Part shown: in pieces, positions 1-64,000 of the stretch
How positions within the stretch are numbered: position 1 is the first letter of the stretch
Layout: the number at the start of each line of letters is the position of its first letter
Source of the DNA: Girardia tigrina
Lineage: Eukaryota
Reading direction: 5' to 3'
Length of the DNA: 64,000 bases
Assembly (NCBI GenBank): GCA_001938485.1
Contig: MQRK01244224.1
Span: 21,310-85,309 of the forward strand
Program-made: the position numbers and the translations under genes
The notes under the pieces: model-generated
What the model was told of the DNA's origin: nothing
Databases searched by the model: none
What the model saw: only the letters and a program-made list of their open reading frames with translations

Positions 1-1374
1 TTTACATTTATTTTTAGTTTATTAAAATTATTTAATTTATTTTAATTTAAGTTAATATTTTTTACTTATTTATTTTATTTAAATTTACTTTATTTTATTG
101 ATTACATATCTTATTCAATTTATTTATGTATTTTTTTAAAACTGAAAAAATGTTTGGTCAATCATCAAATTTTGCCCTGCAAAAGGTAAAAGAAAATTTT
201 AAAAAATTTAAATTTAAAATTAAAAAAATATTTTTATCTTAACAACAGTTGATTTTTCGTTATAGATTCTTTTTGAATTTGGAAACTTCTTTTGTTTTGT
301 GAACTTTTTTTGCAGCATAATTGTTTAGCCTCGTGTGTTTTGTTTAAAAATTGTATTGTGTTGAAAAATAAAAATTTTGTATGTTTATTGAGGTTAGTGT
401 GGAAATTAATTTTCAGTCGATTTTTAAATACATTTTTTTATTGTGAGATGAAACTAATGAATAAACATTTATTTAATTTGAAATTCGCATCGATAGATTT
501 TAAAAGAAATGCAAAAGAATTGGGAAAAGTCCAAGAAAAAAGAAAAAAAAATTAAATTTGCGATTTAAAAAGCAACATGGAAGACGCGTAAAATCACAGA
601 AAAGAACCAGGAGGTAAATTACCGGCGAATGAGTTCCCGTATCGACGCGGCAACAGCTCGATCGAGTTGGCAATGAATTCGATGAATCTTCATGATGACT
701 CTCCGAGGGAGCGCCAACCAGTGTGTTCAGGTACTCGCGAAGCCCTTCTTTGAACTTCACATCAAAAACACTCATTACTAGAATATTTATAAACTAAATC
801 TCAACCCAAGATAATTGGAGTAGCTGATTTGTTGCTGAACATACTTTCAACTCTTTATGTTTGAGAGAAAAAAGTAAAGAATTACATCTGATTCTAGATA
901 ACCATCTTATAAATACTCTTTATTTTATCCTTATAACCCTTAAAACTTAGACTGTCAGGTGAAATTAGAAATCCATGTTATGCTTTTAACTGAAACTTCA
1001 TTCGATAGGAATTGCTTTCTTTAGACATCTCATTGCAGAGCTACAAAAACGCAAAGAAAAAATGTACAAAACAAGAAAGTATGCAGATTTTTCCTAAGGG
1101 TTTTTTATGTTAACTGATAACTCATACAAAAACGTAAATGAAAAAATCAATAATCAAGTAATTATTAATCAGTAATGGAAGAAAAAGTAATCTGTATTTC
1201 TTTGGCCACTTCATTTAATTGCGACGAAAGTGTCGATTCAGATATAAGTTCAATAAATTATTGCTTTCATCAAGGGTAGTTCTGTACTGGAAGAACAAAC
1301 TTTTTGAGATTGGGTTTTTTACACATAATATACTCAGAAATGACTGACCAGTAAAAGTTTCTGGTGAAGAATCA

Positions 1375-1653
1375 ATGGAAAAAGCGATCATCGAAAAGAC
1401 CGATATCAAGAGATATTTTACTGTTCGTAAGATTTTAAAATCTGAAAATTATTTTCCATACAAACCTCTTAATTTCACATTTTTATATGATCGGGATGGC
1501 GATCGTCAAATTAAATTTTGTGAGGTAATGAGACAGAAATTTAATGATGATCTAGCTTTACTACGAAAAATAACATCCACTGACAAATCTGTCATGCCGT
1601 TTATCTCTAAACTACGGCAAACTCTAAAATCAGAATCGCCGACATCAGTGTGA
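1375..1653 (+). mobile_element. Degenerate Tc1/mariner-superfamily transposase fragment
   Basis: TVRKILK..PYKP...DRDGDRQIKFCEVM..DD...ITSTD resembles the linker leading to the first catalytic Asp of Tc1-like transposases. Confidence 0.5.
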
Positions 1654-2563
1654 GAGATAATTTGGAATGTTGTAAGTTTGTTGTTTGTATGCTGTTTAGA
1701 TTTGTGACTCTCCTACTCAGATGGGATTGATATGTTTATTGATTGATTGTTTGAATCGAATGAAATTAATTTAATGATATTAATTTTAAGTACTAATTAA
1801 TTAAAGTTTGATAATTATGAATTTTAATAATATTTTCGGTAAATGATTTTAACTTATTAAATGTAATATATTTTAAAAATTAATATTTATTTAAAAAATT
1901 ATGTAATGACTTTTATCCAGTAAAAATTATGAGAAATTAAAATTTATTATTAATCTTTCCCATTCATTGTTTTTTTAGATTTGAATATATTTACAAAAAA
2001 CTATATCAATCAAAGAAAGATGACCAATGAGAATTGTTGCGAAGAATCTGTTTGTGTTGTAAATAAATGTTTGCATTCAAATTGTGATGTTGTTAATAAC
2101 CAGTATTACGCCCAGCCTCACTATTTTGATATGTATCTTTTGTACGAAATAAGTATCGAAACCGTGAATGGTGAGAGATATTCTGAACTATTATTTAATC
2201 GTGTCGTTCTAATTTTCGTTGATCTCACTCCGTGTGACATTCGGTTTTGTAGTCACCACTTTCAATCTCTGTGTCCACCAATATTTACGTTTCCTAATAT
2301 TCAAGAGATTGTACAACAAATGAACAATATCGCCCTAAGTCAATTCCATGACTCTGAGAAATTTTCAAAAACGTGTTCAGCTTTGCCTTGACCTGAATGG
2401 TGAACTTTTTGATGTTTAGAAGAATTCTACATAATTTTAAACATGTTTGGATTCTTATTTATAACAAAATCAATGAAGATTAACATATTTCATTAAAAAA
2501 TATGTACATTTTAAAAACTTCATCGGTCTCTTCTACTTTGCCAATTATTAAACATTCAAAAGT

Positions 2564-2578
2564 TTACCGGTTTTTAAT
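2564..2578 (-). CDS. Possible terminal micro-exon of the channel gene (IKNR*)
   Basis: AG acceptor 72 nt after the 2650 donor gives ATT AAA AAC CGG TAA. Other downstream acceptors are equally possible. Confidence 0.25.
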   Translation of the reverse strand: MKNR

Positions 2579-2650
2579 CTTGATAAATTTATATTTTAGT
2601 TGAGGATAATTTAATATTTTATCAAACTTGGCATCATTAAAAATACTCAC

Positions 2651-2698
2651 TAGATATTCTCTGTCTCTTTTTTTCATTATCCGGCGTCTTTTACAAGC
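2651..2698 (-). CDS. Pentameric ligand-gated ion channel exon (basic post-M4 tail)
   Basis: Acceptor ttatttattaag and donor gtgagt; 48 nt, phase 0/0: ACKRRRIMKKRDREYL, in frame with the M4 exon. Confidence 0.7.
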
Positions 2699-3279
2699 CT
2701 TAATAAATAATTAATATAAAATTAATTTCAAATAAAATATTAGATTTTTACACGCAGTACATATTTGTTTGGATAAATATTAATAATGTTTACACCCACT
2801 TCAGGGATACTAAGTTTATAGAGTTTTTAAGAATCGCTATCTAAAGAATAAAAAAAGTAAACAGAAATAAAATTTATAAAACATTTTAATTAAAATGTAT
2901 TGATCCTGTGTTCTTCAAATGCATATTGTAAAAGTAATTTTACTTTCAGACAAAAATCGACCACGCAAACCGACTCTTTAACTGCAAAATGATCAACAGA
3001 GACACTTTTTGCCTTTGACTCTGAAACCGCATAGAAAAATCAAATAAAAAATATCTTTTTCATTTAACAACAGTCAGAGAATTAAGTAAAGAATTATGAA
3101 TTTATTCAATAAAAATTAAACTACAGTATTTATAAATTGAGGTATATATAAATCAATTTACGTAAAAGTTTTTAAATGCTCAACATAAGTAAAATGGAAT
3201 CAAATAAAAATTTATAAGATACAATAATAATAATAATAATAATAATAATTTGTTTTCGATGTAAAAATTTGTTTACAAT

Positions 3280-3800
3280 GGTGTTGGTGCTGTTTTGTGA
3301 GGATTGGTACCGGACCGTATGCCACAATTACGAATGAATATACTGCCGTCAAGCTAAAATGATCCTCATCTGTCCATAAAACAGATAAAATGACATTTCA
3401 TCTTCTTTCTATCTTTTCGAAAACAAATTGGCAAAAATGACACAGGACTCCAAATGAGTATCGTTGATCTCTCACGATATGGTTTCAGTTTTAATGTTTG
3501 TTTCATTATTTTATGGGATGTAAAACATTCACTCATTAACTCACTGTTTGAAGGTGCAAAATCTGTGAGTATTCGTATTCGGTCGAGTATTTTTTTTTAA
3601 TGCATATTTATCATTTTCGATAGTTTTTGTCAAAAACACTTAGTTGAACTGAGTGTTGAAGGTCATCAACTCGTCCAGTTTTCTCAAAACGATCAATAAA
3701 TCTTGAAACACTTGTTAGAGTACATGACTGTATTTTGGTTTGCTTATCTAAACAATAGAGAAGCAATGTAGAAATTGGAGACTTTTTGCTGCGATAGTAG
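3280..3800 (-). mobile_element. Degenerate Tc1-like transposase (DUF4817-type N-terminus)
   Basis: SVSRFIDRFEKTGRVDD followed by LKLKPYR...LWTDEDHFSL; multiple stops. Confidence 0.55.
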
Positions 3801-4527
3801 CAGGAAATTAGTTTGATACGTTGTAAATCTATAATTTTACTTGATATAGTAGTGAAATGATGAAAAAATAGCATGCAATAGTAGGTTAATGAAACTCACA
3901 CATATATGACATCGATTAATCAAAGCTCGTTGTTGTTTAAACTTTTTTTTTGTTTATCTAAAAGTTTCTACTTAACACATTGAGTTCATGTTTTCTTTAT
4001 CCTAGAATATTTGAGTGTAAAATGAGATATTAAAAAACGTTTTGTCTGCCAGATGTTCGGTTGCTATTGAGATCGCTTGTTTTGGTGTGTAGTGCGTTAA
4101 GGTCCATTGCAGGTTTAATTTTTTTTCGTAATCTGACATGTTATTTCACATCTTGGGTTTGCGTTAAATGGTGAAAATCCTTTTTATAAACATTCGAATG
4201 TCTAGGAATCCTGTTCATATATTGTTTCATATCGAGAGAATGAGTTAGAGAAAAGAAGTACTCTGATTGAACGTTTTTTGTATCACATAAATTCACCGTA
4301 TGGTGGTTCGTAGCTTCAAATACCAAAAGTCTACCTTTCCAACAAAGATCGGCTATTATTGAGTGAATTATCGGCAAAATTCATGACCTCAAAGTGCCAA
4401 GACGATTTTTCCAACAATCCGCAACAATGGTAATAATTTTGATAATAGTCACTAATAGTCACTAATATAGTCACTAATCGTTAGGAAACCAATGAAGTAT
4501 AAGTCAAATAACTTCGTTACTCTAACC

Positions 4528-4923
4528 TAGTGTTTCTGAAAATCCATGACAAGGCAAGCACAAAATGAATGGGCCATGCTTTCGCGACACTCACATGTTT
4601 GATTTTCAATTTTTTTCATTAATATTTAGACAAGAGTTTTTTTATATACATACTATTAAAAAGAAAAAGTTTGGCAAGTACTTCGTAAATTAATTTAAAA
4701 TTAAAACTAAAACGCAATTTTCTCTAATATTGTTTGGCAGGAAAAAAAATTTCAAATATTTTTGCAATCTCTCTTAAAAATTTCTTTTTTTATTTCTTTT
4801 TTATATTTATCATATTTTTCAGAATTTACAAATATTAGAATTCAATTTTTCATTATCAAGCGACCATTTTCATACTGACTGCAATCATACATGTGGTCGC
4901 GACCCCCTGTTTGAGAATCACTG
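4528..4923. mobile_element. Non-autonomous hAT element
   Basis: Ends tagtgtttctgaa / ttgagaatcactg, with near-identical 8-bp flanks ctctaacc / ctcttacc. Confidence 0.55.
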
Positions 4924-5189
4924 CTCTTACCTACATGAAAGGACTAATAATGACTTTCAATTTAAGTTAGATTGATAGCTTTATTAAGAAAACAATACAA
5001 AATAACTCAAACGTTTCTGTATTTAAATGACAATTTCCTTTACTAAGCATTCTCAAATGGATACAACCAGTATTAATTTTTGAATTAGATTATTAGAGAA
5101 ATGAAACTTTGGTTGATAGATGAAATTTCCAGAAATTTTACTCGTAAAAAATCAAACTTTCAATGCGGTCAAAAAATGTTTGTCTAAAC

Positions 5190-5478
5190 CAGAGGTCGGC
5201 AATCTATTAAGACGGAAGAGCCAAAAGTTACAATTTACAGAATTTTCCTGATTTTAAAGAGCCACTAAATAATTTTGTTTTAATAATATAGTAATATATT
5301 TATATAAATGACTTTAAGAATAATATTTATTCATATGAAAACATACAAATTTTTTTAGCACAAACTTATTTCTGCTAGAATAATAAAATATTTAATTTAT
5401 GTATATGAAACATGAGAGCCACAACTTTATAGCGAAAGATCCGCATGCGGCTCGCAAGCCGCAGGTTGCCGACCCCTG
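5190..5478. mobile_element. hAT (Buster/Charlie-like) MITE
   Basis: TIRs CAGAGGTCGGCAA / TTGCCGACCCCTG and subterminal GAGCC motifs. Left flank gtctaaac fits a hAT target; the right TSD is not conserved. Confidence 0.7.
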
Positions 5479-7199
5479 GTAAGACCAAACCGAAAACATA
5501 TCATGGTAGTCTGAGAAGGGCTGTTGATATTATTACAAGAACGACATTATTATATTTGTAATAATAAATATTATTTGATACTTATTTTAACTTTACTGTT
5601 AGATTTTTAAGAAAATATAATTTCATACATTTTATCATTTTGAGAAATAATTTAACAAAAAAATAGAAAATAATAAAAACTGACATTGTATTAAAATCAT
5701 GAGGGATTTCTGTCCGAAGTCTCGATTCTCGATGTCATCTAGAAATCCGACTTCAGCACTTACAATCTCATATGATAAAAGTCAAATAAAAGACAAAAAA
5801 ATCATCAAAATTTTAATTTTTAATGTAAAATTATTTATTTTTTATATATAATGAAGAACTTTTCCTTTCTAATTTCTTCTCTATACCTAATTTAAATAAT
5901 AAACTTTCTATTAAAAGTTTTATATTTTTTGCTTTCTATTTTTGAAAATTTTTTTTGATGTTAAATTTATTTATTTTAATCAATAATTATTTTTTGAATT
6001 TTAATTTATTTAATCTAACTAATACATTTAATTTAATTTATGTCTATTGAAATAAACATTTTCATCGGTCATTGTTGCTTGATTTATTGACGAGATTTTT
6101 TATTCCAACAGGTCAAATAGGAAATAGTGCAATACATCGTCCAAGTAACGGGAGCAATGACAATGCCAACAACAGACGCCACCACAAACTATAATTAATT
6201 AATTTATTTAATTAAATTTTATTGATATAATTTAATGCTATTATCATAATTTTCGAAATTTATTGAACCTCGATAATTCGCCGAAATATTTGTAACTTTA
6301 TTCACTCTAAAAATTAGTTAATAGAAATAAAATTTTAATTTCTTTACATTTAGTCTTACTTACCGATGAATGATTTATACATATCAGACTTACAGTGGTA
6401 ATTACAGAGTGGTCTGAATTATAGTTATTTATATTAAAATAATATATCTTTATTCATTTATTTATTATTTATTTTTTTAATAAATTACTATATTGCCAAC
6501 TTTGGAACAGTTCTTTATTCCGAAAGGAAATTTTTATTCAATCTCAGAACCAAAAAAGACCTCCGAATTTAGTTTAATGTAAAAAAATTATAAGAAAAAA
6601 GAGTCAATCAATTCTAAAAATTTAACTTAAGCAAAATGCCGTCTCTCTATAAAAAATTATTAAGCAAATTAAAAAGTACACTGTGTTCAAGTTTGATTTA
6701 CGATATTATTTTGTCTCTTTGGGCATTGTGAAGGACTCATGTGAAAAGCTCATTCTTTAAATTTTTGAATAAATAATTTTTATAAATAATATTTGAAATA
6801 AGTAAATATTTAAAATCTTTATTAATTAGAAATGTTTCACAAAAAAAAGAGAAATAACATTAAACTAATTCTAAAATAATAAAAAATCATTAAAGTTAAT
6901 TTAGTAAAAATATGACAACAAAATTTTGTTGGTTTTAATTTAAAAATAAGGAATGTAAATTTTCAAAATAAATAGAATTAAAAATTTTCAATTTTAAATA
7001 ACTTATCAGTTATTTATATTTATAATTTCATATTTTTATATAAGAATCTGGTCATAAAGAAAACGATAGAAAAGTTCCTTTTCAAAAAATTTTTATTAAA
7101 AACAACAATTTTTATTGCAACAAAAATTGTTAACTAAAAATTGTGTGAATAATTGTTAATTGTGTTATTAATAAATTTTTGGTGTTAATGAATTCTAAT

Positions 7200-7740
7200 A
7201 TTGATCAAGAACCCAACAGACATTAAGACCGCCTTTTGCGATTTGAAAGATATCAAAATATGAAAGAAGATTAAGTTATTCTCACTTGTCAATGTTTCAT
7301 AATAAACGGAACTTTCTTACATTTCCACTAGCAGTAGAAGTTAATAAAAAATTCCTCAACCCAATATTTTAACAATAATGTACGGTCTCGATGGGGATCG
7401 AAATATAAATCCGAAAGAAGGATCTTCTGATATAAAACTAGAAGTTGAACTTTTAGATCTAAACGATAATAAGAAAGATGTGAGTGCGAATTATGGATTC
7501 AAATTGTTTTTCCTCATAAAGAATAAAGAATATTTAATAAATGACTTAGTTGAAATTGCTAAAGTAAATCAAAGAACAATAGAATTTATAAAAATGAAGA
7601 ATACTCAACAAATTCGCACAGCTCATTGTTTAGTAGCAAATATACGTCACCTTCATTCAATGTCAATGTTAAGAAAACGGTGATACAACTCAAAAAAATG
7701 TTGGCATAGAAGGTCTGGATGGAGATAATGGATTCTATCC
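7200..7740 (+). mobile_element. Possible decayed MULE transposase remnant
   Basis: IINGTF and a CWHRR segment weakly resemble the MULE DGTF and EGWHRR motifs. Confidence 0.25.
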
Positions 7741-8439
7741 AAAATATTTATATTTTTATAAATAAAATATTAAATAATAATTAAAGAATAATGAAATTGA
7801 AGTTTGAATTTGAAATTGTAATTCGATATTCATATGGGATAATATGATGTATAATTTCATATTATGGAATTTAATTTTTATAATTTACGATTTATACTTT
7901 GTAAACTATAAATTATAAAACAATAATAAAGAATTCAAAAGAAGATTCTAAATTATTATTGAAATAAAAAAAGAAAAAAAACCAAAACCATCCCTATACC
8001 TCAATTATAATGTATAATTTGTATAATTTGAGCATTATCGAATAAAATCCCGAAAAAGTGTTTTGATCAAGTATAATTGTAAGAGAGTGTTGTTGTTAAT
8101 TTTTTAATTTTCAGAAATAGGAAATTCGGTTTTTTAAAAATTTCGAATTATAATCGAAATTAAAAAAAAATTGGAAAATTAAAAATAAGAAAATAAAAAA
8201 ATGAAAATTTGTTTAAATAACAAATTTAACCTTTTGTAGATTTTGAATAAATTTTGCAAGTTTTAATTTCTTTTGATTTAGAATGGAAGATAATTCCTCA
8301 CCTAACAATAATAATAATATTTCTTTTCAACACATTCACGATATGCTATACTCTCCTCGAAAATACAATCACTAATATCGTCAACTGATTTCGAATTTCC
8401 TTCTACAACGGTATAACATTGTTAAAATACTTTTCGTTC

Positions 8440-8776
8440 TAAATATTAACTAGTAAATCAAAAAGGATTTTTTATTTCCATTCTTTATGATGTCAGAATT
8501 CCCGTTAGCCAAGAGAATTTTTTATCTTTTGTAGAAGGGAAATTACTATTACATTTACTTTGATCTTTACGTTTTTGCTAATATAAACTACTTATAATTT
8601 ATAAGTAGATCTTTTTATATTAATATTGTCCAATATATTTGGCCATTTTTTCCCATTCTGGGACCTTTGAAAGATTTTTTGATCAAATTTTTACATTATC
8701 GTTTATTGTCATCGACAATGAGTGAGTGTGCAAATTGATGGTGTAAAAAGCCTTTAAAATAGGTTTCTAAATTCCA
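8440..8776 (-). repeat. Dispersed non-autonomous repeat family A (terminus tggaatttagaaacc)
   Basis: Reverse-complement match to the copies at 25531-25960 and 53867-54200. Confidence 0.75.
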
Positions 8777-9177
8777 TGGATTATAAAATTATCAAATTAA
8801 ATATCATTTTTTATATTCAATATTTTAAGTTATACTTGAATATTCGGTAAATACATAAAGTTCTAAGTTCTAGGACCTCGTAAAAAGCAATTACGTGTCA
8901 TGAATTTAGATGAGAGAGAGGGTCACATTTGGGAGACAAATCTTCATCTCAAAACATGGAATTCAATAATTTTTATTTAGTATTGATGAATATGTAATTC
9001 TATCCTTATTATATGGTCTCCATATTACGCATCAGAAACATGGTCACTTACTATTAAGTTTTGTGCTTTAAAAATATATTAAATAATAAAATTTACTTAT
9101 TTAAGGTACACTCATAGGTCATATCATATTAATTAATTTTTACAATAATTAAACGATAAAATAATATTCTCACTTAC

Positions 9178-9372
9178 CACAGCATAAATCATGACAATGA
9201 AACCAATATTGTATCCTGTGAAAGATATGGCCATCCCTATTATTACATATGTTTCCATATCCTTCGGTAACATATACTCTGAACGTTTAGCAAAATTTTC
9301 AATGACCACAATCAGGCCGTGCCATACACAAATAACGGTCAAAATAAACAGACTGGATATCACATATTTATC
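9178..9372 (-). CDS. Pentameric ligand-gated ion channel exon (M3, short loop, M4)
   Basis: Acceptor tattttag and donor gtaagt; 195 nt, phase 0/0: DKYVISSLFILTVICVWHGLIVVIENFAKRSEYMLPKDMETYVIIGMAISFTGYNIGFIVMIYAV. Joining to the previous exon gives the conserved SYLTYL-DKY. Confidence 0.9.
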
Positions 9373-12300
9373 CTAAAATAAAATAAATTGATATTTTTTG
9401 TGAATATATCAATTTGAATAGTAAAAAGTCAGATTTAATGCTCTTCAAGAGTTAAATTTTGAGCCTTTTTAGAAATACTTTGTATTATTTTACATTAAAA
9501 TTTTATGTGGGTCTCAAACAACTGTTTGATCTTTATTAAGAACACTAACATGATTGCAGGGACCGGTAGTAAATCTGCCAAACGATTTCCCCCCGTATTT
9601 CAAACATAAAATGTTCTCTTTTCTTTTTTTTAAATAAAAAGTCCTCTTCAGTGATTACAATCAAAAAAATTTTGACATAGTACTAACAAATAAAAAAAAT
9701 TAAATTTCTTTCTAAATTTAAGAAAACTGGATTTAAAAAAAATAAAAAATTCTTATTTTAGATAAGAATTCATAAAAGAATTTTATTGAAATAGTAGAAT
9801 ACAACACCATATCGAATCTCTAAACAATCTCCAGCAAATTTCTCTTCAATTATCAAATAACCACGATTTTCTATTTCAAATAACTTTTTTTGCCAGAAAT
9901 TTCGTTTTTTCATAGGGAAAATATTTGTGGAGACGTTTTAAGCATTTACCAACCTCTACACAATGATATAAGAAGTAAACTGGTCAGCTAATCCAGGGCA
10001 ACAATCCATACTGCACGCCACGACATTTTCTTCACACATCGCCATTTCTAATTATGACAAAGCTAACGAGAAATCTGAAACAAGGTCCAGGAACAATAAA
10101 TCTATCAAAAACCGAGCGACAACAGCAATACTGGTAGTACTGGTTAGTCCAATTATTTTCAATTTATATTGTGAATGGTTTAACATCATTCAATTGAATT
10201 TCTTTTTTTAATTTTAATTATAAATTTAGCTCATTATATTCTAACTCTTATTGGTTATATTTGACCACATTCTTGTTTTAAATCTCACATTTCCGGGGAA
10301 ACGATAGGTCGTAAACTTCACCACGAACATATCCCAAACTTCACGTTTCTAAAACCCCAATACCGGTTCATCAGCACAGTTATAATGTCACCAGCAGACT
10401 ACACGGGATACTACAGTGTTCGAAGTTCCTAGTCTCGCCTTATGAGCTCATCCGCAATACCAAAACGGTAATGGAGAAGGAACTTCGATGTCTATTATCG
10501 TTATCATGAGGCGTCAAACCACTCTGACCACACATGATCTGGTCCACATATGATATATAGACTTATGACCACATGAAAAAGTACATTGTACTCTACCTGA
10601 TGAAACGAAACCGAATCTTAAAACAGACGGAGAGAAAAATACTTTTTCTTTGCCGATAACATTATCACCGTACTTTGTGAACTCGAACAGATCATCCCAA
10701 TGCTAGTTGGATATCCTAGACCCAAAGGATCACAAACCATACCACTTGTCCTATCCCGCACTTTGCCTGTTACCTACCAGAATCATTCAATTCATCGAAA
10801 TAAAGTGGTGTCAATTGATTTAAACGAAAAACACTCCAGAGAACTAAAGAGAAAAACATTGGGATCATTTAAAATCTCTCTCAAAATCTCTCAATGATAT
10901 TTTGGAAACTTACTTCCAATCATCATCGCTAAGAAATTAAACACTTTTGGCATTGTTAACGAAAATCTCCACTGATTTACAAGCCATACATTCGGACATT
11001 GCGTAGGGATCAACAAACAAAGTTCTCAAATGTTTCTTCTTGTTTCTACTTTTGATACAAGCCGAACTAGCCAGTACTTCAATCACCGATCTCACATAAA
11101 TGACAAAGTACGCAGATAACAACAAAGAAACAAACTCAAATACCGCACGACCAGTTTTTGGTACCAACCGAATCAACTGCCAAATTTGCTGCATTAAAAA
11201 TGTAAATTTAAGTAATAATGACAAAATTAGACACTATAAGCCCCAGATGCCACAGTAAACTCCGTAATCGATTCCCAACCCCACTACATGCTGGTGTCAC
11301 AATAAATTTGGAGCAGACGGAAAAAATAAACACCAGTTATACATGGACGGATCTAAAATCCAAATGGAATATAAAAGACGTCTGCATCTATCACTCCCGA
11401 TAAGTTGACCAAGCAAAACACTGCGCACCAGATAAAATTCCTAAAACAATGTTTTGTATACGATGTAATTTTGGTTGTAATTCGTCTTTTGACAAAATAT
11501 AGAAGCAATGAATAATACAAATTTTGAAAAAAATGAAATTTTTATTTGAAATTTGTTTTAATAGGTATTTTTTGAAACATTTACATGTATTATTGAAAGC
11601 TTCTATTGTTGTTTCCGAATTTAAGTAAATTATTATTTGTATTTTGTTTTTTTATCTAAATTCAAAATTTTCCCTACTCTGCCCAAAGACTAGCTTTAAT
11701 TTAAATTTGAATCGTTTTAACATTTATCGAAGGAAATATCTCTGATTTTTGTATGTATATATGTATATGAATATGATAAATAATGATAAAGATAAATTAA
11801 AAAAATTAAATAGTTTAAATTAAGTTAAAAGAAAAGAAATAGAAATATAATAATTGAAAATTTAAAAATTAATCAATTTGAAATTCCGAACAAAGACATC
11901 GTATTATTGTAATTATTTTTATCAGAACTATGGTTGTCTTTGTTTCAGTTAGCGTTTGTGCTGCTTTGATTTCCGAGTGGAGAGAGATTGTGAGGCAATG
12001 AGTCGATTGGCCGGCTCGGATTTGTTAACTAATCAGAGTGAGCTTTGTCAGTTACAAGTGATTTGAAAATCACTTTTTATTATTGATTATATCTAATTGT
12101 TTGATTATTGTCGCTACTCGAACTTTTTGAATGAAATGAATTTGATATTTTCGATTTGAATTATTTTGCTCCGATTTTGATAATTATTTTTCGATTTTTG
12201 AAATTGTAACTAACCGAATTATTGTTGACAATTTAGTATTAATGAACAATCTGAATTATTTTTGACGATAAATTAACCATTTAAAAATAAAAAAATGAAG

Positions 12301-14589
12301 ACAATGACAACCAATTATTTAAAAAAGCGGCCCAGCACAAACTGCACAAATAACGCGACTCTGCTACTATCGGTCAGTCTCTAGGGCAATCTGGATGCTG
12401 CAATGAAAAATGTTTGAAAACATGCAGTAAATTAATATATTTTATATTATTTACATTGTTTTATATTCAAAATCTGTATGTATGTTTGGCATTTTTCTTT
12501 TTATTAAATAATTATGAAGCCAAAAAATTACAAGTGACAATCCCAAATCAATACACAACATTCAAACAAATCGAAGATTCCTCCCAATTTAAAATCAGTA
12601 CTTTATTTTGATAATTGGTAATCCCTTTCTTAATATTTATATTTTAACTTACTCATTTTTAATATAATTCTATACATCTTTTTATTCTTGTTTTTAGAGT
12701 AACTGATACAATTTATTAGAGATCAGAACATTCAGTGATCCTAAGCTTTTGTAATGCTTTATTACAGAAAAATATAATAAACTTTCTATCAAAATAATAT
12801 GTTAATTTCAACAAAATCTTCAATTTTTTTAAGTCAACAGACTTGATTATCTCGTTTCATTAACTGAATAAATTTTTCGATGAGTTACTTTAATGAGCAG
12901 ATGTTGAATTACTAGAATCTATACCTGCCTCCCCCTAAATATATTATTTTCTCCTATAGCTTGAATAATAGTACATGTATGAGAATGTTATCTAATAATG
13001 ATTATTATTATTATTAATGGTATGCATTACATAGAAAGAGGGATAATTCGAATACATTATTTAATTCAAATAAAATAAGAAATAATCTATTTTTAATGTA
13101 GCCAAAACATCCTACGTTTCGTAGATTTATGAAAAATACATTAAGTAAAACATAAAATGTTTTGTTATTTAAAGAAATAAGTTTCAATTATCATCATTAC
13201 AGTTTATTTTTTAATTAAAAAGTATTAAAAATATTTAAAAGACATTTCATAAATTATGAAATATCAAGAAGTCGAATTAACCTTTAGAAAAGTCAACATT
13301 CAACAAAAATGAATCAAATTTAATATTTGTTAACAATAAATGTGGTGCTCTCGTCAATTTCATTAAAAACTGTAAACTAAAAAAAGAAAAAACTCATAAT
13401 AATAGAAAATCGAAAATGTTAAATAAAAGAAGTAAGAGTTGTTTAAATTCGTATAAAAAAAGGAAAATTTTTAATGCTAAGAAAAAATATACCAAGATAT
13501 GTACCAATGAAACAAAAAACTGAGTAACAAAATGAGAAGACACTGTCAAATTATAATCATGCCTATAAGATTCATACAAGTATTTATATTAATGACTTAT
13601 AACTGTTAAAAAAAGCTTTTATATTATTTTCGAATTATATAGCATTCGATTATAATCTTAAATTTATCTACTAAACAAAAAATTTTTTTAATCCATTCTT
13701 TATATGGACAGAAGTTTACTTTGCCAACAAAATTTTTTTTGTAATCTTTTTTAGAACGGAAAATTTCATACAAATAATTTACAAATCCATTTTGCAATAG
13801 TTACTGTAAAAGAGCTAACTGAAAACGTGTTTCAGTGAACTCCTTTAGCGTAACAAAAAAATAAAGATGAATATGTATAGAACTTTTATTTTACTCAATA
13901 TAAATAAACATATAACAAAAAATCACATACGAGAGAGAGAGAAAGGCATGGATAAATCTCGATTTCGATTAGTGTTTATTGTTCTAAGATTTCAAAGGAA
14001 CAATCTTCTGTTGTAACAATGTCGATGGAAACGTCAGAGAATCATTTGGTTGCACAACGAGTGTTGTGTTGTTCAAAAGCTAATAATCTGTTTTTTAGTT
14101 CAAATATGTTAATTTTTATGAATGTTGATTGAAATTGTTATTTACAAAAATTGTTTATTTTTTTAACGAGTTATTTATGTCAAAAAATATGTTAAGTTTT
14201 TTTTAAGAAAAAAACTTTAATATATAAAATATAATTGTTTTAAATAAGTTAATTAGCGAAAGCTAATTACACAATTTAATTAAATCAATAAAAAATATAT
14301 TCGTTATTAATTCGTTCATTCATTATTTATTCTCGTTACTGGTAATTCCAAAACGATAACAACGAGATTTTGAGGAAATAAATTATATAAAGAGATGCAC
14401 TTTCAGGGGAAATATTGATAAATTGGTTTGCAGAAAATACCTTTACGAACCGATTCCGGAGAATAAATGCCCCGCAGGCAATATAATATAATTTTAATAA
14501 ATAATATTTATAATTTTTAATCGATATTCATATCGATTTTTGATATTTTTATATATAATATTATAATATAATATAAATATATGTGTGTG

Positions 14590-14843
14590 GTTCACTACAG
14601 TTACTAATAAAATAATAAATTTATTATAAAGCGTGGAAGGAAAAAAACAAAAACATTTGTATTTAATACATTTTAAACATTTGTGGATAATTGCAAAACG
14701 TTTTTTTGCAAAAAATATTTTGAGCTACTAGTTTGATCAAATTTTCAAAAAATAATTTATTATCATCGAGTATGAGAAAATTTGAAAAGTTTGGAGAAAA
14801 TGGATTAAGTAGAAGGCCTTCAAAAACAAGTTTCTAAATTCCA
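14590..14843 (-). repeat. Repeat family A, variant copy
   Basis: Ends in gtttctaaattcca; closely matches 38990-39230. Confidence 0.7.
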
Positions 14844-14848
14844 TATAT

Positions 14849-14886
<38 letters not shown>

Positions 14887-14887
14887 T

Positions 14888-15297
14888 TTCTCTCAAACAA
14901 ATCGAAAACAGTTTGTGATTTGCAAGCTAATCTGGTATATAAATTTAATTGTCACGGGTGTCAAAACTCGTACATCGGAGAGACAAATCGTCATCTCAAA
15001 ACCCNNNNNNNNNNNNNNNNNNNNNNNNNNNNNNNNNNNNNNNNNNNNNNNNNNTCAATACTTAAAATTTTTAATTAAAATATTTTTGCCATTATTACCC
15101 AATAATACTTTAATAAATAATAATATAAAATCCCTAATATACCTTTTAAATTAAATGTATATATTAAAATTGTATTATTCAAACAATTCAATATTCATAT
15201 ACTAAACATCCAAAAATTACTGATGATGATGTATATAAACATCGAAACATGTCCAATAATTATATAAAAAAAGCTTTAATCAAATTATATTTTCGAT
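14888..15297 (+). mobile_element. Penelope-like element 3' fragment (GIY-YIG end and 3' UTR)
   Basis: LQANLVYKFNCHGCQNSYIGETNRHLKT is a Penelope-type GIY-YIG motif. A hammerhead motif lies downstream, and both sides are flanked by (TA)n/(CA)n. Confidence 0.85.
15216..15257 (+). ncRNA. Minimal hammerhead ribozyme of a Penelope element
   Basis: CTGATGA-t-GATG(tatataaa)CATC-GAAA-CAT-GTC|caat: intact core, 4-bp stem II, palindromic ACATGT stem III; stem I has one mismatch. Confidence 0.75.
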
Positions 15298-17695
15298 GTA
15301 TATATATATATATATATATAGAAAGTAAGCTAATAAAAAGAATGGAAAAATAATCCCAAAAACAAGACAGCAATGGATTTTCTAAATCTAAAATATATTT
15401 TCTTTTAAAAGAGGTTTTATGAATAGTTTTAATTGTAAATTAAAAAAAATATTTGATTCACAAAATAATACGTAAATTCTCTGGATTTTCCAAATTAATT
15501 TATTAATCGTTTTCTCCAAAACTGAAATCTGTTAAAAAAATAATCGAAAATCTCAACCTGTCTCGTGTCTTTTATTTCTTGCAGTATCTTGTCTGAAAAT
15601 GAGCGATGTCTTTAAAATAAAATAAATAAATAATACAATTCTGTAGCAATAACATCGCACTGCAACAGACAAAATAAAGTTTTCCATGATTGAGTTTGAC
15701 TTCAATGAAACAAAAGACATTCATTCAATTGTACATTTGATAATTAAACAAGAAATAAATTAAAATAAATATTTAAATTAATTTTAAATAATAATTTATT
15801 AATTTGCATTTGTATCTTAAATACATATATGTTATTTTCTGTATTATCCCTTCCCAGTCGAAAATACCACCACATCCTCTCTCAGAATAATTTATAAATT
15901 GAGGAACTGTGAGGTATTTTTTTTCATCTCCAACTCCAAAGTTTTAAAGAATTCATACAATTAAATTTAATAATGACAAAAATATTAAACTCACCAATTA
16001 TATTTTCAAATATAGTTTTATACAGAGGTCTAAAAGTTAAATGACTAATAAGGCTGCATTGAGTAAGACTTTATATCTCAGTATAAATCTACTGTGTTTG
16101 AGTTCGTTCAGCTAACAAGTACTGAGATGAAAACTTCTCCCTCCAAAGATTCGCACTTGTGAACTTTAAACTAATTAGCGAGATTCGCCTTAATATACAA
16201 AACAATGTAAATTAATATAAAAATAGTTTCCGTGAGGATAATTAGATAATGAGAAAAGAATGTTTTCTACTTATCATTTCTTCACAGACTTGTTTGTCAT
16301 GTCGAAGTAAAGAAACCATACTCTTTTATGAGAGAGATGAATACGCTATGACCACTTTTACGAAGATGAAGGTGTAAGTATATCGCTTTTGTAGTTTGTG
16401 TCAGGTGCTAGTAAAGAAGAGGCAGATTTCTATATTATTTACTCGTCCATTTGATGATGTTTACATGGATTTTCTGCTCCTATGCACATAAAAATTACAA
16501 TTAATAATTGCTAAATTAAGTAGATATATAATTTTGACCGATGTGAACAATCAAGAAGAAATAAATATTGCCTCAGTTGAGTCAATTTGAAGAACGTTAA
16601 GTGTGATGAAAGTCAGTGGGCAGACTCAACGGCCAGAATCAGCTGAAGAAGATGCTATCGACATCTTCAAGAATTTTACAATTATATACAAATTTAGGTT
16701 GAAAAAAATACAAATTTCGAGCACTTCATTTATAAGATTTGTTGTTGGTCTTTCTTTATATTTGTAAGCGACTAAATAAATTAATAATTGAGATTCAAAA
16801 ATTAAAATTGAAGTTTATAAAAATGAAAAACCCGAGAATAGTTAATTATTTATAGTTTATAAAAATATATTAAATCGTTTGGAAATAAAATTTCCCTAGA
16901 AAAATTTATACAATTAATTTCTTTTACAGAAATTAAGTTGCTTCAAATATATTTTATGTTAATAACCTTACAGATCGCAAAGTCGACCACGCCCTTATGT
17001 AGACCGCGTTCTTGCAACTTTATCACTTCAGAAAAAACTTTATATGTCGCACCTGCAGATAATCATTGTCACACCAAGTTTTAAAAATATGTTCATGTGT
17101 TAAAAAATTTGATAATTATGATGAAAATTATATTTGAGATTATTATGTTATTATATTACTTTAAATAAAAGATTTTTACTTTTAATTAATTTAATGTTGA
17201 TTTTATATTTAATCGGGTGAAATAATGAGATAGGTTTCTGAGACATACCGGAAAGTGTTAGGATCTGTCAAATTTTGGTTTACTAATTCTATTCAAATAA
17301 TACAATATTGAAAGGTGAAAGTACTTTAGTTCAAAGACCATCTTACATCGACAGGAAAGTTCTTTAGGCACTCAAGTACTGGTGTCCAAGACATGACTAG
17401 TGGGTCACATTTTCTATTTTCAATATCAAATACTTTATGAAAAATAACTTAGAGTTATATTTTTTTCCAATTTTATAGGTAAAAATGCCAATGATAATTA
17501 CTATAAACGAGTGGCCTTATATTATCCAATAATAACGGGTGTAAAGGCAAAATCTGGATATTTTAAAATTGAATTAATAATATACTTAAAATAAGAATTG
17601 AATGAAAGGAAAAGAAATAAACAATTCTGATTGGTCCATGTGTTGATTACAAAACATTTCATCATCCTGCAGTTAGATATATTACTACCATTGTC

Positions 17696-18563
17696 ATGAA
17701 AGAGCAACAGCTCTGAGACATTGTTAGCACATTTTGGAGAATGGGTTACACGAAAGGAAAGTCCTTCAACGTGAAACACTTCTTACAAGAGGTATTTGCA
17801 CGCTCGACAATCTACTCCATCCTTACAAGACTACAAATGAATTTGGATGTGTCTCACAAACCAGGGAGGGGTGGATATAATAAGAAACCAACAAACGCCT
17901 AACGAGCCATCATCTGTCGATGGTCAGTAAACAAAAGGAGTGTGTCAATCCGACAAAAAGCCAAGAAACACAATGTGAGTCATCAAATATCAGAAATATT
18001 CTCAATGAATGGGGAGTTCGATTTTATACACCTGCGAACATCGTACAGGAAAATTAATTGAAGTTTTGAGAGGAAAAATGATTCTTATCAATGACGAGTG
18101 TTATTTCAAACTCAAATCTGTTCATCTACTCAGTAATGATCACTTTTGCACCTCGGACATCCAAGCCACTCCCCCTCTGGTAAAATATTGAGCTGAAAAG
18201 AAGTTGATGGTCTGGATCTATGTTTCAGACGATGGAAAGGTTTATGCACCCGTGTTTCTTGAACGACCCATTAGTATCAATGCCAAATTCTATCAGGACC
18301 ATTGCATTAACACTGCATTGGTTTGGTTTATTGAGAAGGAGCACCGAGAGAGCAATGTTATGTTCTGGCCAGACCTTGCGTCAGCACATTACGCAAATTC
18401 CACACCGCAACTGTTGGAATCACTTCATGTCTCATTTTTGCCCAAGACATCCAACCCTCCAAACATTCTCCAATGCCGTCCAGTGGAGAATTTTTTAGAA
18501 AATCTTAAATCCGAAGTTTATAAGGGAGGCTGGGAGACCACGAACATCATGCATAAAGCGTAA
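17696..18563 (+). mobile_element. Tc1-like DD37E transposase, decayed
   Basis: ILINDECYF...FWPDLASAHY...NPPNILQCRPVE, with 37 residues between the second D and the E; frameshifts and stops upstream. Confidence 0.8.
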
Positions 18564-18944
18564 GGTGAAGAAGTAAATAAATTAATTAAAATTAAATAAA
18601 TAACTTTGTTTCCTTCTTTTTAAACAAAATAGTTTAATAAAAAAAGTTATTATTGAAAAAATTCATTACAAAAAATGTTTAAATGAATTTATGGTTGCTT
18701 AAATAAATTAATGTAGTTGATATTGTCGTGACCTTTAAAACTTGTAAAATTTGTGTTTTGAATTGTGTGTTGATATTGTGCATGTTTTATGTTGATTCGG
18801 AATGTGCCTCACCTACACAGATGGATTATTGGTATTTTCTTTGATTCCTACTAATTAAAAATAATTTAATTTTAAAGTAAAAAGATTTAAAATAATTTTT
18901 GAATGTATTATTTATTTTTTAATGTAATTTAAAATTTTAATATG

Positions 18945-20320
18945 TTAACCCATTAACGCCGAACGAATTGAATGACTAATGCCTAACCCATCTGCAAGTT
19001 TTCTGATTGTTGTACGGGGATCTGTTTCCACCATTGTCCTCAAATTGTCGTTGTTCACAGCAACTAGACGACCACGACCTTCTTCATCTTCAAGGTTTTC
19101 ATCTCCATCAGAAAANNNNNNNNNNNNNNNNNNNNNNNNNNNNNNNNNNNNNNNNNNNNNNNNNNNNNNNNNNNNNNNNNNNNNNNNNNNNNNNNNNNNN
19201 NNNNNNNNNNNNNNNNNNNNNNNNNNNNNNNNNNNNNNNNNNNNNNNNNNNNNNNNNNNNNNNNNNNNNNNNNNNNNNNNNNNNNNNNNNNNNNNNNNNN
19301 NNNNNNNNNNNNNNNNNNNNNNNNNNNNNNNNNNNNNNNNNNNNNNNNNNNNNNNNNNNNNNNNNNNNNNNNNNNNNNNNNNNNNNNNNNNNNNNNNNNN
19401 NNNNNNNNNNNNNNNNNNNNNNNNNNNNNNNNNNNNNNNNNNNNNNNNNNNNNNNNNNNNNNNNNNNNNNNNNNNNNNNNNNNNNNNNNNNNNNNNNNNN
19501 NNNNNNNNNNNNNNNNNNNNNNNNNNNNNNNNNNNNNNNNNNNNNNNNNNNNNNNNNNNNNNNNNNNNNNNNNNNNNNNNNNNNNNNNNNNNNNNNNNNN
19601 NNNNNNNNNNNNNNNNNNNNNNNNNNNNNNNNNNNNNNNNNNNNNNNNNNNNNNNNNNNNNNNNNNNNNNNNNNNNNNNNNNNNNNNNNNNNNNNNNNNN
19701 NNNNNNNNNNNNNNNNNNNNNNNNNNNNNNNNNNNNNNNNNNNNNNNNNNNNNNNNNNNNNNNNNNNNNNNNNNNNNNNNNNNNNNNNNNNNNNNNNNNN
19801 NNNNNNNNNNNNNNNNNNNNNNNNNNNNNNNNNNNNNNNNNNNNNNNNNNNNNNNNNNNNNNNNNNNNNNNNNNNNNNNNNNNNNNNNNNNNNNNNNNNN
19901 NNNNNNNNNNNNNNNNNNNNNNNNNNNNNNNNNNNNNNNNNNNNNNNNNNNNNNNNNNNNNNNNNNNNNNNNNNNNNNNNNNNNNNNNNNNNNNATTTCT
20001 GGATCTAAATTTTTTAAACCAGTTTTGGCATTGGCGTTCTGTCAACACATCTTCTCCATACACTTCGCATAATTTTCTTCTTGCTTGTACAGCATTTTTA
20101 CCTTTTCGGAAGTTAAAAAGTAATACGTGCCGTAAATGCTGATTCTTGCTTTCCACCTTTGATATCAAATATAAATGCTTTTAATTATTCCAAAATTTTC
20201 CAAATCTAATCTTGATTACCAATAAATAATATAGTCAATGATAATTAATGATTATTAATATAAAAAAATGCATTTAAAACAAGTATAAAAAAACAAAATG
20301 ACTTTCCGCACAACCCAATA
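18945..20320 (-). mobile_element. Mariner element 5' part, spanning an assembly gap
   Basis: HLRHVLLFNFRKGKNAVQARRKLCEVYGEDVLTERQCQNWFKKFRS and GDENLEDEEGRGR; TIR ttgggttgtgcggaaagtcattttg with TA at 20319-20320. Confidence 0.85.
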
Positions 20321-20911
20321 TTATTGAATAATTCGTTTTTCAAATTGAATTTGTTAACTATCTTTTCAATTGATTTAATAATTTTATTCAATGTCGCAAC
20401 AAATTTTATTTTATCAACTAAATCAACTTAATTTTTTATGCAAAATTAATGTATTTTTTGTGATTTTATATTATTAATTGTTAATCTTTCAAAAATATAT
20501 TTATTTATAACAGAAAAATAATCTACAAGACAATTATCAAAAACCATCATATAATTTCTTTTTTTCTAAAGAATAAAAAATTACCAAATTATGTAATTAT
20601 GGGGCAAAAAAAGTCTCGCATATAATTATTTTTTTTAATTATTTCAAATTATGATAATTTATTCTACTAATTATTTTCTTTAATGAGAATATAATAATAA
20701 AATTTCTTTTAGTAAATACTTGTAGATATAAAAAAATATGTATATTTTTTTCAATACGGAAAAGCAATAATTTGATTCTTAGATTGATTGCTATAAAAAT
20801 ATAAAAATAACCAACTGAATTTTATTATTAATAAATAAAATTAAAGATATATAAAAGATTGAAAAATTAATCTATTATAATCAAGTTTTAATAAAATTTA
20901 ATTTTGATTTG

Positions 20912-21033
20912 TGTAGCACTAGAATAATTCAACCACGACACAACAGATATAAAATATATTAAAAAAACACGAGTTTCAATTTAACCCCACAAAATCAAGA
21001 ATATTAAAACAAAGTTTTAATCATCAATATACA
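20912..21033 (-). repeat. 3' LTR (122 bp)
   Basis: Direct repeat of 24410-24527 with TG..CA ends. Confidence 0.9.
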
Positions 21034-24000
21034 TCTCCCTAGATTCGGAAGAATCTAACTCATACAATGTGACATAATTACAGAATCTCCTTGGAGGTCA
21101 GCGCTCACGAACGATCGATTCCGTTTAATCTTGTTGTGAAGAATCGCTCAGATCCGAAACACTCAATTGAAATCGCGGTCTTAGATCTGCAATATGGCGC
21201 AACGAGTCAACATTCCTTATGGTTACTAAGAATTTGATTGGATTTATTATCACCTTGATAACTCCTTTACCAATTTTTTGTTGCATTGCTGGGCCTGATT
21301 TGGTTTCACCCATACTTTATCTCCCTCTTTGAACTTGGCTAAAAATTTATCTTCGCCAATATGATCTGTTGAGTTAACGACCAACTTCAACCGAGGTTTA
21401 TATCTGTAAAGAATTTCGGCTGCGGGCCTATCGCTTTTTCCTGGAGCATTATTCATCCAATACACAGTTTCTTGGATTCCATTCCCTGCTCTTGCGGCTA
21501 ACGCTTTGATGGTTCGATGACTCCTTTCGATTATTCCATTACCATTCGATCTACTTACAGCACGGCATATGACATTGATGCTCCACGCCTTCATCTCCGA
21601 TTTAAAGGCTTCAGGATGGAAAGACGAATAATTGTCCACCAACNACTCGTTAGGAGGTCCACGATCATAGAAAATATTTCTTAAGTTCTTAATGACTTCA
21701 GAAGCTCCCTCGTCCCTAATTTTTCTCCACATTGCAAACCTTGATGGTCAACAATAATAATCAATGATTGTAAGATATTTGGACTCTTCAAACTTCTACA
21801 CATCGATGGCAATTCTTCTTCAAATTTCATCGACTTCAAGATTCCTCTTTTCCATCAGACCGGTGCCGGATCAATGGATTGACAATGATTATACTGAAGG
21901 ATGTTTGCTGAATATCTTTTTCACTGACATTGATGTTGAACTCCTTCGCCTAATAAATCAATTGCTGTAGTTCCATATGCGTTCCGTCGTGAATTTCCTT
22001 AAATTTTTCGATGTCCGATTTTAGTAGAGCTGATACAACATTATCGATTTATCGGAAACCATTTTTGAGGAATTATCGTGAGAATATCTGCATTATTCAT
22101 CTCAGACCTGACGTAGACCACACAAAATTTTAAATTATATTCATTCACGAGATCTTTTAGCAGGTTAAATCTTCTACGGATTAATAACTCTGGATCAGCC
22201 TTAATCTTGTTTTTTTAAGTATTTTCAATTACATTCCATATCCAACCACATACTACTTGACTATCGAGTCTCAGCTCAATATCGGAAAAACCCCAAGCGA
22301 TTGCTAAATTTAACTCTTTTATGGCCGCTTCTAGCTCTACTAAATTAATATGCCTACAGTCATAAACTTTTCGGAGCCTTGAAACGTCCTTAATTCTTTA
22401 ACCATCAACATCTAAACGGACTCCTAGTGCCAATGAACTGGCATTACACCAGACGGTGGCTCTATTTTTATTCTTCACAGACCAAATTCCTTTCGCACAA
22501 TCATTTACCTTTATCCTTTCCACTATGTCCACGATCTCTTTCTTCAACTCGTCATGTATCTGACGGTCTCAGTTTCCGTTAGATTGCCGTTTAAGATACG
22601 AATTTGTAATTCTTAACCAACCACAGACGGGGTGGATACCAATGACTTGACCACAAAAGGAATACAGATCTCGTCTTGTTTTGACGTCTTCATGATTTAA
22701 ATTTAATCTATGTGCCTGCCTCCAATAAAACACACCGCGATCGTCTCCGTACACTTCTAGACCTAATACTCTGACTGATTTTTCTTGCTGAAATTTTTCA
22801 GGATCTTTCGAAACTAAGCCAAATTTCAGTAAATGCTCCCCATGCTCTCTACTGATACTTTACTTTCATCCACGAATATATCATCAATATAAACATCAGC
22901 GGCTTTATTAATATCAGGATCCATGGACAATACTTTCTCCACTATTTTCGTCAAAACCGTTGGTCCAACGTTTAAACCAAAATCCATTCTGTTGAACGCA
23001 TATCTCTTATGTTTATACAACACCGTTTGATACGGTAACATTTAGTCTTCTACGAACACTTGCATATATGCGTCCTTCAAATCCAACATTGGTCAATTGT
23101 CGGACTTTTTCTCCACTTTCGCAGCTTCTCATCATGGGCCGCACTATTTACACTATACACATCTACGTACTTATTGATATTTCTGAAATCGAAAACAGGT
23201 TGAACTTTATCTTTATTTGTTTGAACTTGGTCTGTATAAGAAAGTTTTATTGTTAATTTTTTAATTTTCGAAAATAAGAACTTCGTTTTCTTGGGAATAG
23301 TACACTTAGGGCGCCCAAATTTACATTTGTCATACGAAATTAAAAATCCCTTTCGATAAACTGTTTTATAACTTCTTCGAATTTGACCTTTGATGATGGA
23401 CTGACATTGTAGTAATCACAACGATAATCAAATTTGGGTTCTTCTATCGACCATTTCCATCTCAATATCCAACACTTGTCATATAACACCTCAAATTTCT
23501 TCTCTGTTATTTTCATACACTCGACTTGTTTTTCATCGACAACATCCGCTGCGGTTCAATTCACTTTCTCACAGCCGAAAACGGCCTCTTTATCAATTTT
23601 CACATCTCCAAACTTCTGAATCACATCTAGACGAATAAAAGCTTTATAACCCGACAACATTTTATTAACAATCAAACCTGTCGTAGAACATTTTTCATCA
23701 CCAATAATAACTTCCAAATCGGCTTCCAGAGTTCCAAATCTACTACCATCCATCATAGTTATCGTCCTATCAAATTTCGACGGCTTTCCGACGACAATAT
23801 TTCTGCATGCACCGGAATCGATTACAGCTTCAACTTTACGGCCATTAATGATAAGAGACCTAGTAATTAATTTTAATTCAGGAGTACATGCGGCTTCTAC
23901 TGCGAAGTACTCCCATCTTCGTTTTCCGAATGACAATTCTTAGCCGAATGACCATAACCCTTGCATGCTTTGCCTCTTAACCAGTTTCTACACTCGTTGA

Positions 24001-24409
24001 CAAAATGACCTTGCTGCAAACATCTAAAATACGTTACGTTAGACTTATGTGACGATCGTGGAGAATTTTTATGACGATTCTCTTCCACCGTTCTAAAATC
24101 ACCGTTGTTTGATTTAAAAGGGGTGACAATCAGATCGACGATAACGCCGAGCAAAAAGTTCTCAAAATTAACAGTGTTGAGTGGTTTGACGACCAGTTTA
24201 TTCGACAATGATAAACGTAAAATTTCAAATGTAATTCAAATAATATAATCAAATTGATAAAATTTCGTTTTGGGACGATCCTTACGCAATAATTGAGAAC
24301 CGGCTACAATCTCGAATTTTGTTTTCTATTCTTTGATCGAAAGCGACTTTCCGTCAAATTTTGGAATCACCACTAACAGCGTTTTAACGTACATTTAGTC
24401 CGGATAGCT

Positions 24410-24527
24410 TGTGGTCCTAGAATAATTCAACGACACAACAGGTATAAAATAAATTCAAAAAACACGCGTTTTAATTTAACCCCACAAATCAAGAATGTTA
24501 AAACAAAGTTTTAATCATCAATATACA
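24410..24527 (-). repeat. 5' LTR (118 bp)
   Basis: Direct repeat of 20912-21033 with TG..CA ends. Confidence 0.9.
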
Positions 24528-25103
24528 ATTTTAAAAAATTAATAAAATTAAAAACCTAATTAAATATTAATAGTAATTTCTATTTATACAAAATATAATT
24601 TGTTAATTAAACTATATAATCCGAATAAATGAAGGGGGAATAAAATTAATTTTATCAATATAAATAAATTGAAAAACGCGGTAAAAGTGAAAAAAATACA
24701 TTTTTTCGTTAATTGATAATTTAGATTTTTAGATTTTGTTTACTTTGCTTTATTTATTTTTCAACAGGAATCAAATTTAAATTTAGATTAATTAAAAATT
24801 ATTTTTAATGAATAAAATAAATAATTATAAAATATTGATAGTTTGAAAAAATTTAATTTGACTTTTCCTTTATAATAAAATTTTAAATATTTTTTGTTTT
24901 ATTTTTTAATTTTATGTANNNNNNNNNNNNNNNNNNNNNNNNNNNNNNNNNNNNNNNNNNNNNNNNNNNNNNNNNNNNNNNNNNNNNNNNNNNNNNNNNN
25001 NNNNNNNNNNNNNNNNNNNNNNNNNNNNNNNNNNNNNNNNNNNNNNNNNNNNNNNNNNNNNAAAAGATATATATACATATATGTGTGTGTGTGTGTTTGT
25101 CGA

Positions 25104-26023
25104 ATTTGTGTAATCGCCGAATTCACAAATCAGCCAAAATATTTTACCGAGTTCGTGAATTCGGCAACAGTTTGCTGAAATAGTGTAATTGCCGAATTTT
25201 TGAACTGGTCAACTTTTGTCAAATTCACTAACTATGTGAAAAATTTTCATTTTTAAAGGAAAACCTCTCAATTTAATATGAAAAATAGGTATTTAATATA
25301 AAAAAATTATCAATTTAATATAAAAAATAAGTTAAATATGAAAAAAATCTTAATTTATTATGCAAAATAGATTCCAATGTAAATTTTTATTCAGTTATTT
25401 AAAAATCTTTCTTGGTGCCAAGCTAAATTACAAACGTTTCTATTTTAAAAACATTTTTTCATATTAAATTGATATTTTTCATATTTAATTAATATTTTTC
25501 CATTCTCTTTATTAACTCACTTTCTATCCGTGGAATTTAGAAACCTATTTTTGAAGGCCTTATATTTAATCGATTTTCTTAAAACTTTGCACACTTATTC
25601 TCGATAACAATAAATGATTGTGTGATAATTTGATCGAAAAAAACTTTTTATGATCCCAAAATGGGAAAAGACGGAAAATTCGGAGTTCCCGAAAAATATT
25701 AATTGCAAGATATTTATTTATAAATTATAAGTAGCCTATATTGATTTTTATTGTTTTTTTAATAAAAATTTTTTCATTCTTAAATTTTTAAATTTTAAAA
25801 ACTTTTTTGGCAAAGTAGAGTTTTATCTGCATAAAGAATGGATTTAAAAAATTTAATTTTTTGATTCACTAGTTTCACATGAAATCGATACTTTTTAAAT
25901 CCAAAATTTTTCATATTAAATACTAATATCAATTTAATACTTGAATTAAAATTTTTTTTAAAAAAATTTCCAAGTTCCTGAATTTGGCAAGTCGGTTGCC
26001 TAATTCGTGAATTCGGCAATTAC

Positions 26024-26029
<6 letters not shown>
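25104..26029. mobile_element. MITE/foldback element with subterminal palindromic repeats
   Basis: Left end atttgtgtaatcgccgaattcac is the inverted match of right end gtgaattcggcaattacacaaat; repeated gccgaattc units; lies among TA/TG microsatellites. Confidence 0.7.
25531..25960 (+). repeat. Repeat family A copy nested in the MITE
   Basis: Starts tggaatttagaaacc; aligns with 53867-54200. Confidence 0.7.
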
Positions 26030-26070
<41 letters not shown>

Positions 26071-26139
26071 NNNNNNNNNNNNNNNNNNNNNNNNNNNNNN
26101 NNNNNNNNNNNNNNNNNNNNNNNNNNNNNNNNNNNNNNC

Positions 26140-26301
26140 ACCTTTTAAAGTAAATTATATTTATTAAAATTGTAAAAGTTGTATTATTCAAACAATTAAA
26201 TATTCATTTACTAAATATCCGAAAATTGCTGATGATGATGTATGTAAACATCGAAGCATGTTCAATAATTATATAAAAAAAGCTTTGATCAAATTATATT
26301 T

Positions 26302-26307
<6 letters not shown>
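26140..26307 (+). mobile_element. Penelope-like element 3' end with degenerate hammerhead (26225-26266)
   Basis: Matches 15141-15297; core is CTGATGA...GAAG (mutated from GAAA); followed by (TA)n. Confidence 0.75.
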
Positions 26308-26329
<22 letters not shown>

Positions 26330-26332
<3 letters not shown>

Positions 26333-26740
26333 GACGCACGACAATTCGACACAAATTTTTTAAATTCGACATATTTTTCATGCGACACATTTTTCATTCG
26401 AGACAGTAAAAGTTAATTTTTAACATTTTATTCATTGCAAATTAGCTAGCCAACCCCAAGTATTTAAGTTTCAAAAAAATATGCATTTAATATGATAAAT
26501 ATGTATTTAATATAAAAAATATTAATTTAATATGAACAAATGTTTTAACAATTCATTCGTTTACAATTCGGTTCTGCCATATTATTTTGAACAAAAGTAC
26601 CTTATGAACTTGTACAAAAGATGCTCGAAACAGAAAATCGATTGAGATTCAAAAATATGGGATATTTTGTCGAGAATGGTCATTATATATTTTTATATTT
26701 ATGAAATGGAATAATTGGAGATGGGACATTTACCGCTATG
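26330..26740 (+). mobile_element. Possible decayed MULE fragment
   Basis: IIGDGTF motif near 26710-26735 and TIR-like cgaca repeats at 26333-26400. Confidence 0.3.
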
Positions 26741-27575
26741 GTAAAAGATGTGATCTCATCTGAAAAAATGTTATACATAAAGCATTATGTACATTTTCTT
26801 TTTTGGAGAAGAGTTTTATTTTAGAGTTCATTTTCTATTTTTTTTATTTGCTTAATTAATATTTAATTACAATTTTTATGTCCTTATCACAAAACAATTT
26901 GAGAGTAATAAGTTAATTTAAATGTGAAAATTATATTTTTCTTTTTATTTTTAAATATTTTAAAATATTTTATTTTCCTAAAACAAAATGTGTCAACTTT
27001 AAAATTTGTGTTACAAATTAGAAAATTTTTTTCTTATTTATAATTATTTTACGAGTTTTACTATAATAAAAATTGAAACTAAAATTATATTTCAAAGAAA
27101 TTAATTTTAGTCTTAAAATATATTCATTTTGGAAAATTTTAATAGTAATAATTAAATCTACAATTAAACCCACGAAAATTATTTTGATAATTAATATAAA
27201 ATTGAACAAATCTATGAAAAATACGATTCAAAAAATGAAAATAAATTAAATTTAAAACCAATTAAAAATCTAGTTATTAATATTTTTATTACTATAATTA
27301 TTATTATCATTATTATTATTACTATTGGAGCGAAAAATTATTGGATTCACCAAACAGAAGAAAAAATAAATAGTAAATAAATAAATAATGAAGTAAAATA
27401 AATTAATAAATGATTTCAAATAATTAAATAAAATCAAAAATTAAATTAAAATCAATTAATTTGAAAGTTAAAAAAATCAATTGGAAGGAATCAATTGGAA
27501 TAGCTCCAATATATGAAATCGTATCTATTTATAGAAATAAAAATTCAAGTGTGAACTTTATCATATTTCATTAGT

Positions 27576-27830
27576 GGAAAACGACTATTTTATACGATTG
27601 AATACGCTAAAAGCAACAAATCCAGTTGCAAATTATGTAAAAATGATATTTCTTATGATATATTGAGAATGGCAATAATGATTCAGTGGTCCCATTTCGA
27701 TTGTAAGACACCGCGATGATATCGTTTCGATAGCATTTTTAGAAAAATTAATTAAAGAAATATTAACGAATTAATATTTGTGATTCAATTTGACGAGAAG
27801 ATCAATATCTAATTAAAAACAAAATCATAA
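27576..27830 (+). pseudogene. PARP1-type zinc finger I pseudogene fragment
   Basis: GKRLFYTIEYAKSNKSSCKLCKNDISYDILRMAIMIQWSHFDCKTPR*YRFDSIF...EDQYLIKNKI aligns by eye to PARP1 ZnF1 ([49 protein letters not shown]). Contains stops, a frameshift and lost His/Cys ligands. Confidence 0.85.
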
Positions 27831-28499
27831 TTGTAAATGATAAACTAGAGAAGAAGGATAAATGGATCACTACCGAGGAATCTCGAAACATTGATTCTCC
27901 TATCCAATTATAATTGTTACAAAGTTGAACTTATTTAACAATTGAATGATTTCAAGACTTCTAGAAGGAATTTATTCTGGGTATATATGCCTGTTTTGAC
28001 ATTATTCGGATAATATTATCCCAGAAGGAAAATAAAATTTGAGAGAAGTTTCACATGAAAAGTATAAAAAGGAAAGAGTTCTTTTGCTATATATTATTTT
28101 TGATGGAATTTTAATTCTTATTTGAATTCTGAAAAGTGATTAATATTAAAAACCGACTAAAAATCATTTACTTTCATGGTTAAAACAAAAAAACTTGTAG
28201 CAGCATAATTGTTGAACCGAATAATCTATTTTAACATACATATAAAATATTAAAAAGAATCAGAATGTCACTTGCACAAATTCCGTCATGTGACACCTAT
28301 GATATAGGTACTCAGTGCATGATGGTTCAGAAAGATGCTAAACTTATAAAGTTAAAAATTTGAGGATCAACGAATTGCACACATCAATAGATATTATAAT
28401 GCTAAGACAACGCGGAAGAAATGAAAGAAATAAAGACAAAAGCAAAACAGAAAATTAGCGACAGAACAGACTTTGAAATCGGAGTTTACAACAGAAGAA

Positions 28500-28700
28500 A
28501 GAATAAGACAGATGCATACTATGTTACAGTTACATAGTGGAACAGAGAAAATGACGAAATGTAGCAGAATATGTGATTGAATACTGTGAAGAATGTCAGA
28601 AGTTTATAACAATAGCGACCGTTACAAAGGAAGAACGACTGAAGTAGTCGCAAAACCATTTGAGAAGTTATATTTAGAGATATGCACACCATTTAAGGGG
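28500..28700 (+). mobile_element. Decayed Gypsy-type integrase fragment
   Basis: YCEECQK (zinc-binding end) followed by KPFEKLYLEIC, resembling the integrase core start PFxxxxxD. Confidence 0.5.
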
Positions 28701-30049
28701 ACTTGGAGAAATAAGATGTATTGTGGGCATGAGTGATTAGTGAAGCAATCACATCTGATTGAAGGCCATTGGTAATCAGAATGAAACAGCCATAAATTAA
28801 AACATGCTGAATAAATGTATAATTGTATTTATTTATCCTGAGGTCGATTGTTTTCGAAAAAAAAGAATTATTTTCAGTTAGTATTAGCATTATAAAATAA
28901 GAAATTGAAAGACGTTTTAACATTACTCCAGGAGCACTGGAAGCATTTCTAGCAGAAGATTTTCATGTAATAAAATTGTAATTCGAAAAAAAAGTTCGTT
29001 AAACGAAAATAATTTTTTCCAACAAACAAAAAGATGTCACATAGTTATAAATGAAGATTTTATTTTGATATCAATTTGATTGATCTTGAATTATATACGA
29101 CGATCGCGTTAATGGCGATGATGATTTATTAATTCCATAAATTTCTACTTCGTTGAGTCTCAACATCAATGATTTATTTATGATTTATTTCCAACAATTA
29201 TGATTTATTAATCACATAAACGTGTATCCTTTTTGATTAATTTAATCCTTCTGATTTAATATGCATTAATATACTTGTTTCATTCTTTCATATAGAAAAG
29301 CTAAATCTTAATAAAATACATAAAATCTACATGTAACACAACTCTGAATTATAATATCAACTTGTACGTATATTGTTGAAATGTGTCAAAGGATTTAGTT
29401 ATACGTTCCCTGAGCACACTTTTAGCAATAAATAAAATATAATTAAGTTTAATTAATAAAACTTATATGAACAAATAATAAATTATATCAAAAGGTTAGA
29501 AAGAAGAACTACAATATCACTGTTGTGTATCACAACATTTTCCTCTGTATAAAAAAGTTTTTGTCTTTCAAATTATTTTTTGAGGTGTAACAATTTTTTT
29601 AACGTGTAGAAAAACTATTAATTTTGTAATGTGTGGGAAAATTATTAACTTTTTTTAATGAATGAAAATTTGTTTTACTCAATCAAATAAATTATCGTGA
29701 AGTCGAATTGTTGTTTTTCAAATCAAGTAAACAAAATTTTTTGATAAATGATTGCTTCAAAAGCTCTGAACGAACGCGCCGCGAACGACGGCGTTTCTCA
29801 AATTGAACGATCGACCCGGTGAACAAACCAACCGACCACTGTATCGATTGTGTCAAAACCCGGGACAACTCAGGTCGAGTCGATATTCCAATTAATCAAA
29901 TTGTACAATAATCACAAACGGAGAAAAAGTTAGAGTATGAACAGTTAATGGTTTATCAGCTAGTTTCAGGATGTAATTCGTCACAGTTTAGTGTATTATA
30001 GTTCGATAATAAGGTCGTAATAATTGAGGTATCAAATGGATTGTGTAGA

Positions 30050-30660
30050 ATAGTAGTCTGATAATTATAGCAATGACAATATATTTCGAGTGGAATCTTG
30101 TCATAGAAAATAATATATCTTCAGTTAACATGAAGATAACATATTTATCGAAGATTTTTTTTAGATTGAATCGTCTTGCCAGTTGTTAACAGTTCAATGG
30201 AAGAAAGCAAATGTTTTGTCGCGAAATTGGAAAACGACAATGTGCTTCTTGATTCTGTTCATAAAATTGTATAAAATAAAGGAGATAACAGAAACTAGTA
30301 CAACTTCTCAAATTGCTCAACTTGACATCATTAACAAAATTTTGAATGTGTTGAAAATTGTCTATCGATTTATTGATGGTGAAGAATTTGCGGTTGAATA
30401 TGCTCTTAAGAATCTTTTCGATTCAGTGGGATCAAATTTGATGACACAGATTTGTACTTGGACAGTCCTACTTGCTGCTTGTTTGACCGTAACGAAGCCT
30501 TCGATAACAGTTCCTAAGTAATGAGATTGAATTTGTTACCATATTTGTTACCAAGAGAGCCCCTTTCAACGCCACTGTAGTCCGCTATTGCACTAATTCT
30601 GTGAACACTTAATAGTAATCCCACGCTTTAACTTTGCAAATATTATACCCATTTCATTAA
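30050..30660 (-). mobile_element. Possible decayed FLYWCH/MULE transposase N-terminus
   Basis: Weak GYxx..W-x-C..C..HxH-like pattern followed by a helical segment; heavily disrupted. Confidence 0.25.
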
Positions 30661-32296
30661 ATTATTTTCCTGCATTCTTTTTCAAAATTAAATTTACAAA
30701 GAAAATATAAATACAGGTATAAAGTTTACTACAAAAAATACATAACATTTTGTTTTGACGAAATTTTCATGTTTTAGAACTGTACACTCCACGATAACAT
30801 GATTTATATAATTATTATTTTAAATGTCATAAGCCGTATTATAATATTAATGAGATAAAGAGATAAAGATTCTTAATGCATATTTAATAATTATAATATA
30901 TTTCGTGTTTATCATGGAATCTCATTAATAACCTGAAATAGAACTTCTATTTTATAAACATAATTGGAAAAAAATATTATACATTAATTTAACTTAACTT
31001 TAAAAAAATAAAAATTAAATGAAAATATCCACTGAAAACAGAAAAGATGAGAAACCGATATTCTTCTTCAGTTGAAAATAGATTCCGCGATCCGTCGGAG
31101 GCAGCCGAGAATGAGCCTCTGCCAAACATAACTCTTTCATTTCCGCTGACAAACGCCCTCAATCGATGTTTATTATTTCCTGTAACTCTCAAGAACATAA
31201 ATCTCAACTTCTGGAACTATTATTTCTTTATTATTTTATAAATTGAACTTAATTTATTTTCTTATTTAAAGATGTTTTCTCAATTATGAGAGAAATCTTT
31301 TTATTTTGATGTTTTTAAATTATTTATTTCATGAATTTTTATTATTCGTGGAGGAATTTTTTAGACTAAATAAATTACTATTTTTTATAAATATCTCAGA
31401 GACTATTATTAAAATTTTACTAATGCAATTTGTACAATGTTTACCAATTTTAAATATAAAACTAAGATATTATAATCGTTCCACAATAATAATAATATTA
31501 ATAATAATAATAATAATAGTATTAATATTAATAATAATGTCAGGTTAAATGTATAAGTAATTATAATATTATGATTATGAAGGGTTAATTTAAATTCGCA
31601 TTTCGCCAAAATAATTTATTATTATTTTAATTTAAAAGTTAAAAAAAGCAAATAAATACAAAAGTTTAAAATTAAAAATAAAAATATTTTTATGTTAATA
31701 TGTTTATTAAATATCTTAAAATTAAAAATGATAAGAAAGTCATTAAAGAAAGATTAAATACATATTTATAAATAAAAATATTTTTACAGTTATAACAATT
31801 GATATATTTTAATCGAAGTTATGAAACAATTTCAAATAAATTTCAAAATAAATTTTCAGTTTTCATGTTAAAATTATTTTATAAATTTAAAGTTTTAAAA
31901 TTTGCGAAATTTTAAAAATTGAATCAAAAAAAATTTAATAGATTAATTTTTGGCGAGATAATTGAATTAACAAAAAAACTTTGCTTAAATATATGAATTG
32001 TTGGTATTATTAAAATTTTGATGTTAAATTATGAGTCTTGATTTTAGTGATAATGAAAGTGGTATAAGAGCTACTTACAATGATAATTGAAGAATAACTA
32101 AATGTAAACTTTCAAGCTTTTGAAAATAAAAATAGCAAATGAAAGTTGACACTTTTGCCTCTAATTAGTTCGGAGTACCCGATCGTTATTTTCGGATAAC
32201 ATTATATAATTGTTTATAATAAACTTTGTATTTTTTTAAATATTAATTTAGACAATATTTTACTGATATCCTCCATGAAATATAAAATAAACTCAC

Positions 32297-32452
32297 CAAA
32301 TAAGTAAGATATGAAATCTTTGGGAGACATTGATTGACAACAAATTTGAAGGCCACTAAGGTTAAAACCAACGTAAACGTTAGTTGTAAACGATTTTGAG
32401 GAAGGCTTTTTTCAACTGCAAAGGTAACCAAAGATAGCGAACAAATTAAAAA
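32297..32452 (-). CDS. Pentameric ligand-gated ion channel exon (end of M1, M2, M2-M3 loop)
   Basis: Acceptor ttttttag and donor gtgagt; 156 nt, phase 0/0: FLICSLSLVTFAVEKSLPQNRLQLTFTLVLTLVAFKFVVNQCLPKISYLTYL. M2 has R0' and L9', followed by the LPKISY motif. Confidence 0.93.
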
Positions 32453-32559
32453 CTAAAAAAAATACTATGATTAAGTATAAATAAATATATATAATTGAAT
32501 ATGTTAATAAACAGAATATATAAAACTGATCAAAATTGCAAACGAAAAATCGTAAGTAA

Positions 32560-32990
32560 GCTTCAGTAAAATAATTTGTTAAACTGGTTTCTTAATACAA
32601 ATCTACGATTAATAATGCTTTTAATGGTATACTTTCAATAAGTTTTAACTGGACGGAAACCGCATCTCCATATTAAACTTTTTTTGGTCGACATCATCTA
32701 AACTCGTGTGCAAACAATACGTCGAATTATCACTCCGAAAGCCTTTTACTTTCTCAGAAATAATGTCATTTTGAAGGATTTATACCGAAACCCCCTTTTA
32801 CCAAATTCATTAGATGTAAAGACAATTTTGTCGCCATTTTTTGTAAAATCAATTCCTAAATCAGCAATCTTTTTTTTACTTAATAGAGCTTGATTCGGCC
32901 GAGTGTAACGAGATTTATTATTACTGTTTTTAATTTCTTTTAAATCGATTCTTCGTACCAGTTCTATAACCATAACTTTCGCTAACTTTT
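32560..32990 (-). mobile_element. Possible decayed non-LTR reverse transcriptase fragment
   Basis: KNGDK...IIRRIVCTR...WRCGFRPVKT resembles KKGD...II..RL...QxGFRxxRST of RTE/CR1-type RTs. Confidence 0.35.
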
Positions 32991-33199
32991 TTTTATAAAC
33001 ATCCGGTAATGCATTTCTCTTTTGAATTATTTAACCTGGTGGCACCTATCACATCTCTAGGTAAATAGAAAACAATAAAAGCATCTTTTATAATATTGAA
33101 ATTGATTGTTCAAAAGTAAAATGAGCCCAATTGATATGTGTTATTGAACCTTTCAATATATTTTTTGATGTAAGAAGCCAAAAAAAATATATAAATTTA

Positions 33200-33550
33200 G
33201 ACGAGGTGCGTTCAAAAAGTACCTTATCAATGAAAACGAATTTTAAATTATAACACAAAACAACCATCCAGCTCCTTCAATTGTGGCCTCCAAAATGCTA
33301 GTTGTGCGCACTGGCGCATTGTTGGAGAGAAACCAAAGTCGCGTGTTGTTCTGCTTCATATTTTTTCTGGCGATTGCTACGATTTGGCTGTAATAGGCAG
33401 CGTTAATGTTGATGACTTTATCCGTGAAATCCACGAGAATAACATTTTTAAGATCTCAGAAAACGGAAAGAAACATTGCGCGCCTATTGCTTGTTTCTGT
33501 TTGCGTCTTTAAAGACGTCTTCTCTCCAGACAGTTTTTACTCTGCTGACT
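33200..33550 (-). mobile_element. Mariner 3' half (internally deleted), split from its 5' half
   Basis: TIR acgaggtgcgttcaaaaagt and DFTDKVININAAYY..NNAPVRT; nucleotide homology to about 46600-46855. Confidence 0.75.
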
Positions 33551-33670
33551 AATGCTTCAAACAAATAATGTTTCAAACAAATAAATATTGAATCGGATTT
33601 CATTCTGAAGTAGGGGAAAAATAAGCATTCGACATCAATCGATAATTGACCCCTCCTGGAGGTGTTACCC

Positions 33671-33989
33671 GTTTACATGGTAACGGTTACCATAGCAACG
33701 GCTCCGGTTACCTTTGCAACGGTTTCAGTTATCTTAGCAACGGTTCGGGTTCACTTGGCAAAGTACTTGGCAACGCTTTTGATTGGTTCCCGGCACCCTA
33801 GCAACGTTTCCGATTGCCATGGAAACGATTCTGATTGGTTCCTTAGCCTAGGCAACAATGGTTTCAGTTTCCTTAGCAACGGTAACTAAGGGACCGTTTT
33901 CATTAGCAACGAATACAGTAATTCAAGGCGGTTATAAACATGGTAACGGTAACCGTATCCATAGCAACCGTGACCTCTTTCTTAGCAAC
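33671..33989. repeat. Array of about 14 RFX X-box-like motifs with two inverted CCAAT boxes
   Basis: Examples: GTTACCATAGCAAC (33686), GTTACCTTTGCAAC (33707), GTTATCTTAGCAAC (33728), GTTTCCTTAGCAAC (33867), GTATCCATAGCAAC (33955); GATTGG at 33781 and 33833. Confidence 0.8.
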
Positions 33990-34466
33990 CGTAGAAGAAA
34001 GTGCTAATGGATCGCTGCACAGTGCCCAAATGTGCTAATCAATACTGCATATTTTTAATGTGTTAGCACAGTGCTTTTCAAGCTGCACATGTGCAAAAGT
34101 GCAAAAATCAATACATAAAAATTTTTAAAAGTGCTAGTGTCAAAAATCAATATCATGTGTTTGATGCACATTTTGATTCTTTATCTGAATTTGCAATTTG
34201 AATTCTCGTATATTGATAAACTTTTCCTATAATTAACAAGATGTGCAAAATTACACAAAAAACACATCGATTTAAGAGGTACAAGGAAGCAGAATATCAA
34301 AAAAGTGCTCATGCACTTGAATAGGAACCCATATATGTACCTTCAGATGCCATGTCAACATTTTCGAAAAAGTGCTGAAATATTGATTTATTCGAACATT
34401 TCTGAAATTCTCAAAANNNNNNNNNNNNNNNNNNNNNNNNNNNNNNNNNNNNNNNNNNNNNNNNNN

Positions 34467-34507
<41 letters not shown>

Positions 34508-34599
34508 TTTTATATGTTATATTTTATAAATGATATATAATAAAAGTTGTTGTGGACAAGGCTTTGAATAAAGATATAACAATATATTTGAAACACAAC

Positions 34600-34942
34600 T
34601 TACATAGTTGTAAACGAAATATAGTGAAAAACACGTGTAACAAAATCCTTATATTTTAAATCTCTCAAACCTGATTTGAAGTAGTCTTTTTCAAAGAATT
34701 GATATTAATAGGCTCACCATAATCACATGTCACTGTTATAGATTGTATAGTAACATTAGTGATATTGTAAGGTAAAGTGGATAGATAGGTTGTTTACATC
34801 ACATTATTTGACATTTTCCATTGCGGAAGAATATGATGGTGTACTCCGGAAAGTGTAACACATATTTACACGGTTTAGTACCAAAATGGAGATCTTTCAG
34901 ACAATCGCCAGTAAATCCTTTATAATTGATATTACGCAGCAT
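34600..34942 (-). pseudogene. Small intronless TBP-like (TATA-binding protein fold) gene, decayed
   Basis: MLRNINYKG...TIIFFRNGKCQIM*CKQP../..NITNVTIQSITVTCDYGEPINI../..GLRDLKYKDFVTRVFHYI mirrors TBP ALIFSSGKMVCTGAK...FKIQNMVGSCDVKFPIRL. One TGA falls at the conserved Gly; frameshifts and an apparent internal deletion. Confidence 0.65.
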
Positions 34943-35162
34943 TTTTTGTTAAAAATGAATATCAATGTATTCATTTCAATTCAAATTCCTGCCTTTTGAC
35001 TATTTATTAAAAGTGATTCATTAAAACAAATTAATAACAAGTGTTTGTCTCCCAAAGATTTCATATCTTACTTATTTGTTTTATTATATTTAAAGTAATA
35101 AGTAATATTAATATAATAGTGTGTTTTGTTTTAATGCATCAAATAAAATAAATACAATAAAC

Positions 35163-35909
35163 ATGATGAGATATCGTAACATCCAGACATTTTGTCATTA
35201 TTTGAAAATCCGTTTGACAAATCAAGTTGCTCCTGCTAAAATGAAGTGGAAGTTTAAAACCTTCAATGAACTTAACCAGGTAACTGAAGAAAAGAAGATT
35301 GATGATGAGACAGTTAATGGACCTAACCAATTAACTGAAGAGATAAATGCTGATCAACCTAAGCTAGTCGAACCAGCCAGGCCAGTAGGGTGGCCTAGAC
35401 TAATCAAACTGCCCAGGTTAGTTGGGCAATCAATAGTAGTCCAGGCTAGCCTAGGCACTCAGACAACCAAGGATATTCAGGCGCCAATTACTGAAGCCCA
35501 GGTTAGTCAGGCTAACCAAGCTAGTTATTTTCAACCAAAACAAAGAGATGCTCCACAAAAATCTTCATCACTTTGGGTTTCTACATCAACAACATATAGA
35601 GGTTATCAGATTAACTTGTTGAAATATCCAAAATCAATTAAATTGAGAGATCCGGTATATGTTAGAAAGACCAAATTTAGCTCTCATGTAGAAGACATTA
35701 GTTATCGCAATTATGATATTTTGAATGTAGCCCTACAAGAAGTAGGAACAAGACCAGATGAAAAGCTGAGTGAACACCGAGAACAATTTTTTCGATCAGA
35801 TGATGGATTAAAATTCAGAGATTTTATGGACCATGAAAAACAACAATGGACTTTTCTCATTATACTATGGCATTTATCAAAATATGCATGCAAGGTAGAA
35901 AAGAAATAG
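35163..35909 (+). CDS. Orphan intronless ORF (248 aa from first ATG), probable Polinton accessory gene
   Basis: Longest gap-free ORF in the window, with a low-complexity Q/P/A/E middle. Lies between the TBP-like gene and pPolB; no recognisable motif. Confidence 0.5.
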   Translation: MMRYRNIQTFCHYLKIRLTNQVAPAKMKWKFKTFNELNQVTEEKKIDDETVNGPNQLTEEINADQPKLVEPARPVGWPRLIKLPRLVGQSIVVQASLGTQTTKDIQAPITEAQVSQANQASYFQPKQRDAPQKSSSLWVSTSTTYRGYQINLLKYPKSIKLRDPVYVRKTKFSSHVEDISYRNYDILNVALQEVGTRPDEKLSEHREQFFRSDDGLKFRDFMDHEKQQWTFLIILWHLSKYACKVEKK

Positions 35910-36334
35910 ATGGCGATAATTATCCAATATGAAAATTGTCAGAAATTTGTTGTATTTAATTGTTGATGTAAGTTGTATTGATGTGTTAATAAATATTTTA
36001 ATAATTTAGTCTTGATTTCATAACAAAAATAGGTTAATACATTTGTTAATATGGATTTAGAAACATAAATGAATTATCTATTAGATACATCAAAGCTGAA
36101 TTTAGAAATGAATGGATAAATGTTATACTTATTAATATTATCATCAAGAGTTGTACGTTAATAAATGTTTTCCATGTTATTTTCTGTAATGATTATTTAA
36201 TTTACCTATAATTGAATTAAAACTTAACAAGTCTTAATTTATTTTTTTAATTTTAATTTATTTTTTTAATTTAATTTTTAACAACATACAACATTTATTT
36301 ATTTACATATGTACAATACATACAAGTGGATCAT

Positions 36335-36823
36335 TCACAAGAAATAATGTCCGTGAGGTAGTGTACTTATCCCATCTGTCAAAATATGTCGTTTATCGTC
36401 AAACCAGTCCAGGCTTTTCTTCCGCATCATTACTGTAGAGACTTGATATTCTCTTGATTGAATCCTTCGCATTTCAGAAATTATATTGATTTGTTTCCGT
36501 AGCACTCTCATATAATCATGGAATCCGATTTGGTTTGCTAACGTTACCCCTTGAACTCCCTTGGCCCTCTTTTTGATCTTACCATCCACATCAATGTCAT
36601 ACATCTCAGACCGTAGTGTTACGAATCTAAAGATGATTTGACCATTGACTTCATCCTTAAACTTTCCAAGGACCTTTTTATTTGATGTTGAATAATTTTG
36701 ATGGTCCTTTGGACAGTCTGAAGTATCCATATGTTGAGTCATTTGAAAAAACTCCGCAAACATATCTTCTGTATGAATCTGATAGACAAAGCTATCAGTA
36801 TCCATATACATTAGCTGTAAATC
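36335..36823 (-). mobile_element. Protein-primed family B DNA polymerase C-terminus (Polinton/adintovirus-like)
   Basis: LMYMDTDSF, NKKVLGKFKDE, LRSEMY, KRAKGV and DDKRHIL..STLPHGHY are typical Polinton pPolB motifs; the 5' part is missing. Confidence 0.9.
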
Positions 36824-36839
36824 CTACTACATTCCAAGT

Positions 36840-37275
36840 AGTTTCAATCATTTTACCGGCCAAAAAGTGGGGTACGAATCTGTAGCACAGTTTTCTGATA
36901 ACCGTTGATTTCAATTTGGTTTGGGCTGTACAAACACTGATGTTGACATTCATTGACCGTATTTTCATGGTAATACGCAGGTTATCTTCGACTATCTTCT
37001 CCAATTTTCCATCAACTGTATCAAAATTTCTTGTGCCCGACATAATTTTTCTTCATCAAAAACAGAGCTGCTACATCCTTATTTGTAAATATAATGCACC
37101 CTATCGCCCTCGAAAGAAAACGTGTAAACCTAGCATCCGTGCCGCAAACCATATGTTCATTTTAAAAGCTTATTCCTTAGGTTTTATATATTATTAATGT
37201 ATGAAATTGACTTATTGGTTAAATGTATTGATCATTAATTTCCGAACAATTTATTTGGGTAACCTGTAACCACTT
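36840..37275 (-). mobile_element. Mariner 5' half, partner of 33200-33550
   Basis: KLEKIVEDNLRITMK..NISV..RKLCYRFVPHFL; nucleotide homology to about 46975-47170. Confidence 0.75.
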
Positions 37276-38073
37276 AAAGCCAAAAACCGAGAACCAAGAA
37301 AGATAAAAAATTACATCAAAAATTAAAACTTTGATTTACAATTTACATGAGATACCCAAAACTCAACAATAAAAAAAGAGAAAAAAATATAATTAATTTT
37401 GAAATAAAAGAAGATTGTTATGAAAATATTGAGACATGAAATTTAAATTTCTATGAAAAACCTTTTTTTTTAAATTTATATGAGAAAAACATTTTCTCTT
37501 TTTTCATAAATTATATATTATTAATACGAAGTCATTAAAAATGCAAATTAAATTCAAAGCAAAAAAATAATAGATTTATTCTATAAGAAACATACTCCAA
37601 ATTCTTCCCATAAATTTTCTCTAAAGAAGCAAAACATCATTCCCAATTGAGACATATTTTAAGTAAATATCCCCTCAAAGAGAACAAATTTTCAATGAAG
37701 TACATCTCTAAGCTTATGGAATATATTAATTTAATATTTTCTTAAAATTATTGAAATTTATTTTACAAAATAAATAATCATTTTATCATAAGTCCGCAAA
37801 ACACAATGTTTGGTGCAACATCAAATTTAACTTAGAGACTGAACGGAGGTAGCAGAGTCATGATTTGGCTGTGGATCGTATTAGACCCATTTTTTGTTTT
37901 TCAGGTTAGAAATATTTTGACTCATCATTATTGTTTTTGACACTAAATCAATTTTGTGGTTTTCGAGAAAAATAAACGGACCAAAAAATATATATTTTAA
38001 ACAAAAATCAATAATAATATGTTCGAAATAATTCAAAATCAAATAAATATTGTTTCGTTATTAATTTCGTTTC

Positions 38074-38182
38074 ATAGTGCAAGCTATTTTAAAGCATGGG
38101 AAGAAACTATAATCAAAATATTAAAATAAATATATGAAATAAAAAATAACAGATTATATTTAGTTTTAGGATGAAGTTTCAA
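38074..38182 (+). repeat. About 109-bp direct repeat, copy 1 (copy 2 at 39247-39355)
   Basis: atagtgcaagctattttaaagcatggg...gatgaagtttcaa occurs twice with 2 differences. Confidence 0.85.
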
Positions 38183-38809
38183 AATAGAAAACTTCTATAG
38201 TTAAATTATTCAAAATTCAGAATGTTTAATTCAAAAAAAATTGTTAAATTAATTTGACAATAAAAATCGAGAATAAAATTCGTTTCAAAATTAAAAAGTG
38301 ATTAAATGAAAGTTAATTAAAATCCGTTTATGACTGACGAAGTTCGCTCTGATTAGTTAACCAATCAGAGCGAGCTAATCGACTCAATTATATTGAATTA
38401 TTACAGCTTTTCATTTGAATCATCGATCAACTTTACATGAACAACGACTCTTTTTTCAGGTTTAATTAAAATCAATTAATGCTGAATAATTCTTTTTTAC
38501 TGCAGCAATTTTTTTCCTAAATTATTTTTAACTTAAATTTAAATTTTTAAATTTTTTAATTATTTTAATTATCTTTTACATTATTTATCATATTTATATA
38601 CACATAAAATGTAAGCAAAAAATTAAATAAAATACGAATTAGGTTTTCGAACAACAAATATGGAACATAATTGAATATTGAGATGGTCTTTGGGTAGGAG
38701 AGAAGAAGGACATTTGTATATAAATAATTATTTAAATAAATAAACAAATATTAATCTCAAATTCTGAAACACATAATTAATTAGTAAATCAAAAAAGTTT
38801 TTATATGCA

Positions 38810-39230
38810 TGCTTTATACGGACAGAGCTCTATTTGGCAAACAAAATTTATTTTAGATATCTTTTATAGAAAGGAAAATTACTTTTACATTTTTTAATAA
38901 ATTAATTATGTTATTAGTAACAATTTAAATATTTTGTCGAAGGGAAAATTCCCTCGAAAATTTTTTACAGCTCCATTTTGCAATTACATAGTTACTAATA
39001 ACATAATAAATTTATTATAAAGCATGGAAGGAAAAAAACCAAAACATTTCTATTTAATACAATTTAAACATTTATGGATAATCGTAAAACGTTTTTTTGC
39101 ATATATTTTTTGATTTACTAGTTTGATCAAATTTTCACATTATCATTATTTGTCATCGAGAATGAGTGAGTGTGCAAAGTTTGGAGAAAATTTATTTAGT
39201 AAAAAGCATTCAAAAATAGGTTTCTAAATT
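38810..39230 (-). repeat. Repeat family A, variant copy
   Basis: Matches 13690-13810 plus 14590-14843 and ends in ggtttctaaatt. Confidence 0.65.
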
Positions 39231-42200
39231 ATATGTATCTATGTATATAGTGCAAGCTATTTTAAAGCATGGGAAGAAACTATAATCAAAATATTAAAAT
39301 AAATATATGAAATAAAAAATAGCAGATTATATTTAGTTTTATGATGAAGTTTCAATGTAAGAGTAACATGAGGATTTAATCACGAATTGATGAAATTATA
39401 CTGGGTAAACTATTCTCATACGGCTAATTTTATAAAAATAATAATGTTAATATTCTACATTATTATTTATATATAGTTTAGCAAAATGTTTAATACATAA
39501 TATTTATGTTCAAATTACACTGAAGATAAATTCCACAAATAAAAAAATAAAAGCATTTCACACCAAAATAATTTTTACATGCTGTATATTTTTATGGAAA
39601 AATTTTATTTCATTGTTACAAAAAAATATTTTATATTAAATATTATATTTTCCTACATATAAAAAATGATTTAAAATGTAAACAAAATAATGTTTCCAAC
39701 AATTAAGTCAATAAATAACAGGAACAACTTATTATAATAGTAGTTACAAACAATGATAAACATGTTAAAGGTAGTTAAGTTAGATACGCTTTACAATTAG
39801 ATTTTTACGGTTAAATAATATTTGAAATACGTTTTAGAGAAAGGTACGTAACGCGACCGATAATTCAATGACCGACTCAATGCTCTAAAAATGTGTATGC
39901 TTTAAAACTTTTGTGACAAAAACTTTAAATAATTAAAAGGGAACATATAAATAGTGCCTGAGGTTTAAAGTACTATCTCCTGATGTTTAGTCCTTGCTAA
40001 ACAGTTTACTCTAGACAACATATGGCTGAAATAAGAACGCCAAATAAAGGATGTTGATAAGTTTCATTTCTGAGATGTCGTCTTAAAACAAATGTGAGAT
40101 CAAAAACAACATAATATTTTTGTTCATTACATTCGTTCAAATAAGACCAATTCTCTGCAATTTCCATACATGACGAGAAAAGAGAAGCCGAAATACTCTG
40201 GATATATTAAATAAATTGTGTAATCTCAATAATCTTAATTTAATTAGTTGTTTGAAGTTTTATTTGAATAAGATAAATAACGATAAGTTAAATTGATTTT
40301 AATCAAACTCAGTAAGAAAAAAGATATCAGAGTAGGTACAAATAACGAAGAAACAGGGTCACAAGGATTAAAAAAACGTTTTAAATAGTGACTTCAAATT
40401 ACTCCTGGAATTAGTCTCTCTTGTATTTAATGGATTGAATATTGATGTTTATGGAGAAAGTTAATTTGGTGTTGATTTGTGAGATTAATCTATAAATATC
40501 TGTTAAGAAGGATTTTGATTGTAAAAATTTGATGGTAGTGTTAAAGGAACTCACATATTTGATTGAACATTTATTACATTGACAAGTTTGATCATCTCAA
40601 TAACAATTACAATTATCGCTCGCACTTAAATCCATCACTCAATGTTTAATACTTCTCATTACAATCTGAAATAACTTGAAGAAAATTATTTAATTTAAAT
40701 TTTACTGGCTAAAATAAAATTACTTTTTTAAATCATTTTTAAACATTAATTGGATTTCCAATATTTAAAAATTTACAAAAATAAAATCAATAAAATTATT
40801 TAAAAGTTACAATAATAAAAATTAAAATATTAAATCTAAATTTAAATAAATTAGTTTCAGATTATAAGAATTAAAATATTAATCATCCATCTGATTAGGA
40901 GAGGCACATTCCCAAATCAACACACAACATTTAGACATGCAAACACTACACAAAACCATTAACACACTGAATATTCCTCGCAGGTAGGATAATATGTCAT
41001 CAAATATTCTCTATCACTAGCTAGTTATAGAGGTAAGTAATAAGTCCAAATAATCTTATTACATTCATCAGATGATAAATATCATTGATTAGTTTAGTAA
41101 ATAATTATCCAATAATATTGTAAATTTTGTGGTTTCATATTTTTGTTTATTTTGCTTATTATAGAATATTATAAATATAATATTATAAATGTATTTATTT
41201 TTTCCACCTTACTGGATGGTTGCTTAAAGTAAAGTCTTAAAGGATTGGATAAACCTATATTCTTATTTATAAATTTGGAATATTACTAAAGTATGGAAAA
41301 GACAAATATTGATCTAGAAAATTATAAATTTAAAAGTTTAAAAATAAATTCACAAATTATACGTAGCAGATTCAAACATATTCGTATAATAATTGAAATA
41401 TTTATTTTTCATAAAAGAATAAAATATTTATATTATATTTTTAAAAACAAATAATTAATAATTTAAATTAATTTTATAACTTTTATAAGTAGATATTATA
41501 AATATTTTATTAATTTAAAATATATTATTAGCTTATTCGATACAAGTAAACTAATACTTATTTTGATATTTCAAAAAGTTGATTGTAATAAAATATTCTG
41601 CAATTTCGTGACAATGAGTCGAGAGTAGGGTAAAGTTTATTTTTGCATGAACTAATTTCAAATTTAATTCTTTTTTACTCACTCAACGTTTCCTAATCGG
41701 CTAAAGGGAAATCCAAAAACTCTCTTCAAAAAACAACAAAATAGTGAACAGTCTGAAAAGAGAATTCTTTGTTGAAGAGAAGCTATTTAATTAATGCTTT
41801 TTTTGCAACAATCGAGTTATACATCTTCTAATCTCTTTTGTTTTTAATTCTTCTTAATATGAAAATAGAATAAGTTATAGAATATCTATTTAGAAGGATG
41901 TTTTATACAAAATGCATTTTGAATATCCTAACTGTTCACTCTTAATATACATTCTTATTTAATAAAATTTTAAATATTTTAAAAATAAAGCAACTTCTAG
42001 CATCGTTTGCTGGTATCAAAATTTCTGTAGAGTTTTATTAATGTTTGCTTGTGGAATGTTTTTGAATGGTGTTTATTGTATGTTGTTTGGAATGTTGTTT
42101 TATGATTGTGTTTCTCCAACCAAAATGAAATATTGTTATTTTAAATATTTTAAAACATCGGATTATTTAATAAATCCTATGTTTAAAACATTTGTGCCTC

Positions 42201-42649
42201 AATCTTCATCTTCATCATCCCCACCTCCATCATTGTCACCCTTGTTAGGAATTAAAATTGTTAAGAATATTTTTAAAAGGTTAAATTAAATATGTACAAA
42301 TTAAAATTTTTATATAATTAAATATGTAACGTTTGAAAAAATAAATTATTAAAATTAAGAAGATCTAATTAAGTTGTTATTAATTAAAATTTTTTGAGAG
42401 TTTTAAATATAATATAAATATTAAAATATATAATTTTTATATGTGGAACGATTTTTAAAAATCAATAAAATTAAACGAAACGATTAAATATTTTAAAATG
42501 TTATCGTAATTTAAAATTGATTTATAAAATTAATATAAAAAAATCAAATATGAATATTTATAAATATTTTTATTTATAGTGGTTTAAGATTTATAAAACA
42601 AATGGTTTCTCAAAAAATAATAAGTTTATTTAAACACCAGATTTAAATA

Positions 42650-43320
42650 TTTGTTTTGTGTTGTATAATAAAGTTTGGATGTCTGAAGTAAATCTTAATT
42701 ATAATTCCGAGGATGTTCCAAGAACCTCTAATAACCATCGTCGACGTCACCATAAGCAGCAGGTTTATCGTCATCTCTAGTACATATTTTTCTGCGCTTT
42801 GATGGATGAATATAAATCTTGCTAGCAATCTTTCCAGTTGTATATCCAACACGTCCTTCACTCTGCATCATGACTTCGTGAAGTTTTTTTTTCTTCGGGA
42901 CTTAGTCAATGTCCATTTAAGTTAGTGACGTTAAATAAATTGTCGAAAAATTGATAAATGTTGCCAGCTGGTCTTTTCAAGTATGCATAGTATCTTTTCT
43001 TTGTCGTCTCAATTTTCCGAACAAGCGAGCGTGAAGAAAGTATAGGAAAATAAAGGTGATTCCACAGATGCTGAACTTCTTCAATTAGTTCTATTCGTTT
43101 CTTTCTAGATTTATCCACTTCAACCAGACCCAAATATTTACCAATTATCATATATTCCTTTGGCATTTTGCACAATGAATCCAACTTTTTAATCTCAATG
43201 GTATTTTTTCCTCTTTTTTACTAGAATCATGAAACTTCGTTCAATTAGGACTCCAAGTCTCTTTGTTTTTAGCAACAACAACCGATGATGTCTTGAAATA
43301 CATGTCAAAAATCAATTAAT
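42650..43320 (-). mobile_element. N-terminal fragment of a probable DNA transposase (possibly hATm-like)
   Basis: LWNHLYFPILS..RKIE...Y..Y.K...FFDNLFNV resembles recalled N-termini of invertebrate DNA transposases; family not certain. Confidence 0.4.
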
Positions 43321-44698
43321 GATGCAATCTACAATAATATCTACAATCGACAATAATAATATTTAATTAACAAAGTAAAAATTCTGATATGACATTAGTA
43401 AAAAAGCATTTAATAATAATTTATAAAATAACAGGTCAATTGGTTTCAATGGTAAAATTTCACAATTGGAAAAATGGTTTCGTGGGTGAAGTTTTTTCAA
43501 GTAACTAGCATAATTTCGGTGCACTTATCTCTCTTTCATAAAAGTTCACCCACTACTACCATGCAAAATCATTTTTTTCGTATTTTTTAAAAAAAGTCAT
43601 ATACCTTGTATATATATATATATTAATATGTATATTAATATGTATATATATTTTATATATATTAAAAAAATTAAATTAGTTTAAAAATTTTATATATTAT
43701 ATGTATAAAAAAATGTTAAATTATTATACGTGTTTTTGTGAAATATTTTGTTATATTTATGTAAGTTTAATTATGTTAAAAATGAAAAGAAAATGCTGGT
43801 GCCTAAATATTGTACGTTAGCGGAATCACTGCATAATTTTTGAATAAATATATTAATTCAAATGACGTACATTGTTTGTAAATCTCAATCTTTATCGAAT
43901 AAGTTTAAAGAAATTCTTGTCGAATTTACGTTAAAAGCTCGAAAAAAGAACCCGATAATCTTTACGAATTCGCTGTAAACTATTGTCGAACGCTATTAAA
44001 ATTTCATTTGACCGAAGTACAAAAATTGTCATCGTTAGACACGAATCTCGAAACGTGGTTCGAAAAGAACATATCAAACGTCGATAATATGGACAATGTG
44101 GAAATCTACCACAGAAAATCCAGTCGTAGATTGACGATATAAGCAGAAAGTTGGAATCTGCACGAAATCATTTTAAAACACTCGAAAGACGTTCTTTAAG
44201 AGAAAAAGAAATGGCCCTCGTAAGGGCCATAATTTAAGGTTGTAAAAATGCAGCTACAATTGAACCTCCTTAGGGTCATAAATTACGATTATAGCGAAAA
44301 CAGAAGCACGCTTCCCAATTTAAAAGAAATTCGAAATCTAATATCAATAAATGTATTGAAAATATAATTAATGCTCTTATTAGTTTGTATATCAAAATGT
44401 ATGTACTTAAAAATATTTAGTAATATAGTAATTCACTCAGGTATACCGATATCAATAAAATAATCACAATTAATTAAGTCTATGTAATAATCAAATAGAA
44501 CTTTGGTACAAAGTAACAAAACATCGACTACAAAGGTTGACATTTGTTTTCTAAAAGTAATTTTATGTGTGACAAAAAATCGTAAAAATGTTTTAGATTA
44601 ATTTCAAAGATTCAGTGAATAACTAATTAATGCATAATAGTTTGAAAAAGTATGAAATAATAAAAAAAATATTTTTTGTGAATAATTCAAAATTTATA

Positions 44699-45870
44699 TT
44701 GGGTTGGCCAAAAAAGTCATTGCGTTTTTTACTAAAATATTTATTATCAAAAATGATATGGATGCACAAATATTTTTACACGATATACTGTCCATTATTT
44801 TCAATCACTTTTTCCCACCTTTCCGGTATCTTTATTATTCCTGATTCATAAAAGCCTTTGCCTTTGTCAGCAAAAAAACCGTCTACGAACGATTTGATGT
44901 CATCATCACTGGCGAATGTTTTTTCTGTTTAAGGAATTCTGCAGTGATCTAAATAAGTGAAAATTCGATGGGGCCAAGTCTGGAGAATACGGTGGATGCG
45001 CAAAACCTCCCAACCCAGTGATAAGAGTTTCTGGCGAGTGGTCAAACTTGTATGCGGTCTTGCGTTATCATGCTGAATTACAACTCCTTTTCGATTTGCA
45101 AATTCTGGACGTTCCTGTTGAATTGAATGAGCCAATTTTTCCAGCTGACCACAATATTTGTCTGAATTGAAGGTTTCATTCCTCGGAAGGAGTTCAAAAA
45201 ACACAATTCCTTTAAAATCTCACCAGACGGAAAGCATAACCTTCTTTTGGTGAATTTCTGCTTTTGTGATTGTTTTGGCAGGCTCACCACGTTTTGTCCA
45301 TGATCTTCGGCGTTCCACATTGTTGTAAACAATCCATTTTTCGTCACCAGTAATCAAGCGCTTCAAAAATGGATCAATTTGTTCTCGCTTCAAAAGGGAA
45401 TTGTAAATATCTATACGTTTCACCAAATGAATTTCTTTCAGTTCATGTGGTAACCACATATCAATTTTACTGACGAATCCAAGTTTCTTTAAATGACTTC
45501 CAACACTTGATTCTGATATTTCCAGAGTCTCTGCAACTTCTCTTGTCGTCATATGTGGATTAGATTTGATCAGTGCTGTTATTTNNNNNNNNNNNNNNNN
45601 NNNNNNNNNNNNNNNNNNNNNNNNNNNNNNNNNNAAGAGTAGCTTCTGCCATGTCTACCAGCAAAAATAAAATTATGTAATTATAACACACAAAAAGATA
45701 TGGTGTCTATATTACGTGTTCTCAAATAGCTGCCGCACCCTGTATATATTAAAAAAATTAAATTAGTTTAAAAATATATAATTGAATTTAAATTTTATCA
45801 CATCGTTTTACATTTTCAAGCTTTTTATTAGGACGTACTCAAAAACGCAATGACGTTTTGGCCAACCCAA
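44699..45870 (-). mobile_element. Mariner (DD34D, cecropia-like) with both TIRs, frameshifted
   Basis: TIRs TTGGGTTGGCCAAAA..GTCATTGCGTTTTT with TA on both sides; WLPHEL, ITGDEKW, HDNARPH and HPPYSPDLAPS motifs. Confidence 0.93.
45635..45744. mobile_element. End of a Tc1-like element nested in the mariner
   Basis: tgccgcaccctgta is the reverse complement of TA-CAGGGTGCGGCA, a Tc1-type terminus. The sequence is unrelated to mariner coding; the remainder is in the N gap. Confidence 0.45.
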
Positions 45871-46309
45871 TATTATGGTAAGATTTAGTAAATGCATGTT
45901 TCATCAAGGATGTGCGAGATAAAGTTTAAAAGTTATCAAAGCTGACTGCAGTTCCAGTAGAATTTACCAATAAGGTGCAATGATGGATTGTATCTGTTAT
46001 TATATTTTTAAGGCAAAAATTAGAACAAATGGCATACATTTATGGTCATTGGTTTTTGTTTTATTAAAAAAGCTAGACAGTGAAGACGAATCCCACATTC
46101 TCGCGTTTTATAGATGTATCAAAACGCTTTAAAATTAGACTACAACTGAATACATTCAAAACGTTGTTTACATGTAAATTTATGTATATACATGTAAATG
46201 TTGATTTAATTCAATTAATACTGATGAAAACAGTTAGTTTGTCTTGAAATGGTAAGTGCACGTTGTGTGTTCACTAGGTGCCCGGTCTGACGATGAAAAG
46301 AAATTCCAA

Positions 46310-47324
46310 ATAGGGCCATTTTTATAATACAATAAGCTTAACGTATGTCGGCATTATTTTTTTAACATAATTTCCATTTCGCTTTACACACTTCTGCTAA
46401 CAAATAATCAACTTAGAAACGTCTTTTTAAAAAATTCTTTGGGGCATGCGGTGAAAAAATCCTCTACAGCAACCTACAAATCGTCATTGGATCAAAATTG
46501 TATGCCTATAAAACATTTTTTAGGAGTCTGAAGAGGTAAAAATCGTTCGGGACCAAATCTGAGCTGTACAGCAAAGGATTCACAAGCACTAATGCAGCAC
46601 ATTCAATTGTGGCCCGAGAAATGCCCACCGTGTGCACTGGCGCATAGTTGTTCTTCTGTTTCTATCTCTTCTTTTTAAGGTTGCCACGAGTTGTTTGTAA
46701 TAGGCAGCGTTGATAGTGAAGGCTTTATCAGCAAAATCCATGAGAATAAAATGTTTTCTATCACAGAAAAAGGAAAGCATCATCGCTCATCGATAACTTG
46801 TCCCCATTTGCATCTTCAAAATTGATTCTCCCAAGACAGTTTCCACTCTACTGACTCAAACTTTGTTTTCGTTAAATACATATTGAGTGGAATTTCATCT
46901 TCCGTTATTAAATTACAAGAAAGTTTTACCATGCTTGTCCCTCTGGTTCAATTTGTTTTGACTGCGACTCCGGAGCACTTTTTTCTGACACCCATGGATT
47001 TCAGTTTGGTGTACGCTGTACCAGCCCTGATGTTGAGCTTTATTGACAGCATTTTGATGGTAATTTGATGCTCTACTCGGACTGTCTTCTCCAATTTTTA
47101 ATCAAATATGTCAAAAAGGTTTTGTAGCTGACCTGATTTTTCTTGATCAAAAACAGAGGTGCGACCACCTTTAGCCTCTCATACCCAATATTTAATAGTT
47201 GTCAGAAATGGGAAGTTTTATAGGTAAGTTGATGGCAAACGATCTTAGATTTCAATCCATGTCTTCTTCTGCAACACAAAGACTTTACCTTAGGTCGGGT
47301 TACCTATTGAACGCACCACATGTA
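46310..47324 (-). mobile_element. Decayed mariner (same family as the split element at 33.2/37 kb)
   Basis: DFADKAFTINAAYY, YSSDLVPNDFYLFR and CVKRNGNYV; TIR-like tacatgtggtgcgttcaatag at the right end. Confidence 0.8.
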
Positions 47325-48369
47325 TTACTTGGTTATATTTTAATCTTCTTTTTTCATATTATTTTATTGTATTAACTTGAATTAAGTGTACTAAGTATAT
47401 TATAATTTATTAAAAATGACAGATAAAAAGAAGAGAAGAAAATAAGCTAATTTTTTTAAGAGGTCGGTTAAGGAACAATTTTAGAAGCCCTCCTATTGTA
47501 GGCATTTGTACCACAACAATATTGACCATCGAAAATGAGCTGCCAATAATTTGCAAATATTTTTTAATTTTATAATTAGAAAGAAAAAATAGTAAATTCA
47601 TTTTTAATTTAAAATTACAATATTCAAATGTAAATATGAGGTGACAAGCCGATATTTGTGTTTGAGTTTTGTTGAATCTTTTCTTACTTAAATAAATATT
47701 TATATTCTTCAAGAATTTTACACATGTAAATATTGAATAAATGTATTATTATTTGTTTCGTAAATGTATTAACGTAAGTGTTTAATATGTGTTTAAACAT
47801 TAATTAATTTCAACATTTCCTGTTAGATTCTCGTTTTACACAAGGATTATATCCCAAGTCCAATGGATTGGAAATCACTCCAAAACTGATGAGCTATTGA
47901 AGTAGTTAAGATAATAATTTTTTATTTTTTACCAAAGACACGATTAATAGAGTATATTAATATGTTAAGTATTAATTAAATTGTGAATTCACTTAATTTA
48001 ATTTAATTGTAATTTAATTTAATAATAATAGAAATAATGAAAAATAAGAAAATATTTAAAAGGAATTTATTGAGAAATAACTCTTTAACAGAAAGGCAAA
48101 ACGAAGACATATGAATTATCAAAAAAATGAAGAGTGTCGAGGTGTTATAGAACAAATAATTTCGGGTTAAATATTTTGAGATTTTGTAGGATGAATTGTT
48201 GAATGAGTTCGGTGATTTCTTTTGAGTTTTCGAATGTAATTTATTGTTTATTGTTATCTGGTAATATTTCTGTTATTTAAATTTTTAAATTTTAATTATT
48301 AAATGTATTAAAGATTTTTTTAATGTTTCTTTAATTATTTCTAGTTTTTAATAAAGTTATTTGTGAATG

Positions 48370-49753
48370 CTAATTTTGTATTGTTAAAAAAAAGAAATCT
48401 TAAACGATTTGTGGATTGCGAGCTAATCTGGTGTATAAATTTGATTGTCACGGGTGTAAAAACTCGTACATTGGAGAGTGAAGAAGACAGAAAGGAATCG
48501 GACGGAACTTATAGACATAAGGCTACCACATCCAATGGATATAATTGCATGTAAAAGACTCACGTTCCATTGAAAAATGGACTCCACAGAGACGAACATA
48601 CTTCAAAGACTGTGGAGAGCAACTATACCAATTGGAAAGAAGATCAGTGGAGGGAGCGAACAAATGATGAAGGAATATCTCAGTGTCGATGTGAAATGGC
48701 TATTCGGCGAAGATGCTGATTACAATGAATTTGTACAACCAATTATTCGCCGAGACCCCACCATTTCACAGAGCACATACATAGCTGGACTTATTAGGAA
48801 AAGAAGATCAGAAAGGACAGTAACAAATTTATCCAAACTCATCTGCCCGAGGGAGAAGATAATTCATTGTCCTATAGACGACTGCTTCAAAGAGTTTGCG
48901 GAAGTAAAGGAACTTAACAGGCACATGAAGATGGATCATATAGAGAGGGGTGATCAGGAAGAACCAGACTGAGCTAACAAGTTTAAATGCCACAAATGCA
49001 ACAAAGGTATAAGACAAGAAGATGGCTAATAAGACATTTGAATAAGAATCACAGAGTAGACATGAACACAGAGGAAGAAAATCAAATTAAACTAACAACA
49101 AGTGCAACAAATAAAGGAAGCAATACAACGGAAGCAGATACATCACAACATATATCAACTACCAATTCTCGGTTAGCGAAAGAACCTCCGACAATCTCAA
49201 TGGTGGTGGAGCAAACGATTAATCCCGAAGATACGCACTTGACTTTTAGGATCACTGACTCAACAGCGAGAAGAGAGTTGAAGTGCCCCTTTTGCGGCTG
49301 TGCTAAGTCCACTAACACAGCCAAAGGGATGCTCAATCATGGTACCACAGTACATGATTGGTTGGTTGTTGATTGTCACAGGTGTAAAACTCGTACATTG
49401 TTCCATTTTTCAATGGAACAGGGAAGCCAAAGAGATCTCGGAGACTGAAGCGATTCGACCCAGTAGGAGGCCTATCGGAGTAGCAACCACTGTTTAGTTT
49501 AGGTAGACCCTCTAAAGGGCCTAGTGGCTCAATACCATTCAAAAAGATGGGAAGCCCACATTGGAGAGACAAATCGTCATCTCAAAACGCGAATTAGTAA
49601 ACATTCTCACTCTAGTCGATCAAGTAAGGTTCTTGATAATTGATTACAATGTAAAAATCGAATCTCTTCTGTTTTAAAGGATGAGTTTTCTTCACACTAT
49701 GAGCGATAGTTCTGTGAATCATTTTTATACGACATACAACCCATTAATAAACA
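48370..49753 (+). mobile_element. Penelope GIY-YIG fragment interrupted by a 1.08-kb insertion
   Basis: LRANLVYKFDCHGCKNSYIGE (to 48478) resumes as IGETNRHLKTRI (from 49558); ACATTGGAGAG is duplicated at both junctions. Confidence 0.85.
48479..49557 (+). mobile_element. Rearranged 5' fragment of a C2H2 zinc-finger element (probably R2-superfamily non-LTR)
   Basis: Three C2H2-like fingers: CPIDDC..H..DH, CHKC..H..NH and CPFCGC..H..VH; one stop and one frameshift; flanked by an 11-bp TSD. Confidence 0.6.
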
Positions 49754-50858
49754 TATATATGGTCGTTCTAGGTCAACCATCTAGGGGTTGCAGCTGAGAA
49801 AAATGCTACACAAATTTTTATAAAGTTCTCCTCTTAGAATGATCAATAATTATATTTTGTCCTGAAAATCTTTAAAGAAAATCAAATTCAGTTTTGGATT
49901 CCATCGTCATAACTTTTTTTCGTATTCTGTTGATTTAAAAAAAAATTTTTATTTATTTTTATGACTTCTCCATGAGAATTATCCCGAGAGTCAATTACTA
50001 TTTTCGACGTTTCATTTTCCCATGCAAATATCAAAAAAAGCAATTTTGCATCGCCGAGACAATCGGAAATGTTTTGTCGTTTGCTTCAATAAAATAATTA
50101 TTTTAATCATTTTAAAACATTTAAAAGTTTAATAAATTTGCTATTGCTTTTCGAATTTTAAATTAAAATAAAAATACCGTTTTAGAAAAGATTTATTTCC
50201 ATTACAAAATGCAATTATTAAACGGGTTTCTAATCAACAATCCATCTTCATCCGTTATTCCTCATTTACCCTCTACCTACCTCTCCTGTGGAATGAGAAC
50301 TAAAAGCTTTCTGGTCATTATTTACTTTTGTAATGTGCTATATTTTTAACTTTTTGATAATAATATATGGGGTTTGTTATCCATCTAAAATATACTCGAT
50401 GATTTAGGTGAAGCAAATTGTGCTATTTATTAAAAACTTTCAGCGATTAAAAACTTGAAAAAACTGTTAAATATTTCTTTATCGAGTATCTCAAAAATAT
50501 ATAATTCTAGGGAAAATTGTCCTTTTTCAAAAAATAAAGAACCCCTTAGATGATGAAACGTACCTCAAAACTCAGATCAAGAATAATATTTAAATGCGAC
50601 ATTTATCCATCTTCTTCTTTTATTTTTACGAATAAAGTTCAAAATGACAAATCATCTCTGAACATATAAATATGTCAATTTAATAAAAAATAATATTTAA
50701 TTTTGCTGGTTAAACAAGAAATGTGAGTTAACACTCTCCTAACAAGAATTATTGATTGATATATTAAATAGTCTAATTTTTCAAGTGAAACGTATCGAAC
50801 AAAACATTTTTTAGAATCTCAACATCAATTAATATTAGGTTGACATTGTTTTGTATCT

Positions 50859-51800
50859 ATTAGGTTGTTAATTTCAAAACTTCATAACTTTCATAATATT
50901 CCATAAGAAAAAATAATAATGGTCGGGATTGGATAAAGTCGACGAAGGCTTTTTTTACATGATCCTGATTGGCGAAGATCCTACAGCGGTGAAAGTTATA
51001 AAGATGCTTGAGAAGGTTGTAATCTGTTGATGAAAGGTTTAGAAACTATAGTGAATGAGAGAGAACCTTTATCTCGAAACCGTTTAATTTTTCTGCACTG
51101 ATCCGTGACCAATGCCGAATGCTGTTGATGTAATTTTTCAATAATATCGTCGAATCTTTGACAAATAGACTCTGTTTTAATAGTCTAATAAGTTTCTAAG
51201 AGGTAGTTAGCATTTTTTGTTGGGTTAAAGCCATTGGAAAGTGTTTCTTGGCTAATCTTATTCCAGCCACTGTGTAGAACGCTTCATATTGTCGTACAGA
51301 ATCTACTTTTCATAACACGTAGCCATGTGTTCAAAATTAATAGTTCTTGTAGCGCAACATCAGATAAGATGAAACTTCGAAACGTGCAAATTTATGGAAA
51401 TCATTCAAGCTTTTTCCCATTTCAAATTCGATTCAAAGCATCTTCCACATTAAGTTTGTTTTACAATTTCTCAAATTATCTGAGACCAGTCAGCTTCAAC
51501 CAAGGCTCTCATTTCGTCATTCTGGATTATTATAGGTTGACCTGATTGTATTGCAACTTCGAAACCGATATTCCCCGAAATGACTTTCTGGAACCAGCAT
51601 TACATAGTGGTTTTATCGACACTGTTTCTGACCAAAACAGCCTAATTTGTTTTAGCCCCTTCCACCGTCATAAAACAAAAATTGTCTAAATTGCCTTTTT
51701 GATATGTTAAGAATTATCTGCAAATTAGTTTGAAAAAATTACGGTTTAAAAAAAACAAAATATCCCTTTATAGGTCAAAAAAATTTGCTATAAAACAATA
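50859..51800 (-). mobile_element. Highly decayed mariner
   Basis: tattaggttg terminus, plus remnants of a WFQK..SGN N-terminal segment and a YSPDLAP-like C-terminal segment. Confidence 0.5.
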
Positions 51801-51867
51801 TATAAAAACTAATTATTGTTATTGAAAGGCGACGAAAAGTGTACAAATCAAAAGATGCAAAACTTAT

Positions 51868-52285
51868 CTATGATGAGAAATGGATCCTGTATGATAACCG
51901 ACGTCGATCTGCACAGTGGTTGGACAAAGATGAAGTACCGAAACACTTTCCAAAACCGAAACTAACACCCCGTAAGGTTATGGTGANNNNNNNNNNNNNN
52001 NNNNNNNNNNNNNNNNNNNNNNNNNNNNNNNNNNNNTCCACTATAGTTTCTTGAATCCAGGTGAAACAATCACAGCGGAGAGGTACTGTCATGAAATTGA
52101 TGAAATGCATAAGAAATTGAAAACCCTTTGTCCGGGATTGGTCAATCAAAAAAGTACCATCCTTCTTCATGATAACGCTAGACCTCATATTTCAAAAGTG
52201 ACTCTTCAAAAGCTTAATGAGTTGGGCTATGAAACCCTGCTTCATCCACATTATTCACCAGACATCTCACCAACGGACTTTTGTT
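51868..52285 (+). mobile_element. Mariner transposase catalytic fragment (Hsmar1/cecropia-like)
   Basis: DEKWILYDNRRRSAQWLD, PGETITAERYC, LLHDNARPH and HPHYSPDISPTDF. Confidence 0.9.
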
Positions 52286-52539
52286 TCTGTGAATTTGCAC
52301 GTCTTTGAAGTTTGTGTCCTAAAACCGCCATTATTTTTCTACCAACCTTATATTACATTTTTAAAAATGTTTGTCACATTTTTAATGTTTAACTCTCTTC
52401 TCGGAGATTATTTTTATTATTCTTCTGATTTTTCTTAAAAACAAAGAAAATATTTTAATATTTTCTAATCCCATAAAGATAGGAAATAAAAACTCATTTG
52501 AAAATCGAGACTTATATGGGGAAATAAAAAGTGGAAAAA

Positions 52540-53110
52540 TAAATCGTGTTCAAAAACCTTTTCAGGAACCATGGGAACCTTTCACTTTTGTAACCTGTGT
52601 TAAGCCAGTCGGACATACCTCCACACGGTGTCCCTGGAAACTAAAAGGTCTTGAACCCTCTTGGTTAAAGTATACGAAGCTTGCTTTGTTGGAGTTGCTG
52701 ATCAGAATATTATAGTAGAATAAGGCTTACAATTCACTACCGAAAAGACAAAGCTATTTTGAACGGGATTGTAGAAGTCACGTAATGTTGTGGCCCACTA
52801 TCCGATTGAGTGTTTCGACACGACATGTCGATTCAGCTCCTGAAAAACTCTAAGAGTTATTGGTTCTGGTGCTATATGCCCGGGAAGGAGGCTTATGCAG
52901 GCACAATATACCATGGACAACGTTTTTCAATGTGCCTCTCATAGATTAAATCTGGTTGTCAATGATTTAAATAATTTTCAAGAAATAAGAAGCACAGCCA
53001 CATCAATAAAAGAGAAGATTATTTTTCCCTTTAGAAGGAAATGTATCCCAGATATACAGTTTTTTTGTAAAACACGTTGGAAAATAAAAATCGGAACGAA
53101 GCTATAATCG
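52540..53110 (+). mobile_element. Decayed hAT transposase fragment
   Basis: CASHRLNLV and CKTRW motifs. Confidence 0.65.
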
Positions 53111-53866
53111 ATTAAAAGATATTCTGTTTGAAAAATCATTTGTATTGGGAAAAAAACTATTTTTTTAATATTTTTAACATGAAAAAATGGCTTAAATTAT
53201 TTAATATCAAAATGTTAATAAATAAACATAAAATTTTAATTTTAAACATTTTATTTAATCTTTTACATTTATAACGATATCGTTTTTATTTGAATTTATT
53301 TATTTCAAAATTTACTTAAACTAATTAATTTTCTCTGTCGTTGGATAAAATTTATTAATAAATAATATTTTTCCAAATAAAAATAAATTTATAAATTCTT
53401 ATTAAAAATTCTTTTTATTTTTGATAAATAAAAATTAATTAATTTTTTATTATTTATTAAAAACAAAACTAAATAAACAAATGTTTGATCTGAAAAAAAA
53501 CGGGGTAATAAATAATAAATTAAGAGACAAAAAATATTTTTTTAAAAAAATTAATAAAATTCAAATTTACTTTGTTCACTTATTGATAATAAAAATTATA
53601 ATTTTTAAATATTATATTTAAATTTTTATTATTATTTTTTTATTATTACTTAACATAGATTTTATAGTATGTAATATATCAAAGTTTCTTAATCAAGGGG
53701 TCGCGTTTAAATGTTTTTTGAGACATGTATTAATATTAGAGAACCGAAGGATTTCTTATTAATTCATTTTATTATTTTTTCTTCAAAATACGACGCTAGA
53801 GTATTCCATATCTCTTATTTATCCGTTCACTTACGTCTCTGGCCTTATTCCATATATATGTAGCCA

Positions 53867-54200
53867 TGGAATTTAGAAACCTGTTTTTGAAGGTCTTTTA
53901 CTCAATCGACTTTCTTCAAACTTTGCACACTTACTCATTCTCAATGACAATAAATGAGTATGTAACAATTTGATCGAAAAAACTTTTTAAGATCCCAAAA
54001 TTGGAAAAAAACGAAAAATTCGGAGTTCCCAAGTAATATTATTTGCAAGATATCTACTTATAAATTATAAGTAGTTTATATTAATTTTTAATGTGTTTTT
54101 TTAATTAAAATATTTTAAATTTTAAAAACTTTGTTGGCAAAGTAGAGTTCTATCTACATAAAGAATGGATATAAAAATATATTTTTTGATTTACTAGTTT
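53867..54200 (+). repeat. Repeat family A copy
   Basis: Starts tggaatttagaaacc; aligns to 25531-25880 and, reversed, to 8440-8776. Confidence 0.75.
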
Positions 54201-54981
54201 TTTAATAAATTCTGCGAGCATTAGACTGCATTATTTCACTTGTTCCGAAAATCTGCAATTGTCTGTGCCATCTTGTTTGTCGTCTTTAATTGCCTTTTTA
54301 CCAGAGCCCAATATCTTTCGATTACTTCACATAGACTTCTGTGTTTATTGTGTCAGATGTGACAAAGCATTTACTCCTTTTCTCGCATCCACATATAGCC
54401 TGCCAAAAAAGAAATTATTTGGGAAACTTAAATTTTTTCTTGCTTCTAAATTTGACTTTAACTCTTCCTCTCTTAGTTGCAGAGTAAAATTCTTGTTCAT
54501 GTAGCTGGGAAAACTTGCAGAACACATAAGTCTCATAATCCATAATGCAAAATTTTTTTCTTTGCAAGAAAACCAGATTTTAACTTTCTGGCTCGTTGCT
54601 GCGTCTTTAGGTTCTTGTTAGCGTTCCGGCCTGGTAGTGTTTGAACTTTATGCGTTTTTAAACTCACAGATTTTTTAATTTTTTCGAACTGTTTTCTCGA
54701 TGTAATTTGCCTTTAAGGCCAGTTTTCGATTTGATAGACTAGAATTTCTCTCTAACAGAGTCTTTACTTTCTTCACATTCTGTGTACAAGAAAAACCTTT
54801 TCTTCTTTCGAACCAATTTTTTTTAAAAACGTTCAAATTCTCATTGAAGTTTTTAATAACGTTAGAAACTATTTTCTGACAAACCTTTGCCTTTCTGGAA
54901 ATATTTTTCTAACTTGATTGTGGATGTTCTTGAAATAAACAGATAATAATATCGCGACTTGCTGTTTCTGTCGACATACAT
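54200..54981 (-). mobile_element. Decayed Tc1-like (DD37E-type) transposase, 5' two-thirds
   Basis: HTH-like N-terminus, MDYETYV and KFPK.FLFWQAICGC..SKCFVTSDTIN; truncated at the family A repeat. Confidence 0.65.
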
Positions 54982-55526
54982 GAAAAATAAATTTAAAAAT
55001 GAATACTAAAATGAATTTTATTTTGATTTACTGAAGCAACAGCCTACTTGATTAGTTTTCTGTGATTTGGGAATTTATGTTGGAGTTATAGAGATTTAAA
55101 ATTAGTAATATTTTTCGCATTCAGTCCTTAAGAATATTTTTTTAGTTATTAAATTAATATATTTTAAATAAATCCATAGATTTTTAACAAATAACTTGGG
55201 TTTGCAATAATGGTATCACTGGTAATTTGAAAACTTAATTTCGGTAATACCGGTATTTGGCTGACATTAAATGGTACTACTTCCATTTGGGCTAAAGTAT
55301 CATTAAACCTAAAATAAGAATTCAAAAACGACATGGATTTTAAAATAAAAAATAAAGCACGAGCCACATAAACATTTTTTTCCGCTAATGACTTTATTTA
55401 AACGGTCCAAGAGACAATAGATGGTTTTGTTAAAGACATTAAAAAAATTTATTTTAAATATAATTTTTGAAAACTTAAAATTCTTTGGATATAACAATAA
55501 AAAGCAAAGAATGCAATAATACTTAC

Positions 55527-55684
55527 GGTAACCAAAAATATATTCCAAATAAAATATGCTGGTCGTCTGGCTGCTCGGCATTTGACTGAAATGGCTGGTT
55601 TGACCGAAGAGGGATCAGCGTATTCATAAGCAAGTTCTTTCTGTTCAGTTTCTATGTGCTTGAAGAGATACCATTCTTGTTCAT
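55527..55684 (-). CDS. Pentameric ligand-gated ion channel exon (end of extracellular domain and start of M1)
   Basis: Acceptor ttcaactttcag and donor gtaagt. 158 nt = 2 nt + 52 codons: (D)EQEWYLFKHIETEQKELAYEYADPSSVKPAISVKCRAARRPAYFIWNIFLVT. EW and the pre-M1 RRPxYFxWN are pLGIC hallmarks; ends in phase 0. Confidence 0.9.
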
Positions 55685-56479
55685 CTGAAAGTTGAAATAA
55701 AATATTTTTATTACTAATTTTTCCCTGGAAAATGATTTTAAAACTTAAGTGTAAATAATTAATAATATACTTTTATTCAGAAAAATATTAAATGCATTAA
55801 CGTCAAATATAATTATGCAAATTACTGTTTCCATCAAAACACATTAAATATTGATGCTAATGTTTTCATTTTTATTCGTTTTCATTTGGTTTTAAGTTAA
55901 TTTTAATATTTATTTATCCATCAATATCACCAATAAATTTTATATTTATAATTAATATAACAAGCTACAGTTAAATAAGAGTTGTAATGGTATAATTAAC
56001 GTTACACAATTTGAAAAACTCATTTAATATATCACGAACGCTTTTAAGGAAAACAGAAAGCCTTTTTCTATAAATTTTATTATTATATATCAGATTCGTC
56101 TGTAAAGGAAACGTCAGTAGTAACAATAGTTAAAAAGAAAACTATATCACAGTTAAATACATATGAAATATATATAAAGGATATAATACGTAAAATTATA
56201 TATAATATATAATATATTATATATTATATATTAATAAATTAAATTTTAAGTGTTTTGTTTTATATTAATTTTTGGATTATTATATTTAAGTACTATTCAG
56301 TTTTTAATTAATAAACAAATTGAGTCATGACTTTGTAGAAAACGATGATTTTTTTTATAAATGTAAATAATTTAATTATATATATATATATGTGTGTGTG
56401 TGTGTATTATACTTCAAACATTATAAGATCTTGTGAGGGTACAAAAAATCACAATATATTATTTATTTTCTTTATCTTG

Positions 56480-57100
56480 TTTATCCCACGGAAAGTCGTA
56501 TAAAAATATGGAAAAGGTGTACATAAGGCCTTCATTCACAGGGCTAGGAATCCGTTTTTACAATTCGAACTCACAGGTAAGAGCTAAATATTTTACAGAC
56601 GCTTGCAGGAATGTTTACAAACAATTAGCTAAAGCACAAAAAGTTAAATTGGACAAACGTGGTTTAAGAAAAGAATAAAAGAAAATAACATGCAAAACAA
56701 TAAAAAATCATTGAAATGCCATTTTCTGAAGGATTTAAAAGAATGAAGAGTGTTTGATTGTAAAAAGGGGCGATCAAACCAACAACAAATTCAATGAATT
56801 CATGATGAAAAATACCTCATAATTGGAAGAAAGCGAAATAATGATTATAAAACCCAAAAAAAGCATTCCTGATGTTAAATTTATAAACAATAGCAAATCA
56901 ATGAAACTTTTGAGCTAATAAAATCGTATCGAAAGTAACATGAAGAGAAAAATGTTGGAGTATCTCAAAATCAAATCAAATGGCGGAATAATATTGATAG
57001 AAAAACATAAAAGAAATCAAAGCTCCTCCAAACCAACTGAAATAGAAAAAAAATCTTTACGTCAAAAACAAACGATAACAACTACAATCGATTTAGATAA
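56480..57100 (+). mobile_element. Possible decayed non-LTR retrotransposon post-RT region
   Basis: HGKS..MEKVYIRPSFTGLGI resembles the ERLYxxRxxGGxGL motif of RLE-type LINEs; purine-rich, with many stops. Confidence 0.3.
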
Positions 57101-58067
57101 TTAAATTTACGAATCGATCGTAAATTTAATCGTAATTGAATCGATTCTATTAATTGAAGAACTCGTTTTACAGTTTGTATGGAATTGTAATTTACCTATA
57201 AATTTCGATTTTTCCAACTCGATGTACGATTAATTCTGTTCGATTAAAGTGTGGTTTCTTTCTTCAAATGATTCTTTGAAAATACCCATTAATTTTTATA
57301 ATTCCACTGAACTATTTCAACGATATAATTTAGAATTTATTTACAAATGTATTTTTTTAATTTTTTTTATGGAATTTGTAAATTGTTTGTTCTAAAAAAT
57401 GATTTTGTAAATTTTAAATAAGAAAGTTTCAAAAAATATATTAATAAAAATTGTAAATAATTCGAGTTGTTTATTCGAACTAAGGGAAGAAAGTGTAAAC
57501 ACACGAAATGAAAAGAGAAATAAATTGTAGATTGTTATTAAATAAAATTTCGATGAAAGCTTCTATTGAATAACTAAAATCAATTGGCGAAAATGAGTTC
57601 TTAGAAATTGTTTGTCTTTTGACAAAAAAACCGAGATATGGATGAAAATTATCCAAAATCGAGAATGGACGATTTTGGATGGCAACAACAGAAATCTTTT
57701 AAACACGGAAAATCGAACGGTGTTTCGGAATTTCGATCTCTCTTGATCACGACAGTCAATCGCGAAGTGATTGTTTTGGAGATAGAAATTTCGATCCAAG
57801 AGACGATAATGTGAGTTTTGATGCGCAAATGTTGTTAAGAATTGATAAATAAGTTATGATATTTGTTTATATATTTAGAATTGTAAATAAAGAATAAAGT
57901 TTTGTTTCTTTTTTTTTGATAGAAAAATGTATTATAATTTTTTTGTAATTTTGTGGGTTTTTTGTAAATTCTGGAAAATACTAAAATTCGGGTTTTTGTG
58001 TTGTTTAAATGGAATGTTGCATGGTAACGTGATGATTTTTGCTTTGATTTCGTGTCAGTTGTATTGA

Positions 58068-58693
58068 ATCAATAAACGTTGAATTTATTTTGAATTTGCA
58101 AATCTCTAAATTACTTAATTCATCGATAATTTTCTATTTTTTTACTGTGTCTCTTACAACGGTCGATTCCGAAATGATGCTCGTTCAAAAGCCGAGCAAC
58201 TCTGAAATCACAGAGAAATTAAAAATTCTCAATGACAAAGCTGAATCGGTGTTTCTGAAAAATACTCTCTTAACCGATGACGGTGTATTGAATAAGATTT
58301 TGACAGATTCGAATTACGAATCCGATACGAAATTGTTGTCAAATAAATTTGCNNNNNNNNNNNNNNNNNNNNNNNNNNNNNNNNNNNNNNNNNNNNNNNN
58401 NNAATCAATAAACGTTGAATTTATTTTGAATTTGCAAATCTCTAAATTACTTAATTCATCGATAATTTTCTATTTCTATTTTTTTACTGTGTCTCTTACA
58501 ACGGTCGATTCCGAATTGATGCTCGTTCAAAAGCCGAGCAACTCTGAAATCACAGAGAAATTAAAAATTCTCAATGACAAAGCTGAATCGGTGTTTCTGA
58601 AAAATACTCTCTTAACCGAGACGGTGTATTGAATAAGATTTTGACAGATTCGAATTACGAATCCGATACGAAATTGTTGTTAAATAAATTTGC
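58068..58693 (+). repeat. About 285-bp tandem duplication across a 50-N gap
   Basis: 58068-58352 and 58403-58693 are nearly identical and abut the gap. Confidence 0.8.
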
Positions 58694-61157
58694 AAGTATC
58701 AATATTAAAACGAATAAATCTCTATGGGCCCAGATGCTCCCTTCTGTCGGACAATTCGAAAAAAAATTTGTTGAAAGGAATTAATAATAAATGTGTGAAA
58801 TTTTCGTTGTTGGGAGATATCGAACAGACGATTAGAGACAAAATCAAATTGTTGTCGTTTGTAGTTGATGGACCGTGACGTGAATCATGTGATTGTTAGT
58901 TTTTCCAATTCCAATCAATATTTCCCCAAATTGACACCTACAATGGCGGGCTAGAGCTTGAAAATGGTGCGTTTTCGGTTGCAATTTTAGCAAGTCTTCA
59001 TACCAGCAGTTGGTATTGATCGCGTTGAAATTCTCGGTAAGATTGGTTTTTTTAGCCCTCCCCGTCCCGAAATTACAGAGCACTGAACCTTGGGACGCCG
59101 CCACCGCTCTGTGACCTCTCCCGTGCAAACAAAGAGTATTTGCAAGAAAATAAGTAATGTCAAAGTGGTTAAAATTACCTTGGATTAAATGTCTGATGCT
59201 CCGCCATGTGAGCTATCAGGGTACATTCAGGGATCAACTTTGCAAGCCAAGTAGAAATACTTCCACGCACTGTCACTGGGGTAGATTTCTGAAAAACTGG
59301 AACATAGTCCGTCTCTAGGCCAAAATATCTGAAAGCTAGCTTATATATGCTCCGACAGAATATTGTACCACCAGTGGGCTTGCATTCTACTTTCAAGTCA
59401 TTAGCTTTACTAATCTGGTTGGGGAGTAGTTACCCCGTAGTCAATGGTGAAATTACATTGCTATGATATCTGACTGATATTTAAATGTTTTGTTTTTTAA
59501 TCGAACTGAGCGGTGTTGCAATAAAACCTGTTAATACTGCTGGAGCAAAAACCTGCCGATCCCCAAGCTTTAACAAAGTGACTTCAAAAATATTAAAGAA
59601 ATATCAAAAATATAAATAAAAACATTAAACCCAATAACAAAATTACGTGTTTTTAAATATATTAAAGTTTATAGAGAAGATTTACTCATTAATTTTTGTT
59701 TCTGTTGTGTAATTTTAAACTAAAATAATTTTAATTATTGGTATAAAAATGCATATCTCAGATATTTTAAAATTAAAGCAGATTATTTTTTATTATACTT
59801 TTAGAGGTTCAGAACTCAAATCTTGTATTGTACAAAAAGGTTGTATTATATAAAATAAATTCATCTTCAAATACAGTAATTTTATTTCCTGACCGAAAGA
59901 ATGAATATCCCTTACATCTGAAAATTTAGAAAATACAAAAAATATAATTAATAATAGTTCCTAAGGAAATATTTCGTTTGCTTGATCGACTACGGTGAGT
60001 GATAAAACTTAGAATTATAATTTATTTGTCCAAGAAAGATTTCAAATTCATAAAATTGTAAACTCAGAGACGAAAACATAATTTTTTATTTGATAAACAT
60101 AAATAAAAATTGTTCATTTTAAAAATTAAATAAAATATCAAAAAGAATTCTCATTAACTAATATTTATTTTGTTTTAAATGATAAAAGAATCTTGAAAAA
60201 AATTATTAATTTTCTGTGAAAATAATATAAATATTTAATTGTTAAACAACATTTTTTCCAACCGCAATTCGATTCCTCTTTAAAAATAAAATAAACAGTG
60301 TTAAAATTTTGGGGAGTTCACATAAAGGTTTGAATTTTAATATTTAATAAATTAAAATTTAAAATGAGAATTTTATTATTTAAACAAAATTATAAAATTG
60401 TAAAATTTATAAGAATATAATACCAAAAATGAAAATTTTAGTATATGACTTTTTAAAAAGTATGTTTAACGAATAAATAGAAACTTTTAAAATAGAAATA
60501 TTTCTGATATGAAGATTTTTTAAAAAATAATTTTAACAAAATCTGGAACGGATACATTTTTAATGTTATAAATTTAATTTTGAAAATTCCAAAAAAATAA
60601 TAAACTAGGTATTCATATTTATATTACATTATCTTTATGTATAAAAAGTGGGTGTAAAAGCAAAGTTGTTCCTCGAAAATGTGTTTGAATAATATATTAT
60701 TGTGCTATGTTAATAAAAATTTTGTGTTATGACTTCAACTCTTGATATTTGTAAAACCTTGTTTTGTGTATCATTTTTATCATTATACTTAATGTATTGT
60801 TTTTTTATCATCTTTTCGTTTTGTATTTATTTATGTCAGAGGGATCATTTAGTCAAAGAAAGAGATGTAAAACACCGAAGAATAGACATTAAAAGATACG
60901 CAAAATTCCACCCCTTCAGAATAGTTATCATAATTGAGAGGATCTTGAGAAGCTTTTTTAATTAAAGCTAAAAAAGACATTTTAAATTAATTAATTTAAA
61001 TTGTATTTTAAAAGTATATTTTGAAGCATATTTTTGGAATATATTTTAAAGTATAATTAAATATTGAAACAGAAATGCTTAGATTTTTAAATTAATAAAA
61101 GTATTAAATTAAATAGATTTTAAATTTAAGGTAGTTGGTAAATTTAATAGTTTAGAA

Positions 61158-61797
61158 CAGAGGTGTCCAAACTTTTTGCTACGAGGGCCAGTTTGGTATT
61201 TAAATTCATTATCGGGGGCTAAGAATTGTAAATGTGCGAATTAAAAAACCTTATTACAAGTACTTAAAGCAGAATTGAATTTTATTTTTTAAGGTAAATT
61301 ACAGATAACAATACTAAACAAAAATATCTAAATTATATTATAAAATTATTTCACGCAGCTTTTAATGGGAGTGGTGGAACTGGGTTTTTTCCTGGAGAGT
61401 TTCTTCGAAGTTGGGATTCAAATTGGAAACACNNNTTATAAGCAATGATTGCAGATGATCATCCGATAAATTTTCCCTGTATTTAGATTTCAGATACTTC
61501 ATCCTGGAAAAGGTTTGTTCGCACAAATTTTTCTGGCAACACAATTTATTGGCGATATGTTCAACAAATCTGCAAACCCGCGGTCTTTTGATTGGAATTA
61601 TAAGGTAGCCAGAATGTACTTTTTAGTGCGTAATATCGTGCTCATTCTAACCGAATGCGCTCTTTATCCACGCGAGATCTATTACCGACGAGCCACGCCA
61701 TTTTTATTTTACATAATTTTTCAAAATATTTGGCGGGCCGGATAAAATCCCCTAGCGGGCCGGGTTTGACCCGCGGGCCGTAGTTTGGACACCTCTG
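61158..61797 (-). mobile_element. Internally deleted hAT (Buster/SPIN-like) element
   Basis: 16-bp perfect TIRs CAGAGGTGTCCAAACT and a perfect 8-bp TSD gtttagaa; retains the hAT dimerisation-domain end LCEQTFSRMKYLKSKYRENLSDDHL. Confidence 0.93.
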
Positions 61798-64000
61798 GTT
61801 TAGAAAACAAATTAAATATAACATCTTAAGAATAGTTAAACAGAATTTAATAAAGTTTTAGAAATTAAATGCAATAGGAAGAAAAATAAATATCAAATAA
61901 ATATTAAAATATCATAATATCATATATATCAAAATATATCATATATCATATATATATAAAAATATATCATATATATCACATATATCAAAATATCATATCA
62001 TATTATAATATCATAATAAATATTAAAATTAACGAAATTTAATAAACTGTTCATTTGAAAGAAAATAAAATATTTCAAAAAATACAAAATTAAATACGAA
62101 GTTAATAAGTAAACTATTTGAAAATAGTTTATTTTTATAATTTAAATAGTTTTTAAATTCGAAAAATTTGATTAAATAATACAAAATTTCGAAAATAATA
62201 TATTTGCATATTTATATTAAATTTATTTTAATTTAATTGGTTTTAGAAAGAAAAATTTAAAAATCATTCCTTAGAAACTTAATTAGGAAAACTTGTTTGA
62301 ATAATGTTTTTTTATTGTTGTTATTAAAGTTTCGAAAATGTCTGAATTTTCATCTGAAAATAATACCCAGCTTTACAATAAAAATGACTACTAATATGCT
62401 TCCCGAAGATCGGATGGTGGCTGCAGATGTGTGGAAAGGAACTAGGAGCTCGAAGTCATTGTACTGGGACCATTTTGATATTCGAGGATTCGAGTTCAAA
62501 TTAATTAATTTCATATGCGATCGATTAAAAAAATTAAATATGTAGTATTCAAATTCGCTTTTTGTTTTGTATTTATTTATATGTCAGAGGGATCATTTAG
62601 TCAAAGAAAGAGATGTAAAAAACGAAAAATAGACACAGTCGTCAAATAGACAAATATTCGTCAAATTGTAAAATAATCAATCGAAAATTATTCGTTAAAT
62701 AATCAAATAATCAATCGTTATTTTATAAAAAAATTGAAAATTGTCATAAATTAAAATTTCAAAAAAATGTGGGCGCCTAAATATAAGATTTCTTTTTAAA
62801 AATATAACCAAAATATTTCAAGTTTTAAAGATCTTCTTTTGTTTAGACCCATTTAGACATGAAAAACGAACATAAATGATAAATTTAGAATTCTTAAAAA
62901 ATTGGACTTAACACTACGATCTTTACGGCTGTTTGCTGGGGCCACTAAGAGAATAACAAAAGACGTGTAGTGATTAGTTACCTCTACAAATTCTTTATTA
63001 ATGGAGGCTGCATTCATTATCTTCAATGTAGTTAATTCAATAAAAAAGTAAACGATATCTACGTCTGATTATTTAAGTAATTAGATTTAAACAACCATTT
63101 CATAAAATTTAACATCAACTGTAAATTTACAAAATTAAAATATTTACAATTTTTTTGGAATTCAAACTTTAATTTTTAGAAAAGAAGATATTTTAATTTC
63201 AAATATTTCTAATTCTGATTTGATTTTTTTATTTAATTTAGAGAATTTCTTGTTTCGAATATTTCCGATTTGGATTTTCATCGAGTTGTTAGTTGTTTGA
63301 ATACGAAATATTGATTGAGGAAAAGTTGATTCGTGAAGATATCCCCTGTAGCTTGTTTCGCAATGTTAGCCACGTCAATATTATAGTACAACAAAATAAT
63401 TTTTAATACATTTTCATCTTACTTTTAATAATCAATTCGCCGATATTTATTTTTTAAATCATCATTTAATTTTTTTCAATCCTGATTAAATTATAATAAT
63501 TATTATTATAAATCGGTTTTACAATTATTCTTTAAAATAATAATCAGTCAAATATTTTGTATAAATGTTTTATACCACAAAACATAAATTTAATGTTATA
63601 TATTGTTAATATTAACAAAATATATTTATGTAAATCTAATTTTCGGAAATAATTTTGATAAATTATTTATGTCAATATTTGTAAACAATATTAATTTGTT
63701 TATCCATTTATGTCGCAATTTGTAATCTAATATTTAAACATTTAAATATAATTTATATATTTGTCTAAAAATTATAATAATTAATTTATATAATGACAAT
63801 AATTTTTTTGTTTGTTTTGCCTTTTAAAACAAATAAACCATTTTATAACTTTTGTTTTAGTGAGAAATAAATTCTAATTTTACAATTAAGGAAATCTTAT
63901 AAAGTTTTCTCAACTCTTTTATCTCGATTTTATTAATTTGCTTATTGATTAGTTACTTTGTTACATTAATTATGATTGTTTTCTATAATATATATTGTTA

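Follow-up and report, generated by a model that had tools for sequence, protein, structure and literature searches.

Polintons are described as single molecules. Together with the Alpha-class adintoviruses, Polintons/Mavericks are characterised by a protein-primed B-family DNA polymerase (pPolB) of the PF03175 type with an endonuclease VII domain, by AGT...ACT ends, long terminal inverted repeats (TIRs) and a 6-bp target site duplication (TSD) (PMC8097293; PMC8502044), and eight core genes have been named for vertebrate elements (PMC8097293). Within the portion of PMC8502044 considered, the only mention of a TATA-binding protein (TBP) is in the non-animal section, in the legend to a figure that deals with MELD viruses, and the term 'TBP' was not found in one of its supplements. 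Segmentation combined with a Polinton-derived pPolB and with similar TIRs between the segments has been reported for the bidnaviruses and the Drosophila Vesanto virus; these are parvovirus-like ssDNA viruses, and an integrase or a double-jelly-roll module is not described in the sections considered (PMC8502044; PMC8363768).

The TBP mimic of beta- and gammaherpesviruses (KSHV ORF24) represents a viral TBP fold that occurs without a viral RNA polymerase and with a variant TATA box in front of late genes; this large protein acts in a complex with several other viral proteins, and binding of TFIIB cannot be reconciled with its model (PMC12529657). The TBP-like proteins of the Nucleocytoviricota possess the TBP saddle and the conserved phenylalanines, their N-lobe regulator surface is not conserved (PMC7221094; BFVD), their TFIIB-contact sites have diverged and they are often accompanied by an own TFIIB (PMC7221094).

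The locus analysed here lies in a 64,000-nucleotide stretch of a Girardia tigrina contig (the window). Its element family shares the polymerase type, the ends, the long TIRs and the 6-bp TSD with the Polintons, but the gene set sits on two separately integrated elements, termed class R and class S. Furthermore, a 145-aa TBP (mini-TBP) and a predicted T7 gp2.5-type ssDNA-binding protein (SSB) fall outside the eight named vertebrate core genes if these are compared by name, the identity of pz, pw and pm being left aside (PMC8097293). Unlike the segments of the bidnaviruses and the Vesanto virus, the two pieces are found integrated, with a 6-bp TSD, and together hold the Polinton gene set (PMC8502044; PMC8363768). 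No animal-Polinton TBP, Polinton SSB or bipartite Polinton was found in the literature covered, which excludes Repbase and most subscription papers, and term searches in PMC11161782 and 10.64898/2026.10.13.758929 found none either.

The window locus and class R

In itself the window locus is only a dead copy, because its TBP gene is broken and its right end is deleted. With moderate confidence we interpret it as a copy, truncated on the right, of a TIR-bounded Polinton element of 8.2 kb (class R), which likely serves as replication segment in a bipartite Polinton with class S as the other segment, bearing the same TIRs and the ATPase, integrase, protease and probable capsid genes. As the initial annotation had proposed, an array of X-box-like sites, a TBP-like gene, a 248-aa ORF and pPolB belong together; they form one repeat family, for which the genome yielded thousands of search candidates, the best 40-150 being scored per search. 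In 12 of 20 other copies the array lies beside the block of TBP, ORF and pPolB, oriented as in the window. The 50-N gap (34417..34466) and the (TA)n tract, which together occupy 34417..34500 at the inner TIR border, do separate the array from the genes in the window; the two sides nevertheless belong together, and other copies contain ~190-360 bp at the position of the gap.

Whole copies of class R are ~8.2 kb long, have AGTAG ends and are flanked by target duplications of 6 bp; their coding content is restricted to pPolB, the 145-aa TBP and the predicted SSB. The TSD is perfect in L113, L117, L118 and L198, in each of which both ends were recovered, and matches in 5/6 bases in L200; L117 and L118 are pPolB-poor, internally deleted derivatives that retain ends and TSD. 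The features expected of intact copies were found only in part: TIRs, the 6-bp TSD, an open TBP frame and the array in the same orientation were present, but markers of ATPase, integrase, capsid and protease were detected in none of the 11 both-ended or near-whole R copies. Since the rve integrase, ATPase, protease and capsids are not encoded on the pPolB element but on class S, class R is not filed as an autonomous Polinton. Copies with pPolB beside a TIR, considered as a possible TBP-less class, mostly turned out to be a second isomer of class R. Contigs of four runs, whose RNA nature is only guessed, cover the R stretch and are uninformative on expression either way.

Terminal inverted repeats

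The TIR of the window copy (33609..34466, plus strand) starts with AGTAGGGGAAAA, a terminus that is the same in other copies, and its inner end lies inside the N gap. In whole copies the TIR is ~1.07 kb long; its ends read AGTAGG, and (AGT)2 is not exact. The outer part contains an array of X-box-like (RFX-type) sites (33671..33990) with a modal spacing of 21 bp, in which the CCAAT/Y-box-like motif GATTGG occurs twice (33781 and 33833), while the inner part (34000..34416) is rich in GTGC/GCAC (15 occurrences vs 3.2 expected). The array exceeds chance: 16 RGYAAC-type half-sites were counted in 33650-34000 compared to a shuffle mean of 1.2 (maximum 5 in 500), and seven sites lie within two mismatches of a 14-bp X-box consensus pattern, where 0.02 are expected. 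Near-full X-boxes average 3.7 per terminus (107 termini).

The array had been regarded as the gene-linked enhancer of one module. Instead, it is part of the TIR at both ends of class R and of its complementary class. The proposed recruitment of RFX is also less unusual than suggested, since RFX is already known to bind the AAV terminal repeat (ITR D sequence) (PMC5760533). Both systems possess X-box-like sites within a viral terminal repeat, but the R/S termini carry a phased array with CCAAT-like sites instead of the single site of AAV (PMC5760533), and RFX binding is predicted here from the motifs. RFX domains are encoded by the host (six matches above the cut-off).

Genes of class R

The C-terminal 162 codons of pPolB (36335..36825, minus strand) are open in the window and contain the motifs YMDTDS and KRAKG, the remainder of the element being deleted from 36826. 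This C-terminus is 84-90% identical to sister copies, in which PF03175 scored above its cut-off and the endonuclease VII domain is present.

The mini-TBP gene (~34597..34942, minus strand) encodes 145 aa in open copies and is a pseudogene in the window, where the frame shifts near 34788 and stops prematurely near 34800 and where ~85-90 bp near 34675 are lost. Taken alone, with stops read as X, none of the three window frames matched any Pfam family or a TBP in the PDB, and the identification therefore rests on open sister copies, of which 5/5 passed the PF00352 cut-off. Together with the fold model, this bears out the suggestion of a Polinton-type element with its own TBP-fold protein. The AF2 model (pLDDT 90) presents a two-repeat saddle of eight long strands without both N-lobe helices and reaches TM scores of 0.69-0.79 to solved TBPs. 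The residues E94, E96, F98 and F114 are invariant (15/15), and the YEPE stirrup is retained. Compared with matches from BFVD, the fold is nearer to cellular TBPs than to the TBP-like proteins of the Nucleocytoviricota, from which it also differs in the absence of both N-lobe helices and in the conserved E-x-E motif (15/15), which comprises both TFIIB-contact glutamates (PMC7221094). Unlike KSHV ORF24, the mini-TBP is only 145 aa long, keeps these glutamates and has its candidate target box on the other segment (PMC12529657); a viral TFIIB-like protein or other viral partner was not detected. Based on these residues the mini-TBP is predicted to bind a TATA-type box and TFIIB. A search of IMG/VR for relatives retrieved five loci, all of which were rejected as large-virus TBPs with 28-34% identity.

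The 248-aa ORF at 35163..35909 (plus strand), previously described as an orphan, is predicted to encode a T7 gp2.5-type SSB consisting of a low-complexity N-terminus and a T7 gp2.5/Enc34-type OB fold. In the fold comparison a model of the protein from a sister lineage, which is tied to the window ORF at E 3.9e-13, obtained Z scores of 9.0, 8.8 and 8.3 to DUF2815, the Enc34 SSB and T7 gp2.5 (rmsd ~3, 108-111 aligned residues), the next unrelated row following at Z 5.3, and its capping helix matches that of gp2.5. The window ORF is frameshifted near 35838, leaving the last ~23 residues out of frame. Its leader and start (35125..35211, plus strand) are duplicated before pPolB in the other isomer. 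As the ORF presumably encodes an SSB, the cassette combines replication and TBP functions and is not the pure transcription module that had been envisaged; it would also provide Polinton-type elements with a missing accessory for strand-displacement replication.

The complementary class S and the monopartite relative

Class S is present in high copy number and encodes neither pPolB nor TBP. Taken together, R and S comprise pPolB, an rve integrase, an A32-like ATPase, an adenain-like protease and probable capsids. On the right side of S, a TIR follows the last gene at 28 of 30 loci and pPolB at none (0/30); conversely, virion genes were found on the 5' side of pPolB at 0/30 loci, and TBP or SSB upstream of the S-type ATPase at 0/35 loci (29 distinct copies). 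Complementary segments with shared termini, as expected of a multipartite virus, are thus found in R and S, a split into two elements that was missed when the locus was viewed as one module. Among eight S copies tried, one internally deleted copy has both termini and a TSD matching in 5/6 bases, and the other seven are without an intact second terminus. The double-jelly-roll major capsid protein of class S is a tentative assignment: PF21738 gave a weak match (E 0.039) on the homologue L227 and none on S copies, and the S candidate, which matches a PF21738-positive capsid in BLASTP (E 4e-4), sits between a pX-like gene and the protease, a position that fits.

In a tree of 53 TIRs (51 different), two starred clades each contain both classes (5 R and 14 S; 22 R and 12 S) with similar end branches, and the class label is slightly clustered (14 changes vs 18 when shuffled; 18/500), most inner branches being unsupported. 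Class M was not part of this tree, from which TIR matches shorter than 380 bp or with N were omitted; in a separate comparison its TIRs fell within the R/S pool.

Class M is a monopartite relative from the same genome, ~70-84% identical, in which TBP, SSB and ATPase occur together at 7 of 8 loci and the last virion-side gene is followed by pPolB at 9 of 30 loci. With TIRs that group among those of R and S, class M could act as a helper. TBP-less full Polintons, retrieved by PF04665, were rejected as a partner on account of their different TIRs, a pPolB of only 28% identity and the lack of TBP in 20 regions.

Selection and the TATAAAC box

In both classes, variants present in more than one copy bear the mark of purifying selection, which speaks only indirectly for segments that are packaged and needed together, as class M could be the helper. 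The ratio of nonsynonymous to synonymous changes in shared vs singleton variants was 0.52 vs 3.86 in R TBP, 0.32 vs 4.83 and 0.29 vs 3.53 in R pPolB, 1.5 vs 3.96 (p 0.016) in R SSB, 0.57 vs 3.86 in S ATPase and 0.12 vs 3.55 in S protease; the contrast was not significant for the S capsid (p 0.61) and an S DEDD-like gene (p 0.18). Matches with <84% or >99.5% identity, with <60% coverage or >98.5% alike were dropped, and the S integrase is represented by five copies.

The heptamer TATAAAC, which differs from an ordinary TATA box by a single base, is located 15-70 nt before all nine S gene starts (140/163 copy-starts) but before none of the three R genes (0/124 copy-starts); these counts use approximate positions for the two pPolB starts and include copies that are not independent of one another. 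Monopartite relatives that possess a TBP have the box in the corresponding place before their genes. The box is over-represented in two TBP-less Polintons as well (8 and 9 vs 1.3-1.7), with only 1 of 28 boxes in that position before genes. The targets of the mini-TBP therefore likely lie on another molecule, class S.

A possible bipartite cycle and its alternatives

From these features we infer a cycle in which host factors, probably RFX and perhaps NF-Y, would occupy the phased TIR boxes, so that both ends are opened and early expression begins. The pPolB and SSB of class R would copy both segments from their common AGTAG ends by protein-primed strand displacement, and the mini-TBP, bound to TATAAAC, would recruit host TFIIB and Pol II via its retained YEPE stirrup and thereby switch on the late genes of S in trans. 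Class S would in turn supply the integrase, which generates the 6-bp TSD, and particles for both segments. Because its N-lobe helices are missing, the mini-TBP would presumably escape the host regulators of TBP. We tentatively interpret the pair, with slightly less than even confidence, as an integrating dsDNA Polinton virus gone bipartite, whose mutually dependent segments exist in thousands of copies: a replication segment with a stripped-down, TFIIB-recruiting TBP that evades host regulators, and a virion/integration segment with a private TATAAAC late promoter, both started by a common RFX/NF-Y-type terminal array.

Alternatively, R and S may be independent semi-autonomous deletion derivatives (satellites) of full-length M, each moved by M in trans without ever requiring the other. 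Class M carries all genes on one element and has its TIR pool in common with R and S; moreover, R isomer B and S look like reciprocal deletions of the M gene order, and the pPolB-poor derivatives L117 and L118 likewise keep ends and TSD. However, pure passengers would not be expected to show the purifying selection seen after the split in the ATPase and protease of S and in the TBP and pPolB of R, and R and S are far commoner than M among the ATPase and TBP matches. The M copies have also diverged less from one another (TBP dS 0.09 vs 0.22 among R copies, with an R-M dS of 0.78; 6 R and 7 M copies picked for open frames, which biases dN/dS downwards), which makes M appear younger than the expansion of R and S. 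We regard this origin as unlikely, though as a serious competitor.

The cis-acting role of TBP and RFX array as a transcription module for the adjoining ORF and pPolB, as put forward in the initial annotation, would agree with the position of the array next to the TBP/SSB pair in both R isomers, with the host RFX domains and with the AAV precedent (PMC5760533). It seems improbable given that all termini of R, S and M carry the array, which is thus not particular to this pair, that the R genes are devoid of TATAAAC, that the ORF is a predicted SSB and that the 21-bp phasing suits origin or initiator sites equally with an enhancer. Very improbable, in our view, is an effect of fragmented assembly or sampling, which would have collapsed existing full-length elements of this lineage: even though the assembly comprises 255,254 contigs with many N stretches and only best matches were scored, R is found on single contigs, bounded by a TIR on each side and by a TSD, the junctions are constant across copies, with the TIR after the last S gene in 28/30 loci and mixed junctions in 0/30 on either side, and the same searches did recover the mixed junctions of M.

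If the bipartite interpretation holds, the two selected halves of this Polinton and their full-length relative would document, in thousands of datable copies, how one genome piece became two in nature, and the mini-TBP with its matching box on the other segment would make a self-encoded late switch directly and cheaply testable.

Insertion site and host sequences in the window

The window copy was inserted into an older mariner-like transposase repeat on the minus strand, the left and right parts of which lie at 33330..33608 and 36826..37080, ~60 bp having been lost together with the right end of the element. The repeat runs over the whole insertion, and 15 of 24 copies are uninterrupted; a sister copy at 46649-47171 gave a Transposase_1 match below the cut-off (E 3.5e-4). 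A TSD is absent since the right end is deleted. The motif CCTACT at 36823-36828 was rejected as a right terminus, as other copies continue into pPolB and the sequence from 36826 onward is host repeat.

Furthermore, a 33-bp insertion between TBP gene and SSB gene (35046..35078, plus strand) is unique to the window copy (0/30 other copies) and represents an inverted copy of the stretch 32297-32329 left of the gap. This source belongs to a host exon outside the element (32297..32415, minus strand, donor GTGAG) of a Cys-loop ligand-gated channel-like gene, which matches Neur_chan_memb below the cut-off (E 4.9e-4).

The element in the window

The locus proved to be real and to hold more than the transcription module first proposed. 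All features named in the initial annotation (array of X-box-like sites, GTGC-rich zone, TBP-like gene, ORF and pPolB tail) were recovered in the window. They form a copy of an element termed class R, with a sharp left boundary at 33609 and an end at 36825, where other copies continue into pPolB. The array comprises 16 half-sites versus 1.2 expected, and seven near-full boxes versus 0.02 expected under what we take to be the X-box consensus. The reading frame of the pPolB C-terminus is open. The TBP-like gene is disrupted in this copy and its frames by themselves matched neither Pfam nor the TBPs in the PDB; its proposed identity is borne out by five of five open sister copies, which pass the PF00352 cut-off.

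A first look at the AT-rich assembly (1.43 Gb, 255,254 contigs) gave 7374 candidates for the array, 1239 for the TBP block, 1866 for the ORF block and 3659 for the pPolB tail, which are not copy numbers. The co-occurrence of array and gene block suggested initially also holds elsewhere: in 12 of 20 copies the two adjoin with the same orientation. Array, TBP, ORF and pPolB are one element and no chance cluster, and we regard the identity of this unit as Polinton-type as close to certain.

In 15 of 24 uninterrupted copies the mariner-like repeat flanking the insertion is contiguous across it save for 37-63 bp. Furthermore, window positions 35046-35078 are a 33-bp exact inverted copy of 32297-32329, the end of a host exon 2.7 kb away, and none of 30 other copies of the element carries such an insertion. 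Since the repeat continues across the insertion and the exon piece is unique to this copy, the two sides of the 50-N gap (34417-34466) belong together, as the initial annotation had required. The exon piece has the appearance of an insertion templated during double-strand-break repair. The exon itself (32297-32415, minus strand) is the single one detected of a Cys-loop ligand-gated channel-like gene. No second exon was found among the 53 minus-strand ORFs scanned, and the element probably sits within an intron of this gene.

A 3.6-kb contig (G000:C73456:268-3631; L034, L124) is practically identical to window 34467-37830, stops at the (TA)n tract and represents either an allele or an assembly duplicate. 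The window also contains a decayed reverse-transcriptase element (21000-24300, minus strand; RVT_1, RVT_3 and DUF7047 matches) and two further mariner-like transposase relics (44932-45219 and 46649-47171, minus strand).

Structure and genes of class R

Whole class R copies measure ~8.2 kb with TIRs of ~1.07 kb, the outer part of which is the array. They encode pPolB (PF03175 plus endonuclease VII), the ORF and a mini-TBP. The TIRs and the 6-bp duplications of the target site (TSDs) anticipated for intact copies were found (TCAGTC in L113, ATAGAG in L117, CTTAGC in L118, ATAATA in L198; five of six bases agreeing in L200). The anticipated capsid and integrase genes were not: among 11 both-ended or near-whole copies, none matched a virion or integrase marker. 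Class R thus resembles Polintons in termini, TSD and pPolB (PMC8097293, PMC8502044) but differs in missing integrase and capsids, and therefore is not an autonomous Polinton.

Two isomers occur, which differ by an inversion of pPolB relative to the SSB/TBP pair: pPolB converges on the ORF in the window copy and L113 and lies behind it in L200 and L205. One isomer carries a second copy of the ~105-bp SSB leader ahead of pPolB, with a splice-donor-like GTGAGT word after it. TIR bases ~15-60 vary strongly among L117, L118, L198 and L200 and are alike at both ends of each copy, as expected from panhandle replication.

The 248-aa ORF (35163-35909) is predicted to encode a protein that binds single-stranded DNA (SSB). 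Its C-terminal domain, modelled on a sister-lineage protein (pLDDT 86) linked to the window ORF at E 3.9e-13, matched the folds of DUF2815 (Z 9.0), Enc34 SSB (8.8), T7 gp2.5 (8.3) and ASFV CP312R (7.3; next row 5.3). ORF homologues adjoin TBP in six of 33 loci (L208-L240). On the metagenome contig L228 two tandem SSB-like paralogues (1479-1835, 2282-2644) precede the mini-TBP.

That the element encodes its own TBP-fold protein, as initially proposed, is also supported by the predicted model of the 145-aa mini-TBP (pLDDT 90), which aligns with solved TBPs at TM 0.69-0.79 and is devoid of both N-lobe helices. Fifteen of 15 homologues share residues E94, E96, F98 and F114, and F39 is nearly invariant; based on alignments and presumed yeast numbering we take the glutamates to be the TFIIB contacts and the phenylalanines to be the intercalating ones. 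At the positions of yeast N159, V161 and L205, again in presumed numbering, the mini-TBP has S, T and N. In TBP, two glutamates contact TFIIB, both of them diverged in large-virus TBPs, and the N-lobe is the binding side for regulators such as Mot1 (PMC7221094). Given the retained glutamates, the lost helices and the three replacements, the mini-TBP may still bind host TFIIB, avoid host regulators and prefer an altered box. Net dN/dS between the R and M lineages is 0.20 (mini-TBP, open copies only).

Broad in extent, the family has 16 near homologues and, at E values of up to 1e-30, 50 clusters. Eight metagenome contigs (L215, L216, L221, L226, L227, L230, L232, L234) carry a mini-TBP homologue among Polinton genes on one molecule. 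The divergent L230 and L232 also possess a KilA-N/DUF3627 gene, and L230 a PLA2-like gene.

Classes S and M

A sister TBP (71-73% identical) adjoins the ORF, an ATPase and the same TIR. Searching the genome with this ATPase yielded two groups, class M (93-100%) and class S (75-83%). Class M is monopartite, since an SSB lies upstream of its ATPase (seven of eight loci) and pPolB follows its DEDD-like last gene (nine of 30 loci). In the M pPolB (L408, L399) the N-terminus is enlarged and shows long poly-Q tracts as well as repeated units that contain Cys/His; these are absent or shorter in class R.

Neither TBP nor SSB was detected upstream of the class S ATPase in 35 loci (29 distinct copies). 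The last S gene is followed by a TIR in 28 of 30 loci and by pPolB in none of 30; virion genes on the 5' side of pPolB were likewise found in 0 of 30 loci. In L330 (~9.5 kb) the order is TIR, acidic ORF, small ORF, ATPase, ORF, integrase, penton-like, pX-like, probable major capsid, protease, DEDD-like, TIR. ATPase and integrase exceed Pfam cut-offs, the protease label rests on a PF00770 homologue, the major capsid call is weak, and the penton, pX and DEDD labels are presumptive, from motif and position. Both termini were recovered in one S copy (TSD 5/6) and were sought in seven further copies without being obtained.

Set apart from these classes is a TBP-less Polinton of ~16 kb on G000:C234723, which seems to be whole. 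Its TIRs measure 190 bp and have AGTAGT ends (L174:3215-3405 and L175:9290-9480), and it encodes PLA2-like domains, a protein resembling adenovirus pX and a pPolB frame of 1504 aa.

Relationship between classes R and S

One S interior has the word TATAAAC ten times on its sense strand versus 1.2 expected; each of four R interiors has it a single time. It lies 15-70 nt ahead of all nine genes of class S, at 140 of 163 copy-starts, and at this distance before none of 124 R copy-starts. A long ORF follows 11 of 23 boxes in TBP-bearing relatives and only one of 28 in two TBP-less Polintons, although TATAAAC is frequent there as well. As class S has boxes and no TBP, and class R a TBP and no such boxes, the R mini-TBP would presumably activate class S genes in trans via TATAAAC.

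Nonsynonymous/synonymous ratios were compared between variants shared among copies and singletons. They amounted to 0.52 versus 3.86 in R TBP (p 1e-8), 0.32 versus 4.83 and 0.29 versus 3.53 in R pPolB, 1.5 versus 3.96 in R SSB (p 0.016), 0.57 versus 3.86 in S ATPase and 0.12 versus 3.55 in S protease; the S capsid and DEDD-like genes gave no significant difference. Since shared variants are richer in synonymous changes, both classes retained working genes while amplifying as separate molecules. A tree of 53 TIRs contains two starred clades that each include both R and S and whose end branches are similar; the labels are slightly clustered (14 changes versus 18). Class M TIRs fall in the same pool, and R and S might instead be two satellites of the monopartite class M, a reading we consider less likely. 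We lean modestly towards a bipartite R/S pair with a trans-acting TBP.

Segmentation combined with pPolB likens the proposed R/S pair to bidnaviruses and Vesanto virus (PMC8502044, PMC8363768), and the presumed pairing of mini-TBP and TATAAAC resembles the herpesvirus TBP with its variant late box (PMC12529657). Our literature searches found no description of a bipartite Polinton or of a TBP in animal Polintons; the text available from PMC8502044 names TBP in a single figure legend, which concerns MELD viruses, and that of a preprint on Maverick expansion in planarians is without the R/S anatomy.

The TIR array

Across 107 termini, which may include a few false ends, half-sites averaged 9.9 and near-full boxes 3.7 per terminus; GATTGG is present in 55 of the termini and the commonest site spacing is 21 bp. 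RFX domains are encoded by the host, and by analogy with the AAV terminal repeat, which is bound by RFX1/3 (PMC5760533), use of RFX by the array is plausible. The array may act equally well at a replication origin or in transcription.

Follow-up and report, generated by a model that had tools for sequence, protein, structure and literature searches.

An array of X-box-like units in a probable Maverick/Polinton-type end fragment within an ion-channel gene intron of Girardia tigrina

The window, that is, the whole stretch of 64,000 nucleotides of Girardia tigrina DNA that was analysed, has a GC content of 28% and carries parts of a Cys-loop ion-channel gene on its minus strand. The exon of the M2 region lies at 32297-32452, and further channel exons were located at approximately 55506-55691 and at 9169-9399. 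These exons matched Cys-loop proteins of a monogenean and of tapeworms, up to 92%. An array of X-box-like units was found in a 23-kb intron of this gene, surrounded by decayed repeats; its first box is 1,219 bp away from the exon of the M2 region, and the upstream exon lies at a distance of 21.5 kb. An initial annotation of this DNA had placed the array about 1.2 kb from the M2 exon of an ion-channel gene, in agreement with these positions. The features of the region are as follows.

32297-32452, minus strand: host Cys-loop ion-channel exon (M2 region), a transmembrane exon
33201-33608, minus strand: left half of an older decayed repeat split by the inserted block (aligned part 33254-33603)
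33609-33663, plus strand: outer end of the inserted element, starting AGTAGGGG at 33609, or GGGG at 33613 after TA; contains no X-box
33671-33989, plus strand: array of 14 head-to-tail X-box-like units with a 21-bp base unit and irregular spacing; GATTGG at 33781 and 33833
33996-34416, plus strand: AAAGTGCT repeat module, the part with the highest copy number; it contains internal repeats, is arranged in tandem in other copies, and here abuts an assembly gap
34417-34500, no strand: gap of 50 N followed by an (AT)n run, between the module and the genes; the true gap length possibly differs from 50
34603-34942, minus strand: broken intronless TBP-like gene with a stop and frame shifts
35046-35078, plus strand: 33-bp exact inverted copy of the channel exon 3' end at 32297-32329 (E 2e-10)
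35112-35909, plus strand: open frame of 265 codons with five relatives, the best 75% identical
36335-36823, minus strand: last 162 residues (C-terminus) of a protein-primed DNA polymerase of family B (PolB), of the Polinton/adintovirus type and truncated on the upstream side near 36824
36825-37080, minus strand: right half of the older decayed repeat; the two halves are contiguous in a copy at 46581-47171

In a single uninterrupted copy of the older repeat, the segments to which the flanks 33254-33603 and 36825-37080 aligned adjoin each other (46581-46898 and 46906-47171), and everything between the flanks was therefore regarded as one inserted block or nest. This block extends from 33609 or 33613 to 36824, a length of 3.2 kb plus the assembly gap, and the array starts about 55 bp inside its outer end. 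A mariner-like label for the split older repeat was assigned by eye only; Pfam and tblastn gave no confirmation.

To examine other copies, the contigs of four runs, including the DNA runs X1 and X2, were aligned to 32200-34416 at 80% likeness. Contigs broke at 33638 in both X1 and X2, and in five X3 contigs the letters came loose before 33609, where the flanks were unlike (agreement 0.51). On these grounds, the left edge was taken to be a true end common to other copies; the outer end (33609-33663) was shared by other copies with different flanks. The first six letters at 33609, AGTAGG, agree in five of six positions with the Maverick end motif (AGT)2, and the true end may be 33613. The junction letters can also be read as a TA duplication within a palindromic AGTACT, with the element starting at 33613 and no net loss of target; the alignment at the right junction is gappy. 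No 6-bp target site duplication was present, since the flanks of the block do not repeat (a TA duplication or a small loss is seen instead). A second terminal repeat was not found in the window, where the inverted copy of the outer end was limited to the six letters CCTACT at 36823. The right edge of the block, at about 36824, falls inside the polymerase coding sequence.

The polymerase piece had matches to 92 of 238 candidates, among them a metagenome protein at 90% and an adintovirus PolB (42%, E 3e-31). Although truncated to 162 residues, this C-terminus is that of a Maverick/Polinton-type polymerase. The 265-codon frame converges on the PolB 3' end and had no Pfam or Atlas match. Pieces of the TBP-like gene were 62-87% identical to TBP-family proteins of 144-148 aa encoded on short contigs, and this gene is possibly an accessory transcription factor of the element family. 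The TBP-like relatives form clusters of four and 14 members on short contigs. Neither integrase, capsid, ATPase nor protease was detected among the window ORFs of at least 90 aa or the Pfam matches of 16 frames, and the block is a fragment.

The array contains 14 box-like 14-mers, starting at 33671, 33686, 33707, 33728, 33749, 33761, 33792, 33813, 33843, 33867, 33897, 33934, 33955 and 33976. Scoring used the sequence GTTNCCATRGYAAC, the RFX X-box consensus taken over from the initial annotation, a plain consensus rather than a motif-database PWM. The null model for box counts consisted of 1000 dinucleotide shuffles of 33660-33995. In this segment there were five matches with no more than one mismatch, seven with no more than two and 12 with no more than three, compared with shuffle maxima of 1, 2 and 3, respectively. 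None of the 1000 shuffles reached the observed counts, and the shuffle mean at three mismatches was 0.27. Likewise, 16 half-sites were counted against a shuffle mean of 1.16 and maximum of 6, and the next densest 340-bp stretch in the whole window contained three. The matches to this consensus are thus above chance in a scan against shuffled controls, a check that the initial annotation had proposed with a PWM.

All units share one orientation, and their two halves are unequally preserved. RGYAAC, the right half, was present without mismatch in 11 of the 14 units and the left half, GTTRCY, in only two; on the plus strand of the array GCAAC occurred 10 times and GTTGC not at all. The symmetric boxes at 33686 and 33813 are full palindromes of the RFX type. 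The description of the array as about 14 imperfect palindromes in 320 bp therefore stands as to the number of units and their likeness to the consensus, but most of them are poor palindromes. The claim of diverging spacers beside a kept GCAAC half-site was half right: the right half is well kept, but a G after AAC is also kept in 11 of the 14 units, so that the spacers are not free. Four copies at 33686, 33707, 33728 and 33749 are spaced by exactly 21 bp as reported, and both GATTGG motifs were found. The helical phasing claimed for the cluster as a whole did not hold up; spacings were 21 bp in six of 13 cases and 12-37 bp in the others, and the 10.5-bp phasing of all 14 boxes was not beyond that of random spacings (R=0.36, p=0.12), the 21-bp phasing being local. 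TRF called 33684-33761 a tandem repeat of period 21 with 3.2-3.7 copies. Among the four phased units, nine of 14 box columns were invariant compared with one of seven spacer columns, a difference (p=0.04) that is biased by how the units were found. There was no sign of a structured RNA or hairpin element: Rfam gave no match in 33200-35200, and single-strand folding was not beyond that of shuffles (z=-0.64). In its anatomy, the array is a minisatellite made from a box-like unit.

Abundance was estimated from the aligned contigs of the two DNA runs, in which exon depth was 81 and 29. Relative to the exon, the array had a depth of 3,197-30,842 times in X1 and 20,076-145,488 times in X2, and the AAAGTGCT module (at 34050-34123) reached 229,263 and 790,604 times. 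The terminal 55 bp, at 62 and 205 times the depth of the exon, were far rarer than either. Depth summed over contigs does not equal copy number, and floors were obtained by dividing it by the depth of the deepest near-unique contig and, to account for overlap, by 31. For the array, the floors in the two runs came to 38-363 and 171-1,237 copies, and for the module to 2,697 and 6,720. A single variant at 33807 was carried by 88 and 97 separate contigs, and the repeat was also present in runs under two other organism labels. It was covered by contigs of X3 and X4 as well, a coverage that does not bear on expression. Of the 148 joints, 15 were listed, and many of these omit or duplicate 10-182 bp of the array, which indicates that the number of units differs among copies. 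With head-to-tail units whose number varies among copies, and with a partial array in one metagenome locus (L035, below), the array is a minisatellite of the VNTR type. CCAAT boxes recurred within inserted stretches of other copies. The array is a very high-copy, length-variable repeat and not a locus-specific enhancer.

Independent copies were sought in metagenome data. The first search pattern returned no loci, and the module motif fetched 10, of which three contained the module and seven were dropped as chance matches without it. One of the three, L037, has the order and orientation of the window, with X-boxes, module, small ORF and PolB 3' end; its PolB is 71% identical to the window piece, and about 60 bp of the intervening region are common to both. 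At the position of the array, L037:1-290 contains a perfect, symmetric box and five half-sites (shuffle mean 0.48; 0 of 1000 shuffles), in a locus that had not been fetched by an X-box pattern. The same 290 bp aligned to the array weakly and about equally in both directions, with scores of 37 and 40 against shuffle maxima of 33 and 37. Between the X-boxes and the module, L037:140-290 is absent from the window and is perhaps a nested small element. The second locus, L035, consists of module, partial array and module in tandem. In the third, L030, the module gives way to tandem repeats of two different types (about 150 and 170 bp, L030:1-1470), and 1.5 kb of sequence contain no PolB. Each unit of these repeats carries one RFX-like half-site, a number not beyond chance (reached in 135 and 252 of 1000 shuffles).

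The array-module segment was thus linked to PolB in one of three metagenome copies, the other two lying on contigs of 1.3 and 2.0 kb. The tandem arrangement in L035 and the lack of PolB in L030 suggest that many copies may be satellite-like or non-autonomous. Box positions were kept no better than spacer positions in either comparison, with 37 of 69 against 33 of 71 for L037 (p=0.25) and 39 of 51 against 42 of 58 for L035 (p=0.40). The initial annotation had named motif positions no more conserved than spacers as a sign of a neutral minisatellite, and these two pairwise comparisons, made with few copies, showed no excess.

In the viral collection, the array junction, module and outer-end patterns each returned no loci, nor did the window PolB alone. 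A single-unit pattern returned 28 loci, none with more than three boxes in 340 bp, and a two-box pattern returned four, without array and without PolB. A PolB profile retrieved 35 other PolB-bearing viral loci, most of them without visible termini, and no X-box cluster was present in any; the best of these (L057) had seven half-sites in a coding-like repeat and no box at up to two mismatches. The X-box array is not general to Polintons. In prokaryote genomes, six loci were returned, four with pattern-length matches only and two with none.

Based on these data, the array is probably a minisatellite belonging to the non-coding terminal or subterminal part of an abundant flatworm element of the Maverick/Polinton type, a 3.2-kb end fragment of which lies in the channel-gene intron. 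This fragment would comprise the outer end, the X-box array, the AAAGTGCT module, the TBP-like gene, the 265-codon ORF and the PolB 3' end, and would have been inserted into the older repeat inside the intron. The array units may have originated, and may still be replaced, through slippage or unequal exchange of the 21-bp unit; the copy in the window would be a dead passenger without particular importance for the channel gene. What was observed directly comprises the array, its variable length and high copy number, the block boundaries and the link to PolB, the last in two copies (the window and L037). Because PolB is present with neither paired TIRs nor a 6-bp duplication at the locus, the block is described as a probable Maverick end fragment and not as a confirmed TIR. 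The proposal that the array is virus-derived is partly supported by its position in a block with a Polinton/adintovirus-type PolB and by the recurrence of that order in L037, but neither an integrase, a second terminal repeat nor a 6-bp duplication accompanies it.

An expansion of Mavericks has been reported in Dugesia (10.64898/2025.12.11.693146, section 2.4). Like the TIR region of a Maverick/Polinton (adintovirus), the fragment has a non-coding end beside accessory ORFs and a protein-primed PolB, and as with Mavericks most genomic copies are decayed. The accessible text of PMC8097293 gives (AGT)2 or (AG)3 as the end motif of vertebrate Mavericks and 46-1,447 bp as the range of TIR length. 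If read from 33609, the window element end starts with AG and agrees with five of six letters of (AGT)2; its size is within this range. In contrast to Mavericks, no second TIR, no 6-bp target site duplication and no core gene besides PolB were found for the window block, its end reads AGTAGG, and the TA-duplication reading is not Maverick-like. An X-box array is not mentioned for Mavericks in that part of PMC8097293 and is absent from all 35 other PolB loci.

Given its place close to one end of a highly abundant transposon, the array is most likely of use to the transposon family and not to the channel gene. Whether this use involves RFX is close to evenly balanced, and we lean slightly away from RFX binding being functional for the element family. 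An RFX factor exists, since a planarian Rfx orthologue has been reported, with its motif tied to cilia gene modules (PMC12660999). Host RFX, perhaps together with NF-Y at the two CCAAT boxes, would bind the units, and the bound array would provide the element with an enhancer or promoter in RFX-rich cells. The array is real and its origin is probably accounted for; going by its letters, it would work like a transposon-borne array of factor sites, with its function left as putative.

A quite plausible alternative, to which we give somewhat less than an even chance, is that the likeness to X-boxes is neutral. One box-like 21-mer would have been multiplied through slippage, and any binding of RFX would be without effect on element or host; this is compatible with either origin. 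The one-way orientation and lopsided halves, the tandem call by TRF, the freely varying unit number and the lack of excess box conservation in both between-copy comparisons are as expected for such a repeat. They are opposed by the invariant box columns in the four phased units (p=0.04, with the ascertainment bias given above), by the persistence of a perfect box and five half-sites in L037, within a stretch that is otherwise barely alignable, and by the recurring CCAAT boxes in inserted stretches of other copies. Were the likeness neutral, this would be no more than a common minisatellite within a decayed element.

For the origin, an unlikely alternative to the Maverick end fragment is that array and module form an element of their own, either a non-autonomous DNA transposon or a complex satellite, that targets TA, starts with GGGG at 33613 and captured Maverick pieces or repeatedly came to lie next to them. 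Such an element may still spread RFX sites. The junctions fit a TA duplication in AGTACT with no net target loss, the depth of the module is far above that of the outer end, module, array and module stand in tandem in L035, and two of the three metagenome copies are without PolB within the contig. However, no matching right end was found and the block stops inside PolB coding sequence. The module-ORF-PolB order is repeated in L037 with a PolB that is only 71% identical and with 60 bp of common intervening region, and the five X3 contigs turn loose at 33609, not 33611. The Maverick end fragment is the preferred origin.

It is improbable that a MYB-type protein reads the array instead of, or besides, RFX. 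Most units end in CAACGG, and 13 sites of the form YAACNG, taken as a MYB-type motif, lie in 33660-33995 over the best-kept half of the units. This count is not independent of the repeat, and the boxes at 33686 and 33813 and in L037 are full RFX-type palindromes. Least probable is a host-selected enhancer of the channel gene exapted from the insertion: the intronic position 1.2 kb from an exon, the left junction present in both DNA runs and the planarian Rfx motif in cilia gene promoters (PMC12660999) are in its favour, but there are hundreds to many thousands of similar copies, and decayed repeats lie all around. The suggestion that the array could influence the host channel gene gained no support, given the 23-kb intron and an upstream exon 21.5 kb away.

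Returning to the reading in which RFX binding serves the element family, the MHC class II X-Y module is a system in which RFX5 acts with NF-Y. The array resembles it in having X-box-like and CCAAT sites side by side, and differs in having no fixed single X-Y module or promoter context and 14 boxes to two CCAAT sites. RFX1 and RFX3 bind a site in the D-sequence of the AAV ITR, a viral terminal repeat, and raise expression, according to PMC5760533, which also mentions the HLA-DRA X-box. As in the AAV ITR, RFX-type sites are found here at the end of a virus-like element, RFX binding itself being only putative for the array. In the AAV ITR and at the EF-C sites of HBV and polyomavirus, binding has been demonstrated for individual sites, all of them in viruses of mammals, whereas the array consists of 14 tandem predicted units in an endogenous flatworm element. 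Caenorhabditis Helitrons carry and disperse tandem heat-shock elements (HSEs) for which binding and gene activation were demonstrated (PMC6927752). The likeness is that of a transposon bearing repeated host-factor sites, here predicted from sequence, and the differences are in the element class and the factor.

A wider proposal, which we regard as rather doubtful, is that flatworm Mavericks carry an evolved terminal RFX/NF-Y landing pad coupling transcription or protein-primed replication to RFX-rich (ciliated or germline) cells. Their expansion would have scattered many thousands of RFX sites, which would act as an RFX sink and supply material from which ciliary or neuronal enhancers could evolve. 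If true, an RFX array at Maverick ends would name a candidate host factor and cell type, and at such copy number it would bias RFX motif analyses in these genomes. It would also offer a route for rewiring ciliary genes, comparable to Helitron HSEs for heat shock in nematodes. In the largely open-access literature searched, no paper was found linking RFX sites to Mavericks or planarian repeats, including the accessible parts of PMC8097293, PMC10748475, PMC8502044, PMC6431247 and PMC11410931. The same literature held almost nothing on host factors used by animal Mavericks.

The 33-bp inverted exon copy at 35046-35078 lies 2.7 kb from the exon, between two divergent genes of the block, and its source segment ends at the splice donor. 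Pairing of the copy with the exon end in the pre-mRNA was predicted at -50.7 kcal/mol, and the copy could affect splicing or editing of the exon, but it is just as likely to be an insertion from templated repair or an artefact of the assembly. Among the 40 of 266 differences listed, no A-to-I change in the exon was seen.

Other repeats were noted in the window. Decayed frames resembling an LTR retrotransposon, with integrase, protease and zinc-knuckle-like parts recognized by eye, occupy 21250-24235 on the minus strand. Decayed mariner/Tc1-like transposase frames, also labelled by eye, are found in the channel-gene intron at 44929-45654, 18945-20180 and 51976-52308. Within another repeat, 38343-38380 is a short near-palindrome with facing CTGATT/AACCAATCAG CCAAT-like sites. 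A near-identical duplication at 58067-58619 flanks a gap of 50 N and is probably an assembly overlap. Two frames with weak zinc-finger matches at 48574-49448 on the plus strand are probably the front of a non-LTR retrotransposon.

Follow-up and report, generated by a model that had tools for sequence, protein, structure and literature searches.

A Polinton family of Girardia tigrina divided into two complementary elements with like ends, one of which carries a miniature TBP-like gene

New here is a Polinton family whose genes are distributed over two complementary elements that bear the same terminal repeats. Segment A (~8 kb) is composed of a terminal inverted repeat (TIR), a TBP-like gene, an SSB-like gene, a protein-primed family B polymerase (pPolB) and a second TIR. 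Segment B (~9 kb) runs from its TIR through two small ORFs, a packaging ATPase, two small ORFs, the integrase, the minor capsid, core and major capsid genes, the protease and an exonuclease-like gene (EXO) to the opposite TIR. We consider it probable that this Polinton is bipartite and that the miniature TBP (mini-TBP) encoded by A activates the late genes encoded by B in trans.

The window copy and the mini-TBP family

The window, a stretch of 64,000 nucleotides, is AT-rich eukaryotic DNA and derives from an assembly of 1.43 Gb. In it lies a degraded segment A of the split family, spanning 33609 to about 36825 (Table 1). The original prediction described a miniature TBP-like gene interrupted by one TGA and by frameshifts, and its quoted peptides are all found in place on the minus strand: the ATG at 34942 is followed by IFFRNGKCQIM, the TGA at 34799-34801 and CK, a second frame carries QSITVTCDYGEPINI, and a third carries GLR..Y..V..V, the stop lying at 34600-34602. 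Alignment with an open-frame sister copy resolves the frameshifts into a 4-nt deletion (34789/34788) and a 91-nt deletion (34672/34671), the latter of which removed codons 93-122, the most TBP-like stretch. Judged by its broken frame, the window copy is a non-functional pseudogene, and its N-terminal piece taken alone has no match in Pfam. The SSB-like gene of the window departs from the family frame near codon 226; the second end of the element is lost and the target duplication of this copy is unreadable. A 100% identical duplicate of the remnant on contig C73456 is probably an assembly duplicate or an allele. Other repeat debris in the window (21250-23041, 18207-18563 and 48577-49448) comprises fragments that weakly match a reverse transcriptase (E 0.004) and a DDE enzyme, along with zinc-finger ORFs.

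Table 1. Features of the segment A remnant in the window
Feature	Position	Strand	Remarks
Terminal inverted repeat (TIR)	33609..34416	+	Starts 5'-AGTAGGGG; terminus common to many copies with unrelated flanks
Subterminal 21-bp repeats within TIR	33684..33990	+	X-box-like palindrome at 33686
TBP-like gene, broken copy	34600..34942	-	145-aa family; sister copies match PF00352 and TBP structures
SSB-like partner gene, divergently transcribed	35163..35909	+	Low-complexity N-terminus and predicted T7 gp2.5/Enc34-type fold; family mapping
3' end of family B polymerase (PolB)	36335..36825	-	88% identity to sister copies

The proposed likeness to TBP is borne out by the open-frame sister copies, which encode 145 aa. 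Three of them match PF00352 in two stretches each (E 3.6e-13, 3.5e-16 and 1.7e-13) with 49.6-59.2 bits against a curated cut-off of 22.9 bits, so that the likeness of the window gene to TBP is not a matter of chance. The DNA search of the assembly provided 40 scored loci, the best of 1,254 candidates, and the protein search 152 matches, many of them stop-free, after scoring 150 of its 1,680 candidates; candidates are not to be read as copy number. The gene forms a high-copy family with at least 150 copies in the genome. A 20-sequence alignment retrieved 278 relatives among 1,980 candidates, and the 120 listed are 127-213 aa long and all contain PF00352.

Structure prediction for an open-frame paralogue, as suggested at the outset, likewise points to TBP. 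The AlphaFold model reached a pLDDT of 70.4 from a 9-sequence alignment, with a poor N-terminus (pLDDT <50 at residues 1-11 and 16-23). Among the Foldseek matches listed, all 43 at E<=0.001 are TBP entries. Z scores against TBP structures lie between 8.0 and 10.8 (2z8u: Z 10.8, rmsd 5.1 over 126 residues; human 1cdw: Z 9.9, rmsd 3.8 over 128 residues), the next fold scoring 6.6, and the best PDB sequence match is the archaeal Sulfolobus TBP 1mp9 (E 3.5e-12). Mini-TBP is thus predicted to take the two-repeat TBP saddle fold. The second repeat is well preserved and keeps the YEPE-FP stirrup; the first is shortened and degenerate in the alignments, where it lacks both the NPKRF stirrup and the helix that follows IFxSGK. 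Positions invariant in 20 diverse family members include F39, E96, F98, F114, G117 and G123. We take the three conserved phenylalanines F39, F98 and F114 to be DNA-facing, intercalating residues of TBP, and the stirrup phenylalanine of the first repeat has no clear equivalent. Contact with TFIIB is made in TBP by the second stirrup; TFIIA and regulators bind the helix that is missing from the first repeat of mini-TBP.

The gene had been proposed to be an element-encoded TBP homologue and not a retrocopy of a host gene, and both parts of this proposal hold. In the tree, which is midpoint-rooted only, with bootstrap not settled and three of the four host rows being single exons, the 25 element rows are set apart by a 100/100 branch from the four host and five cellular rows, i.e. 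the element copies do not nest within the host genes. Capture of a processed pseudogene of host TBP by a repeat would fit an intronless gene that is broken in the window, but is highly improbable given this branch, the weak BLAST similarity to host genes (best E 6e-4), the 278 database relatives and the setting of the gene within Polinton loci in other, metagenomic DNA; the tree rules out a host TBP retrocopy, barring an overlooked close host paralogue. The genome's own TBP-family genes (L178-L184) are distinct from mini-TBP; at least three have introns, and an intronless divergent paralogue occurs on several contigs.

Two complementary elements with the same ends

Where TIR pairs bracket TBP copies, the genes between them are TBP, SSB and PolB only (C248235, 8.3 kb; C235521, C230377, C232877). 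Segment B was found by searching the genome with the capsid and ATPase of the metagenome locus L109, and consists of a TIR-bounded ATPase-to-EXO block without polymerase (C223974, about 9 kb; C243296, C171887, C222879, C222231). Its integrase matches rve (E 7.5e-13) and its ATPase Pox_A32 (E 3e-5), the protease is called by homology to a Peptidase_C5 relative, and the capsid assignment, with PF21738 on 24% of the top cluster, is a lead. EXO has no match in Pfam and owes its exonuclease label to motif reading.

As to the other products of segment A, a model of a homologue of the SSB-like protein (pLDDT 88.7) matches 4klk (Z 8.3, rmsd 2.9, 106 aligned), the Enc34 SSB (Z 8.1, rmsd 3.1, 110 aligned) and T7 gp2.5 (Z 7.4, rmsd 3.3, 111 aligned), the next unrelated fold scoring 5.5; with these middling Z values the protein is predicted to have a gp2.5/Enc34-type OB fold. 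PolB gave no polymerase match in direct Pfam, PHROGs or PDB sequence searches, and PHROGs no match for four element proteins. The C-terminal half of PolB from a sister copy reaches 0.97-0.98 to DNA_pol_B_2 clusters in the ESM Atlas (PF03175 on 14-36% of members), which marks it as a pPolB, and the N-terminal part contains an endonuclease VII domain.

The 182 mapped records, partly redundant as some contigs were fetched more than once, comprise 80 with A genes, 90 with B genes and two with both, and A and B genes are adjacent within one element in none of the 182: in the two shared records a TIR (L153) or 9.7 kb (C185658) lies between them. Top-hit contig lists (147 TBP, 150 PolB, 134 EXO and 149 o83; 2 TBP and 16 EXO rows of an unsplit sister family left out of the overlap count) share six contigs between TBP and PolB and nine between EXO and o83, and none in the four comparisons between A-type and B-type lists. 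Of 30 EXO loci, 24 have a TIR on the 3' side of the gene and six have no recognised feature there, at least two of these near contig ends. Upstream of the first B gene a TIR was found in 19/30 and nothing recognised in nine, the gene being absent in two. Among 51 TBP records, the 3' end points towards a TIR in 27, towards no recognised feature in 22 and towards a tandem TBP in two. The outer ~800 bp of the TIR are common to segment A, segment B and the sister family; TIR identity averages about 0.87 between and within classes, and A and B TIRs are intermixed on a tree of 79 sequences. X-box-like palindromes, presumably of the RFX X-box type, are also present in sister TIRs, the window having one match in the TIR and none elsewhere; through these palindromes the element ends could be open to a host factor of ciliogenesis or of the germline.

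All seven terminus pairs readable by eye show 5/6 or 6/6 matches in their 6-bp flanks. Target duplications of A-type elements are 6/6 in C246418 and C228835 and 5/6 in C248235; C232877 scores 6/6 inside a microsatellite and is hence uninformative. The B-type elements C223974 and C229322 each have 5/6. C237719 was excluded from this reading, its ends being 99% identical including the flanks, perhaps as an assembly artefact. Since the A-type copies are devoid of an integrase gene, we infer that they were inserted by an integrase encoded elsewhere. L145 (C239140) and L139 (C215111) are short elements of about 1.3-1.8 kb that consist of two TIRs without a recognised gene, and L145 has a perfect 6-bp duplication (6/6).

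The genome also contains a second family, with 65-75% identity in TBP, ATPase and EXO, in which the genes of A and B are joined, in the order TIR-o117-TBP-SSB-ATPase in L265 and MCP-protease-EXO-PolB in L280. Both mixed A-B junctions are multi-copy, and the junction-seeded loci are mixed in 21/21 cases by construction of the selection; the family is pieced from short, partly masked contigs, with no whole copy end to end. It is evidence for the unsplit ancestral state and, because it has the same TIR and a similar age, also the main rival helper for both segments. A fragment of a parvovirus/papillomavirus-type superfamily 3 helicase (L275:3671-4174) lies close to one sister-family copy.

Selection among copies, which had been proposed as a test, was assessed from pairwise 0-fold/4-fold ratios among A copies, with intervals from codon bootstraps that ignore the relatedness of the copies. 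The ratio is 0.38 (0.27-0.55) for TBP (28 copies) and 0.44 (0.29-0.72) for SSB; two parts of PolB have 0.39 and 0.23. Singleton changes in TBP affect 0-fold (162/280) and 4-fold sites (29/51) equally, as expected of decay after insertion, and alleles present in at least three copies are depleted at 0-fold sites (23/280, versus 19/51 at 4-fold sites). The mini-TBP gene was thus under purifying selection while A diversified. The ratios of B genes span 0.54-1.0 (ATPase 0.87 and 0.79; EXO 0.72 and 0.82; integrase 0.91; MCP N-half 0.54), with an interval below 1 for the MCP N-half only; B genes show a star-like burst, uninformative on selection either way. Diversity at 4-fold sites amounts to 0.11-0.32 among A copies and 0.05-0.10 among B copies. 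The singleton load per copy, about 2%, is alike in TBP and ATPase, so A and B were inserted at similar times.

The same data bear on the possibility that A and B, without depending on one another, are separate non-autonomous deletion lineages that the sister family mobilised. Mini-TBP would then still be an element gene, and the complementarity would reflect where deletions fall easily. This scenario is consistent with a multi-copy sister family that joins A and B genes and shares their TIR and approximate age, with the mobility of gene-less TIR-only elements such as L145 (6/6 target duplication), and with the heterogeneity of the A side, where PolB-only, TBP+SSB-only and TBP-only copies and PolB in both orientations are found, as expected of ordinary deletion derivatives; internal deletions also occur among segment B copies. 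The sister family could, moreover, have helped both pieces, and the B ratios near 1 give no sign of selection on B after the split, which counts against a bipartite organisation. Passive passengers should, however, decay neutrally, yet the ratios of TBP, SSB and PolB in the A lineage are 0.23-0.44. Identity to the genes of the sister family is about 65-75% for A and for B alike, so that both left it at similar depth, and the two separate blocks missing from B are exactly those that A keeps, with no mixed derivative seen. On balance we regard independent deletion lineages as unlikely. Three of the PolB-only elements (C248193, C246418, C228835) carry, ahead of the polymerase start, an inverted copy of the arm that follows its stop, which in one of them extends into the last 20 codons; end homogenisation may explain the PolB orientation flips.

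Another scenario assumes a full-length master of the subfamily, unassembled or rare, with A and B as its deletion products and a selection signal that predates the deletions. The assembly consists of 255,254 contigs, is partly masked and was sampled by best hits only; a rare full-length copy could be missed because of this fragmentation and sampling. Such a master is nevertheless improbable, as there are no cross-type junctions in 182 records and no common contigs in the four cross-type comparisons, the junctions of the sister family assemble readily, and the greater 4-fold diversity in A than in B is unexpected from one master.

Outside this genome, a metagenome scan for mini-TBP yielded 35 loci with the element-type gene in L104-L131, the weakest seven having cellular contexts. 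A single stretch of L109 holds SSB, TBP, ATPase, integrase, capsid-like genes and PolB, and TBP accompanies the structural block in L121, L114 and L117; of 15 pattern matches in IMG/VR none was confirmed. Some of these loci also contain a gene for an E2 ubiquitin-conjugating enzyme (Pfam E 1.7e-12) or an apparent secreted leucine-rich-repeat gene, judged by eye (L109:225-719, L118:1918-3327, L122:1307-1843). The metagenome contigs L134 and L135 each contain two divergent TBP paralogues ~2 kb apart, adjoined in L134 by an integrase-like ORF. An ORF at L015:388-714, which we take to resemble a membrane-active virion peptide of other Polintons, has 150 matches in the Girardia genome, implying that further Polinton families are present; considered as a mark of the full-length element, it was rejected, as it belongs to those other families and has no family coverage in the studied loci.

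The TATAAACR box and a candidate trans-acting switch

For nine B genes, the copies with an exact TATAAACR within 70 nt of the start codon number 28/31, 23/27, 24/30, 13/19, 15/17, 3/3, 5/7, 0/7 and 3/5, the protease and EXO starts not being among those scored. The box thereby precedes eight of the nine genes, the exception being the core gene, mostly at a distance of 33-46 nt and on one strand only. Three whole B elements contain 11, 7 and 8 boxes in sense and none in antisense orientation, with about one expected. No box precedes TBP (0/38 copies) or SSB (0/27 copies), and five A elements have 0-1 boxes each. The segment encoding mini-TBP is almost box-free, and the other is boxed before nearly every gene. 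The same box lies upstream of the ATPase genes of the metagenome loci L109, L107, L121, L114, L110 and L111.

Consistent with these data we propose a scenario for the bipartite Polinton. Segment A would act as the early segment, whose polymerase and SSB might copy both DNAs in a protein-primed manner from the shared ends. Mini-TBP would bind TATAAACR and recruit host TFIIB and RNA polymerase II to the B genes, the integrase of segment B might insert both segments, and its capsid might package either of them. The split parts mini-TBP from all its candidate promoters while selection persists, and this separation under selection is the best indirect evidence found for an action of mini-TBP on the late genes in trans. 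More tentatively, the family may represent a natural bipartite integrating dsDNA virus of animals, in which early and late segments reassort and complement each other, mini-TBP serves as the trans-segment switch and capsids form only when both are present.

A separate question from the origin of the layout is whether, the split being real, host TBP or a forkhead protein reads TATAAACR, with mini-TBP serving as a decoy for TBP regulators or as a terminus binder. TATAAACA is presumably also a forkhead site, and the matches listed include, by title, solved structures in which cellular TBP is bound to TATA variants, so host factors could read the box. The overlap of the motif with the forkhead consensus and the X-box-like palindromes of the TIR, both labels being our assumption, would agree with this, as would the degenerate first repeat of mini-TBP with its two stretches below pLDDT 50. 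Against it stand the fixed spacing of the box from start codons on a single strand, in the fashion of a core promoter, the same box before ATPase genes of TBP-bearing metagenome elements, and the invariance of the three presumably DNA-facing phenylalanines in 20 diverse members. We therefore consider a host reader somewhat unlikely and favour mini-TBP itself. The combination of a 145-residue TBP and a variant box offers a small model for the minimal requirements of RNA polymerase II initiation.

Relation to known systems

Mini-TBP resembles cellular TBP (PF00352), eukaryotic and archaeal, in Pfam profile and predicted fold, but has 145 aa instead of about 180, is about 20-26% identical and forms a separate clade; the full core of canonical TBP, with both long helices and both stirrups, is not present. 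Fold matches to TBP-like proteins of large DNA viruses (Nucleocytoviricota), namely of Moumouvirus, Heterosigma akashiwo virus and Aureococcus virus, have E values of 3e-4 to 9e-4. Viral TBP-like proteins serve as late-promoter factors, and Nucleocytoviricota-type viruses mostly bring their own RNA polymerase. Mini-TBP is 15-20% identical to these proteins and, in contrast, belongs to an 8-kb element without its own RNA polymerase.

The family shares with Polintons/Mavericks (adintoviruses) that have an endonuclease-VII-bearing pPolB the 5'-AG TIRs, 6-bp target duplications, the pPolB, an integrase of the rve+chromo type, an A32-type ATPase, a C5 protease and a DJR-like capsid. According to the consulted part of PMC6431247, Polintons are 15-25 kb long and have PolB and integrase in one element. 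In the mapped records of the split subfamily PolB and integrase do not occur inside one TIR pair; the polymerase resides on one TIR-bounded element (about 8 kb) and the integrase/capsid genes on another (about 9 kb), and TBP-like and gp2.5-like SSB genes are added. A gene 'similar to TATA binding proteins' is named in the Fig. 5 legend of Starrett et al. 2021 (PMC8502044) for MELD virus, described there as a midsize linear dsDNA element that has, as here, an adintovirus-like PolB. This 'TBP' may be a mini-TBP of the Girardia type; section 3.4 of PMC8502044 gives no mechanism, promoter or segmentation for it, and one supplement has no match for TBP or TATA. The word 'bipartite' in the relevant passage of PMC12220804 refers to networks. 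The open-access literature searched yielded no account of a Polinton whose genes are apportioned to complementary TIR-bounded segments (figures, subscription papers and bioRxiv supplements lying outside).

The step from a single-genome ancestor to a multipartite virus is poorly understood, and natural examples that preserve the states before and after it are rare. With many dated copies of one Polinton lineage in both split and unsplit form, the Girardia genome makes this transition accessible to a study by sequence alone. The nearest known case to the split Polinton is that of the Bidnaviridae, represented by Bombyx mori bidensovirus, which, as far as described in the consulted part of PMC4061559, have two linear, separately packed segments with TIRs and a Polinton-derived PolB. 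Bidnaviruses differ, according to the same part of that source, in their ssDNA, a parvovirus-type capsid, the location of the capsid gene and PolB on one segment, and the loss of the Polinton morphogenetic genes. The Girardia family keeps the whole Polinton gene set in divided form, and both of its pieces integrate.
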